Shown: piece by piece, positions 1 to 64,000 of the stretch
Numbering within the stretch: the first letter of the stretch is position 1
Layout of the letters: every line of letters starts with the position of its first letter
Translations under genes and position numbers: made by a program
Assembly (NCBI RefSeq): GCF_016026235.1
Contig: NZ_CP065613.1
Length of the DNA: 64,000 nucleotides
Source of the DNA: Escherichia coli
GTDB taxonomy: Bacteria > Pseudomonadota > Gammaproteobacteria > Enterobacterales > Enterobacteriaceae
Strand: one strand, 5' to 3'
The notes under the pieces: generated by a model
Databases searched by the model: none
Told to the model about the DNA's origin: nothing
Seen by the model: the letters and a program-made list of their open reading frames with translations, nothing else

Positions 1-10934: not shown

Positions 10935-11186
10935 TGGAGCACCTCAAAAACACCATCATACACTAAATCAGTAAGTTGGCAGCATCACCCTCGTTATTAA
11001 AACTGGCGGAGAATGTGATTCGACATTCTCCACTCATACTAAACACACTGTCACTTGACGCAGGGCTGAAAGTTCTACAGCAACGGTATACCAATATGAT
11101 AATGGTTTACTAAATTTTCTGGGGATCCCTCAGGAGCAGTCCCCCACTCCGGCTTAACACGACAATCGCCTTTCAGCGAAACACAA

Positions 11187-11906
11187 TTACTCTTTATCGC
11201 CCAGCAGAACGGATTCCAGTGCGATTTTGATCATGTCGTTGAAGGTGGTCTGACGCTCAGCGGCAGTGGTCTGCTCGTGAGTGCGGATGTGGTCAGACAC
11301 GGTGCAGATGGTCAGGGCTTTCGCGCCAAATTCTGCAGCGACGCCGTAGATACCAGCCGCTTCCATTTCCACGCCGAGGATGCCGTATTTTTCCATCACG
11401 TCGAACATTTCGCCGTCCGGAGAGTAGAACAGGTCAGCGGAGAACAGGTTACCAACGCGAGCATCAATGCCCAGTGCTTTAGCCGCGTCTACCGCGTTAC
11501 GCACCATGTCAAAGTCAGCGATAGCGGCAAAGTCATGATCTTTAAAACGGATGCGGTTAACTTTGGAATCGGTGCAGGCACCCATACCGATAACGACGTC
11601 GCGCAGTTTTACGTGCGGCAGAACTGCGCCACAGGAACCCACGCGGATAATTTTCTTCACGCCGAAATCGGTGATCAGTTCTTTGGTGTAGATGGAGCAG
11701 GACGGGATACCCATACCGTGACCCATTACGGAAATTTTGCGGCCTTTGTAAGTACCGGTGAAGCCCAGCATACCGCGAACGTTGTTCACTTCACGGGCAT
11801 CTTCAAGGAAAGTTTCAGCAATATACTTCGCACGCAGCGGGTCGCCTGGCATCAAAACTACGTCAGCGAAATCGCCCATTTCTGCATTAATGTGTGGGGT
11901 AGCCAT
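11187..11906 (-). CDS. deoD: purine nucleoside phosphorylase DeoD
   Basis: 239 aa [31 protein letters not shown]. Confidence 0.92.
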
Positions 11907-11985
11907 TGTTTTATCCTTATCAACATGTTTTCACCCTCTCCCTGAGGGAGAGGGCCGGGGTGAGGGCATCAAGCCGCACCCATTA

Positions 11986-13230
<1,245 letters not shown>

Positions 13231-13260
13231 TCAAATTTAAATGATCAGATCAGTATACCG

Positions 13261-14583
13261 TTATTCGCTGATACGGCGATAGACAGTTGGTGTGCTTTCC
13301 GGTGCTTTATCGGCAAGTTTAATTGCCGCTTTCACCGCTTTCGCCGCTTCCTGCCAGCTGTTTTCGTCTTTCGCGTGGATAACCGCCAGCGGACGCTGAC
13401 CGTCTACCTGGTCGCCCAAACGCGCCATATCAGTAAAGCCGACGCTGTAATCAATGGTGTCAGATGCCTGACGACGACCGCCGCCCATTGCAACCACTGC
13501 CATCCCCAGCGCGCGGGTATCCATTTCACTGACAAAACCTTCGGTATCAGCATAGACTGCTTTCGTCAGCATCGCTGTCGGCAGATACTTCGCGTAGTTC
13601 TCAACGAAGTCGGTTGGGCCTTTTTGTGCCGCTACCATACGACCAAAGACTTCTGCCGCTTTACCGTTGTCCAGCACTGCTTGCAATTTCGCGCGCGCTT
13701 CGGCGTCATCTTTCGCCAGTTTGCCGGAGATAAGCATCTCCACGCACAGCGCCATCGTGACATCAAACAGACGCGGGTTACGATACTCACCCGTCAGGAA
13801 CTGCACCGCTTCACGAACTTCAACCGCGTTACCTGCACTGGAGGCCAGTACCTGATTCATGTCGGTGAGCAGCGCGGTGGTGCGCACGCCAGCGCCGTTA
13901 GCCACGCCAACAATCGCTTCGGCAAGGGCTTCAGAGAGTTCGTAGGTCGGCATAAACGCGCCGCTACCCACTTTCACGTCCATCACCAGCGCGTCCAGAC
14001 CTTCCGCAAGTTTCTTCGCCAGAATAGAGGCGGTGATCAGCGGGATGGAGTCCACGGTTGCGGTAATATCACGGGTCGCGTAGAAACGTTTATCCGCCGG
14101 AGCCAGTGAGCTGGTCTGACCGATAATCGCCACGCCGACGTCTTTAATAATTTCGCGGAAACGGTTGTCATCCGGGAAAATGTCGAAGCCAGGGATGGAT
14201 TCCAGTTTGTCGAGCGTACCGCCAGTATGACCGAGGCCGCGACCAGAGATCATCGGAATATAGCCGCCGCAGGCTGCGACCATCGGCCCCAACATCAGCG
14301 AAGTCACATCGCCGACGCCACCAGTGGAATGTTTATCAACAATCGGGCCATTCAGATGCAGGCTTTTCCAGTCGAGAACGGTTCCTGAATCTCGCATCGC
14401 CATGGTCAGCGAGACACGCTCAGGCATTGTCATATCGTGGAAGAAAATGGTCATCGCGAGGGCGGCAATCTGCCCTTCGGAGATAGTGTTGTCGCGAATG
14501 CCGTTGATAAAGAAACGAATTTCTTCATCGCTCAGTGCATGACCATCACGTTTTTTACGAATAATTTCTTGTGCGAGAAACAA
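13261..14583 (-). CDS. deoA: thymidine phosphorylase DeoA
   Basis: 440 aa [29 protein letters not shown]. Confidence 0.92.
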
Positions 14584-14620
14584 GGTAACCTCCCGAGGAA
14601 AAGAGTATGAGGCGGCTTTT

Positions 14621-14696
14621 GCCGGATGCGTCTACGCCTTATCCGGCCTACGGGTAGATACGTCTCGTAGGCCTGATAAGCGCAGCGCATCAGGCG
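14621..14696. repeat. BIME (two REP units) between deoC and deoA
   Basis: gccggatgcg...ccggcctac and inverted taggcctgataagcgcagcgcatcaggcg. Confidence 0.6.
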
Positions 14697-14709
14697 TAAA
14701 GCATCTTAC

Positions 14710-15489
14710 TTAGTAGCTGCTGGCGCTCTTACCGTCACCGTGGCCCAGCGCTTTCAACAGGCTTGCCAGCAGGCTGGAAGCACCAAAGCGGTAGTGACGC
14801 GCATCTGCCCAGTCAGCACCGAACAGTTCATCTGCGATGGCGAGATATTTCTGCGCATCTTCCGCAGTACGCACGCCGCCCGCTGGTTTGAAACCAACGG
14901 TTTTTTCTACGCCCATATCACGGATCACTTCCATCATGATGCGCGCGCTTTCCGGCGTCGCGTTCACAGCCACTTTACCGGTAGAGGTTTTGATGAAGTC
15001 CGCACCCGCTTTGATGGAGATTTCAGACGCTTTACGGATCAGCGCTTCGTCTTTCAGTTCGCCGGTTTCGATGATCACTTTCAGCAGTACGTTAGCCGCA
15101 GCGCAAGCCTCTTTACAGGCTTTCACCAGGTCAAAACCAACCTGCTCGTTACCCGCCATCAGCGCGCGGTACGGGAACACCACGTCAACTTCATCGGCAC
15201 CGTAGGCGATTGCCGCACGGGTTTCTGCCAGCGCAATGTCGATGTCGTCGTTACCGTGTGGGAAGTTAGTTACCGTAGCGATACGGATTTCCGGGGTGCC
15301 CTGCTCTTTCAGAGTTTTGCGAGCAATCGGGATAAAGCGAGGATAGATACAGATAGCGGCGGTATTGCCGACCGGAGTTTTGGCCTGATGACACAGGGCG
15401 ATCACTTTCTCGTCGGTGTCGTCGTCATTCAGGGTGGTCAGGTCCATCAATTTCAGTGCACGCAGGCTGCTTGCTTTCAGATCAGTCAT
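14710..15489 (-). CDS. deoC: deoxyribose-phosphate aldolase DeoC
   Basis: 259 aa from [26 protein letters not shown], Shine-Dalgarno aggag upstream. Confidence 0.92.
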
Positions 15490-15533
15490 TTCATTCTCCT
15501 GGCTTGTCGCCAATAAAATTCACCTTGCGAGTT

Positions 15534-15549
15534 TGTTAGTATTCTAACA
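15534..15549. promoter_or_regulatory. DeoR operator O2 at deoP2 (perfect 16-bp palindrome)
   Basis: tgttagtattctaaca is the reverse complement of the DeoR consensus TGTTAGAATACTAACA; overlaps a TAGAAT -10 element about 45 bp upstream of deoC ATG. Confidence 0.7.
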
Positions 15550-15746
15550 TCTACTCCGCAACACACTTCGATGTACATCACAATTAAGGAAATCTACTTA
15601 CAAGTTTGCATCACTGTAATGCGATCTGGTTCAAATAATTCACTTTCAAATGAATGCGTCAGTGGTGGCAAACGCATCAGGATCAAAGTGAACATCACGA
15701 AACTTCTTACAATGGCGCATCACCTTCGGCATAAAAGGAAAAGAAG

Positions 15747-17297
15747 ATGCCCACTTCTCATGAAAATGCACTGCAACAACGTTGCCAGCAAATTGTCACC
15801 AGCCCGGTACTTAGCCCGGAGCAGAAGCGCCATTTTCTGGCACTGGAAGCAGAAAACAATCTGCCTTATCCGCAGCTTCCTGCCGAAGCCCGCCGCGCGC
15901 TGGATGAGGGGGTAATCTGCGATATGTTTGAAGGTCATGCGCCGTACAAACCGCGCTATGTCTTACCCGATTACGCCCGTTTTCTGGCGCACGGTTCCGA
16001 ATGGCTGGAGCTGGAAGGCGCGAAAGACCTTGATGACGCACTCTCTCTGCTCACCATTCTTTACCACCATGTACCGTCGGTCACATCGATGCCGGTCTAC
16101 CTGGGGCAACTGGATGCGTTGTTGCAACCGTATGTTAGAATTCTAACGCAAGACGAGATCGATATTCGAATAAAACGTTTCTGGCGTTACCTCGACAGAA
16201 CCCTGCCAGATGCCTTTATGCACGCCAATATCGGCCCGTCTGATTCGCCCATTACCCGCGCAATCTTACGTGCAGACGCAGAGTTGAAGCAGGTTTCACC
16301 GAACCTGACCTTTATCTACGATCCTGAAATCACCCCTGATGACCTGCTGCTGGAAGTGGCGAAGAACATCTGTGAATGTAGCAAACCGCACATCGCCAAC
16401 GGTCCGGTGCATGATAAAATTTTCACAAAAGGGGGCTACGGGATTGTGAGCTGTTACAACTCACTGCCGCTGGCGGGTGGTGGCAGCACGCTGGTACGCC
16501 TAAACCTGAAAGCCATTGCCGAGCGCAGTGAATCGCTGGAGGACTTCTTTACGCACACTCTACCGCACTACTGCCAGCAGCAGATCGCCATCATCGATGC
16601 GCGGTGTGAATTCCTCTATCAACAATCACACTTCTTTGAGAATAGCTTCCTGGTGAAAGAAGGGCTGATTAACCCTGAACGTTTTGTGCCAATGTTTGGC
16701 ATGTATGGGCTGGCGGAAGCGGTTAACTTGCTGTGTAAGAAAGAAGGGATTGCCGCGCGCTACGGTAAAGAAGCCGCCGCAAATGAAGTGGGTTATCGCA
16801 TCAGCGCGCAACTGGCGGAGTTTGTCGCCAATACCCCCGTGAAATATGGCTGGCAAAAACGCGCCATGTTACACGCACAGTCGGGGATCAGTTCCGATAT
16901 CGGCACCACGCCGGGCGCGCGTTTGCCGTATGGTGATGAGCCAGATCCGATCACCCATCTGCAAACTGTCGCCCCGCATCATGCTTATTATTATTCCGGC
17001 ATCAGCGACATTCTGACGCTCGACGAAACCATCAAACGTAATCCGCAGGCGCTGGTACAGCTTTGCCTCGGTGCCTTTAAAGCCGGAATGCGTGAATTTA
17101 CTGCCAATGTCAGCGGTAACGATCTGGTTCGCGTTACCGGTTATATGGTGCGTTTGTCGGATTTAGAAAAATATCGCGCCGAAGGTTCACGCACCAACAC
17201 CACCTGGCTGGGCGAAGAAGCCGCACGCAACACTCGTATTCTGGAACGCCAGCCGCGCGTGATAAGCCATGAACAGCAGATGCGCTTTAGTCAGTAA
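15747..17297 (+). CDS. yjjI: glycine-radical-enzyme-like protein YjjI (DUF3029)
   Basis: 516 aa, divergent from deoC, followed by activase yjjW. Confidence 0.85.
16133..16148. promoter_or_regulatory. DeoR operator O1 at deoP1, inside the yjjI coding sequence
   Basis: tgttagaattctaacg, 15/16 palindromic, exactly 599 bp from O2, the published O1-O2 spacing. Confidence 0.65.
16413..16428. promoter_or_regulatory. candidate DeoR operator OE
   Basis: tgataaaattttcaca, 12/16 match to the operator palindrome, 280 bp beyond O1 as expected for OE. Confidence 0.4.
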
Positions 17298-18132
17298 GAT
17301 TATCCCCTTCTCCTGCGTTGACGGGCCAGGCAGTCGTCTGGCTCTGTTTTTGCAGGGCTGCAATCTGCGCTGCAAAAACTGTCACAATCCGTGGACGATG
17401 GGACGTTGCAATGACTGTGGGGAGTGCGTGCCACAGTGTCCGCATCAGGCGTTGCAGATTGTTGACGGCAAAGTGGTGTGGAACGCAGTGGTTTGCGAGC
17501 AGTGTGATACCTGCCTGAAGAGGTGTCCGCAACATGCCACGCCAATGGCGCAATCCATGAGCGTGGACGAAGTGCTTAGCCATGTCCGCAAAGCGGTGCT
17601 GTTTATTGAAGGGATAACGGTAAGCGGCGGCGAAGCCACGACCCAACTGCCGTTTGTAGTGGCGCTGTTTACTGCTATCAAAAACGATCCGCAACTGCGC
17701 CACCTCACCTGCCTGGTGGACAGTAACGGCATGTTGAGCGAAACCGGCTGGGAAAAATTACTCCCGGTGTGTGACGGCGCAATGCTCGATCTCAAAGCGT
17801 GGGGGAGCGAATGTCATCAGCAATTAACCGGACGCGATAATCAGCAGATTAAGCGCAGCATCTGTTTGCTGGCAGAGCGCGGTAAGCTGGCGGAACTGCG
17901 TTTGCTGGTGATCCCTGGCCAGGTGGATTATTTGCAACACATCGAAGAACTGGCGGCGTTTATCAAGGGACTCGGCGATGTTCCGGTACGCCTGAACGCG
18001 TTTCATGCCCACGGCGTGTATGGCGAGGCGCAAAGCTGGGCGAGCGCCACGCCGGAAGACGTTGAGCCGTTGGCTGATGCGTTAAAGGTGCGCGGGGTGA
18101 GCCGGTTGATATTTCCGGCGCTCTATTTGTGA
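17269..18132 (+). CDS. yjjW: glycyl-radical enzyme activating protein YjjW (radical SAM, ferredoxin-type Cys clusters)
   Basis: 287 aa, CxxCxxC-rich N-terminus ([24 protein letters not shown]). Confidence 0.85.
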
Positions 18133-18134
18133 CA

Positions 18135-18236
18135 TGCCGGATACGGCCTACGGTTCGGCACAAACCTGTAGGCATGATAAGACGCGTTAAGCGTCGCATC
18201 AGGCATTATGCGCCGACTGCCGGATGCTGCCTACGA
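18135..18236. repeat. REP/BIME cluster
   Basis: gccggatacggcctacgg... / cgcatcaggc... / gccggatgctgcctacg units. Confidence 0.55.
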
Positions 18237-18244
18237 AGGGTAAA

Positions 18245-19027
18245 CTACCCACTAACGCTAAACAACGCATACGTATTATTAAGCAACACTTCGGCAATCT
18301 CATCTTCTGGTTCCGGGCGCAACTCGCAAAGCACGTCAAACACCCGCACAGCCTGTTCCGGTCGGTTAGGCTGCCCCTGAAAGCCGTTGAGCGGCATATC
18401 CGGCGCGTCGGTTTCCAGCAACAACGATGCCAGCGGTAATTTTGCGATGACATCGCGGGTTTTACTGGCGCGTGGATAGGTGATAGTACCGCCTACGCCG
18501 ATTTTGTAGCCCAGCTGTACAAACCGCTCGGCCTGTTGCAGGCTGCCGGAAAAACCGTGAACCACGCCAGTGCACGGTAAATCGTGACGTTTAAGATGCA
18601 TCGCCAGTTTGTCGTGTGTACGCCGGGAATGAAGGATCACCGGCAGATCGTAGCGTTTCGCCAGTTTCAGCTGTTCGTCGAGTAACCACTGCTGCCTCTC
18701 AAATTGCGGATCGTCGCCGAAGAGATCCAGACCGATCTCCCCCACCGCCACCACCTTCGCCGGACGCCTTTCCAGCGCCTGCTGTAGCTGATCAAGAGAC
18801 ACATCGCTATGTTTTTCCAACATCCCCGGATGCAACCCCAATGCGGCATACAGCGGTTGATATTTTTCCGCTAACGCCTGCACGCGGGCAAAATTTTCCG
18901 CCTCTGTCGCCGGAACAATGATCTTGCCTACGCCCGCTTGTGCCGCGCGTTGCAGGCTGGCCTCTTCATCGCCACTAAACGGCGGGAAATCAAAATGGCA
19001 GTGGGTATCGATAAAACGGCAAATCAA
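18245..19027 (-). CDS. yjjV: TatD-family metal-dependent hydrolase YjjV
   Basis: 260 aa, MICRFIDTHCHFDFPPF TatD-type N-terminus. Confidence 0.85.
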   Translation of the reverse strand: MICRFIDTHCHFDFPPFSGDEEASLQRAAQAGVGKIIVPATEAENFARVQALAEKYQPLYAALGLHPGMLEKHSDVSLDQLQQALERRPAKVVAVGEIGLDLFGDDPQFERQQWLLDEQLKLAKRYDLPVILHSRRTHDKLAMHLKRHDLPCTGVVHGFSGSLQQAERFVQLGYKIGVGGTITYPRASKTRDVIAKLPLASLLLETDAPDMPLNGFQGQPNRPEQAVRVFDVLCELRPEPEDEIAEVLLNNTYALFSVSG

Positions 19028-20097
19028 GCCAGATCCTCATTGTTAAATGTCGGGTCGTTCGCCTGCGGAGCATCGCTCACTTCGGCAACCAGCGTATCGT
19101 TGGCGACTGGCGCAGGCGGAATAACGATCGATTCCGGCGTCACCACTGGCACCAGATGGCGGGTAAGCGGCGCTTTTTCAGTTAATAGCTTGCCAACCGT
19201 GGCGAGGAAATAACGACCGCATAAACGCCCAAGTTTATAGTCTTCACGCAGCGCCGGAATCCGACTGCCAAGCGCGATACTATGTAATGGCTTCGGTGGA
19301 TAAATTTCGAATATCCGCAGCTTGCCCGGTGGTTTCTCAATAAATTGCTGAATGTCACGATAGCTGGTTTCATGATGCTGCACCAGATTGACCAGCGGCT
19401 GCAGGCTACTGTCACCCAGCCAGCGTTCCATGCGTTTGAACCACTGCGGCGTGTAGTACATTTGTGACGGCACAGTGCGGATGACGACCAACGTTTTAGC
19501 GCCCTGCCTTGCCGCCTCTTTAACCGGAATCGCATCACTGATCCCGCCATCCAGGTAGTTAATGCCTTCCAGCGACACTCCGCTACGATAAAAGCCAGGT
19601 ATCGCACTGGAGGCGCGAATCACATCCAGCCAGTTTTGTTTGGTTGGTAAAAAGTAATTAGGCGCGTAGTCATCCTGACGACAGGCGCACATATAAAACG
19701 ATTTGCCGCCGTCAAACAACCGCGCGGCGGTATCCATTTGCAACGGCATCTGGCTTGCGGTGGCCTCCACCAGCCAGTCGAGATCGATAAGATTTCCTCC
19801 ACGGACAAAGCGCAATGGATCGAAAAATTCGCGTTTTGTGGTATAGCGCATGATGACTTTGCGCGCGTAACCGGGCTGATTGCAGATAAACGCCGAGAGG
19901 TTCTGCGCCCCGGCAGATGTGCCGAGATAAAGATCGAAAGGATTAAACTGCGCGCGCATAAACTCATCCAGCACGCCAGCCGTGAAAATTCCACGCTGTC
20001 CGCCGCCTTCGCACACCAGAGCTATTCGTCCAGGCTGGAACGGCCTTAGCGACAACGGCGCAATATTACCAAGCGTTACAGGTATTCGCTGCCCCAC
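19024..20097 (-). CDS. yjjU: patatin-like phospholipase YjjU
   Basis: 357 aa from GTG; GGGQRG and GTSAG patatin motifs. Confidence 0.85.
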   Translation of the reverse strand: MGQRIPVTLGNIAPLSLRPFQPGRIALVCEGGGQRGIFTAGVLDEFMRAQFNPFDLYLGTSAGAQNLSAFICNQPGYARKVIMRYTTKREFFDPLRFVRGGNLIDLDWLVEATASQMPLQMDTAARLFDGGKSFYMCACRQDDYAPNYFLPTKQNWLDVIRASSAIPGFYRSGVSLEGINYLDGGISDAIPVKEAARQGAKTLVVIRTVPSQMYYTPQWFKRMERWLGDSSLQPLVNLVQHHETSYRDIQQFIEKPPGKLRIFEIYPPKPLHSIALGSRIPALREDYKLGRLCGRYFLATVGKLLTEKAPLTRHLVPVVTPESIVIPPAPVANDTLVAEVSDAPQANDPTFNNEDLA

Positions 20098-20160
20098 CTC
20101 TGCCTTCCTGTTTTTGTTGTGAAAGAATGACAAAGTAACGCAATTTATTATTCGCTAAAA

Positions 20161-20187
20161 CCGCAAAAGCCAGTCCGCTGGACTGGC
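20161..20187 (-). terminator. rho-independent terminator downstream of ytjA
   Basis: hairpin gccagtcc-gctg-gactggc followed on the minus strand by ttttgcgg. Confidence 0.5.
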
Positions 20188-20218
20188 TTTGGATAAAATT
20201 TTCTTAATGGTCTGAAAT

Positions 20219-20380
20219 CTAGGGTCGTTTTCGGCCCATGAACAAACTCACCAGGAACAGAATAATCCCGACGACAAAGACAATTTTAGCTGCGCCTGCA
20301 GCGGTACCGGCCAGACCACCAAACCCAAGTGCGGCGGCGATTAACGCGATAACCAGAAATATGATGCCCCAACGAAACAT
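20219..20380 (-). CDS. ytjA: small membrane protein YtjA (DUF1328)
   Basis: 53 aa [53 protein letters not shown]. Confidence 0.85.
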
Positions 20381-20506
20381 AAGCGTCTCCTTTACCATAG
20401 TTAATGTCACCGCTTGATATGAGCGTGAAAATCACTCAATGCGATATTTTTAGTGTGGTGCACATCGCGCCTCCCGACAAAGTTCGGGAGGTCGAATTAC
20501 GACGAA

Positions 20507-21112
20507 TTACTTAGTTTTCAGATCATTTTTAACGCTTTTCACACCATCTACCGCTTTGGCGATACTTTCAGCACAGTCACTTTGTGCCTGAGAATCTACG
20601 GTACCGGAGAGCTGAACCACACCATCGGTGGTTTCAACTTTCACTTTACGTGAAGGAACGATATCGTCCGCCAGCAGTTTGGCTTTGATTTCACTGGTGG
20701 TGGCGGTGTCACCCGCGTAGCCCTTCACAGAGCCTTCTTTAGCGTCGCGAACGTGCAGTTTGTCGCTGACAGAGGTCACGCCTTCAACGCCTTTCGCCAC
20801 TTTCACTGCCTCTTCGGCCTGGGCCTGGCTTTCAACGAAACCGCTCAGGGTCACGACTTTTTGATCGGTTTTGACAGAGATATCGGTGCTCTTGATGTTG
20901 TCATGATCCACCAGGGCCGCCTTCACTTTCGCGGTGATGGCGCTGTCATCCATGAAATTACCGACTTTATTCATAGAGCTATCGACTTTTTGCCCTGCGC
21001 TTTCATTGGTAGTCTGTGCGTTGTTTTCCGCGTAGGCAGAGCCGGTCGCGACGGCAGAGGTCAACATTACAGCCAGCAGAGTTTTCGAAATCTTCAGTCT
21101 TGTCATAGTCAT
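20507..21112 (-). CDS. osmY: osmotically inducible periplasmic protein OsmY (two BON domains)
   Basis: 201 aa from [28 protein letters not shown] signal peptide. Confidence 0.9.
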
Positions 21113-21504
21113 CGATTTATTCCTGTATGTTTGCTCGTAATTTGAGCCTGGCAACACGAGGTTGCATTGCTGAATAGGGAGAGACTTCACCCTCTACAGA
21201 AGTCAATGGTCGCCATCACAAAAGCGATGGGTGATGAATAACGACCATTACAGCCTCTGAATCAGTTATTAATATCGGTAGAATGACAATCGACGGCTTT
21301 AGATACTGATATCTACGCATTGAACGGTATTTAACGCCATCAGAAATGTCATTACTTTGTTAAATATAGATCACAATTTTGAAACCGCTCGGGATATCCC
21401 CTAAAACATAAGCAAAAGTGAATGTTTTAAGAACATTCCGTAAGCGGCTAATAAGGAAGGGAAATTGACAGGGCGCAGCGGCTACCGCGCCCTGGAGGCT
21501 AGAA

Positions 21505-23094
21505 TTAATGCTCGCGGGTCTGGTGGAACTGAACGTCCGGATAACGTTCCTGCGCCAGGCGCAGATTGACCATGCTGGTAGCGATGTAAGCGAGGTTATC
21601 GCCGCCATCAAGCGCCAGTTGGCTTTCGTTCTTACGCTTGAACTCTTCGAATTTCTTCGCGTCCGCACATTCTACCCAGCGGGCGGTGGCAACGTTGACT
21701 GACTCATACACTGCTTCAACGTTGTATTCGCTCTTCAGGCGCGCTACCACCACATCAAACTGCAGCACACCAACCGCGCCAACGATCAGATCGTTGTTGG
21801 AGATCGGACGGAACACCTGCACCGCCCCCTCTTCGGAAAGCTGTACCAGCCCTTTGAGCAGCTGTTTTTGCTTCAGCGGATCTTTCAGGCGGATACGACG
21901 GAACAGTTCTGGTGCGAAGTTCGGAATACCGGTGAACTTCATCATCTCACCCTGGGTAAAGGTGTCGCCGATCTGAATAGTGCCGTGGTTGTGCAGGCCG
22001 AGGATATCGCCCGGATACGCTTCTTCAACGTGCGAACGGTCGCCCGCCATAAAGGTCAGCGCGTCGGAGATAACCACATCTTTCGCAGTACGCACCTGGC
22101 GCAGCTTCATGCCTTTTTCATATTTACCGGATACTACGCGCATAAACGCCACGCGGTCGCGGTGTTTCGGGTCCATGTTGGCCTGAATTTTAAATACGAA
22201 GCCGGTAAATTTGTCTTCGCTCGCCTCTACGGTACGGGTATCAGTCTGACGCGGCATCGGCGCAGGAGCCCACTCCACCAGGCCATCCAGCATATGATCA
22301 ACGCCGAAGTTACCCAGCGCAGTACCGAAGAATACCGGAGTGATTTCGCCCGCAAGGAACAATTCTTTGTCGAACTCGTTAGACGCGCCTTTCACCAGTT
22401 CCAGTTCGTCACGTAGCTGCTGTGCCAGATCTTCACCAACCGCAGCGTCGAGAGCCGGGTTATTCAGCCCTTTAACAATACGGACTTCCTGAATCGTGTG
22501 GCCTTTACCGCTCTGATAGAGATAGGTTTCGTCTTTATAAAGGTGGTAAACGCCTTTAAACAGCTTGCCGCAGCCAATCGGCCAGGTGATCGGTGCGCAG
22601 CCGATTTTCAGCTCGTTCTCAACTTCATCGAGCAGTTCCATCGGGTCGCGGATATCACGGTCAAGTTTGTTCATAAAGGTGAGGATCGGCGTGTCGCGCA
22701 GACGGGTAACTTCCATCAGCTTACGGGTACGATCTTCAACACCTTTTGCAGCGTCGATAACCATCAGGCAGCAGTCCACCGCCGTCAGGGTACGATAGGT
22801 ATCTTCCGAGAAGTCTTCGTGCCCCGGGGTGTCGAGCAGGTTAACCAGGCAATCGTGATACGGAAACTGCATCACAGACGTAGTAATGGAGATCCCACGC
22901 TGCTTTTCCATCTCCATCCAGTCCGACTTAGCGTGCTGGTTGGAACCACGGCCTTTTACTGTACCGGCGGTCTGAATGGCCTGTCCGAACAGCAGCACCT
23001 TCTCGGTGATGGTAGTCTTACCGGCATCCGGGTGAGAAATAATGGCAAAAGTGCGGCGCTTCGCCACCTCTTGCAAATAAGGAGACAACGTCAT
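21505..23094 (-). CDS. prfC: peptide chain release factor 3
   Basis: 529 aa from [28 protein letters not shown] GTPase. Confidence 0.92.
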
Positions 23095-23184
23095 AATTCT
23101 TTCTTCTTGAGTAAGCGGCATCGCGCCGCGCTTGTTGAAAACGAAAAATTGCGGCTATTTTACCCATCAACGGGGGGGAGGCAA

Positions 23185-23862
23185 TCAGTGTTTACACAGG
23201 AGCTGCTCCAGTTCGTGCAACGAAGAAACGGTCCAGGTGGGCGCGATGCCTTCTGGTTGCTCGCGATGGTGCGCATTCAGCCAGCAGGTCGCAAGCCCGG
23301 CGTTGATGCCACCGAGAATATCGGACTCGGCAGTGTCGCCAACCATCAGCACGCGTGAACGGTCAGGATTGCCCGCCTGTTCCAGCGCATAATCGAAAAT
23401 TTTCTTATTCGGTTTGGCAACGCCAACTTCTTCGGAAATCACCAGCAAATCGAAGTAATCACGCAGGCCCGTGCGTTCCAGACGCACTTGCTGCAAGGCG
23501 CTAAAGCCGTTGGTGATGATGCCGATTTTGGCGTTGCCACGAATGGCGTTAAGCAGAGAAACCGCGCCCGGCAGCGGCGTGCAGATTTCCGCCATCGCAT
23601 TAATAAAGGCATCGTTAAGCAAGCCTGCTTCAACTTTCAGCCGTTCGGCCCAGCTCTCAAAACGCCCGTGCTGAAGCTGTAATGAAGTGATCGCGCCGTT
23701 TTGATAATCCACCCACAGTGGCTTGTTAACGGCCTGATAGTCCTGAAAATCTTCAGCGGTAAAGGTGACGCTGTAATCAAGAAACATCCGCTGCAGGCCG
23801 GTGAATGAGTCAAAGGTAAACAGCGTTTCATCGGCATCAAAGAAAATCCAGTCCCACTTCAT
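23185..23862 (-). CDS. yjjG: HAD-family pyrimidine 5'-nucleotidase YjjG
   Basis: 225 aa, [18 protein letters not shown] motif I. Confidence 0.88.
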
Positions 23863-23876
23863 TATTCCACCTTGTC

Positions 23877-24323
23877 TTACATACTGATTGGCAACGCCAT
23901 GATGATGGCGTCTTCGCGACCGTCCGTGGTGGGGTAGTAATTGCGGCGAATCGTCGCCTCGTTAAAGCCTAAACTTTCGTACAGGGCAATGGCGGCAGCA
24001 TTTGAGGCACGGACTTCCAGCCATAGTGTCGCCACGCCGCGTTTTTCCAGTTCGTCGATCAGATGTTCCAGCAGCGCCCTTCCCAATCCCTGACGCTGAT
24101 AGTCAGGATCGACCGCAATATTGAACAATGTAGCTTCATCCAGCACCACTTGCGTAATCGCAAACGCCGCCATTTTGCCGTTTTGCGTTAACTGAAAGTT
24201 GAGATAACGCTCGCCCTGGTTGCTGGCAAAGGTTTTTTCACTCCACGGAAAGGCGTGGGCGCGTTGTTCAATGTGGTAAGCCGCTGGTAAATCAGTCGTT
24301 TCGAGGGAAGAAATCGTGTTCAT
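23877..24323 (-). CDS. rimI: ribosomal protein S18 alanine N-acetyltransferase RimI
   Basis: 148 aa GNAT fold, synteny with holD. Confidence 0.88.
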
Positions 24324-24705
24324 ATGTGCAAATTTGTTGCCATAACGCGGCGCGTGCCGTTGGGTTTGCCCGTAATTCGGTGAGCGCCGGTGATGCCACC
24401 TGAGCGCCTTCCAGTGATAGCGGTTCGTCAGTACCCAACCGCCAGCTGTTGCAGCGACTGCCTTGCGGCAGCATCGCGATTTTTTCTGGCGTCAGTTGCA
24501 GCACTTGATCGGGGCTGACGGTTAATGCGCGCAGAACATCGCTCACTAAAGGATCGGTCAGGGCGGGAAGATCGTTTGCCACCATCACCAGACGGACGTG
24601 TGCCGGGATCGCAATGGCAATCTCCCCCTGCAACGCGCCAGGGCGACGCAGCGACCACTGGGTAATGCCCAGTTGCTGTAACTGCCAGTCTCGTCGGGAT
24701 GTCAT
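24292..24705 (-). CDS. holD: DNA polymerase III psi subunit HolD
   Basis: 137 aa MTSRRDWQLQQLGITQWSLRRPGALQGEIAIAIP, overlaps rimI start. Confidence 0.88.
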   Translation of the reverse strand: MTSRRDWQLQQLGITQWSLRRPGALQGEIAIAIPAHVRLVMVANDLPALTDPLVSDVLRALTVSPDQVLQLTPEKIAMLPQGSRCNSWRLGTDEPLSLEGAQVASPALTELRANPTARAALWQQICTYEHDFFPRND

Positions 24706-24807
24706 AGCGAATCGCTCCTGTTGTCAGGGGCGCAAATATAGCAAATTCGTCGATACCGCGCCAACATATGGCTATAATCGCCGCCAGTATCAATTGAGGA
24801 GCATTCC

Positions 24808-25839
24808 ATGTCTGCATTTACCCCGGCAAGTGAAGTCTTGCTGCGTCACAGTGATGATTTCGAACAAAGCCGTATTCTGTTTGCCGGAGACTTACAGGAT
24901 GACCTGCCCGCGCGTTTAGATACCGCGGCCAGCCGTGCTCATACCCAGCAATTCCACCACTGGCAGGTATTAAGCCGCCAGATGGGGGATAACGCCCGTT
25001 TCAGTCTGGTCGCCACGGCGGATGACGTCGCAGATTGCGATACGCTGATTTACTACTGGCCGAAGAACAAACCGGAAGCCCAGTTCCAGTTGATGAATTT
25101 ACTTTCTCTGCTGCCAGTGGGGACAGATATTTTTGTCGTTGGCGAGAACCGCAGCGGCGTGCGCAGCGCCGAGCAGATGCTGGCAGATTATGCGCCGTTG
25201 AATAAAGTCGACAGCGCTCGTCGCTGTGGCCTCTATTTTGGTCGTCTGGAAAAACAGCCGGTATTTGATGCGGATAAATTCTGGGGCGAATACAGCGTCG
25301 ATGGCCTGACGGTCAAAACGCTGCCTGGCGTGTTTAGCCGCGACGGTCTGGATGTCGGTAGCCAGTTGCTGCTCTCGACGTTAACCCCGCACACGAAAGG
25401 TAAAGTGCTGGATGTCGGCTGTGGCGCGGGTGTGCTTTCAGTTGCCTTTGCGCGCCATTCGCCGAAAATTCGTCTCACCTTGTGCGATGTCTCTGCGCCA
25501 GCGGTAGAAGCCAGCCGCGCAACACTTGCGGCCAACGGTGTTGAAGGTGAAGTCTTTGCCAGCAACGTCTTTTCCGAGGTGAAAGGTCGTTTTGATATGA
25601 TCATCTCCAACCCGCCGTTCCACGATGGGATGCAAACCAGCCTGGATGCGGCGCAAACGCTGATTCGCGGCGCGGTGCGTCATCTTAATAGTGGCGGCGA
25701 GCTGCGAATTGTAGCGAACGCCTTCCTGCCTTATCCGGACGTGCTGGATGAGACATTTGGCTTCCATGAAGTGATTGCGCAAACCGGGCGTTTCAAGGTA
25801 TATCACGCCATTATGACCCGCCAGGCGAAAAAAGGTTAA
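24808..25839 (+). CDS. rsmC: 16S rRNA m2G1207 methyltransferase RsmC
   Basis: 343 aa, SAM-binding motif [12 protein letters not shown] and NPPFH. Confidence 0.9.
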
Positions 25840-25858
25840 GTATCCCGCCGCAAGCCTT

Positions 25859-25982
25859 GCCGGATGCGGCGTAAACGCCTTATCCGACCTACAAAACCTG
25901 CATGTTAGCCCTTCGTAGGCCAGATAAGACGCGCCAGCGTCGCATCTGGCATCTGCCCCCGCATGCCTACCAAACCTGCACG
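25859..25982. repeat. REP/BIME cluster downstream of rsmC
   Basis: three REP-like palindromic units (gccggatgcggcgtaaacgcc..., gtaggccagataagacgcg..., cgcatctggc...). Confidence 0.6.
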
Positions 25983-26106
25983 CTAGTTTCCTGATGGACA
26001 TTTTTCCAGCAATTACACCTCCGGCGATAATTAACTATTGACGAAAAGCTGAAAACCACTAGAATGCGCCTCCGTGGTAGCAATTCTTTTTAAGAATTGA
26101 TGGTAT

Positions 26107-26193
26107 GCGAAGGTGGCGGAATTGGTAGACGCGCTAGCTTCAGGTGTTAGTGTCCTTACGGACGTGGGGGTTCAAGTCCCCCCCCTCGCACCA
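26107..26193 (+). tRNA. leuQ: tRNA-Leu (anticodon CAG), copy 1
   Basis: 87 nt GCGAAGGTGGCGGAATTGGTAGACGCG...CTCGCACCA with long variable arm; gene symbol is by position only. Confidence 0.9.
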
Positions 26194-26227
26194 AACGAGG
26201 CGATATCAAAAAAAGTAAGATGACTGT

Positions 26228-26314
26228 GCGAAGGTGGCGGAATTGGTAGACGCGCTAGCTTCAGGTGTTAGTGTCCTTACGGACGTGGGGGTTCAAGTCC
26301 CCCCCCTCGCACCA
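26228..26314 (+). tRNA. leuP: tRNA-Leu (anticodon CAG), copy 2, identical to copy 1
   Basis: exact 87-nt repeat of copy 1, 34-bp spacer; gene symbol is by position only. Confidence 0.9.
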
Positions 26315-26352
26315 ATTATCTTTACTTCCTTTCTTGTTTCTTCCTTGATTTT

Positions 26353-26589
26353 TCATCCCTGATTCAAATTCATTATCATCAGCATGATGGCAGCAATAAG
26401 CGCTAGGCACGATGGTAGCAAAACGTAATGCCGTAACTGTTTGTGATACAGCATCACCGGCGTCAATACTAATCCCATCAGAATGACAATCCGCCACTGA
26501 TCCGGCGATAAATCCGCATACATCAGCCCTGCAATCAGCAATCCCGGCAGCAACACTCCCCAGCCACTGCCCAGCGTACGTTGCAACAT
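26353..26589 (-). CDS. yjjZ: small membrane protein YjjZ (DUF1435)
   Basis: 78 aa from MLQRTLGSGWGVLLPGLLIAGLMY. Confidence 0.8.
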   Translation of the reverse strand: MLQRTLGSGWGVLLPGLLIAGLMYADLSPDQWRIVILMGLVLTPVMLYHKQLRHYVLLPSCLALIAAIMLMIMNLNQG

Positions 26590-26604
26590 GGTTTCATCTC
26601 TTTC

Positions 26605-26646
26605 ATTGATAATGATAACCAATATCATATGATAATTTTTATCATT
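26605..26646. promoter_or_regulatory. Fur box(es) in the yjjZ / fhuF divergent promoter region
   Basis: tgataatgataaccaatatc matches the Fur consensus GATAATGATAATCATTATC at 17/19, followed by overlapping gataattttta repeats. Confidence 0.55.
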
Positions 26647-26696
26647 TGCAAGCCAGAGAAATCCCTTGCTATCGGGTAAACCTATCGCTAGGATTA

Positions 26697-26711
26697 GCAA
26701 TCATTATCATT
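26697..26711. promoter_or_regulatory. second Fur-box-like site just upstream of fhuF
   Basis: gcaatcattatcatt matches the AATCATTATC half of the Fur box. Confidence 0.45.
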
Positions 26712-26729
26712 TAGATTGCTATCCCGATT

Positions 26730-27518
26730 ATGGCCTATCGTTCCGCACCGCTCTATGAAGATGTTATCTGGCGAACGCATCTCCAGCCGCAGGATCCCAC
26801 GCTTGCGCAAGCCGTGCGGGCGACGATCGCAAAACATCGTGAACATTTGCTGGAGTTTATCCGCCTGGATGAACCTGCCCCACTTAACGCCATGACGCTG
26901 GCGCAATGGTCATCACCGAATGTGCTAAGTTCTCTGCTGGCGGTCTATTCCGATCATATCTATCGCAACCAACCGATGATGATCCGCGAGAACAAACCGC
27001 TGATCTCACTGTGGGCACAATGGTATATCGGCCTGATGGTGCCACCATTAATGCTGGCGCTACTGACGCAGGAAAAGGCATTAGATGTGTCGCCGGAACA
27101 TTTCCATGCTGAGTTTCACGAAACCGGCCGTGCCGCCTGTTTCTGGGTCGATGTGTGTGAAGATAAAAACGCAACACCACATTCGCCGCAGCAGCGAATG
27201 GAAAGGTTAATCAGCCAGGCGCTGGTTCCGGTTGTGCAGGCACTAGAAGCGACCGGAGAGATCAACGGCAAACTTATCTGGAGTAATACCGGTTATTTGA
27301 TCAACTGGTATCTTACTGAGATGAAGCAACTGCTCGGCGAGGCGACGGTTGAATCGCTGCGCCATGCCCTCTTTTTTGAGAAAACGCTCACGAACGGTGA
27401 AGATAATCCACTCTGGCGTACCGTGGTACTGCGCGATGGCCTGCTGGTGCGCCGCACTTGCTGCCAGCGTTATCGCTTACCGGATGTGCAGCAATGTGGC
27501 GATTGTACGCTGAAATGA
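26730..27518 (+). CDS. fhuF: ferric-siderophore reductase FhuF (2Fe-2S, C-terminal Cys cluster)
   Basis: 262 aa, C-terminal CCQRYRLPDVQQCGDC motif. Confidence 0.9.
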   Translation: MAYRSAPLYEDVIWRTHLQPQDPTLAQAVRATIAKHREHLLEFIRLDEPAPLNAMTLAQWSSPNVLSSLLAVYSDHIYRNQPMMIRENKPLISLWAQWYIGLMVPPLMLALLTQEKALDVSPEHFHAEFHETGRAACFWVDVCEDKNATPHSPQQRMERLISQALVPVVQALEATGEINGKLIWSNTGYLINWYLTEMKQLLGEATVESLRHALFFEKTLTNGEDNPLWRTVVLRDGLLVRRTCCQRYRLPDVQQCGDCTLK

Positions 27519-27555
27519 AAGCACTGCCGGGGAAGTAAACCCGGCATCATGCGGA

Positions 27556-28233
27556 TTAATAGGGATGCAACACATTACTTGTTTCGCAATGCCGCATACA
27601 TAACAGAATATCTGCGGCCTCCAACAACCCTGCATCAGAACTGACGCCCAGTTTCGACATCACATTAAATTTATGTGCACGGATCGTTTTGATATTGCGT
27701 TTAAGCTGCTCGGCAATTTGTGTCATTGAGTAGCCACGCGACATAAAGCGCAATATTTCTCTCTCCGTCGGGCTTAACGTCCGGCTTTGGTTAATGTACC
27801 ACTGATTGTTCAGTCGGTCGGTCGCCTGACGTACACCATTTAATGACAAAAAGAGTTCCTGATGAAAAATCTCCAGCGTTGACGCTTTACTTAATACACC
27901 GTCCAGCGGTGATGGCGACAATGAACCAATCAGCCGAGCTTCAATATCATCATCCGCAATAACTAAACGCTGGGTACGCGGAAACTTAATCGCCAGTTCA
28001 GTCAGGCAAGATAATCCCTCTCTGCGCTCACTTCTCATGGCAGAAAAAGAAAAAATGACCGCCGCAAACGAGATCCGCGACATGGCATCCTGAAATGACT
28101 CCTGACTGGTATAGGTATGGAGCTTGTAAGGGTTACCCGCAAACTTTCTGAATAAACTCTCAATACCGATACTGCTCATGACGCATTTTTCTATGAGTGC
28201 GACATTTCTCTTCTTAATTCGGCTGTGTTCCAT
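27556..28233 (-). CDS. bglJ: LuxR-type transcriptional regulator BglJ
   Basis: 225 aa, C-terminal LuxR HTH. Confidence 0.85.
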
Positions 28234-28916
28234 TCTGCGGCATCTCCATAAACAGAAGGCAAGTTAAGTTCTCTTGCACCCTGCGCGCTATTTATCCATG
28301 CATACATTTCAGCGTTGCTGTGAATTGCCAGTCGACGCATCGCACTGTTTTTTTGGGCGCTGATAGTTTTATTACTTTTCTTAAGCAACGAAGCTATCTG
28401 GTTGATGCCCCATCCTTTACCTAATAGCCGCAGTACCTTGCGCTCTGAAAGAGTGAGAATGACGGAGCGATAGCTAAAATCATGAGTTTCAGTCATTGCC
28501 GGAGAGGTCAGCATGGCGCTGATACGCTCTGCGTGCGTATTGCCGGAACGTACGGTCTTGACCAGATTCTCAATGGGTTCAACATCAGACAATAACGTCG
28601 CCGTAGGGCACATGAGCAATTCTACTGCCTGGGAATACCAGGAGCGTGACACCATGAAAACCCAGTGAATTTCCCGATATTGTGAGATTAAAGAATAATA
28701 ATGTTCACAAACAGAACGTGGATCTTCACTTTCACCGGCTAAATCAGCAATGACTAATCCGGAACGACGTAATTGTAATAAGGTAAGGTCCTCCGCAGAG
28801 GCGCTGGATATTATTTCATATTCAGGGAAGTGAGTCCTCATGACCTCTTTTAACCCTGCTTGCATAACAGGTATTTTACTGATAAAAATTCCATTTTTGC
28901 AGCATCCTGGCAACAT
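28191..28916 (-). CDS. yjjQ: LuxR-type transcriptional regulator YjjQ
   Basis: 241 aa, overlaps bglJ start, AT-rich upstream region. Confidence 0.85.
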
Positions 28917-29534
28917 ATTTCCTCCACATCCACTGTCTAAAAATCATGATGGTTTATTCAGGATATTCATTCCTTAAATGTTTCCAGCAAATTAATAGAT
29001 TAAGCGAATAAATTATCCTTAGCATTCACTTTCATATCAGCATACTCCTGCTGCACAACAACTCCACTGCGTGTGTCAGAAGGTTAGCATCAAATGATAA
29101 CCTGGTGAAATAGCCTGGAGACATTTAAAATATCTACATTAAGTTGTTAGGAATACTTAATGAAAAACAGAAATCACATTCATTTAATTTATAATTAAAT
29201 GATATCCCTTCCCGCAGAATGAAAAATCACACAACCAATATTTATTCAATGAAATCTGATGGTTTTAACTTGTTAACATTAAAAAACGTGCCCGGTTATC
29301 TATTATCCTGATTCGTAAAGGCCAAACAATAAATTCATTATAGTGATAATATTCATGTGATAGTTTGTTTGCGGCGAGAGATAATTCGCTTTTTATCACC
29401 GAGCTTGTCCCGATAACCAGGATTAATCAGCGCAATTTTGATCTTAACCTACCGCAAAACAACCGTGCTTCATGATACAAATGGATTCTCATTATCTGAA
29501 CAATACGCAGCACGTCTATGACAAAGGGCGAGTT

Positions 29535-30769
<1,235 letters not shown>

Positions 30770-30876
30770 AATTGCCTCGCTTAAAGCACACGGATGAGAG
30801 ACAGCCTCCTCTCCTCCGTGTGTTACTATAAAAGTTATCTCCCTTCTCGTTCATCGTTCCATATTTGAGAAACAGT

Positions 30877-31416
30877 ATGTCTTCCAGAGTTTTGACCCCG
30901 GACGTCGTTGGTATTGACGCCCTGGTACACGATCACCAAACCGTTCTGGCAAAAGCTGAAGGCGGTGTGGTTGCCGTATTTGCTAACAATGCCCCGGCGT
31001 TTTATGCCGTCACGCCTGCACGCCTGGCTGAACTGCTGGCGCTGGAAGAAAAGCTGGCGCGTCCGGGAAGCGATGTCGCTCTGGACGATCAACTCTATCA
31101 GGAACCGCAAGCCGCTCCCGTTGCTGTACCCATGGGGAAATTCGCCATGTATCCGGACTGGCAACCCGATGCCGATTTTATCCGCCTGGCGGCGCTATGG
31201 GGTGTGGCACTAAGAGAGCCGGTGACCACCGAAGAACTGGCCTCATTCATTGCCTACTGGCAGGCGGAAGGTAAAGTCTTTCACCATGTGCAGTGGCAAC
31301 AAAAACTGGCGCGCAGCCTGCAAATCGGTCGTGCCAGCAACGGCGGACTGCCGAAACGAGATGTGAATACGGTCAGCGAACCTGACAGTCAAATTCCACC
31401 AGGATTCAGAGGGTAA
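30877..31416 (+). CDS. dnaT: primosomal protein DnaT
   Basis: 179 aa from [21 protein letters not shown]. Confidence 0.9.
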
Positions 31417-31418
31417 CG

Positions 31419-32156
31419 ATGAAAAACGTTGGCGACCTGATGCAACGCCTGCAAAAAATGATGCCTGCCCATATCAAACCTGCATTCAAAACGGGTGAAG
31501 AACTACTGGCCTGGCAGAAAGAACAAGGAGCGATCCGCTCCGCCGCTCTCGAACGTGAAAATCGGGCGATGAAAATGCAGCGCACCTTTAACCGCTCCGG
31601 TATTCGGCCACTGCATCAGAACTGCTCCTTTGAGAACTATCGCGTTGAGTGTGAAGGGCAGATGAATGCGTTAAGCAAAGCGCGCCAGTACGTCGAAGAG
31701 TTTGACGGCAACATCGCCAGCTTCATCTTTTCTGGTAAGCCAGGAACCGGCAAAAACCATCTGGCGGCGGCAATCTGCAACGAGCTGCTGCTACGCGGTA
31801 AATCCGTATTGATCATCACCGTGGCCGATATTATGTCGGCGATGAAAGATACCTTCAGGAATAGCGGTACCAGTGAAGAACAACTGCTTAACGATCTGAG
31901 CAACGTTGATCTGCTGGTGATCGATGAGATCGGCGTGCAGACCGAATCGAAATACGAAAAAGTGATCATCAACCAGATCGTCGATCGCCGCTCTTCTTCC
32001 AAACGCCCAACCGGGATGCTGACCAACAGTAATATGGAAGAGATGACCAAGTTGCTGGGCGAACGCGTGATGGACCGTATGCGCCTGGGTAACAGTTTGT
32101 GGGTGATCTTCAACTGGGATAGCTACCGTAGCCGGGTAACAGGTAAAGAGTATTAA
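31419..32156 (+). CDS. dnaC: helicase loader DnaC
   Basis: 245 aa, Walker A GKPGTGKNHLAAAI. Confidence 0.92.
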   Translation: MKNVGDLMQRLQKMMPAHIKPAFKTGEELLAWQKEQGAIRSAALERENRAMKMQRTFNRSGIRPLHQNCSFENYRVECEGQMNALSKARQYVEEFDGNIASFIFSGKPGTGKNHLAAAICNELLLRGKSVLIITVADIMSAMKDTFRNSGTSEEQLLNDLSNVDLLVIDEIGVQTESKYEKVIINQIVDRRSSSKRPTGMLTNSNMEEMTKLLGERVMDRMRLGNSLWVIFNWDSYRSRVTGKEY

Positions 32157-32201
32157 TCCCCGTTTCTGGCGGTATACTGCGACACAATTCCACCTTGAGT
32201 A

Positions 32202-32699
32202 ATGATGATGAAAACTGTTAAACATCTTCTGTGCTGTGCCATTGCCGCCAGCGCATTAATTTCCACCGGGGTGCATGCTGCGTCCTGGAAAGATGCGCTC
32301 TCCAGCGCCGCCAGCGAACTTGGTAACCAAAACAGCACGACACAGGAAGGCGGTTGGTCGCTCGCGTCATTAACTAACTTGCTTAGCAGCGGGAACCAGG
32401 CCTTAAGCGCAGATAACATGAACAACGCCGCAGGCATTCTGCAATACTGCGCGAAGCAAAAGCTGGCGTCGGTAACCGATGCCGAAAACATCAAGAACCA
32501 GGTGCTGGAAAAGCTGGGCCTGAACAGTGAAGAGCAAAAAGAAGACACCAACTATCTGGATGGCATTCAGGGTTTGCTGAAAACCAAAGATGGTCAGCAA
32601 CTCAATCTGGATAACATCGGAACGACTCCGCTGGCAGAAAAGGTGAAAACCAAAGCCTGCGATCTGGTGTTAAAGCAGGGGCTGAACTTCATTTCCTGA
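32202..32699 (+). CDS. yjjA: secreted protein YjjA (DUF2501)
   Basis: 165 aa with signal peptide. Confidence 0.8.
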   Translation: MMMKTVKHLLCCAIAASALISTGVHAASWKDALSSAASELGNQNSTTQEGGWSLASLTNLLSSGNQALSADNMNNAAGILQYCAKQKLASVTDAENIKNQVLEKLGLNSEEQKEDTNYLDGIQGLLKTKDGQQLNLDNIGTTPLAEKVKTKACDLVLKQGLNFIS

Positions 32700-32952
32700 A
32701 CCGCGAAACGCCGCGTTTTAGCTGTTACCCGGCTGACGCGGCTCTCTCCTGCCCTTTTCCCTGCTTCTGGACGGTTTTCCCCCTGTTACACGGGAAGCGA
32801 CCGCGATCAAAAAAGTCTGTTTATAAACTAATTCCTAACAACATCGCATTTTTTTGACACTAGAATTGCAGCAATATGGCGACGCCATTACATTGTGCTT
32901 CTCAAAAAGCTTAAACGTTGGCTAAACGGCCCGGTTTAGTGAGGATCGCCCG

Positions 32953-35244
32953 TTGTCAGAACTACTCTCTTTCGCCCTTTTTCTCGCCTCTGTGCTAATT
33001 TACGCATGGAAAGCGGGACGTAACACCTGGTGGTTTGCAGCCACATTAACGGTGCTGGGGCTATTTGTCGTTTTAAATATCACCCTGTTTGCCAGCGACT
33101 ATTTTACTGGCGATGGTATTAACGACGCGGTTCTCTATACCTTAACCAACAGCCTGACCGGTGCTGGCGTCAGCAAATACATCCTGCCGGGTATCGGCAT
33201 TGTGCTGGGGCTGACAGCGGTGTTCGGTGCGCTGGGCTGGATCCTGCGCCGTCGTCGCCATCATCCGCACCATTTTGGTTACAGCCTGCTGGCGCTCTTA
33301 CTGGCGCTGGGTTCGGTGGACGCCAGCCCGGCATTTCGTCAGATAACGGAACTGGTGAAATCCCAGTCACGCGATGGCGACCCGGACTTTGCGGCTTATT
33401 ATAAAGAGCCGTCGAAAACTATCCCTGACCCGAAACTCAACCTGGTTTATATCTACGGCGAAAGTCTCGAGCGGACCTATTTTGATAACGAAGCTTTCCC
33501 GGATCTCACGCCTGAACTGGGCGCGTTGAAAAATGAAGGCCTGGATTTCAGCCACACGCAGCAGCTGCCAGGAACGGATTACACGATTGCGGGCATGGTG
33601 GCTTCTCAGTGCGGCATACCGCTGTTTGCCCCCTTTGAAGGCAACGCCTCCGCCTCTGTCTCCAGCTTCTTCCCGCAGAACATCTGTCTGGGCGATATCC
33701 TGAAAAACTCGGGTTATCAGAACTATTTCGTGCAGGGCGCGAATCTGCGTTTTGCCGGTAAAGATGTGTTCCTGAAGTCGCATGGCTTCGACCACTTATA
33801 CGGCTCAGAAGAGCTGAAAAGCGTGGTGGCCGACCCGCACTATCGCAACGACTGGGGATTCTACGACGATACCGTTCTCGATGAAGCGTGGAAAAAGTTT
33901 GAAGAGCTTTCCCGCTCAGGTCAGCGATTCTCACTGTTTACCCTGACAGTCGATACCCATCACCCGGATGGTTTTATCTCGCGTACCTGTAACCGCAAAA
34001 AATATGATTTTGACGGTAAGCCGAACCAGTCATTCAGCGCGGTAAGTTGCAGCCAGGAGAATATCGCGGCGTTTATCAACAAAATCAAAGCGTCACCGTG
34101 GTTTAAAGATACCGTCATCGTCGTCTCTTCTGACCATTTAGCGATGAACAACACGGCGTGGAAATACCTCAATAAGCAGGATCGCAATAACCTGTTTTTT
34201 GTCATCCGTGGCGACAAGCCGCAGCAAGAGACGCTGGCAGTGAAGCGTAACACGATGGATAACGGCGCGACGGTGCTGGACATTCTCGGTGGCGATAACT
34301 ATCTCGGACTTGGTCGTAGCAGTTTATCCGGGCAGTCGATGTCGGAAATCTTCCTCAATATCAAAGAGAAAACATTGGCGTGGAAGCCGGATATCATCCG
34401 CCTGTGGAAATTCCCTAAAGAGATGAAAGAGTTCACCATCGACCAGCAGAAAAACATGATTGCCTTCTCGGGTAGCCATTTCCGTTTGCCGCTGCTGTTG
34501 CGGGTTTCAGACAAACGCGTGGAACCGCTGCCGGAAAGCGAATACTCAGCACCGCTGCGTTTCCAGCTGGCCGATTTCGCTCCACGCGACAATTTCGTCT
34601 GGGTTGACCGTTGCTATAAGATGGCACAACTCTGGGCTCCGGAACTGGCACTTTCCACCGACTGGTGTGTCTCGCAAGGGCAGCTTGGCGGTCAGCAAAT
34701 TGTCCAGCATGTTGACAAAACAACATGGAAGGGCAAAACGGCATTTAAAGATACGGTCATCGACATGGCGCGTTACAAAGGCAATGTCGATACGCTGAAG
34801 ATTGTTGATAACGATATTCGCTACAAAGCCGACAGTTTCATCTTTAACGTCGCCGGTGCGCCAGAAGAGGTGAAACAGTTTAGCGGAATTTCCCGTCCGG
34901 AGTCGTGGGGCCGCTGGTCCAACGCGCAACTGGGCGATGAAGTAAAAATCGAGTACAAGCATCCGCTGCCGAAGAAATTTGACCTGGTGATTACCGCCAA
35001 AGCATACGGCAATAACGCCAGCCGTCCTATTCCGGTACGCGTAGGCAATGAAGAACAAACCCTTGTGCTGGGCAATGAAGTGACCACCACCACACTGCAT
35101 TTCGATAACCCAACCGATGCCGACACACTGGTAATTGTGCCGCCGGAACCTGTCTCAACCAACGAAGGGAATATCCTCGGACACTCGCCGCGTAAGCTCG
35201 GGATCGGCATGGTGGAAATTAAAGTGGTGGAACGTGAAGGATAA
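32953..35244 (+). CDS. opgB: phosphoglycerol transferase I OpgB (MdoB)
   Basis: 763 aa, TTG start, N-terminal TM segments plus sulfatase-like domain. Confidence 0.9.
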
Positions 35245-35258
35245 TTCCTGACTGATGT

Positions 35259-35305
35259 GTAGGTCGCATAAGGTGCGACCTACACACCTTCTGCGGCCTA
35301 CAAAA
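35259..35305. repeat. REP element
   Basis: gtaggtcgcataaggtgcgacctac ... ctgcggcctac. Confidence 0.55.
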
Positions 35306-35382
35306 CATCATTGAGAAACAGAAAAAAACAGCGCCCAACATTTCCTCGGACGCTGCATGGCAACTTTAATAATCTCGCCTTA

Positions 35383-36388
35383 TCAGAAAGTAATTACACC
35401 CTTAATCAACTCACGATTGTTAATCACATCGCGCTCGTAGGTTTCTGCCAGCGTGGCGAACGGATAGCGATGGGTTAACATCATGTCAGCAGTGATTTTT
35501 CCTTCCGCCATCAGTCGACCGACTTTAGCAAAATCTTCCGGCGTGGCGTTGCGGCTACCCATCATCGTCGTTTCTTTTTTATGGAATTCCGGATCGGAGA
35601 ACTGCAACTCACCTTTAAACAGGCCGACAAATACCACCGTGCCGCCGTGACGAATCAAATTCACGGTGTTATTCATCGCATGTTGATTACCTGTCGCGTC
35701 GATCACTTTCTGCGCCAGCGAACCACCAAACTGCGCCCGTAGCTGCGCGTCAAAATCTTCGGCTGACGGGTCCAGTAAAGGTAATTCCAGACGCGTTGCC
35801 ACATGTTCACGGCGCGCCGGACTGGTATCCGCCACCACCACCTGTGCGCCATCGGCTTTAGCGATTGCCGCCGCGCCCAGACCGATTGGCCCCGCCCCGA
35901 CCACCAGCACCTGCTCGCCGGGAGCAATGGCTGCGCGACGCACCGCATGAGCGCTAATAGCGAAAGGTTCAATCAATGCTGCCGCCTGCGGGCAAAATGT
36001 TCGCCACCGGCACGCTCAAATACTCACTAAAACCGCCATCCTGATGCACGCCAATGACTGAAATTTTTTCACAGCAATTGGTACGCCCGCTTTTACACGC
36101 CGGACATTGCTGACAGGCAACATAAGGGATCACAGCAACTTGCTGACCATTTTTAAGATCAGCAATATTTTTACCCAGCCCAACAATCTCCCCACATATT
36201 TCATGGCCTAAAACCCGTGGATAACTAAAAAATGGTTGATTTCCACCCCAGGCATGAATATCGGTACCGCAAATCCCGACAGACTTAATTTTTATTAATG
36301 CTTCATTGTCACCCGGAATAGGTATCTCGCGTTGTTTCCAGACTAATTCTTTCGGCTGCTGGCAAATTAAAACATTCATCGTAGACAT
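35383..36388 (-). pseudogene. lgoD: L-galactonate oxidoreductase LgoD (YjjN), disrupted by a frameshift near 35969-35976
   Basis: two overlapping ORFs (144 aa N-terminal zinc-ADH part ending ...PAGGSID; 197 aa C-terminal part) which together give the 340-aa enzyme. Confidence 0.8.
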
Positions 36389-36526
36389 GATTCGGCTCTC
36401 CATTTTTTGTTGCCTTAGATATCAATGAAAATGAAAAATGGCAGCGGAACGGAAAATCTGTTTTGTGAAAACACACGCATAAAAATGTTTTAAATCGGGT
36501 TTTAATGGACTCACAAGGAGGAAAAT

Positions 36527-37441
36527 ATGAGTCGTTCACAAAATTTACGCCACAATGTGATTAACCAGGTCATTGATGATATGGCGCGGGGTCATATCCC
36601 TTCCCCACTTCCATCGCAAAGTGCGCTGGCGGAAATGTACAACATCAGCCGCACTACAGTGCGTCATATTCTCAGCCACTTACGTGAATGCGGCGTCTTA
36701 ACGCAGGTTGGAAACGACTATGTGATTGCGCGTAAACCTGACCATGATGACGGTTTCGCCTGTACTACCGCTTCAATGAGTGAACAAAACAAAGTGTTTG
36801 AGCAGGCTTTTTTCACGATGATAAACCAGCGCCAGTTACGCCCTGGGGAAACTTTTTCTGAACTGCAACTGGCTCGGGCCGCGGGTGTCAGCCCGGTTGT
36901 AGTAAGAGAATATCTTTTAAAATTCGGCCGTTATAATCTTATTCAAAGCGAAAAGCGCGGCCAGTGGAGCATGAAGCAATTCGATCAATCCTACGCCGAG
37001 CAGCTGTTTGAACTACGCGAAATGCTCGAAACACATTCACTTCAGCACTTTCTCAACCTGCCTGATCATGATCCCCGCTGGCTGCAGGCGAAAACCATGC
37101 TCGAACGTCATCGGCTACTGCGTGACAACATCGGCAATAGCTTTCGCATGTTCTCGCAACTTGACAGAGATTTTCACTCCTTACTGCTTTCAGCTGCCGA
37201 CAATATCTTTTTTGATCAATCTCTTGAGATCATCTCAGTCATCTTTCATTTTCACTATCAATGGGACGAAAGCGATCTTAAACAGCGCAATATCATTGCC
37301 GTCGATGAGCATATGACCATTCTCAGCGCTCTGATTTGCCGCAGTGACCTTGATGCCACCCTTGCGCTCCGTAACCATTTGAATTCAGCTAAACAATCAA
37401 TGATTCGATCCATTAATGAGAACACGCGTTATGCTCATTAA
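36527..37441 (+). CDS. lgoR: GntR-family regulator LgoR (YjjM)
   Basis: 304 aa, N-terminal GntR HTH. Confidence 0.88.
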   Translation: MSRSQNLRHNVINQVIDDMARGHIPSPLPSQSALAEMYNISRTTVRHILSHLRECGVLTQVGNDYVIARKPDHDDGFACTTASMSEQNKVFEQAFFTMINQRQLRPGETFSELQLARAAGVSPVVVREYLLKFGRYNLIQSEKRGQWSMKQFDQSYAEQLFELREMLETHSLQHFLNLPDHDPRWLQAKTMLERHRLLRDNIGNSFRMFSQLDRDFHSLLLSAADNIFFDQSLEIISVIFHFHYQWDESDLKQRNIIAVDEHMTILSALICRSDLDATLALRNHLNSAKQSMIRSINENTRYAH

Positions 37442-37654
37442 GTACGGATTAAAAACAGCAAACTATTAGCGGTGCACGGTTTTATCAAAAGATAAATACC
37501 GGGAAATTCCCGCTTACCTATGCTCACAATCAGTCGACTAAAAATGTTTTTGTGAGCGGTAGTAAAGTCCTAAAACTTTAACCTGCCGTTAATGTCAACC
37601 TTGCGTAATGCACAATTACGTAAACAATTAAAATTATAAATACAGGAGTCCGGC

Positions 37655-39016
37655 GTGGAAAAAGAAAATATCACCCTCGATCCGCGTTCTTCATTTACTC
37701 CATCTTCGTCGGCAGATATTCCCGTGCCACCAGATGGATTAGTTCAACGCAGTACCCGAATTAAACGCATTCAAACCACCGCCATGTTGTTATTATTTTT
37801 TGCGGCGGTAATCAATTATCTCGACCGCAGTTCGCTGTCGGTAGCAAATTTAACGATTCGTGAAGAATTGGGATTAAGTGCCACCGAAATCGGCGCTTTG
37901 CTCTCCGTGTTTTCACTCGCTTACGGGATTGCGCAACTTCCTTGCGGCCCACTATTGGATCGTAAAGGCCCACGCCTGATGCTGGGACTGGGGATGTTCT
38001 TCTGGTCACTGTTCCAGGCCATGTCTGGCATGGTGCACAGCTTTACGCAGTTCGTGTTGGTGCGTATCGGTATGGGGATTGGTGAAGCGCCGATGAACCC
38101 ATGTGGCGTAAAAGTCATTAACGACTGGTTCAACATCAAAGAGCGCGGACGCCCGATGGGCTTCTTCAACGCAGCTTCTACCATTGGCGTTGCCGTAAGC
38201 CCACCGATTCTGGCGGCGATGATGCTGGTGATGGGCTGGCGTGGGATGTTTATTACCATTGGTGTGCTGGGGATTTTTCTCGCCATTGGCTGGTATATGC
38301 TCTATCGCAACCGCGAGCACGTAGAACTGACTGCCGTTGAACAAGCTTATCTCAATGCAGGTAGCGTCAATGCCCGCCGAGATCCGCTCAGTTTTGCCGA
38401 ATGGCGCAGCCTGTTCCGTAACCGCACAATGTGGGGAATGATGCTCGGATTCAGTGGCATCAACTACACTGCGTGGCTGTATCTGGCCTGGCTTCCTGGT
38501 TACCTGCAAACAGCCTATAACCTGGATTTAAAAAGCACAGGGTTGATGGCGGCTATCCCTTTCCTGTTTGGGGCTGCCGGGATGCTGGTCAACGGTTACG
38601 TTACTGACTGGCTGGTCAAAGGGGGAATGGCTCCGATTAAAAGCCGTAAGATCTGCATTATTGCCGGGATGTTCTGTTCTGCCGCCTTTACGCTGGTCGT
38701 ACCGCAAGCGACAACATCCATGACGGCGGTTCTGCTGATTGGCATGGCACTGTTCTGTATTCACTTTGCCGGAACATCCTGCTGGGGCTTGATCCACGTC
38801 GCAGTTGCTTCTCGCATGACGGCGTCGGTGGGCAGTATCCAGAACTTTGCCAGCTTCATCTGCGTCTCTTTTGCGCCGATCATTACTGGTTTTATTGTTG
38901 ATACCACCCACTCATTCCGTCTGGCACTAATCATCTGCGGTTGCGTCACCGCAGCGGGAGCACTGGCGTACATCTTCCTGGTTCGTCAGCCGATCAACGA
39001 CCCGCGTAAAGATTAA
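37655..39016 (+). CDS. lgoT: MFS L-galactonate transporter LgoT (YjjL)
   Basis: 453 aa, 12-TM MFS. Confidence 0.88.
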   Translation: MEKENITLDPRSSFTPSSSADIPVPPDGLVQRSTRIKRIQTTAMLLLFFAAVINYLDRSSLSVANLTIREELGLSATEIGALLSVFSLAYGIAQLPCGPLLDRKGPRLMLGLGMFFWSLFQAMSGMVHSFTQFVLVRIGMGIGEAPMNPCGVKVINDWFNIKERGRPMGFFNAASTIGVAVSPPILAAMMLVMGWRGMFITIGVLGIFLAIGWYMLYRNREHVELTAVEQAYLNAGSVNARRDPLSFAEWRSLFRNRTMWGMMLGFSGINYTAWLYLAWLPGYLQTAYNLDLKSTGLMAAIPFLFGAAGMLVNGYVTDWLVKGGMAPIKSRKICIIAGMFCSAAFTLVVPQATTSMTAVLLIGMALFCIHFAGTSCWGLIHVAVASRMTASVGSIQNFASFICVSFAPIITGFIVDTTHSFRLALIICGCVTAAGALAYIFLVRQPINDPRKD

Positions 39017-39023
39017 ACTCCCT

Positions 39024-39059
39024 ATGCCCGATAACATTTTGCTTATCGGGCATTTTTAT
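39024..39059 (+). terminator. rho-independent terminator after lgoT
   Basis: atgcccgataa...ttatcgggcat stem-loop followed by ttttat. Confidence 0.55.
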
Positions 39060-39064
39060 GGCGA

Positions 39065-40729
39065 TTAAAACGTTTCCCAGTTCTCCCCGCTATCTGCCAC
39101 TGCCATTTTACGCGGCGTAGCTGGCGTCACGTTTTTTACCACAGCCGATGTTTCACGCTGCTGTTGCTGCTGTTGCTGAATCCGGAACACTGCCACAGCT
39201 TCGGTCAGGCGACTGGCCTGCTCTTCCAGCGCGGCGGCGGCAGCGGCAGATTCTTCCACCAGCGCAGCGTTCTGTTGAGTTACCCGGTCCATCTCAGCAA
39301 CCGCTAAGCCAACCTGATCGATACCACGGCTCTGCTCATCAGAAGCAGAAGCAATTTCGCCCATAATGTCCGTCACGCGGGTCACGGCACTGACAATCTC
39401 CGCCATTGTTTCCCCTGCGCTTTCGACCAGCGTAGAGCCAACATCTACTTTCCCCACCGAGTCTTCAATCAGGCTTTTAATTTCACGAGCCGCCTGAGCG
39501 CTGCGCTGGGCCAGATTACGCACTTCACCCGCGACCACCGCAAAACCGCGCCCTTGCTCACCCGCGCGCGCTGCTTCAACCGCCGCGTTCAAAGCCAGAA
39601 TATTGGTCTGGAAGGCAATGCCGTCAATTACGCTGATAATATCGGCGATTTTCTGCGAACTGGTGGAGATATCGCGCATAGTCTGCACCACGTTATCTAC
39701 CACTTTGCCGCCGCGTTGCGCCGTTTCAGAAGCACTTAACGCCAGGTGGCTGGCCTGGCGCGCATTTTCGGCGTTCTGTTTCACCGTTGCGGTCAGTTGC
39801 TCCATGCTGGCTGCCGTCTCTTCCAGCGAAGCGGCCTGTTGCTCGGTGCGCGAAGAGAGATCGTTATTGCCGGTAGCGATTTCGCTGGCACCGCTATAGA
39901 TGGCATTGGCCCCGTTGCGCACATCACCGACGGTACGCATCAGCTCTCCCTGCATATGGCGCAAACTCTCTGCCAGTTGCCCCATCTCATTAGAGCCATC
40001 CACCTCAATCGGTTTCACCAGATCGCCGCCTGCAATATGACGAATGCTGTCAATCAGGCGATTCATTGGCGCTACCAACGAGGCTTTAATACCGAACCAG
40101 ACGGCGAAGATGACTGCCAGTACGACGATCATCACGCCCACCAGAATCCACATCGCCTGGCTGTAGGAGGCATTATTATCGCTGACGGCGATATCATAGA
40201 GCCGATCGTTTTGCTCCATGTAAGCCACATACTGCTTCTCGAAACCGTCCTGATATCCCTGGGTCGGCTGATCAAAGAACTCGTTGATTTTGCCTGCACC
40301 TAACAGTTGGATCAGCTCCGCCAGCGCATTGTGATAAATATCGTAATTACGTTTGATCTCTGCCGCTGCGGCGGTGCTCTGACGCGGGTCACGCGGCAAC
40401 GCTTCGTAATCCGCCCAGTTTTTTTCCGCCTGTTTCAGCGAAATACTGGCACTCTCCATCAGCTCAGCAACGGTTGAACCGCTACCAATATTATTCTGAT
40501 CCATCATGTAGCGGATACCCGCGCGGTTGAGGGTGTTACGCGTCTGCAACAACGCGACCCAGCTGCCATTCAGCGTGGATTGCTGCTGGCGAATGGTTTG
40601 TAAAACAGTGAAATTTTCTTTGTCATTCTTTAAGGCATTAAAGAACAGACCGCCTGATGTCAGTTGTAAAAGGCCAAAAACGGCCAAAACCAGCAGTAAG
40701 CTGGTCACAATTTTGATACGTTTTAACAT
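39065..40729 (-). CDS. tsr: methyl-accepting chemotaxis protein I (serine sensor) Tsr
   Basis: 554 aa, C-terminal NWETF pentapeptide, 7-residue Gln tract before RETSAVV. Confidence 0.9.
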
Positions 40730-40874
40730 GGTTTCTCTTTCCTGTGGACCGATGCAAGATTTTCGGCCAGGAAAGGAAAAACTTTATGAATATCCCGCGG
40801 AGATTACGCCGAGTAATTTTATTCACACTCTGAATTTAAAAAGCCATTATTTACATAAATTACTCACAATATAA

Positions 40875-40896
40875 ATATGTGATATGAATCACATAT
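40875..40896. promoter_or_regulatory. CRP binding site upstream of btsT
   Basis: aaatatgtgatatgaatcacatattt contains TGTGA-N6-TCACA in a perfect palindrome, about 210 bp upstream of the btsT start. Confidence 0.6.
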
Positions 40897-41105
40897 TTAT
40901 CGTCACTTAAACGACGCCTTTGCCGCTCAACCGCAAAACTGACCGCTTACATCCCTAAAATAACCACTCAGTTATTTACCTTACTTTACGCGCGCGTAAC
41001 TCTGGCAACATCACTACAGGATAGCGGTCAATTTACCTCCTCAAACGCAACGCAAACCTAGAACGGCTTCGGCCAACTATTAATCAATACATGCCAGGTT
41101 TTACT

Positions 41106-43256
41106 ATGGATACTAAAAAGATATTCAAGCACATACCCTGGGTGATTCTCGGAATCATCGGTGCATTCTGCCTCGCGGTAGTTGCATTACGTCGGGGGGA
41201 GCACGTCAGCGCCCTGTGGATCGTGGTCGCCTCTGTGTCGGTGTATCTGGTGGCGTATCGCTACTACAGTCTGTACATCGCCCAGAAGGTGATGAAACTC
41301 GACCCCACGCGCGCGACGCCTGCGGTTATTAACAACGACGGTCTGAACTACGTTCCGACCAACCGTTACGTGTTGTTTGGTCACCACTTCGCCGCTATCG
41401 CCGGTGCTGGTCCGCTGGTGGGTCCGGTTCTCGCCGCGCAGATGGGCTACCTGCCTGGCACGCTGTGGCTGCTGGCGGGGGTCGTGCTGGCCGGTGCGGT
41501 TCAGGACTTTATGGTGCTGTTTATCTCCTCTCGCCGTAATGGCGCATCTCTTGGTGAGATGATCAAAGAAGAGATGGGACCAGTACCGGGGACTATCGCG
41601 CTGTTTGGCTGTTTCTTAATCATGATCATCATCCTCGCCGTCCTGGCGCTGATTGTGGTTAAAGCCCTGGCCGAAAGTCCGTGGGGTGTCTTCACCGTTT
41701 GCTCAACCGTACCGATTGCGCTGTTTATGGGTATCTACATGCGCTTTATCCGTCCGGGGCGTGTGGGTGAAGTCTCTGTCATTGGTATCGTGCTGCTGGT
41801 TGCCTCTATCTACTTCGGTGGCGTGATTGCTCACGATCCGTACTGGGGTCCGGCACTGACCTTTAAAGACACCACCATTACCTTCGCGCTGATTGGCTAT
41901 GCGTTTGTTTCCGCACTGCTGCCGGTGTGGCTGATCCTCGCACCGCGCGACTATCTGGCAACCTTCCTGAAAATCGGCGTTATCGTCGGCCTGGCGCTGG
42001 GTATCGTGGTGCTGAACCCGGAACTGAAAATGCCTGCGATGACCCAGTACATTGACGGTACTGGCCCGCTGTGGAAAGGCGCTCTGTTCCCGTTCCTGTT
42101 CATCACCATCGCCTGTGGTGCGGTATCTGGCTTCCACGCGCTGATCTCTTCCGGTACGACGCCGAAACTGCTGGCTAACGAAACCGACGCGCGTTTCATT
42201 GGCTACGGCGCAATGCTGATGGAGTCCTTCGTGGCGATTATGGCGCTGGTTGCTGCGTCCATCATCGAACCGGGTCTTTACTTCGCGATGAATACCCCGC
42301 CTGCGGGCCTTGGCATCACCATGCCTAACCTGCATGAAATGGGTGGCGAGAACGCGCCGATCATCATGGCGCAGCTGAAAGACGTTACCGCACACGCGGC
42401 GGCGACCGTCAGCTCCTGGGGCTTCGTGATTTCGCCAGAGCAGATCCTGCAAACCGCGAAAGACATTGGTGAGCCTTCTGTCCTGAACCGTGCAGGTGGT
42501 GCGCCGACGCTGGCGGTAGGTATCGCTCATGTGTTCCACAAAGTGCTGCCGATGGCTGACATGGGCTTCTGGTATCACTTCGGTATTCTGTTCGAAGCCC
42601 TGTTCATCCTGACCGCGCTGGATGCGGGTACCCGTTCTGGCCGCTTTATGCTGCAAGACCTGCTGGGTAACTTCATCCCGTTCCTGAAAAAAACCGACTC
42701 TCTGGTTGCCGGTATCATCGGTACTGCGGGCTGTGTGGGTCTGTGGGGCTACCTGCTGTATCAGGGCGTGGTCGATCCGCTGGGCGGCGTTAAGAGCCTG
42801 TGGCCGCTGTTCGGTATCTCCAACCAGATGCTGGCAGCCGTAGCGCTGGTACTGGGCACCGTTGTGCTGATTAAGATGAAGCGCACCCAATACATCTGGG
42901 TAACTGTTGTTCCGGCTGTATGGCTGCTTATCTGCACCACTTGGGCGCTGGGTCTGAAACTGTTCAGCACCAACCCGCAGATGGAAGGCTTCTTCTACAT
43001 GGCAAGCCAGTACAAAGAGAAGATTGCTAACGGTACTGACCTGACGGCGCAGCAGATTGCCAACATGAACCACATCGTTGTGAACAACTACACCAACGCG
43101 GGCCTGAGTATTCTGTTCCTGATTGTGGTGTACAGCATCATCTTCTACGGTTTCAAAACCTGGCTTGCGGTGCGTAACAGCGACAAACGTACTGACAAAG
43201 AAACACCGTACGTTCCAATCCCGGAAGGCGGCGTGAAGATCTCTTCGCACCACTAA
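41106..43256 (+). CDS. btsT: CstA-family pyruvate/H+ symporter BtsT (YjiY)
   Basis: 716 aa from MDTKKIFKHIPWVILGIIGAF. Confidence 0.9.
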   Translation: MDTKKIFKHIPWVILGIIGAFCLAVVALRRGEHVSALWIVVASVSVYLVAYRYYSLYIAQKVMKLDPTRATPAVINNDGLNYVPTNRYVLFGHHFAAIAGAGPLVGPVLAAQMGYLPGTLWLLAGVVLAGAVQDFMVLFISSRRNGASLGEMIKEEMGPVPGTIALFGCFLIMIIILAVLALIVVKALAESPWGVFTVCSTVPIALFMGIYMRFIRPGRVGEVSVIGIVLLVASIYFGGVIAHDPYWGPALTFKDTTITFALIGYAFVSALLPVWLILAPRDYLATFLKIGVIVGLALGIVVLNPELKMPAMTQYIDGTGPLWKGALFPFLFITIACGAVSGFHALISSGTTPKLLANETDARFIGYGAMLMESFVAIMALVAASIIEPGLYFAMNTPPAGLGITMPNLHEMGGENAPIIMAQLKDVTAHAAATVSSWGFVISPEQILQTAKDIGEPSVLNRAGGAPTLAVGIAHVFHKVLPMADMGFWYHFGILFEALFILTALDAGTRSGRFMLQDLLGNFIPFLKKTDSLVAGIIGTAGCVGLWGYLLYQGVVDPLGGVKSLWPLFGISNQMLAAVALVLGTVVLIKMKRTQYIWVTVVPAVWLLICTTWALGLKLFSTNPQMEGFFYMASQYKEKIANGTDLTAQQIANMNHIVVNNYTNAGLSILFLIVVYSIIFYGFKTWLAVRNSDKRTDKETPYVPIPEGGVKISSHH

Positions 43257-43264
43257 CCGTGTTT

Positions 43265-43292
43265 AGCCCCGCTTCGGCGGGGCTTTGTTCTT
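43265..43292 (+). terminator. rho-independent terminator after btsT
   Basis: agccccgc-ttcg-gcggggct followed by ttgttctt. Confidence 0.6.
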
Positions 43293-43305
43293 ATCAGAGT
43301 GAACT

Positions 43306-43509
43306 ATGTTTGGTAACTTAGGACAGGCAAAAAAATATCTCGGCCAGGCGGCAAAGATGTTGATTGGCATTCCAGACTACGACAACTACGTCGAGCATAT
43401 GAAGACCAACCATCCCGACAAGCCGTACATGAGCTATGAAGAATTCTTCCGCGAACGCCAGAACGCGCGCTACGGCGGCGATGGTAAAGGCGGTATGCGC
43501 TGTTGTTAA
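43306..43509 (+). CDS. yjiX: small protein YjiX (DUF466)
   Basis: 67 aa [33 protein letters not shown]. Confidence 0.85.
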
Positions 43510-43519
43510 TGGAGAGAGC

Positions 43520-44476
43520 ATGAACCCGATTGCAGTTACCCTACTCACCGGTTTTTTAGGCGCGGGAAAAACCACCCTGCTGCGCCATATTCTTAACGAA
43601 CAACACGGCTACAAGATTGCCGTGATTGAAAACGAATTCGGCGAAGTCTCCGTTGATGATCAACTAATTGGCGACCGCGCCACGCAGATCAAAACGCTGA
43701 CCAACGGCTGCATCTGCTGTTCGCGCTCCAACGAGCTGGAAGACGCACTACTCGACCTGCTGGATAATCTCGACAAGGGCAATATTCAGTTTGACCGTCT
43801 GGTCATTGAATGCACCGGCATGGCCGATCCCAGCCCGATTATTCAGACCTTTTTCTCCCATGAGATTTTATGCCAGCGTTACCTGCTGGACGGTGTGATT
43901 GCGCTGGTGGATGCGGTACATGCCGACGAGCAGATGAACCAGTTCACCATCGCTCAGTCCCAGGTTGGCTACGCCGACCGTATTCTGCTGACCAAAACCG
44001 ACGTCGCAGGCGAAGCAGAAAAACTGCGTGAACGCCTGGCGCGCATCAACGCCCGTGCACCGGTCTACACCGTCACCCACGGCGACATCGACCTGGGCCT
44101 GCTGTTCAACACCAACGGTTTTATGCTGGAAGAGAACGTCGTCAGCACCAAACCGCGTTTCCACTTTATCGCGGATAAACAAAACGATATTTCGTCGATT
44201 GTGGTGGAACTGGATTACCCGGTAGATATCAGCGAAGTTTCCCGGGTGATGGAAAACCTGCTTCTGGAATCGGCAGATAAACTGCTGCGTTACAAAGGGA
44301 TGCTGTGGATTGACGGCGAACCTAACCGCCTGCTGTTCCAGGGCGTCCAGCGCCTCTACAGCGCCGACTGGGACCGCCCGTGGGGCGATGAAAAACCGCA
44401 TAGCACAATGGTGTTTATCGGGATTCAGTTGCCGGAGGAAGAGATTCGGGCAGCGTTTGCGGGGTTGAGGAAGTAA
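43520..44476 (+). CDS. yjiA: CobW/P47K-family GTPase YjiA
   Basis: 318 aa from MNPIAVTLLTGFLGAGKTTLL; P-loop and CxCC motif. Confidence 0.9.
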   Translation: MNPIAVTLLTGFLGAGKTTLLRHILNEQHGYKIAVIENEFGEVSVDDQLIGDRATQIKTLTNGCICCSRSNELEDALLDLLDNLDKGNIQFDRLVIECTGMADPSPIIQTFFSHEILCQRYLLDGVIALVDAVHADEQMNQFTIAQSQVGYADRILLTKTDVAGEAEKLRERLARINARAPVYTVTHGDIDLGLLFNTNGFMLEENVVSTKPRFHFIADKQNDISSIVVELDYPVDISEVSRVMENLLLESADKLLRYKGMLWIDGEPNRLLFQGVQRLYSADWDRPWGDEKPHSTMVFIGIQLPEEEIRAAFAGLRK

Positions 44477-44487
44477 TTTTGGATGAT

Positions 44488-44518
44488 GGCCGCCATGGGG
44501 CGGCCTGAATTATTTTTT
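44488..44518. terminator. convergent stem-loop between yjiA and brnA
   Basis: ggccgcc-atgg-ggcggcc followed by tgaattatttttt on the plus strand. Confidence 0.4.
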
Positions 44519-44812
44519 GTTCTGATCGCGCAGCATCGCTTCACGTAAAATTGCGTTCAGGCGAGTTTGATAGCCTTTACCTGGTCGCTTCAACCATTCC
44601 ATCACATCAGCATCAATACGCACCGAAGCCTGAGTTTTCAATGGCCGATAAAACTTACCGCGTTCGGCGTTAGACCATTGCTCATCGCTGGAAGGTGGGA
44701 TATCACTGTAATCAATATCTTCGTCGGATTTATTCGCCAGCGCCTTCAGTTCGGCCTCATGCTGCACATCGAGTGTAGAGGAGGTCCCTCGTTTATGTTT
44801 AACCATGCTCAT
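44510..44812 (-). CDS. BrnA-like antitoxin (ribbon-helix-helix, COG3514-type)
   Basis: about 100 aa from MSMVKHKRG...; C-terminal SVRIDADVMEWLKRPGKGYQTRLNAILREAM is typical of BrnA; start 8 bp after the BrnT stop. Confidence 0.7.
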   Translation of the reverse strand: MSMVKHKRGTSSTLDVQHEAELKALANKSDEDIDYSDIPPSSDEQWSNAERGKFYRPLKTQASVRIDADVMEWLKRPGKGYQTRLNAILREAMLRDQNKK

Positions 44813-45086
44813 AGCGATTCCTCTCTTTACGATCTGCTTTTCGTGCACTGATGATTCGAATAATTTCATTTCCGCTTTCGAAACGGATGGTATGCGCAAC
44901 CAGAATAACCACGATGCCGTAAACCAGGCCGATTGTCTGCCAGCGATACTCACCGTTTTCTATGCGTTCTTGCTGTGACAAATGTTGTGGATCATCAAAC
45001 AATAACACCGCATCTTCAAAGCGGATGCCATGTTTCACCCGATTACTTTTGGCCTTGTTTTCATCCCATTCAAACTCCATTGGCAT
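44799..45086 (-). CDS. BrnT-like toxin (DUF497 / COG2929 ribonuclease type)
   Basis: MPMEFEWDENKAKSNRVKHGIRFEDAVLLFDDP...IRIISARKADRKERNRYE; DUF497 hallmarks FEWDxxKAxxNxxKHG and IRIISARKA; start codon uncertain (45080-45113). Confidence 0.7.
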   Translation of the reverse strand: MPMEFEWDENKAKSNRVKHGIRFEDAVLLFDDPQHLSQQERIENGEYRWQTIGLVYGIVVILVAHTIRFESGNEIIRIISARKADRKERNRYEHG

Positions 45087-45284
45087 AATTGCCATCCCTA
45101 ATTGTATATACAAAAATGTATCTACAATTATTCTGCAATTATAGCGTTGATGTTGGAAATAGCATCACGTTTCGAATAATCAACCATAAAATTGACAATG
45201 AGTAAGTTGGACTTGATTCATCCAATAGAATTTCTCGCCTGACATGGCACACTAAACACCTCGCTGTCGGGTAATGACTCCAAC

Positions 45285-45787
45285 TTACTGATAGTGTTTT
45301 ATGTTCAGATAATGCCCGATGACCTTGTCATGCAGCTCCACCGATTTTGAGAACGACAGTGACTTCCGTCCCAGCCTTGCCAGATGTTGTCTCAGATTCA
45401 GATTATGTCGCTCAATGCGCTGAGTGTAACGCTTGCTGATAACGTGCAGCTTTCCCTTCAGGCGTGATTCATACAGCGGCCAGCCATCCGTCATCTATAC
45501 TACGACCTCAAAGGCCGACAGCAGGCTCAGAAGACGCTCCAGTGTGGCCAGAGTGCGTTCACCGAAGACGTGGCCACAACCGTCCTCCGTATCCTGTCAT
45601 ACGCGTAAAACAGCCAGCGCTGACGTGATTTAGCACCGACGTAGCCCCAATGTTCGTCCATTTCAGCGCAGACAATCACATCACTGCCCGGTTGTATGCG
45701 CGAGGTTACCGACTGCGGCCTGAGTTTTTTAAGTGACGTAAAACCGTGTTGAGGCCAACGCCCATAATGCGTGCACTGGCGCGACAT
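45285..45787 (-). pseudogene. insB: IS1 insB, frameshifted and interrupted
   Basis: split into 86-aa and 69-aa ORF fragments; alignment to copy 1 shows a 1-bp deletion (cgtggccacaaccg vs cgtgcgcaacaaccg) and a stop (ctatactac). Confidence 0.7.
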
Positions 45788-45981
45788 CCGACGCCATTCA
45801 TGGCCATATCAATGATTTTCTGGTGCGTACCGGGCTGAGAGGCGGTGTAAGTGAACTGCAGTTGCCATGTTTTACGGCAATGAGAGCAGAGATAGCGCTG
45901 ATGTCCGGCAGTGCTTTTGCCGTTACGCACCACGCCTTCAGTAGCGGAGCAGGAAGCACATCTGATGGAAATGGAAGCCAC
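45706..45981 (-). CDS. insA: IS1 InsA (variant)
   Basis: 91 aa [37 protein letters not shown]. Confidence 0.8.
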
Positions 45982-46295
45982 GCAAGCACCTTAAAATCAC
46001 CATCATACACTAAATCAGTAAGTTGGCAGCATTACCAAATTTTAATTACACTTAAGGTGTATATTTTCTATGCAAGCCATCAATTAAAGAGGTGTAATGT
46101 TCTGATGACTATTTGTAATCGTTATACATTCTGACCTGGAGTCAGAAGGTATTTCTCTGTCTGTGTATTCGCAGGCAGTGTGGTTGATTACATGAAATTC
46201 AGTACATTTGTCCTTCTCGCCTGCCTTTCGTCATTACCGACGGTATTGAATTTCGTTTTCCCCATTGGGGTTCTCCGGACAAGGAGTTGTTTGTT

Positions 46296-47528
46296 ATGCC
46301 ACGTTTTTTTGCCCGCCATGCCGCCACGCTGTTTTTCCCGATGGCGTTGATTTTGTATGACTTTGCTGCGTATCTGTCGACGGACCTGATCCAGCCAGGG
46401 ATCATTAATGTGGTCCGTGATTTTAATGCCGATGTCAGTCTGGCCCCGGCTGCCGTCAGTCTCTATCTCGCTGGAGGCATGGCATTGCAGTGGCTGCTGG
46501 GGCCGCTTTCCGACAGGGTTGGCCGCAGGCCGGTGCTGATTACCGGGGCGCTAATATTTACCCTTGCCTGCGCTGCGACAATGTTCACAACGTCTATGAC
46601 ACAGTTTCTTATCGCGCGTGCAATTCAGGGCACCAGTATCTGTTTTATTGCCACCGTTGGTTATGTCACGGTGCAGGAGGCGTTCGGACAGACAAAAGGG
46701 ATCAAGTTGATGGCGATTATCACCTCCATCGTACTGATTGCGCCGATTATTGGCCCGCTTTCCGGCGCAGCTCTGATGCACTTTGTGCACTGGAAAGTCC
46801 TTTTTGCCATCATTGCGGTTATGGGTTTTATCTCATTTGTTGGCTTACTGCTGGCGATGCCAGAGACGGTGAAGCGCGGCGCGGTTCCATTTAGCGCCAA
46901 AAGCGTCTTGCGCGATTTTCGTAATGTCTTTTGCAATCGGCTGTTCCTCTTTGGCGCAGCAACCATCTCTTTAAGCTATATCCCCATGATGAGTTGGGTG
47001 GCTGTCTCGCCGGTGATCCTGATCGACGCGGGCGGCTTAACAACTTCGCAGTTCGCCTGGACACAGGTTCCGGTGTTCGGCGCGGTGATTGTCGCGAATG
47101 CCATCGTGGCGCGTTTCGTTAAAGATCCGACCGAACCGCGCTTTATCTGGCGTGCCGTACCCCTTCAACTGGTTGGCCTCGCGCTGTTGATTATCGGCAA
47201 TCTGCTGTCACCGCACGTCTGGCTGTGGTCGGTGCTGGGCACCAGTCTGTATGCTTTCGGGATTGGTTTGATTTTCCCGACCTTATTCCGCTTTACGCTG
47301 TTTTCCAATAACTTACCGAAAGGGACCGTCTCCGCATCGCTGAATATGGTGATCCTGATGGTGATGTCTGTCTCGGTCGAAATCGGCCGCTGGCTGTGGT
47401 TTAACAGCGGTCGCTTGCCGTTTCATCTGTTAGCCGTTGTGGCAGGCGTTATCGTCGTTTTCACCCTGGCCGGATTGCTTAATCGCGTGCGCCAACATCA
47501 GGCTGCCGAGCTGGCGGAGGAGCGGTGA
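46296..47528 (+). CDS. mdtM: MFS multidrug efflux transporter MdtM
   Basis: 410 aa from [27 protein letters not shown]. Confidence 0.9.
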
Positions 47529-47568
47529 TTTTTGCGCGATCCTGCCGTCAGGCTCTATTCTTAACATT

Positions 47569-48849
47569 ATGAATAAACTCATTGAACTCAGACGCGCCAA
47601 AATGTTGGCGCTCTCTTTACTGCTTATCGCCGCTGCTACCTTTGTCGTTACGCTGTTTTTGCCGCCCAATTTTTGGGTGAGCGGCGTGAAGGCGATTGCT
47701 GAAGCGGCGATGGTCGGCGCGCTGGCGGACTGGTTTGCGGTGGTGGCGCTGTTTCGCCGCGTGCCGATTCCGATCATTTCTCGTCATACGGCGATTATTC
47801 CGCGTAATAAAGACCGGATTGGCGAAAATCTCGGCCAGTTCGTGCAGGAAAAATTTCTCGATACCCAATCGCTGGTGGCATTGATTCGACGTCACGAACC
47901 GGCGTTGTTGATTGGCAACTGGTTTAGTCAGCCAGAAAACGCCCGCCGCGTTGGTCAGCATCTGTTGCAGATCATGAGCGGTTTTCTTGAACTAACCGAT
48001 GATGCGCGTATTCAGCGCCTGCTTAAGCGCGCGGTCCACCGGGCGATTGATAAAGTCGATCTTTCTGGCACCAGTGCGTTGATGCTGGAGAGTATGACTA
48101 AAAACGATCGTCATCAGGTGCTGCTGGATACGCTGATCGCACAGTTGATCGCCCTTCTCCAGCGCGATAAATCGCGCAAGTTTATTGCCCAGCAAATTGT
48201 TCGCTGGCTGGAGAGCGAGCATCCACTGAAAGCCAAAATTTTGCCCACTGAATGGCTGGGCGAACATAGCGCGGAGTTGGTTTCTGACGCGGTGAATTCT
48301 TTGCTTGATGATATCAGCCGCGATCGTGCGCATCAGATCCGCCATGCGTTTGATCGCGCTACCTTCGCCCTGATCGAGAAACTGAAAAACGATCCGGAAA
48401 TGGCGGCGCGAGCCGATGCCGTAAAAAGCTATCTGAAAGAAGATGAAGCTTTTAACCGCTATCTCAGTGAATTGTGGGGGGATTTACGGGAATGGCTGAA
48501 AGCGGATATCAACAGTGAAGATTCTCGTGTGAAAGAACGTATCGCGCGGGCTGAACAATGGTTTGGCGAAACGTTAATTGCCGATGATGCCTTGCGGGCG
48601 TCGTTAAATGGTCATCTGGAACAAGCCGCACACCGCATTGCGCCTGAGTTTTCCGCATTCCTGACTCGCCATATCAGCGACACGGTAAAAAGCTGGGACG
48701 CACGGGATATGTCGCGGCAAATCGAGTTAAATATCGGCAAAGATCTCCAGTTTATCCGTGTCAACGGTACGCTGGTTGGCGGTTGTATTGGACTTATTTT
48801 GTATTTGCTGTCGCAGCTCCCGGCCTTGTTCCCCCTCGGCAATTTATAG
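47569..48849 (+). CDS. yjiN: inner membrane protein YjiN (DUF445)
   Basis: 426 aa from [25 protein letters not shown]. Confidence 0.85.
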
Positions 48850-48964
48850 AAATCCATGAAAAACTAAGTGGCTAACCGCGAGAGAGATCAAATAAACCAC
48901 ACTAAAAGAATGGTAATAATGTGGCCTCTTTTCATTATCTCCCGTGGTACGGGGAAGGAAAATC

Positions 48965-52072
<3,108 letters not shown>

Positions 52073-52139
52073 CAGGCTGGCATATTTCACCTTTTTGTTA
52101 TTAACTTGTTAACAACAAAAATGACATACAAGGTTAAAC

Positions 52140-53318
52140 ATGCCTTCGTCCTCGCATCCCGTAGAACGCTTTTCTTTCAGCACCGCGCTTTTCGGGATGC
52201 TGGTTCTGACCTTAGGTATGGGATTAGGTCGCTTCCTTTATACGCCTATGTTGCCCGTCATGATGGCGGAAGGGGCGTTTTCATTTAGCCAGCTCTCGTG
52301 GATTGCCAGCGGCAACTATGCGGGGTATCTGGCTGGCAGTCTGCTATTTTCGTTTGGCGCATTTCACCAGCCGTCGCGCCTGCGCCCATTTCTGTTGGTT
52401 TCTGCCCTGGCGAGCGGGTTGTTGATCCTCGTAATGGCATGGTTGCCGCCATTTATTCTGGTGTTATTGATTCGCTTCCTGGCGGGTGTCGCCAGCGCCG
52501 GTATGCTGATTTTTGGTTCGACGCTGATTATGCAGCACACGCGCCATCCTTTTGTGCTGGCAGCTTTGTTTTCTGGCGTTGGCATTGGCATTGCACTGGG
52601 CAACGAATATGTTCTGGCAGGCCTGCATTTTGCCTTCTCCTCGCAAACGTTATGGCAAGGCGCCGGGGCGCTTTCTGGCATGATGCTGATTGCACTTACG
52701 CTTTTAATGCCCTCGAAAAAACACGCCATCGCACCAATGCCATTGGCAAAAACGGAGCAACAGATAATGAGCTGGTGGTTACTGGCTATTCTGTACGGCC
52801 TTGCGGGATTTGGTTATATCATCGTCGCGACTTACCTGCCGCTCATGGCGAAAGATGCAGGCTCACCATTGTTAACCGCCCATCTCTGGACGTTAGTCGG
52901 CTTATCAATTGTGCCAGGCTGCTTTGGCTGGCTATGGGCAGCAAAACGTTGGGGGGCTTTGCCTTGCCTGACGGCGAATTTGCTGGTGCAGGCTATCAGT
53001 GTGCTGCTTACTCTCGCCAGCGACTCTCCTCTCTTGCTTATCATTAGTAGTATCGGTTTTGGCGGTACCTTTATGGGCACGACATCTCTGGTGATGACTA
53101 TCGCCCGCCAACTGAGCGTTCCGGGAAATCTCAATCTTTTAGGCTTTGTGACGCTCATTTACGGCATTGGACAAATCCTCGGCCCGGCGCTGACCAGTAT
53201 GCTCGGCAATGGAACATCGGCGCTTGCCGGCGCCACTCTCTGCGGCGCGGCGGCGTTGTTTATTGCTGCGCTTATCAGCACAGTACAATTATTTAAGCTG
53301 CAAGTGGTCACTTCATGA
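52140..53318 (+). CDS. yjiJ: MFS transporter YjiJ
   Basis: 392 aa polytopic membrane protein. Confidence 0.85.
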
Positions 53319-53330
53319 GGAGTGTTTCCC

Positions 53331-53885
53331 TTACCACTCAAGAAATTCGACCGCAACCGTTGATGTCAGCCAGACCCCGTTTTCCGCTTGCCAGAAAGGG
53401 AGGCCTCGTTTCGCCATTTCCTGTGCTTTGACGGTTAAAATAACCGGCGATCCGTGTCTTGCTCCCACTTTGCGTGCCGTTGCTTCATCAGCAGAGAGAT
53501 GTACGTAGTGACGCTCACCTGCAATCAGCCCCTGTTTTTTTATCTCGTCAAGGAAACGGCTTGCCGTACCGTGGTAGAGAAACTGTGGCGGTGTTTTTTC
53601 GGCAAAGGAAATAGCGACCTGCGAAGTCGAATGCCCCTGAACCGCGCGGATGCACCTACCATCACTGGAATAACTAAAACGCTTTTTATCGCTGGTGGCA
53701 ACCACGGTATCCAGCAATGCACGGGTTAACCGCTTGCCCGCTTTTTGGGCACAGAGTATGAGCTTATCGATATCCGCCCATCCTTCACGGTCCAGTACGA
53801 TACCAATCGCCTCCGGTTTGTGTCGGAGGACAAAACTTAAAAACTTGCTCGTATCCGCCAGCTCTTTTTCGTTGTACTTTGCCAT
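53331..53885 (-). CDS. kptA: RNA 2'-phosphotransferase KptA
   Basis: 184 aa [29 protein letters not shown]. Confidence 0.88.
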
Positions 53886-54135
53886 CGCGTTTTCGTCCCT
53901 GGATTATCTGTTTTTTATTTACTATGTCATTGTCACTGGGTTTATGAATTTTCTGCAACTCAATCCTGCGTAGAACCTTTTCCACACAGCGTAATTTTAC
54001 CGCTATGCAAAAAACGCATAGTCAGAAACATACTTGCATTTTCCCCATACCCACATGGCTTATAAGGTTTTTCAGCTCCAGGAATTTTCCTGGCTCAAGC
54101 AACACACAAACACAAAAAAAACAATGGGGATTGTT

Positions 54136-54819
54136 ATGACACAACAAGGGGATGCTGTAGCCGGGGAGCTGGCGACAGAAAAAGTGGGCATTAAAGGGTA
54201 TCTGGCTTTTTTTCTCACCATAATCTTTTTTTCCGGTGTTTTTTCCGGGACAGACAGTTGGTGGCGCGTTTTTGATTTTTCCGTTCTGAACGGATCGTTT
54301 GGGCAACTGCCTGGTGCGAACGGAGCCACCACCTCGTTTCGCGGCGCGGGTGGCGCGGGGGCTAAAGATGGCTTTCTCTTTGCGCTGGAGCTGGCACCGT
54401 CAGTCATTCTCTCTCTGGGGATTATTTCAATTACCGATGGTCTTGGCGGATTACGCGCCGCGCAGCAGTTAATGACGCCAGTGCTAAAACCGTTGTTGGG
54501 CATTCCAGGGATCTGCTCGCTGGCGCTGATCGCTAACCTGCAAAACACCGATGCCGCCGCAGGTATGACCAAAGAGCTGGCGCAGGAAGGTGAAATTACC
54601 GAACGCGATAAAGTGATTTTCGCCGCATATCAAACCAGCGGTAGCGCCATTATCACCAACTACTTCTCTTCCGGCGTCGCGGTGTTTGCCTTTTTGGGCA
54701 CGTCCGTAATCGTACCTTTAGCAGTCATCCTGGTGTTTAAATTTGTCGGAGCCAACATTTTGCGCGTCTGGCTTAACTTCGAAGAACGTCGCAACCCAAC
54801 GCAAGGAGCGCAAGCATGA
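54136..54819 (+). CDS. yjiH: nucleoside-recognition-domain membrane protein YjiH
   Basis: 227 aa from MTQQGDAVAGELATEKVGIKGYLAFF. Confidence 0.85.
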   Translation: MTQQGDAVAGELATEKVGIKGYLAFFLTIIFFSGVFSGTDSWWRVFDFSVLNGSFGQLPGANGATTSFRGAGGAGAKDGFLFALELAPSVILSLGIISITDGLGGLRAAQQLMTPVLKPLLGIPGICSLALIANLQNTDAAAGMTKELAQEGEITERDKVIFAAYQTSGSAIITNYFSSGVAVFAFLGTSVIVPLAVILVFKFVGANILRVWLNFEERRNPTQGAQA

Positions 54820-55277
54820 CAACTCAGGTCCGCAAAAACGTCATGGATATGTTTATCGATGGTGCGCGCCGTGGCTTTACTATCGCCACGACCAACCTGC
54901 TGCCAAACGTGGTGATGGCGTTTGTCATCATTCAGGCGCTGAAAATTACCGGCCTGCTCGACTGGGTGGGGCATATCTGTGAACCCGTAATAGCGCTGTG
55001 GGGATTACCCGGTGAAGCGGCAACCGTCCTTTTAGCCGCATTAATGAGTATGGGTGGCGCAGTCGGTGTTGCCGCCAGTCTGGCAACCGCTGGCGCATTA
55101 ACCGGTCACGATGTCACCGTTTTACTGCCCGCGATGTATTTAATGGGCAACCCGGTGCAAAATGTCGGTCGCTGCCTGGGGACAGCCGAAGTGAATGCCA
55201 AATATTACCCGCATATCATTACGGTCTGCGTGATTAACGCATTGCTGTCGATCTGGGTTATGCAGCTTATTGTTTAA
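54816..55277 (+). CDS. yjiG: membrane protein YjiG (SpmB-like)
   Basis: 153 aa, start overlaps yjiH stop. Confidence 0.85.
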   Translation: MTTQVRKNVMDMFIDGARRGFTIATTNLLPNVVMAFVIIQALKITGLLDWVGHICEPVIALWGLPGEAATVLLAALMSMGGAVGVAASLATAGALTGHDVTVLLPAMYLMGNPVQNVGRCLGTAEVNAKYYPHIITVCVINALLSIWVMQLIV

Positions 55278-55289
55278 CAAGGAGTTACC

Positions 55290-56462
55290 ATGATTGATTA
55301 TACCGCAGCCGGTTTTACCCTGCTGCAGGGAGCGCATTTGTATGCGCCGGAAGATCGGGGAATTTGCGATGTCCTCGTCGCTAACGGCAAAATTATCGCC
55401 GTTGCCAGTAATATCCCTTCTGACATTGTACCGGACTGCACGGTTGTCGATCTCAGCGGGCAGATCCTCTGCCCAGGTTTTATTGATCAACACGTCCATT
55501 TGATTGGCGGTGGCGGCGAAGCAGGTCCCACGACGCGCACGCCGGAAGTGGCGTTAAGTCGTCTGACGGAAGCAGGCGTCACGTCAGTGGTTGGTCTGCT
55601 GGGCACCGACTCTATCTCTCGCCACCCGGAATCCCTGCTCGCCAAGACCCGTGCGCTCAATGAAGAAGGCATCAGCGCCTGGATGCTGACCGGCGCTTAT
55701 CATGTCCCTTCCCGCACTATTACGGGTTCCGTGGAAAAAGACGTGGCGATTATCGATCGCGTGATTGGCGTGAAATGCGCCATCTCTGATCACCGTTCTG
55801 CCGCACCGGACGTTTATCACTTGGCTAATATGGCGGCGGAATCCCGCGTTGGCGGTTTGCTCGGCGGTAAACCTGGCGTCACCGTGTTCCACATGGGCGA
55901 CAGCAAAAAGGCGTTACAGCCTGTCTATGACCTGCTGGAAAACTGCGATGTGCCGATTAGCAAGTTGCTGCCGACCCACGTTAACCGCAACGTTCCGTTG
56001 TTTGAGCAGGCGCTGGAGTTCGCGCGCAAAGGCGGCACCATCGATATCACCAGCAGCATTGACGAACCAGTCGCCCCTGCCGAAGGTATTGCCCGCGCCG
56101 TTCAGGCGGGTATTCCGCTGGCACGCGTCACCCTCAGCTCCGACGGCAACGGTAGCCAGCCGTTCTTCGATGACGAAGGGAATTTAACCCATATCGGTGT
56201 TGCCGGTTTTGAAACGTTGCTGGAAACCGTGCAGGTGCTGGTCAAAGATTATGATTTCAGTATCAGCGATGCCCTGCGCCCGCTCACCAGTAGCGTAGCC
56301 GGTTTCCTTAACCTGAGCGGGAAAGGCGAAATTCTGCCAGGCAATGACGCAGACTTACTGGTCATGACGCCAGAATTACGCATTGAGCAGGTATACGCTC
56401 GCGGCAAGCTGATGGTCAAAGACGGCAAAGCCTGCGTGAAAGGAACGTTTGAAACGGCATAA
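55290..56462 (+). CDS. iadA: isoaspartyl dipeptidase IadA
   Basis: 390 aa amidohydrolase, HxH motif CPGFIDQHVHLIGGGGE. Confidence 0.9.
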   Translation: MIDYTAAGFTLLQGAHLYAPEDRGICDVLVANGKIIAVASNIPSDIVPDCTVVDLSGQILCPGFIDQHVHLIGGGGEAGPTTRTPEVALSRLTEAGVTSVVGLLGTDSISRHPESLLAKTRALNEEGISAWMLTGAYHVPSRTITGSVEKDVAIIDRVIGVKCAISDHRSAAPDVYHLANMAAESRVGGLLGGKPGVTVFHMGDSKKALQPVYDLLENCDVPISKLLPTHVNRNVPLFEQALEFARKGGTIDITSSIDEPVAPAEGIARAVQAGIPLARVTLSSDGNGSQPFFDDEGNLTHIGVAGFETLLETVQVLVKDYDFSISDALRPLTSSVAGFLNLSGKGEILPGNDADLLVMTPELRIEQVYARGKLMVKDGKACVKGTFETA

Positions 56463-56526
56463 ACGGTTGTCAGCCGCCCGAATGGACGTAGAATGCCCGC
56501 AAGGGCGGCTGACAGAGTAAAACGTA

Positions 56527-57438
56527 ATGGATGACTGTGGTGCGGTTTTGCATAATATTGAAACTAAATGGCTTTATGATTTTCTGACCCTGGAAAAATG
56601 CCGCAATTTTTCCCAGGCAGCAGTCAGTCGCAACGTCTCGCAACCGGCATTCAGCCGCCGCATCCGTGCGCTGGAACAGGCGATTGGCGTTGAATTGTTT
56701 AACCGCCAGGTGACGCCGCTGCAACTCTCGGAACAAGGTAAAATATTCCATTCGCAGATCCGCCATCTGTTGCAACAGTTAGAGAGCAACCTTGCAGAAC
56801 TCCGTGGTGGCAGCGATTACGCGCAACGCAAAATTAAAATAGCCGCTGCACACTCTCTTTCCCTCGGGCTGTTACCGTCCATTATCAGCCAGATGCCGCC
56901 GCTCTTTACCTGGGCAATTGAAGCTATTGATGTCGATGAAGCGGTCGATAAACTGCGTGAAGGGCAAAGTGACTGTATTTTTTCCTTTCACGACGAAGAT
57001 TTGCTGGAAGCGCCGTTTGACCACATTCGCTTATTTGAATCTCAATTGTTCCCCGTTTGCGCCAGTGACGAACACGGAGAAGCACTTTTTAACCTCGCGC
57101 AGCCACACTTTCCGTTACTGAATTACAGCCGCAACTCCTACATGGGGCGATTGATTAATCGCACCCTGACGCGCCACAGTGAGTTAAGTTTCAGCACCTT
57201 TTTTGTCTCTTCGATGAGCGAGCTTTTAAAGCAGGTTGCCCTCGACGGCTGTGGGATTGCCTGGCTACCGGAATACGCCATCCAACAAGAAATTCGCAGC
57301 GGGCAGCTCGTTGTACTGAATCGGGACGAACTGGTGATCCCGATTCAGGCCTATGCATACCGGATGAATACCCGCATGAATCCAGTTGCCGAACGCTTCT
57401 GGCGTGAACTACGCGAGCTGGAGATTGTGCTTAGCTGA
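56527..57438 (+). CDS. hypT: LysR-type hypochlorite-responsive regulator HypT (YjiE)
   Basis: 303 aa, N-terminal LysR HTH. Confidence 0.88.
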
Positions 57439-57823
57439 CATTCTCCAGCGTCGCACTGCGCCAACCGCCATTATCCCAGACCAGATCAAACGTTAGCGAT
57501 TCATCGTCGTGATACAGCATTATCTCAAGGCTGATCGCCAGAGTGTGGCAGTACGCTTCTTTCAAATTAACCTGCAACGCCGCAATCCGTGGCTCATGAA
57601 ATAACAGTGCAGAACGCAGCTGACGGCAATACCAGCTCTGGAGATGTTTGTCGCTCGGGTTATGCACTTGCCACTCGGGCATGCCTGAAACAAGTAATGA
57701 CGGTAATGCCGAATGAGGAGAATTAAAAAGAGTGAGGAGATCGCTGCATACTGATTTACGCAGCGGTGACGTTTTATTGCCTGAAATTTCAGGTAAAACA
57801 GCCTGAAGTGATTGGCGCATCAT
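57431..57823 (-). CDS. iraD: anti-adaptor protein IraD
   Basis: 130 aa from [23 protein letters not shown]. Confidence 0.85.
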
Positions 57824-58494
57824 TTTGCGCACTCCTGACGTTTAGCAACATATGCGGCTTGCCCTGAACACCGGGCACCACTGTATTGATGCTCATTTTC
57901 CATAGCCATTCCCTTTTGTTCATTACATCCATGTCAGTCTGAGACAGGCCTGAATCCTGTCAGCAAAGTATAAAACCTTACTTGCCTATGAATATCTACT
58001 GACTTTTCAGGAAAAAAGTCATGATTTGATAAAAATCATCAAACTCAAAAAAAAACCGCTAGTATATTCTGAATATTCCGAATAGTTACGTAGATGAAAA
58101 TACTTGTCACCACCGCTACTTAATTCCGGTGGGAAATTATTTATTTCCGCATAATCAGCCATGTATTATTTAAAACAATTAGTTTGTAAATAATATAAAT
58201 TGATAACATATCAAATACATCAAAAATACCATTCACAGGCATTATTAATATAGACATCAATATAGCAACATCAAATTCCAATTAGTAATAAGATATGCTT
58301 TTAAATTGCATGCAAATAATTTTAAATGAGCGTTTTTTGATACTTTAGAGTGTTTCCCACCATTTAATATCACTGTGTAGAGTTGATATCACTACAACAG
58401 AAACATGCATGTCATTTGTTTACTTCTCTTTTTACTACAGAAAAATTTATCTATTTTTCTAAGCATCAGTGAAATACTCATAAAGGTAACTATT

Positions 58495-59325
58495 ATGTCT
58501 ATGCCATTAAGCAATGCCCTTCAGAGTCAAATTATTACAGATAATCACTTCCTTCATCATCCAAAAGTCGACAGTGAGTTAACACGTAAACATGAACGTG
58601 CACGCATGGATACGGAAAATATCTATCTTCCGCCTCTTGCTCGTGGCAATAACCATAATTACGATGGAAAAAGCGTTGTCGAAATTAGAAAACTTGATAT
58701 TAGTAAAGAGTCCTGGCCATTTAATTATGTGACAGAAACATGCAGAGAATTCAATGGTATTACAACAACAGGACGTATGCTCTATCGAAACTTGAAAATC
58801 ACCTCAGCTTTAGACGAAATATATGGTGGTATATGTAAAAAGGCGCATGCTGCCACAGAGTTAGCAGAAGGATTACGGCTAAATTTATTTATGAAAAGCC
58901 CTTTCGATCCTGTTGAGGACTATACAGTTCATGAAATAACATTAGGCCCTGGTTGCAATGTTCCTGGTTATGCCGGAACCACGATAGGATATATTTCAAC
59001 CCTTCCAGCTTCTCAGGCAAAAAGATGGACCAATGAGCAGCCAAGGATTGATATCTATATTGATCAGATAATGACGGTAACAGGGGTAGCAAATTCTTCC
59101 GGATTCGCCCTTGCCGCATTACTTAATGCTAATATTGAGTTGGGTAATGACCCAATAATTGGTATAGAAGCCTATCCCGGTACCGCGGAGATCCATGCAA
59201 AAATGGGATATAAAGTTATCCTGGGTGATGAAAATGCACCACTCAAACGTATGACTCTGCAACCGTCATCTCTTCCAGAACTGTTTGAATTAAAAAATGG
59301 TGAATGGAATTATATTGGTAAATAA
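58495..59325 (+). CDS. yjiC: uncharacterised protein YjiC
   Basis: 276 aa from MSMPLSNALQSQIITDNHF, AT-rich gene with long AT-rich upstream region. Confidence 0.8.
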   Translation: MSMPLSNALQSQIITDNHFLHHPKVDSELTRKHERARMDTENIYLPPLARGNNHNYDGKSVVEIRKLDISKESWPFNYVTETCREFNGITTTGRMLYRNLKITSALDEIYGGICKKAHAATELAEGLRLNLFMKSPFDPVEDYTVHEITLGPGCNVPGYAGTTIGYISTLPASQAKRWTNEQPRIDIYIDQIMTVTGVANSSGFALAALLNANIELGNDPIIGIEAYPGTAEIHAKMGYKVILGDENAPLKRMTLQPSSLPELFELKNGEWNYIGK

Positions 59326-59425
59326 CTACCAGGAAGAATGAGTACTAACATTCAGGTTATACAGATAGCTAAACAATCCCCTGCAATTTACAAAGTAATA
59401 CTCATTGCGACTTCTTAATTTAAGA

Positions 59426-59462
59426 AAGCGCAAGGAACGTTTACCCTTGCGCTTATTATAAT
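59426..59462. terminator. bidirectional stem-loop terminator between yjiC and uxuR
   Basis: aagcgcaagg-aacgtttac-ccttgcgctt with T/A-rich runs on both sides. Confidence 0.5.
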
Positions 59463-59465
59463 AAG

Positions 59466-60239
59466 TCAGGCGTCGACTTTATCCAGCGGCCATGAATCAA
59501 ACAGATAGCCATCAAAATAAATATCGTCAACGTTCGAGAATTCCAGCAGACGTTGCTTAACGTTTTCCAGATGCTGCCACATTGCCAGCTTCGCCGCTCG
59601 GGCATCTTTTTTGATTAACGCGGCGAGGATCTGTTTGTGATCGCCCAACCACTCTTTGCGATACAGGCTGTCATCCAGATGGCTGTGCAACTGGATCCAC
59701 ATTGGATTGTTTTCCCGCCACTGCCAGGACTGACGGAACAGCTCCACCAGCATGCTGTTATGCGTTGCTTCGGCAATAGCGAGATGGAACTGCATGTCAC
59801 CGCTTTCGCTGCTGCCCGGCGCACTGGAAGCCAGTTCACGCTCTTCCAGTTGCAATGCCTGACGCATTTTGACGATATCTTCGCGGGTAGCCTGCAGGGC
59901 GGCAAACTCGGCGATGTTGCTCTCAAGAAGCTGTCGCGCCTGCAACAGCTCAAAAGGACCCGCATCATTGCAAACGTTGGCATCCGGACTGTCTGTGTTG
60001 TGGCTGCCTGAGCTATCAAGAACATAGATACCGGCACCCCGGCGCACTTCCACCAGCCCTTTGATCTCCAGCATGATCAGCGCTTCACGTACCACCGTCC
60101 GCGTGACATCAAGCATTTCTGCAATTTCACGCTCCGGCGGCAACCGTTCGCCAGGATTGTACGGCGTCTTTATGATCAGATCGCGGATCATCGCCCCGAC
60201 TTCCTGGTAAGGTCTTTGCGCAGAGGTGGCAGATTTCAT
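59466..60239 (-). CDS. uxuR: GntR-family repressor UxuR
   Basis: 257 aa MKSATSAQRPYQEVGAMIRDLIIK. Confidence 0.9.
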   Translation of the reverse strand: MKSATSAQRPYQEVGAMIRDLIIKTPYNPGERLPPEREIAEMLDVTRTVVREALIMLEIKGLVEVRRGAGIYVLDSSGSHNTDSPDANVCNDAGPFELLQARQLLESNIAEFAALQATREDIVKMRQALQLEERELASSAPGSSESGDMQFHLAIAEATHNSMLVELFRQSWQWRENNPMWIQLHSHLDDSLYRKEWLGDHKQILAALIKKDARAAKLAMWQHLENVKQRLLEFSNVDDIYFDGYLFDSWPLDKVDA

Positions 60240-60276
60240 GGTGTTGTGTCCGTTAGGTGCGGTTAATCAAATTTTT

Positions 60277-60310
60277 GCCGGATGCGGCGTGAACGCCTTA
60301 TCCGGCCTAC
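60277..60310. repeat. REP element
   Basis: gccggatgcggcgtgaacgccttatccggcctac. Confidence 0.6.
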
Positions 60311-60380
60311 AACGGGCAATTTTACGGCACCCGTTAATCTCAAACTATACCATTAGCACTGGAAGTTGGCACGTACAGGT

Positions 60381-60429
60381 GGGCAAAAAAACGAAAACTG
60401 GTCAACCAAATATCAGTTTGATTGACCAG
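60381..60429 (-). terminator. rho-independent terminator after uxuB
   Basis: ctggtcaa...ttgaccag stem followed on the minus strand by ttttcgtttttttgccc. Confidence 0.5.
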
Positions 60430-60453
60430 TAAGTCTGTAGGGTAATCAGTTAG

Positions 60454-61914
60454 TTACAGCGCAGCCACACACTCGCGCGCACCTCGTTCGCACAGCTGCT
60501 GATATGCCGCCGTCACCGCGCCAACAAAGTCGGCATTCTGCGGCAGATCATCGGCAAAAATACCGCTCAGGCCCAGCAGCGCTTTCACGCGGTCTGCGCC
60601 CTGATACTGCGCGTTAATCTTCTGGAACTCGGCCAGCATCGGGTCGACCACGTCAATGGCATTACCCTGCTCATCCACGCCCTGGGTGTAACGCATCCAG
60701 CCAGCCACGCCCAGCGCCAGGTGACGCCAGCTGCCGCCGTTTTGCAGGTGCAGACGCACCGGATCCAGCAGACGCTGCGGTAACTTCTGGCTGCCGTCCA
60801 TCGCAATCTGCCAGGTACGGTGACGCAGAGACGGGTTGCTGAAACGCTCGATCAGCAGCGTCGCATAGGCGTTCAGGTCCGTACCTTCCGGCATCGACAG
60901 CGTTGGCGCTTGTTCCTGCATCATCAGGGCAAAGGCCGCTTTGCGATAATCCGGGTTAGTCATGGTGTCGGCAATAGTTTCATAGCCGCCGAGGTAACCG
61001 AGGTATGCCAGGAAAGAGTGGCTGCCGTTCAGCATACGCAGCTTCATCATTTCGAACGGCACAACGTCTGCAACGAACTGTGCGCCCACTTTATCCCAGT
61101 CCGGACGACCATTAACGAAGTTATCTTCAATCACCCACTGACGGAACGGTTCGCAGGCAATGGCGCACGGGTCATAAACACCCAGCTGGTCAGCAATTTC
61201 CTGTAAGGTTTCTGGCGTCGCCGCCGGAACGATGCGGTCAACCATGGTGCACGGGAAGGTGACGTTCTCTTCAATCCATGCCGCCAGCTGCGGGTCACGC
61301 GCCTGAGCCAGCCCCAGTACCGCGACCTTCGCCACATGACCGTTTTCACGCACGTTATCGCAGGACATCACCGTAAACGCTTTCAGCCCTTTTTCACGAC
61401 GCAGACGCAGGGCTTCGACGATGTAACCAATCGCAGACTTCGGCGCAGTCGGGTTTTCCAGATCGTGCTTGATCAGCGGGTTATTGAGATCCAACTGACC
61501 GCTTGCCGCATCAGCGCAGTAGCCTTTTTCCGTGACCGTCAGAGAGACAATCGCCGTCTGCGGACGCGCCATCGCGTTGAGAATACCTTCGCAGCCGTCG
61601 ATTTCCGGATGCAGCGCTTCTTTCATCGAACCGATAATTTTCAGTTCGGTGCTTTCCGCGCCTTTTTCCGCCACGGTGTACAGCAGTTGCTGTTTTTTCA
61701 GGTTTTCAATCAGCACACGGTCGTTACCTGGCATCAGGTTAACTTCGCAGATACCCCAGTCGCTGTCGGTGCTTTCCAGCAGATGATGGGTATACAGCGC
61801 CTGGTGCGCGCGGTGAAACGCCCCGCAACCGAGATGCACAATGCGTGATTCCAGACGAGAATGCTCCCATGACGGGCGGGCAACCGGCAGATTGCTGTCA
61901 ACAATAGTAGTCAT
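60454..61914 (-). CDS. uxuB: D-mannonate oxidoreductase UxuB
   Basis: 486 aa MTTIVDSNLPVARPSWEHSRLESRIVHLGCGAFHRAHQ. Confidence 0.92.
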   Translation of the reverse strand: MTTIVDSNLPVARPSWEHSRLESRIVHLGCGAFHRAHQALYTHHLLESTDSDWGICEVNLMPGNDRVLIENLKKQQLLYTVAEKGAESTELKIIGSMKEALHPEIDGCEGILNAMARPQTAIVSLTVTEKGYCADAASGQLDLNNPLIKHDLENPTAPKSAIGYIVEALRLRREKGLKAFTVMSCDNVRENGHVAKVAVLGLAQARDPQLAAWIEENVTFPCTMVDRIVPAATPETLQEIADQLGVYDPCAIACEPFRQWVIEDNFVNGRPDWDKVGAQFVADVVPFEMMKLRMLNGSHSFLAYLGYLGGYETIADTMTNPDYRKAAFALMMQEQAPTLSMPEGTDLNAYATLLIERFSNPSLRHRTWQIAMDGSQKLPQRLLDPVRLHLQNGGSWRHLALGVAGWMRYTQGVDEQGNAIDVVDPMLAEFQKINAQYQGADRVKALLGLSGIFADDLPQNADFVGAVTAAYQQLCERGARECVAAL

Positions 61915-61994
61915 CGTAAACTCCAGAATCCGTCTTCAGAGAGTGACGGCAAGGAAGAAGGAACCGGCACGGCGCGCAGCCATGCCGGTGGATA

Positions 61995-63179
61995 TTAACG
62001 GCTAAAGAAAGCGCGCTGGATCGCCAGTTCGACACCGCGAACTTCGGCCAGGCCTTTCAGACGACCAATTGCGGAGTAACCTGGGTTGGTTTTCTTCTTC
62101 AGGTCGTCCAGCATCTGATGACCGTGGTCCGGACGCATCGGGATCAGGTCTTCTTTGCCTTCCGCTTTACGACGGTGTTCTTCTTCAACAATCGCTTTCA
62201 CCACTTCGTACATATCAACGTCACCGTTCAGGTGCGCCGCTTCGTGGAAGGTTTTCGGGTTATCTTCACGCATGGTGGAGCGCAGATGGGTGAAGTAAAT
62301 ACGCGGACCGAACTGCTTGATCATATCAACCAGATCGTTGTCAGCACGCACGCCGTAGGAACCGGTGCACATGGTGAAACCGTTCGCCATGCTGTTTACG
62401 GTATCAACCATCCACTGCATATCTTCAATGGTGGAAACAATGCGCGGCAGGCCGAGGAGCGGGCGCGGCGGATCGTCCGGGTGAACAGCCATACGGACGC
62501 CAACTTCTTCGGCAACCGGAATAATCGCTTTCAGGAAGACGGCAAAGTTTTCGCGCAGTTTGGCTTTGTCGATATCTTTATATAGCTCCAGGTGCTTACG
62601 GAACTGGTCGAGGGTGTACCCTTCTTCCGCGCCCGGAAGACCAGCAATGATGTTACGGGTCAGACGCGCTTTGTCTTCGTCGCTCATAGTGGCGAAGCGA
62701 ACAGCTGCCTGAGCAATTTCTTCTTCGGTGTAATCCGCTTCCGCGCCTGGACGTTTCAGGATATGCATTTCGAATGCAGCGAATTCGATCTGGTCAAAGC
62801 GCAGAGCTTTGGAGCCGTCTGGCAGCACGTATTCGAGGTCAGTACGGGTCCAGTCGAGCACCGGCATGAAGTTGTAGCACACGGTGCGAATGCCGCACTG
62901 CGCCAGGTTGCGCAGAGTCTGCTGATAGTTAGCGATCCACTGCTCATAGTTGCCAGTGTGGGTTTTGATATCTTCGTGAATTGGCACGCTTTCTACGACA
63001 GACCATACCAGGCCTGCGTCTTCAACGATCGCCTTGCGTTTGAGGATCTCTTCAACGGACCATACTTCGCCGTTCGGGATATGGTGCAGCGCGGTAACCA
63101 CGCCAGTTGCGCCCGCCTGACGGACATCAGCTAAAGAAACCGGATCGTTTGGGCCGTACCAGCGCCAGGTCTGTTCCAT
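61995..63179 (-). CDS. uxuA: D-mannonate dehydratase UxuA
   Basis: 394 aa from [28 protein letters not shown]. Confidence 0.92.
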
Positions 63180-63518
63180 GATTTTTCCTCTTTCACATAG
63201 TGGGTTCCACAGCAAAGAGACGCGGAACCCTGGAGTTGTTTAGGTATCCGGATGAACAACCAGACCGCAGCCGTGGCGTTGCATCGGATGAGATGGCGTA
63301 TAAGTTCTACCTTTTGGTAATACATGTCAACCCGAATTCTAAAATTGGTTAACCAAATCACAAGAATTTCACTCTCCTGGTTGTTGCTGCAAATTGCAGC
63401 AAAGGGTAATCGATGGTTATTGATCAGAGGATGTGACATTCATCGCAACAATGGTTGACCAATTTACATAACATGTCGCCCAAAATAACAACGGTTCAAC
63501 CAGGTAAGATAAAACGTT

Positions 63519-64000
63519 ATGCATGTGCTTAACATTCTCTGGGTGGTATTCGGCATTGGTCTGATGCTGGTACTGAATTTGAAGTTCAAAATCAATTCAA
63601 TGGTGGCTTTGTTGGTGGCGGCGCTGTCCGTCGGGATGCTGGCGGGCATGGATTTGATGTCGCTGCTGCACACCATGAAAGCGGGCTTCGGCAACACGCT
63701 GGGGGAACTGGCTATCATCGTGGTGTTCGGTGCGGTCATCGGTAAATTGATGGTCGACTCCGGCGCGGCTCACCAGATAGCACATACGCTGCTGGCGCGT
63801 CTCGGTCTGCGCTATGTACAGCTGTCGGTGATTATCATCGGCCTGATTTTTGGTCTGGCGATGTTCTATGAAGTGGCCTTTATCATGTTAGCGCCGCTGG
63901 TTATTGTCATTGCCGCCGAAGCTAAAATTCCGTTCCTGAAACTGGCGATCCCGGCAGTAGCAGCTGCCACTACCGCACATTCACTGTTCCCACCGCAGCC
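63519..64000 (+). CDS. gntP: GntP-family fructuronate transporter, 5' part (runs off the window end)
   Basis: ATG at 63519, [43 protein letters not shown]..., no stop before position 64000. Confidence 0.85.

What the first reader, a model, noticed from the sequence alone, without database searches (positions are those of the whole stretch)
44510..45086. BrnT/BrnA-like type II toxin-antitoxin module with toxin-first order
Two small co-oriented ORFs on the minus strand: the upstream one has DUF497/BrnT hallmarks (FEWDENKAKSNRVKHGIRFEDA, IRIISARKA) and the downstream one is a BrnA-like RHH antitoxin (SVRIDADVMEWLKRPGKGYQTRLNAILREAM). The toxin stop and the likely antitoxin start (44812) are 8 bp apart, the toxin-first arrangement typical of brnTA. 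The ORF track shows a longer 147-aa antitoxin frame overlapping the toxin 3' end, so start choice is ambiguous. Sitting alone in a defence-island slot, it could act as an addiction or abortive-infection module.
Basis: partly seen in the sequence, partly recalled or inferred. Interest (0 to 1): 0.5.

Follow-up and report, generated by a model that had tools for sequence, protein, structure and literature searches.

The report
Ordinary annotated E. coli brnTA toxin-antitoxin pair
This is a real but ordinary toxin-antitoxin gene pair (brnT-brnA) that RefSeq already annotates at these positions in about 40% of complete E. coli genomes, and whose close Salmonella counterpart has a solved crystal structure.

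Summary
Two co-oriented minus-strand genes lie at 44510-45086. brnT (44799-45086, 95 aa) matches Pfam PF04365 at E=5e-24. brnA (44510-44812, 100 aa) matches PF14384 at E=3e-17. RefSeq annotates the same coordinates as "BrnT family toxin" and "BrnA antitoxin family protein".

One detail is wrong: the genes are not 8 bp apart. They overlap by 14 nt, or by 8 nt if the second ATG is used. The 147-aa antitoxin frame and the 104-aa TTG toxin frame are mechanical artefacts.

The toxin is 83% identical to chain A of PDB 7VD7, a Salmonella Typhimurium toxin-antitoxin complex. It keeps the Lys/His/Arg/Glu residues that the literature ties to Brucella BrnT activity. A modelled BrnA C-terminus has a ribbon-helix-helix fold. 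A palindrome upstream of brnT is conserved in E. coli, Salmonella and a Klebsiella plasmid, and is a likely operator.

The pair is single-copy next to yjiA in 2112 of 5426 complete E. coli genomes. It lies in the known immigration control region, and a 2025 review already lists brnAT there. In this window a decayed IS1 replaces the rest of the island.

Verdict: a canonical type II toxin-antitoxin module, already known, of low interest. Its biological role (addiction, stress response or phage defence) is untested.

The parts
44799..45086 (-). brnT, toxin gene (95 aa plus stop), predicted RelE-superfamily ribonuclease
   Evidence: PF04365 E=5.3e-24, model positions 1-77 of 77. RefSeq CDS 'BrnT family toxin' WP_001297643.1 at the same coordinates. 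83% identical to PDB 7VD7_A, E=4e-52, and matches Brucella BrnT 3U97 at E=1.6e-4. K18, H19, R82 and E88 align with Brucella K16, H17, R72 and E78. dN/dS against Salmonella is 0.02.
44510..44812 (-). brnA, antitoxin gene (100 aa plus stop): N-terminal and central toxin-binding segment, C-terminal RHH DNA-binding domain
44799..44825 (-). Translational-coupling junction: Shine-Dalgarno-like GAGAGGA (44825-44819), brnA ATG (44812), second ATG (44806), brnT stop TAA (44801-44799); 14-nt gene overlap
   Evidence: Read directly from the sequence. The stretch GAGAGGA..CG.TATGAGCATGGTTA is invariant in E. coli, Salmonella and a K. aerogenes plasmid copy. The same 14-nt overlap is called in Enterobacter and Klebsiella loci.
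45099..45130 (.). Candidate BrnA operator: 14-nt inverted repeat (45099-45112 / 45117-45130) containing the perfect 12-bp palindrome TTGTATATACAA (45102-45113), just upstream of the brnT ribosome-binding site AGGGA (45099-45095)
   Evidence: Inverted repeat 93% complementary with a 4-nt gap. Only 1 of 2000 mononucleotide shuffles reaches 13 of 14 matches. The palindrome is invariant in four brnTA loci, including a plasmid copy whose other upstream DNA does not align. Function is inferred, not shown.
45121..45143 (-). Tandem 11-nt direct repeat (ATAATTGCAGA / ATAATTGTAGA on the minus strand) overlapping a perfect -10 hexamer TATAAT (45143-45138)
   Evidence: Direct repeat found. TATAAT read from the sequence and conserved in Salmonella. 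One repeat unit is deleted in strain KC-Dl-1. The consensus promoter scan reported no minus-strand site because the -35 is weak, so the promoter assignment is inference.
44488..44505 (.). G+C-rich hairpin between the convergent genes yjiA and brnA
   Evidence: Terminator-like site with 7 G-C pairs. The T-run lies on the + strand, the yjiA side, so it is only a possible terminator for brnTA.
45270..46036 (-). Decayed IS1 copy bounding the module; not part of the toxin-antitoxin system but explains why it stands alone
   Evidence: IS1 terminal repeats at both ends. 90% identical to IS1A. PGAP marks it 'frameshifted; internal stop'. The flanks TCGCTGTCG and AAATTTTAA differ, so there is no target-site duplication. 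Homology to brnTA loci that carry restriction genes stops at 45269, and homology to the K-12 mdtM upstream region resumes at 46036.

Best explanation
This is a canonical chromosomal type II toxin-antitoxin operon of the BrnT/BrnA family. It is transcribed on the minus strand from a promoter about 50 nt upstream of brnT.

Inferred from homology: BrnT is a small RelE-superfamily ribonuclease that stops growth by cutting RNA and blocking translation. BrnA is translated by coupling through a 14-nt overlap. Its N-terminal and central segment (about residues 14-57) wraps the toxin, as in the Salmonella complex 7VD7. Its C-terminal ribbon-helix-helix domain dimerises.

Inferred from anatomy and conservation: the BrnA dimer, or the BrnT-BrnA complex, binds the conserved TTGTATATACAA inverted repeat that overlaps the promoter and ribosome-binding region, and so represses the operon.

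Inferred from the general type II paradigm: when synthesis stops, or the labile antitoxin is degraded, free BrnT acts.

The most likely biological role is a selfish, addictive resident that stabilises the yjiA flank of the immigration control region. That would fit its survival of the IS1-associated deletion that removed the rest of the island. The role itself is not shown.
For: Shown by tool results:
- Full-length Pfam matches to PF04365 and PF14384.
- Identical RefSeq annotation.
- 83% identity of the toxin, and a match of antitoxin residues 14-57, to the solved Salmonella Typhimurium complex 7VD7.
- A match to Brucella BrnT 3U97 with K18, H19, R82 and E88 aligned to residues reported as important for BrnT activity or toxicity (papers read).
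- Strong purifying selection on both genes against Salmonella, dN/dS 0.02 and 0.06.
- The profile's next PDB hit after 7VD7_B is the NikR RHH domain.
- A conserved palindrome upstream of brnT.
- A conserved Shine-Dalgarno, ATG and overlap junction.
- A single copy at the same locus in 2112 of 5426 E. coli genomes, and at immigration-control-region anchors in Salmonella, Enterobacter and Klebsiella.
- Relatives on 766 plasmids, the classic addiction setting.
Against: - There is no experimental data on this E. coli pair. Toxicity, RNase activity, neutralisation, DNA binding and antitoxin lability are all inferred.
- NCBIfam HMMs gave no hit, so PGAP's name presumably rests on other evidence.
- The promoter scan found no minus-strand sigma-70 site at its thresholds.
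- Some E. coli lineages have lost or truncated brnT and kept brnA. Within E. coli the toxin shows 5 nonsynonymous against 3 synonymous differences. The toxin is therefore dispensable and may be decaying in places.
- In a related Acidovorax system the antitoxin did not bind its promoter, so autorepression is not universal in this family.
Confidence: 0.9

Rival explanations
1. The pair is primarily an anti-phage abortive-infection system. Phage infection shuts off host transcription or triggers BrnA degradation, BrnT is freed, and it degrades RNA so the infected cell dies before releasing phage.
For: It sits in the immigration control region (hotspot 36), a recognised defence island that otherwise holds type I and type IV restriction systems. 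Other RelE-superfamily toxin-antitoxin modules have reported defence roles.
Against: There is no match to any PADLOC model. No paper in the held library reports anti-phage activity for BrnTA. Location in an island is guilt by association only. The same family is common on small plasmids, where addiction explains it, and rare in phage records, 4 of 50,697.
Confidence: 0.15
2. The module is a decaying or domesticated remnant. BrnT is no longer toxic in this lineage, and BrnA persists as a small transcription factor or simply by drift.
For: Orphan brnA with deleted or truncated brnT exists in other E. coli strains. Five nonsynonymous against three synonymous differences separate this brnT from the Ecol_542 allele. 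An IS1 lies 183 bp upstream.
Against: Both reading frames are intact. The residues linked to activity are conserved. dN/dS against Salmonella is 0.02. The promoter and operator region is retained intact up to the IS1 end. The identical toxin protein WP_001297643.1 is annotated in unrelated strains, and 1091 genomes match this stretch at 99% DNA identity or more.
Confidence: 0.08
3. The antitoxin is the longer 147-aa product starting at GTG 44953, which would give a 155-nt out-of-frame overlap with brnT.
For: The frame is open in the window from 44953. It is also open in Ecol_542 and Salmonella.
Against: The extension peptide is not conserved between E. coli and Salmonella. A stop closes the frame 16 codons upstream in the K. 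aerogenes plasmid copy. The Pfam domain and the 7VD7_B match lie entirely in the 100-aa product. A Shine-Dalgarno-like GAGAGGA sits 6 nt before ATG 44812 and is invariant. Strains with brnT deleted keep a 100-aa BrnA. Homologues are called at 100 aa across Enterobacteriaceae.
Confidence: 0.02

Closest known systems
Salmonella enterica serovar Typhimurium toxin-antitoxin complex, PDB 7VD7 (locus STM4528/STM4529 by the cross-reference in a Salmonella Infantis record)
   Same: The toxin is 83% identical over 94 residues, and antitoxin residues 14-57 are about 80% identical. Gene order, the overlap sequence, the upstream palindrome and the genomic position next to yjiA (mrr-brnTA-yjiA) are all the same. 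This is the orthologous locus.
   Different: Salmonella keeps mrr and hsdRMS beside it, whereas this window has only an IS1 remnant. The Salmonella record starts the antitoxin at the second ATG, giving 98 aa. I could not find a paper describing 7VD7. The link from 7VD7 to STM4528 rests on a one-residue difference from the SARB27 protein and on the PDB title.
Brucella abortus BrnT/BrnA (Heaton et al. 2012, PDB 3U97), the founding member
   Same: Same Pfam families and toxin-first operon. The Lys-His pair, the Arg and the Glu linked to activity are conserved. The antitoxin is an RHH protein with autoregulation reported for Brucella.
   Different: Sequence similarity is distant (E=1.6e-4, with gaps in the central sheet). 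Stress induction, the 2:2 complex and in vitro RNase activity were shown for Brucella and are untested here. The original paper is not in the held library, so its content is cited through later papers.
Plasmid-borne brnTA modules (Acinetobacter, Moraxella, Xylella, and small Klebsiella/Citrobacter plasmids)
   Same: Same two-gene architecture and annotation. The 5.4-kb K. aerogenes plasmid copy is 72% identical in BrnT and shares the palindrome and the overlap junction.
   Different: Those copies sit on replicons where plasmid addiction is the natural role. This one is a long-standing chromosomal resident at a fixed locus.
Other toxin-first RelE-superfamily modules (HigBA, MqsRA)
   Same: Toxin-first order and a small ribonuclease toxin of the RelE/BECR superfamily.
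   Different: They belong to different Pfam families and their antitoxins use HTH or zinc-binding DNA-binding domains rather than RHH. Whether BrnT depends on the ribosome is still listed as unknown.

Membership tests
BrnT toxin family (Pfam PF04365, formerly DUF497) | Significant full-length match to the family profile | tested here: met
   E=5.3e-24, 84.8 bits, model positions 1-77 of 77, residues 10-91 of the 98-aa query translated from ATG 45095, which is residues 7-88 of the 95-aa protein.
BrnT toxin family (Pfam PF04365, formerly DUF497) | RelE-like (BECR) ribonuclease fold | tested here: met
   Tested by sequence against solved structures only: 83% identity to 7VD7_A (E=4e-52) and E=1.6e-4 to Brucella BrnT 3U97. 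No structure was modelled for the toxin.
BrnT toxin family (Pfam PF04365, formerly DUF497) | Conserved residues tied to BrnT activity or toxicity (Brucella K16, H17, R72; the Glu equivalent to E78) | tested here: met
   The alignment places K18, H19, R82 and E88 opposite them. The residue roles come from papers read, which cite Heaton 2012.
BrnT toxin family (Pfam PF04365, formerly DUF497) | Ribonuclease activity and growth inhibition | not testable with these tools
   Needs expression and RNase assays.
BrnA antitoxin family (Pfam PF14384, formerly DUF4415) | Significant full-length match to the family profile | tested here: met
   E=3.1e-17, model positions 1-68 of 68, residues 37-93. 3868 cluster representatives match at E of 0.001 or less.
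BrnA antitoxin family (Pfam PF14384, formerly DUF4415) | C-terminal ribbon-helix-helix DNA-binding domain | tested here: met
BrnA antitoxin family (Pfam PF14384, formerly DUF4415) | Direct binding and neutralisation of the cognate toxin | tested here: inconclusive
   Residues 14-57 align with the antitoxin chain bound to the toxin in 7VD7 (E=1.4e-16). Binding of this pair itself is not testable here.
Type II toxin-antitoxin operon | Two adjacent small co-transcribed genes, here toxin first, with coupled translation | tested here: met
   14-nt overlap and a conserved Shine-Dalgarno/ATG junction. The same layout is called in four other genera.
Type II toxin-antitoxin operon | Autorepression through an operator at the promoter | tested here: inconclusive
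   A conserved inverted repeat lies next to a perfect TATAAT. Binding is not testable, and the promoter scan gave no minus-strand hit.
Type II toxin-antitoxin operon | Proteolytically labile antitoxin | not testable with these tools
   Needs pulse-chase experiments in lon and clp mutant backgrounds.
Catalogued anti-phage defence systems (PADLOC-DB 2.0) | Match of either protein to a defence-system model | tested here: not met
   No family matched either protein at E of 1 or less.

The most novel reading that the evidence does not exclude
brnTA may act as an addictive anchor of the immigration control region. Because deletions that remove it kill the cell, rearrangements that turn over the island (such as the IS1-associated deletion seen here) would be constrained to end just outside its promoter. 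That would explain why brnTA is the sole survivor in 1112 E. coli genomes, and why it also stands alone beside the yjiN-like anchor in Enterobacter. A variant of this reading is that it also provides abortive-infection defence. Neither is excluded by my evidence, and neither is tested.
Probability: 0.15. Interest if true: 0.35.

Novelty: already known. Interest (0 to 1): 0.08.

Why it matters
It matters little beyond correct annotation. The family was defined in 2012, a near-identical Salmonella complex was crystallised in 2022, RefSeq already names both genes, and a 2025 review lists brnAT among the toxin-antitoxin systems of the immigration control region.

Three modest points of value remain. 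The start-site ambiguity is resolved: 95 aa and 100 aa, with a 14-nt overlap. A phylogenetically conserved candidate operator is identified, which nobody appears to have tested. The enterobacterial pair has been kept under purifying selection at one chromosomal hotspot since before E. coli and Salmonella split, yet its physiological role is still unmeasured.

Tried and rejected
- NCBIfam HMMs gave no hit for either protein at E of 0.01 or less. This was uninformative, because PGAP names the proteins anyway.
- PADLOC gave no hit.
- A single-sequence AlphaFold model of BrnA was poor, pLDDT 58.6. I replaced it with a model built on a 74-sequence alignment.
- phmmer of the BrnA C-terminus against the PDB gave only chance hits.
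- The consensus promoter scan found no minus-strand promoter. The -10 hexamer was read by eye and supported by conservation.
- Literature searches for '7VD7' and 'STM4528' found nothing. Heaton 2012 and Sibley & Raleigh 2004 are not in the held library.
- The 147-aa antitoxin ORF and the 104-aa TTG-initiated toxin ORF were rejected as mechanical extensions.
- The 100%-identical 'plasmid' hits of 655 kb and 834 kb look like chromosome-sized records. I did not treat them as evidence of mobility.
- The one close 'phage' hit is a 501-kb Salmonella chromosomal contig, not a phage.

Full report
**What is in the sequence**

The window is E. coli chromosome. It is collinear at 98-99% identity with several complete genomes across yjiX, yjiA, mdtM and yjiN.

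On the minus strand between yjiA (ending at 44476) and an IS1 copy lie two small co-oriented ORFs. The upstream ORF matches Pfam BrnT_toxin PF04365 over the whole model (E=5.3e-24). The downstream ORF matches BrnA_antitoxin PF14384 over the whole model (E=3.1e-17). RefSeq genomes annotate "BrnT family toxin" (WP_001297643.1) and "BrnA antitoxin family protein" at positions that map to window 44799-45086 and 44510-44812. These are exactly the limits given in the finding.

**Corrections to the observation**

The antitoxin ATG at 44812 lies upstream of the toxin stop (TAA, 44801-44799). The genes therefore overlap by 14 nt (ATGAGCATGGTTAA) and are not 8 bp apart. An 8-nt overlap applies only to the second in-frame ATG at 44806, which one Salmonella record uses.

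A Shine-Dalgarno-like GAGAGGA (44825-44819) sits 6 nt before ATG 44812. That sequence and the whole overlap are invariant in E. coli, Salmonella and a Klebsiella aerogenes plasmid copy.

The 147-aa frame is a mechanical extension into brnT in another reading frame. The extra peptide is not conserved in Salmonella, and a stop closes the frame 16 codons upstream in the plasmid copy, while the 100-aa product is conserved throughout. Homologues across Enterobacteriaceae are called at 100 aa.

The TTG at 45113 that opens the 104-aa toxin ORF lies inside a conserved palindrome. The ATG at 45095 is absent in Salmonella. The ATG at 45086 is conserved there and corresponds to the first residue of the crystallised toxin chain.

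**Relation to characterised proteins**

- The toxin is 83% identical over 94 residues to chain A of PDB 7VD7 (E=4e-52).
- Antitoxin residues 14-57 match chain B of the same entry (E=1.4e-16).
- Foldseek's description names the entry as a toxin-antitoxin complex from Salmonella enterica serovar Typhimurium, released in 2022.
- A Salmonella Infantis contig carries a protein one residue different from 7VD7_A. It is cross-referenced to STM4528/STM4529 and sits between mrr and yjiA. The Salmonella pair is therefore the positional orthologue.
- The founding member, Brucella abortus BrnT (3U97), matches at E=1.6e-4.
- In that alignment, K18, H19, R82 and E88 of the window protein lie opposite K16, H17, R72 and E78. 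Later papers, citing Heaton et al. 2012, describe these residues or their equivalents as contributing to BrnT toxicity or RNase activity.

**The antitoxin's DNA-binding domain**

A single-sequence model was poor. I collected diverse representatives (3868 at E of 0.001 or less), aligned 74 of them and remodelled.

The new model has mean pLDDT 86.6, and 93 or more over residues 60-100. That region shows an extended segment followed by helices 68-75 and 81-99.

The scores are modest, as expected for a 40-residue domain that folds only as a dimer. The agreement among the hits supports the RHH assignment.

**Regulatory anatomy (inferred)**

Upstream of brnT is a 14-nt inverted repeat (45099-45112 / 45117-45130, 93% complementary). 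It contains the perfect palindrome TTGTATATACAA. Beside it is a tandem 11-nt direct repeat (45121-45142). Only 1 of 2000 shuffles reaches the same inverted-repeat quality.

The palindrome is invariant in E. coli, Salmonella and the K. aerogenes plasmid, although the plasmid's remaining upstream DNA does not align. A perfect TATAAT (45143-45138, minus strand) is conserved in Salmonella. The consensus scan did not call a promoter because the -35 is weak.

An operator overlapping the -10, the transcription start and the ribosome-binding region is the usual layout for autorepression by an RHH antitoxin. Binding is not shown.

**Selection and distribution**

Against Salmonella, dN/dS is 0.02 for brnT and 0.06 for brnA, with synonymous sites near saturation. 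This fits long vertical retention under purifying selection.

In complete E. coli genomes the module occurs in 2112 of 5426, always as a single copy, and on the chromosome in 2111 of them. In every context I inspected it lies next to yjiA.

Some lineages have deleted or truncated brnT and kept brnA. Relatives are annotated on 766 plasmids, mostly from Acinetobacter. They occur in only 4 of 50,697 phage records, and one of those is really a Salmonella chromosomal contig.

In Enterobacter hormaechei the pair sits beside a DUF445 (yjiN-like) gene. In Klebsiella oxytoca it lies near symE and hsdR. Both show the same 95/100-aa gene calls and the same 14-nt overlap.

**Genomic setting**

The yjiA to mdtM/yjiN interval is the immigration control region, hotspot 36. 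In K-12 it holds mrr, hsdRMS, symE-symR, mcrBC and several y-genes over about 19 kb.

In strain Ecol_542, brnTA is followed by a restriction endonuclease, a type I system and symE. In the window, homology to that arrangement stops at 45269, where a 767-bp IS1 with an internal stop begins. Homology to the K-12 mdtM upstream region resumes at 46036.

The 9-bp flanks differ, so there is no target-site duplication. This points to an IS1-associated deletion that removed the rest of the island. The same brnT/IS1 junction is present in 1112 complete genomes.

A 2025 EcoSal Plus review already lists brnAT, symE-symR and rpn as the toxin-antitoxin systems of this region.

**Function**

The best-supported mechanism is the standard type II scheme:
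- a ribonuclease toxin that blocks translation;
- neutralisation by the antitoxin's N-terminal and central segment;
- RHH-mediated autorepression at the conserved palindrome;
- toxin release when antitoxin supply fails.

Family membership and anatomy are shown. The enzymatic and regulatory steps are inferred from homologues.

For the biological role I favour selfish addiction that stabilises this flank of the island. Abortive infection is possible, but only the location supports it. There is no PADLOC match, and I found no experimental report. A decaying-remnant reading is unlikely given the intact frames, the conserved activity residues and the low dN/dS.

**Verdict**

The finding is real and correctly interpreted, but it is already known and ordinary. 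Interest is low.

Noticed in passing
window 45270-46036: A decayed IS1 (90% identical to IS1A, insB interrupted by a stop) has unlike 9-bp flanks (TCGCTGTCG / AAATTTTAA), so there is no target-site duplication. It replaces the roughly 19 kb of restriction and other genes that K-12 carries between yjiA and mdtM. The same brnT/IS1 junction is present in 1112 of 5426 complete E. coli genomes. This points to an old IS1-associated deletion of the immigration control region.
   Followed up: partly
window 9925-10989: A second, nearly intact IS1 (99.6% identical to IS1A) lies at 10221-10989, between lplA and deoD. It truncates an ORF (9925-10302) whose N-terminus looks to me like an IS4/IS10-family transposase; that resemblance is from memory, not a search. 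Strain D2 has no IS1 at this position. From memory, K-12 has yjjJ between lplA and deoD.
   Followed up: no
window 26107-26314: Only two tandem tRNA-Leu(CAG) genes are found here, whereas strain D2 has three at the same locus. The likely cause is loss of one copy by recombination between the repeats.
   Followed up: no
window ~40790-41091: The hpa (4-hydroxyphenylacetate catabolism) operon that strain D2 carries between tsr and btsT is absent here. The window resembles K-12 and Ecol_542 at this junction.
   Followed up: no
L004 8328-8429 and L005 8011-8460 (E. coli KC-Dl-1 and AR_0089): Some E. coli lineages keep an intact 100-aa brnA while brnT is internally deleted or replaced; in AR_0089 a Fic-family gene and a GmrSD gene follow. 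These are orphan antitoxins, a typical stage of toxin-antitoxin decay.
   Followed up: partly
L010 (NZ_LT985269.1, 22-kb record labelled a plasmid): A record labelled as a mobilizable plasmid carries the chromosomal segment yjiL-yjiM-yjiN-mdtM-brnTA directly beside sul2 and aph(3'')-Ib/aph(6)-Id. This is either capture of chromosomal DNA by a resistance element or an assembly artefact.
   Followed up: no
L011/L012 (Enterobacter hormaechei) and L013/L014 (Klebsiella oxytoca): brnTA sits at immigration-control-region landmarks in other genera too. In Enterobacter it lies next to a DUF445 yjiN-like gene with no restriction genes nearby. In Klebsiella it lies within a few kb of symE and a type I hsdR.
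   Followed up: partly
window 44488-44505: A 7-bp all-G-C hairpin lies between the convergent genes yjiA and brnA. Its T-run is on the yjiA side only and runs into the last codons of brnA.
   Followed up: no

Follow-up and report, generated by a model that had tools for sequence, protein, structure and literature searches.

An inactivated IS1F element at an IS-bounded deletion of the Escherichia coli immigration control region

Introduction

InsA is a trans-acting repressor that binds the ends of IS1, and IS1 itself is reportedly a classic producer of adjacent deletions, an observation credited to Reif and Saedler in 1975. The closest described relative of the element considered here is the IS1F of E. 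coli K-12, which is immobile on its own and does not move at native transposase levels, but can be moved by over-produced InsAB' of IS1A/E, more often than IS1B, C, or D (PMC12903888). The chromosomal setting is also well known: the immigration control region (ICR) is a variable defence island between yjiA and yjiN, of which restriction-less variants have been described (PMC12707154, PMC3032704).

The sequence analysed, referred to below as the window, is a 64,000-nt stretch of E. coli chromosome (NZ_CP065613.1) with two IS1 copies, numbered here by position. An earlier note on it had described copy 2 as a divergent, non-autonomous IS1 variant. Copy 2 is located at the ICR, between yjiA-brnA-brnT and mdtM (Table 1), where RefSeq genomes show the order yjiA-brnA-brnT-IS1 (pseudogene)-mdtM; in K-12 the same interval holds mrr, hsdRMS, symE, mcrBC, yjiT/S/R, and rpnD. 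A literature search found no paper on IS1 at brnT-mdtM; Sibley and Raleigh (2004), on the ICR “empty site,” lay outside its coverage. The account favored here, with a probability of roughly 85%, is that copy 2 is a vertically inherited, inactivated IS1F at the ICR, where an IS1-dependent loss of the region was followed by decay of the element in place.

Table 1. Positions of the two IS1 copies, the parts of copy 2, and the neighboring genes (window coordinates).
Feature	Position	Strand	Basis
yjiA, conserved ICR anchor	43520..44476	+	related-genome annotation and ORF
brnA antitoxin gene	44510..44812	-	related-genome annotation and ORF
brnT toxin gene, left neighbor	44799..45086	-	mapped from related-genome annotation, and ORF
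Left flank of copy 2, TCGCTGTCG; final 9 bp in common with IS1-free relatives, brnT side	45261..45269	.	
Copy 2, complete IS1F-type IS1, 767 bp, transposase gene inactivated	45270..46036	-	alignments, identity to K-12 IS1F and p2RM10740
Copy 2 IRR, GGTAATGACTCCAACTTACTGAT	45270..45292	+	3 mismatches to IRL over 23 bp
Copy 2 C-terminal insB fragment, 69 aa, DDE_Tnp_IS1 positions 63-131	45285..45494	-	ORF and domain match
Copy 2 insB nonsense codon, TGG>TAG	45495..45497	-	alignment column 541-543
Copy 2 N-terminal insB fragment, extending into frameshifted tail	45527..45787	-	ORF, frame analysis
Copy 2 insB 1-bp deletion, GTGGCGCAC > GTGGCCAC (IS orientation)	between 45572 and 45573	.	alignment column 465
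Copy 2 insA, intact, 91 aa, Zn ribbon and HTH	45706..45981	-	ORF, PF03811 and PF12759
Copy 2 programmed -1 frameshift motif TTAAAAAAC, intact	45724..45732	-	motif search
Copy 2 IRL, GGTAATGCTGCCAACTTACTGAT	46014..46036	-	0 mismatches to IS1 end pattern
Right flank of copy 2, AAATTTTAA; first bases in common with K-12 and IS1-free relatives, mdtM side	46037..46045	.	
mdtM, right neighbor, ATG 259 bp from IS1 end	46296..47528	+	related-genome annotation and ORF
Copy 1, intact IS1A-type IS1, no target duplication	10222..10989	-	ORFs, alignment

Results and Discussion

Structure of Copy 2

Over the 64 kb, a pattern scan found IS1 ends only at 10222-10244, 10967-10989, 45270-45292, and 46014-46036, with 0 matches expected by chance. 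Copy 2 fits the IS1 family (about 768 bp, with imperfect terminal inverted repeats of about 23 bp, GGTRATG...CCAACTTAYTGAT) in both length and ends, with 767 bp and no mismatches to the end pattern. Its insA product matches both expected domains (PF03811, E = 5.8e-18; PF12759, E = 9.6e-28), and copies 1 and 2 both have the A6C motif TTAAAAAAC at IS position 305.

The earlier note had read insB as broken by a 1-bp deletion and an in-frame TAG, and had named an intact insB as what would refute it. Pairwise alignment of 10222-10989 with 45270-46036 located both lesions, with the gene left as two fragments (45527-45787 and 45285-45494). The conceptual InsAB' keeps the Zn ribbon and HTH but stops after about 150 aa, so that DDE_Tnp_IS1 is in frame for positions 1-37 only, of 131. 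Since insB does not give a complete DDE_Tnp_IS1 domain, copy 2 is a pseudogenised member of the IS1 family and not a functional one. It has the traits of a non-autonomous element, in that both ends are intact and it encodes no working transposase. Given a dead insB alongside intact ends, insA, and A6C site, movement of copy 2 would, as the earlier note proposed, need InsAB' supplied in trans. Within the window, the only possible source of this is copy 1, whose frames are both open (insA 91 aa, insB 167 aa).

No 9-bp or 8-bp target duplication is present at copy 2 (TCGCTGTCG vs. AAATTTTAA), in agreement with the earlier reading of the flanks. The 30 bp beside the element have a GC content of 17% on the mdtM side vs. 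53% on the brnT side; the AT-rich mdtM-side flank fits the target preference of IS1, but is not decisive.

Isoform Identity

Copy 2 differs from copy 1 at many positions, as had been claimed: their alignment has 768 columns with 71 differences (37 transitions, 33 transversions, and 1 gap), for an identity of 90.8%. The “several” InsA differences come to six (V4I, S7R, P9A, D15E, T69S, and I80V), in two intact ORFs of 91 aa each. The one terminal-repeat base that had been singled out is IRL column 4, which is A in copy 2 (GGTAATGCTGCC) and G in copy 1 (GGTGATGCTGCC).

The two copies belong to different isoforms. Copy 2 is identical to K-12 IS1F in 759 of 768 columns (98.8%), and has just five differences from an intact IS1 on the E. 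coli plasmid p2RM10740; the IS1 of Shigella pWR501 is about as near. Two of the five differences kill insB, one is synonymous in insA, one is the InsA change P9A, and one falls downstream of the frameshift. On the strength of these two comparisons, copy 2 is assigned to the IS1F isoform by sequence similarity. With so few differences from an intact member of its own isoform, decay can be ruled out as the source of its divergence from copy 1. The same goes for A4 of the IRL as a defect: it is normal for IS1F, being shared by every intact copy of that type, and it improves the match between IRL and IRR, which have 3 mismatches over 23 bp in copy 2 and 5 in copy 1. The same point about the symmetry of IS1F ends was made in the 2025 study of K-12 IS1 elements (PMC12903888). 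The label “divergent variant” therefore holds insofar as copy 2 is an IS1 variant, but not in the sense of any divergence beyond the difference between known isoforms. In annotation it should be named IS1F (pseudogene) rather than a novel divergent IS1.

The P9A substitution (45954-45956; IS column 80-82) lies beside the first CxxC of the InsA zinc ribbon. It was found in none of the 13 other IS1F-type copies aligned, and column 80 differs in the window alone.

Copy 1 sits inside an ISEc60 element (IS4-like) between lplA and deoD (window 9925-11300), where it replaces 821 bp of the ISEc60 interior, again with no target duplication (CGAATTACC / CTCGTTATT). Taken with the loss at the ICR described below, this means that both IS1 copies in the window are associated with a deletion. 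A composite transposon made up of copies 1 and 2 was considered and ruled out: their flanks have no matching 9-mers (CGAATTACC / CTCGTTATT / TCGCTGTCG / AAATTTTAA), and the 34 kb between them is ordinary core chromosome.

The Deletion at the Immigration Control Region

Of 5426 complete genomes, 1113 have the brnT|IS1 junction. Two right junctions account for 1110 of these. In type A, the window's type (449 genomes), IS1 is joined to the native mdtM upstream region; in type B (661 genomes), a 273-bp copy of yghX-yghW sequence comes next. This copy runs from the 3′ end of yghX across the intergenic spacer into the 5′ end of yghW, of which it includes the first ~17 codons (CUVET17-972, locus 2669-2960, and five others), and it joins mdtM in frame at a CATGCCG microhomology, giving mdtM a foreign 5′ region and N-terminus. 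Type B strains have the native yghX-yghW locus as well.

The extent of the loss can be read from relatives that have brnAT but no IS1. Two of these, P19_598 and B-1109, are collinear with the window as far as ...CCTCGCTGTCG; beyond that point they carry an mrr-like restriction endonuclease gene, hsd remnants, symE, yjiS, yjiR, and rpn. On the mdtM side, collinearity of the window with K-12, P19_598, and B-1109 resumes from (C)AAATTTTAATTAC, 259 bp upstream of the mdtM start. IS1 thus stands in place of 5,813-5,814 bp (P19_598) or 6,351 bp (B-1109), and homology to the undeleted relatives stops, at base resolution, at each end of the element, the mdtM side being ambiguous by 1 bp. The replaced interval of 5.8-6.4 kb explains the missing target duplication, which the earlier note had called consistent with a deletion at one end; relatives without IS1 are indeed collinear up to the very edges of the element. 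Such exact breaks at both ends are the signature of an IS-dependent deletion, and support one here.

In the proposed course of events, reconstructed from these comparisons, an IS1F would have inserted at one or the other edge of the ICR interval. An IS1-dependent event would then have joined its other end to the far side of the interval, by intramolecular transposition (adjacent deletion) or by recombination with a second IS1. The same event would have removed the ICR together with one copy of the 9-bp duplication. Afterwards the element would have decayed in place, with tracts of other IS1 copies brought in now and then by gene conversion; at present it presumably moves only with InsAB' in trans, and even then probably not unless transposase levels are high, and it may still express InsA. 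The deletion could also have arisen in another lineage, whose entire interval this strain then acquired by homologous recombination. No precursor, in the form of an IS1F with a 9-bp duplication beside an otherwise intact ICR, was found among the loci sampled.

Allelic History at the Site

Variation among the copies at this site was followed in an alignment of 12 IS1 copies, consisting of ten ICR-site copies and two intact plasmid references. At one extreme, O55:H7 DEC5E has an intact copy (annotated “programmed frameshift” only) at the identical site, with identical junctions. Six ICR-site genomes have the TAG without the 1-bp deletion, while the window, 2017.06.04CC, and Res13-Sevr have both. 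The NCBI pipeline (PGAP) calls an IS1 family transposase pseudogene in all nine lesion-bearing copies among the ICR-site loci fetched from the E. coli genome collection, with the remark “frameshifted; internal stop” or “programmed frameshift; internal stop.”

These alleles do not sort neatly with the junctions. Type B and the type-A lineage of the window share the TAG, which the type-A copy of O55:H7 lacks. This distribution does not fit a simple event tree, so that either recombination inside IS1 or recurrent mutation is needed. Exchange between isoforms can be seen directly in one case: the 2017.20.01CC copy (433-1200 of its locus) has seven IS1A-type bases at columns 247-265 of an otherwise IS1F-type relic, and this patch is a gene-conversion tract. 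In the CUVET17-972 copy, insA has acquired an extra CAG>TAG (Q42stop, IS column 179).

Exchange of this kind lends some substance to the first alternative, in which the ICR was lost not by intramolecular transposition but by homologous recombination between two IS1F copies in direct repeat. These would have lain beside brnT and upstream of mdtM, both with a target duplication, and their recombination would have left a single hybrid IS1 with unrelated flanks. The end product would be identical, with no duplication and with homology breaking exactly at both IS1 ends. The occurrence of one left junction with two right junctions (449 and 661 genomes) is easily accounted for if IS1 acts as portable homology, and the mosaic distribution of the TAG, the 1-bp deletion, and the IS1A-type patch shows that IS1 copies do recombine. 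However, the loci examined included none in which two IS1 copies flank the ICR, and IS1 classically makes adjacent deletions in any case. The data fit either route; recombination between two copies is regarded as a serious possibility, though the less probable one. It is a variant of the favored account, an IS1-dependent loss of the ICR, rather than a departure from it.

Mobility of Copy 2 and Other IS1F Copies

A second alternative would make copy 2 something more than a relic: an active non-autonomous element, a natural “mini-IS1,” spreading by means of an IS1A-type transposase such as that of copy 1. Some observations point this way. Its ends are intact and more symmetrical than those of IS1A, and IS1F can be moved in trans (PMC12903888). 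Three unrelated loci have an IS1F with the same TGG>TAG change: brnT-mdtM, fecI-yjhU (K-12, locus 973-1740), and hchA (HN68, locus 702-1469). The 1-bp deletion, in turn, recurs at one more site, the fourth: a metagenome scan with a deletion-bearing 40-mer matched a single contig, from E. coli (OJPD01001358.1, 10843-11609). The copy there is IS1F-type with the same insB deletion, but has TGG rather than TAG; it lies between an S6-peptidase region and prophage tail genes, without a 9-bp duplication.

Other evidence is harder to reconcile with active spread. The ICR-site copy has stayed put in more than 1100 genomes, and the K-12 IS1F is static at native transposase levels (PMC12903888). The plasmid collection has only three other near-identical 767-bp copies, of which the two inspected sit in the same chromosomal context. 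These “plasmid” copies were rejected as evidence of transposition: both of those inspected are in a yjiN-mdtM-IS1-brnTA arrangement, and the third has the record length and coordinates of the first. In one plasmid record, RCS63_p (NZ_LT985269.1, 22 kb), a yjiM-yjiN-mdtM-IS1F relic-brnTA segment adjoins sul2 / aph(3'')-Ib / aph(6)-Id; this segment is either captured chromosomal DNA or a misassembly.

Nor do shared lesions necessarily imply movement. All four combinations of the TAG and the 1-bp deletion exist among IS1F copies, which points to recombination rather than clonal spread, and gene conversion, having been directly seen, can spread shared lesions equally well. The four combinations favor exchange between copies at least as much as the spread of a defective element, and the presence of the TAG and of the deletion at other loci, whether due to trans-mobilisation or to gene conversion, is suggestive but ambiguous. 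Active spread of copy 2 is accordingly considered unlikely, and the broader proposal, that IS1F forms a natural non-autonomous lineage whose TAG copies (ICR, fecI-yjhU, and hchA) were spread by IS1A-type transposase, is likewise doubtful. If it were true, one such IS1F copy would have produced the restriction-less ICR genotype of about a fifth of complete E. coli genomes, and would then have served as portable homology for cassette swaps, for example in the yghW'-mdtM fusion variant.

A third alternative concerns insA. The relic might have been kept as a domesticated regulator, with InsA repressor made from its intact insA acting in trans to dampen IS1. InsA is known to repress in trans, and both here and in most of the orthologous copies insB is broken while insA, with its start and the promoter region of the IRL, remains intact. 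Against this, insA at the ICR site is not protected, as seen from the Q42 stop of CUVET17-972 and the P9A change by the CxxC in the window, and 2017.06.04CC has further changes. Substitutions fall across insA and insB alike, as they would in neutral decay. We find this explanation very improbable.

The last alternative, that the frameshift and the stop are sequencing or assembly errors in a normal autonomous IS1, can be dismissed: although single-base indels are common among such errors, the 1-bp deletion lies outside any homopolymer, both lesions recur identically at the same site in independent assemblies (2017.06.04CC, Res13-Sevr, the RCS63_p record, and one further record), and the best 25 matches listed agree with the query at every position over 2767 bp. 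With these recurrences, and with 0 end-pattern matches expected, chance and artefact were both ruled out.

Copy 2 is an ordinary pseudogenised IS1F, already called a pseudogene in RefSeq, which sits where a well-known variable island has undergone an IS-bounded deletion. As a dead copy of a catalogued isoform it is of little import in itself. Its modest interest lies in its position, marking to the base where a restriction and defence island was lost in ~20% of complete E. coli genomes. The copies at this one orthologous site also make up a clean series of IS decay, from intact to stop to stop plus frameshift, and show gene conversion between IS1 isoforms.

Comparison with Known Systems

The nearest counterpart of copy 2 is the K-12 IS1F (insA7 / insB7 pseudogene, fecI-yjhU). 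The two have in common the isoform, the GGTAATG ends, the insB TGG>TAG, and the lack of a 9-bp duplication (GGGGATTTC / GACCATGTT in K-12), and K-12 IS1F is immobile on its own (PMC12903888), as copy 2 would be. They differ in chromosomal site, and copy 2 adds the insB 1-bp deletion and seven substitutions, including InsA P9A. The intact members of the same isoform, namely the IS1 copies of p2RM10740, Shigella pWR501, and the O55:H7 ICR site, have a full InsAB' (“programmed frameshift” only), which copy 2 is without.

IS1A / IS1R, represented here by copy 1, shares the family, length, gene layout, and frameshift motif position of copy 2, but is set apart by its 90.8% identity, six InsA substitutions, G rather than A at IRL position 4, and an intact insB.

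As an event, the loss of the ICR resembles the IS1 adjacent deletions of the Reif and Saedler type in that an IS remains at the newly formed joint, its ends mark the endpoints of the loss, and the target site is not duplicated. It differs from them in that yjiS, yjiR, and rpn, which belong to the framework of the region, are gone along with the restriction genes, and in that the event is reconstructed from present-day genomes and not one that was observed.

Follow-up and report, generated by a model that had tools for sequence, protein, structure and literature searches.

The 671-bp interval at positions 57824-58494 of a 64-kb stretch of Escherichia coli DNA (64,000 nucleotides, hereafter the window) is, with high confidence, the divergent iraD/yjiC regulatory region; the minus-strand promoter and leader of iraD take up most of it. 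The interval is bounded by the divergent start codons of iraD (57823, minus strand) and yjiC (58495, plus strand), and the open reading frames surrounding it are hypT, iraD, yjiC, uxuR, uxuB and uxuA of Escherichia coli. With 2.1 kb spanning the interval as query, matches were obtained in 5403 of the 5426 complete E. coli genomes, with a top match of 99.9% identity and K-12-type strains at ~98%, and annotated E. coli records that are 98-99.9% identical to the interval show the gene order iraD, idlP, ytiD, ytiC, yjiC. A first-pass annotation had described this DNA as non-coding and as preceding yjiC. Neither description holds: three small ORFs on the minus strand (idlP, ytiD and ytiC) are annotated at this site in RefSeq, also for K-12 MG1655, and the region is divergent, with at least 417 of its 671 bp belonging to the iraD leader.

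Compared with the K-12 iraD locus studied by Park et al. (2017) and Sass et al. (2021/2022), the interval has the same position, ~98% identity and the same order of elements, that is, P1, ytiC/ORF23, ytiD/ORF47, P2, the CsrA sites, idlP/ORF27 and the DnaA box, and it differs in being one base shorter (671 bp) and in two substitutions, S24L in YtiC and S17G in YtiD. The match in sequence to the K-12 region and the location of each published element were read directly from the window; promoter activity, CsrA coupling and H-NS occupancy are established in the literature. Because the present strain is not K-12, with ~2% sequence difference and one base missing relative to the K-12-type locus, regulation in this strain is transferred by homology. 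Promoters, uORFs, CsrA coupling, H-NS binding and foreign-like character have all been published before, and the locus is already known. As a discovery, the region is therefore of small importance, being real yet already explained. The use of the check lies in correcting the label "non-coding DNA upstream of yjiC", in resolving a quoted repeat into a HusR box plus codons, and in recording P1, ytiC and yjiC as one haplotype-specific block.

Two transcription start sites (TSSs) have been reported for iraD, at -417 (P1, induced in late log phase) and at -137 (P2, used in all growth phases), with both promoters responding to ppGpp, AZT and SspA, according to a preprint (bioRxiv 10.1101/2021.05.20.444958). 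Counting from the iraD ATG, position -417 corresponds to 58240, 7 nt downstream of a promoter-like TTGATG-16-TATATT that was found independently by a scan (P1, 58240..58274, minus strand; -35 TTGATG at 58274-58269, 16-bp spacer, -10 TATATT at 58252-58247). Likewise, position -137 corresponds to 57960, 7 nt downstream of TATACT (P2, 57960..57972, minus strand; -10 at 57972-57967), and the P2 transcript would start with ACAGGA, in agreement with the published spacing of just 3 nt ahead of the first GGA (PMC5574718). P2 is kept in an alignment of six haplotypes. Luciferase and lacZ fusions are active (PMC5574718 and bioRxiv 10.1101/2021.05.20.444958), and AZT has been found to induce ytiC 260-fold, making it the most induced gene in the genome, ytiD 33-fold, idlP 18-fold, iraD 14-fold and yjiC 11-fold. 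In the mechanism proposed here, late log phase, ppGpp and replication stress would induce P1 (TSS 58240), and P1 and P2 (TSS 57960) would give rise to leaders of 417 and 137 nt, respectively.

Both leaders would contain idlP (ORF27; 57820..57903, minus strand), a 27-codon uORF annotated by RefSeq as the iraD leader peptide, whose stop codon and the start codon of iraD overlap in an ATGA. Translation of idlP is coupled to that of iraD via these overlapping codons (PMC5574718), and the ORF is intact in 6/6 aligned haplotypes, including those of E. albertii and of the yjiC-less allele described below. The published CsrA sites, at -78/-77, -90..-84, -112..-103 and 3 nt after the P2 TSS (PMC5574718), land on GGA motifs of the window sequence (BS4, BS3, BS2 and BS1; 57900..57957, minus strand), with GGA sites over the idlP Shine-Dalgarno sequence and start codon, and the GGA is conserved at BS2, BS3 and BS4 in all six haplotypes. 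The ATGA overlap, the GGA motifs over the uORF Shine-Dalgarno sequence and start, and their conservation are the features of the CsrA-idlP-iraD uORF-coupling leader, from which we found no difference, this locus being the type example itself.

Two binding sites for DNA-binding proteins fall within the same region. A pattern search located the DnaA box TTTTCCATA at 57896..57904 (plus strand; -81 relative to iraD), sharing bases with both the start codon of idlP and CsrA site BS4. The box was described by means of electrophoretic mobility shift assays and box mutants in the preprint (bioRxiv 10.1101/2021.05.20.444958), but DnaA ChIP-seq detected no in vivo binding at iraD (PMC11317965), and direct control of iraD by DnaA is therefore disputed. 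The second is the HusR (YnfL) box CCGCTAGTATATTCTG at 58056..58071 (plus strand), an exact match to the 16-bp site identified by gSELEX for idlP-iraD in a 2026 study (PMC12844172); a single exact match occurs in the window, as compared to 0.01 expected by chance. In the HusR study, iraD was not among the genes shown to be activated in vivo (PMC12844172). This box lies inside a sequence, aaaaaaaaccgctagtatattctgaatattccgaat, that had been quoted in the first-pass annotation as an example of short repeats and that we could break down into an A9 run (58047-58055), the HusR box and a 9-bp tandem duplication encoding YSEYSEY in ytiD.

Upstream of P2, the long leader would additionally be translated at ytiC/ORF23 and ytiD/ORF47, without effect on iraD. 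The RefSeq-annotated ytiD (ORF47; 58019..58162, minus strand; 47 aa) lies in the P1 leader and holds the A9 run and the 9-bp tandem repeat, (YSE)2; it is expressed as a lacZ fusion and has no effect on iraD (PMC5574718). In the six-haplotype alignment, ytiD carries an internal stop in one lineage (L008), and neither E. albertii nor the yjiC-less allele has a ytiD. The RefSeq-annotated ytiC (b4720; 58141..58242, minus strand; 33 aa) matches the Pfam family PF23685 (YtiC) with 88.5 bits, and its ORF persists in E. coli as well as in two related lineages, not in E. albertii. ORF23 of Park et al. is the ytiC frame starting from an internal Met codon at 58209, and its lacZ fusion is likewise expressed without an effect on iraD (PMC5574718); a 33-aa product of the same frame is among newly identified small proteins (PMC6001520). 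Since the published P1 start coincides with the G of the annotated ytiC ATG (58242-58240) and so truncates this codon, only an internal-Met product or a leaderless variant seems possible from P1; the product may be one of 22 aa beginning at the internal Met (58209) or may come from a leaderless mRNA. Among the NCBIfam models, none matched YtiC, YtiD, IdlP or YjiC.

The gene served by this leader, iraD (57431..57823, minus strand), encodes a 130-aa anti-adaptor that stabilizes RpoS and belongs to the GPW_gp25 fold family, as annotated by RefSeq in near-identical records. The NCBIfam equivalog model for IraD, NF010726, scored 300.7 bits, and Pfam PF04965 was matched too. The protein resembles the phage baseplate gp25/type VI secretion TssE family (PF04965, E 3e-13; TIGR03357, below cutoff) and therefore appears, from this similarity, to be derived from a baseplate-wedge protein. 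Among the records retrieved, a 605-bp contig deposited as Bacillus coahuilensis m4-4 (NZ_ABFU01000118.1; L015) carries idlP, iraD and the end of hypT with 96-100% protein identity to E. coli, which almost certainly reflects contamination of that assembly by E. coli DNA. The record of the best-matching strain, NZ_CP025842 (L017), was used as a source of local annotation only; the window is not collinear with it over its full length, showing an offset of ~800 bp, and the yjiK-yjiN segment at ~44000-50000 of the window is reversed there, adjoining an IS1 pseudogene.

In base composition, the interval stands far apart from its surroundings. Its GC content is 32.0% over 671 bp vs 51.7% for the 64-kb window, only 0.57% of all 671-bp windows are equally low, and the window-wide minimum (30.0%, at 57958-58628) overlaps it. 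GC is unevenly distributed, with 44.9% in the iraD-proximal 176 bp and 27.5% in the distal 495 bp (58000 onward). Eight A/T runs of at least 5 bases occur, including the A9 at 58047-58055. A GC content far under the genome average for at least 300 bp, one criterion for H-NS-bound promoter islands, was found for the interval as a whole (32.0% over 671 bp) and for its distal part (27.5% over 495 bp). The adjacent yjiC gene has 39.5% GC, and the ORF containing it (58405-59325) has a GC3 of 0.29 vs 0.589±0.069 among 48 long ORFs in the window; scored against the window's own genes, its codon adaptation is the lowest of the 48. The first-pass annotation was accurate on all of these points, namely ~670 bp of very AT-rich DNA, A-tracts and a low-GC yjiC. 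It had also proposed GC-skew or codon-adaptation analysis, with a yjiC whose GC content and codon usage match the genome average as an objection; this objection falls away because both the GC3 and the codon usage of the gene deviate strongly from what is usual in the window.

With 34% GC over 28835-29505, the divergent yjjQ/yjjP intergenic region ranks second among the low-GC stretches of the window; it lies beside the low-GC genes yjjQ-bglJ, which we take to be under H-NS control. This spacer (~28917-29534) looks like another one of the H-NS type and shares with the iraD region its length, its divergent layout, a GC content far under that of the genome and low-GC flanking genes; the iraD region is set apart by a defined logic of stress induction, through ppGpp, replication stress and CsrA, and by uORFs that are translated. 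A further stretch of low GC (37.9%), at 9594-10264, lies at the locus of yjjJ, encoding a HipA-family toxin, once the ~800-bp offset to the reference record is applied.

yjiC (58495..59325, plus strand) encodes a DUF2686 protein (Pfam PF10887, E 1e-155) restricted to Escherichia: a word-indexed protein search returned homologs only from Escherichia and Shigella, and an exhaustive HMMER search across 1.84 billion representatives yielded nothing but fragments and close relatives, none of them from outside Escherichia. A phage search with YjiC gave no match, and a "plasmid" search gave nine records of 0.37-4.9 Mb, too large for ordinary plasmids. A PDB sequence search retrieved nothing below E 0.09, and an AlphaFold2 model based on an 8-sequence alignment was unusable (mean pLDDT 36.3). 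As to function, a single transposon mutant of yjiC with a biofilm defect has been described. The yjiC-proximal upstream DNA (58243..58494, plus strand; ~27% GC) lies within a published promoter island (PMC3661553), is conserved across E. coli lineages and has strongly diverged in E. albertii. Weak promoter-like matches are found at 58200-58227 and 58469-58496, and a putative yjiC promoter would be positioned in this DNA; our literature search found no TSS for yjiC. In two other loci (L006 and L008, 4001-4831), the yjiC protein is just 63-68% identical, with the flanks and the iraD-proximal spacer at 94-99% DNA identity. This hyper-divergence suggests several old alleles or diversifying selection. 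In some strains, IS1 is located between yjiC and uxuR (L010 2172-2869, strain AREA_R505), with a slightly longer yjiC frame, of 843 nt, there.

By conversion of coordinates between genome versions, the yjiC/iraD promoter island presumably spans about 57959-58485 of the window. The pair yjiC(-)/iraD(+) is one of 78 promoter islands compiled by Panyukov and Ozoline (2013), marked there as bound by H-NS according to the data of Kahramanoglou and of Oshima and tied to predicted foreign genes (PMC3661553). In addition, H-NS is reported to inhibit IraD expression (Battesti 2012, as restated in PMC6064147). These reports and a base composition typical of H-NS targets support the proposal of an H-NS-silenced type of locus made in the first-pass annotation. 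The distal part, with 27% GC, would be bound by H-NS, which would keep iraD, and presumably yjiC, at low levels in unstressed cells. An interpretation in terms of H-NS and foreign DNA is therefore correct in kind, yet was published over a decade ago.

A second proposal of the first-pass annotation was that of a curved-DNA silencer, and a corresponding alternative takes the region as an intrinsically curved element whose geometry, more than its AT content, nucleates silencing. Mean predicted curvature of the interval is in the top 1% of 671-bp windows, and 10-11-bp phasing of AA/TT (1.64 vs 0.67±0.28 in shuffles) was reached by only 0.7% of shuffles (p 0.007). However, both mean (p 0.16) and peak curvature (p 0.27), computed by a wedge model, were within the range of dinucleotide-preserving shuffles, eight other sites in the window have higher peaks, and the H-NS high-affinity motif TCGATAAATT has just one near-match in the interval, with 1 mismatch (58444-58453). 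Window-wide counts of this motif (83 vs 61±8) are uninformative for the interval. A dedicated curved silencer is not borne out by these comparisons, and we consider a role of geometry beyond AT content unlikely. Still less probable is a transcriptionally dead promoter island, that is, foreign AT-rich DNA that traps RNA polymerase and H-NS and yields abortive oligonucleotides, with no dedicated regulatory role. The listing of yjiC/iraD among the 78 islands with H-NS occupancy (PMC3661553), which are described as "transcriptionally defective", would fit such a reading, as would the 4 of 24 promoter-like matches of 20 kb that fall into the 671-bp interval, ~5x the mean density in a simple consensus scan. 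Yet the promoter-like count is not above that in dinucleotide-preserving shuffles (6 vs 7.0±2.7), so that match density follows AT content, and P1 and P2 are productive and inducible, P1 strongly so, as judged from luciferase and lacZ fusions and from the 260-fold response of ytiC to AZT. Moreover, full-length P1 and P2 transcripts under stress have already been reported.

The first-pass annotation had further raised the possibility of an uncharacterised regulatory RNA. The transcripts of the interval are instead the mapped P1 and P2 leaders of iraD, with tested uORFs and CsrA sites (PMC5574718). An Rfam scan of the interval at permissive E-values returned only two sub-threshold chance matches to eukaryotic families (E >0.3), and a terminator scan of the interval returned no terminator-like hairpin followed by a T-run. 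A variant of this idea, in which the ytiC region is an independent small or dual-function RNA freed by termination or processing before iraD, could account for the steep drop of AZT induction along the leader, from 260-fold at ytiC through 33-fold at ytiD and 18-fold at idlP to 14-fold at iraD, and for the folding of the 419-nt P1 leader, whose minimal free energy is lower than in shuffled sequences (-111.9 vs -93.8±5.4 kcal/mol, z -3.3). Such a gradient would arise in any case, since P2 contributes basal signal further downstream, and the fold excess is nothing unusual in a structured leader that carries CsrA sites. Together with the Rfam and terminator results, the absence of the segment from E. 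albertii and from the yjiC-less haplotype, and the lack of effect on iraD of start-to-stop mutants of the ytiC frame and of ytiD (PMC5574718), this makes an independent ytiC RNA the least credible of the alternatives and very improbable in itself. The preferred reading thus remains that of an iraD promoter and leader region embedded in H-NS-bound, AT-rich DNA.

Comparison across the genus indicated part of this region to vary between strains. A yjiC-less haplotype is present in 492 of the 5426 complete E. coli genomes (~9%), as well as in E. whittamii, Escherichia sp. E1V33 and two further Escherichia representative genomes. In a locus of this type (L003), homology to the window extends from within iraD to 58087 at 77% and resumes at the uxuR stop codon at 59466, with 150 unrelated bp (L003 3628-3777) replacing 1378 bp of the window. 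The BLAST breakpoints against L003 thereby delimit a haplotype-specific AT-rich block (58088..59465; 35.5% GC as measured over 58104-59424) that comprises P1, ytiC, the 5′ part of ytiD, yjiC and the 3′ spacer. The shared part outside the block holds P2 and idlP, the sites for CsrA, the DnaA box and the HusR-box region, and the iraD-proximal ~260 bp (P2, CsrA sites, idlP) are conserved in all six aligned haplotypes. The iraD gene of the yjiC-less haplotype has 79% nucleotide identity to that of the window, as distant as the E. albertii gene, and the flanking genes are at 95-98%, so either the polymorphism is old or recombination brought it in. The arrangement iadA-(hypT)-iraD-spacer-yjiC-uxuR is common to E. 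albertii and two other Escherichia lineages, with spacers of 654-672 bp and 31-32% GC, so the locus is old within the genus.

These observations bear on the remaining claim of the first-pass annotation, that the locus was horizontally acquired. A foreign-like character is upheld by base composition and by the published foreign-gene listing, but a recent event is not, given that E. albertii shares the arrangement and that the locus lacks mobility genes. Hence, we regard a recent horizontal origin of yjiC with its upstream DNA, as an islet placed beside iraD within E. coli, as unlikely. Such an islet would be consistent with the atypical composition and codon usage of yjiC, its patchy distribution among relatives, the restriction of the YjiC family to Escherichia, the absence of the 1.38-kb block from 9% of E. 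coli genomes and published foreign-gene predictions (PMC3661553). Against it stand the same arrangement in E. albertii and two other Escherichia lineages, the lack of phage copies and the size of the "plasmid" matches (0.37-4.9 Mb), and a yjiC-less iraD that is as divergent as that of E. albertii (79% at the nucleotide level) between flanks at 95-98%. Besides, a search of the locus for mobility hallmarks revealed no integrase or transposase, tRNA site or flanking direct repeats.

Within the preferred reading of an old divergent iraD/yjiC region, the breakpoints lead to one tentative proposal: P1 and ytiC might not be core E. coli sequence and instead travel with yjiC on the block, such that genomes devoid of the block keep only the P2/idlP leader and a divergent iraD. 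A limited literature search found no paper describing P1, ytiC and yjiC as parts of one haplotype-specific block. Should P1 account for the late-log induction and part of the replication-stress induction, this arm of RpoS stabilization would be strain-variable and gained or lost together with an orphan gene, yjiC, and the P1/ytiC/yjiC block could account for strain differences in RpoS control.

More generally, the surroundings of iraD form a small hotspot where genes are gained and lost. Between iadA and iraD, hypT is missing from E. albertii (L004 2817-2959) and from another locus (L013), and it is degraded in a further one (L012 2304-2629), and a pseudogene fragment of a PEP-binding protein lies between hypT and iraD in the yjiC-less locus (L003 2562-2933). 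At the other end of the region, a hairpin with a 10-bp stem (59426-59454; AAGCGCAAGG...CCTTGCGCTT) is located between the convergent yjiC and uxuR genes, where the terminator scan missed it because its loop measures 9 nt. Its counterpart in the yjiC-less haplotype (L003 3742-3765; GTGCAAAG...CTTTGCAC) shows paired changes on both arms, and the hairpin is probably the uxuR terminator.
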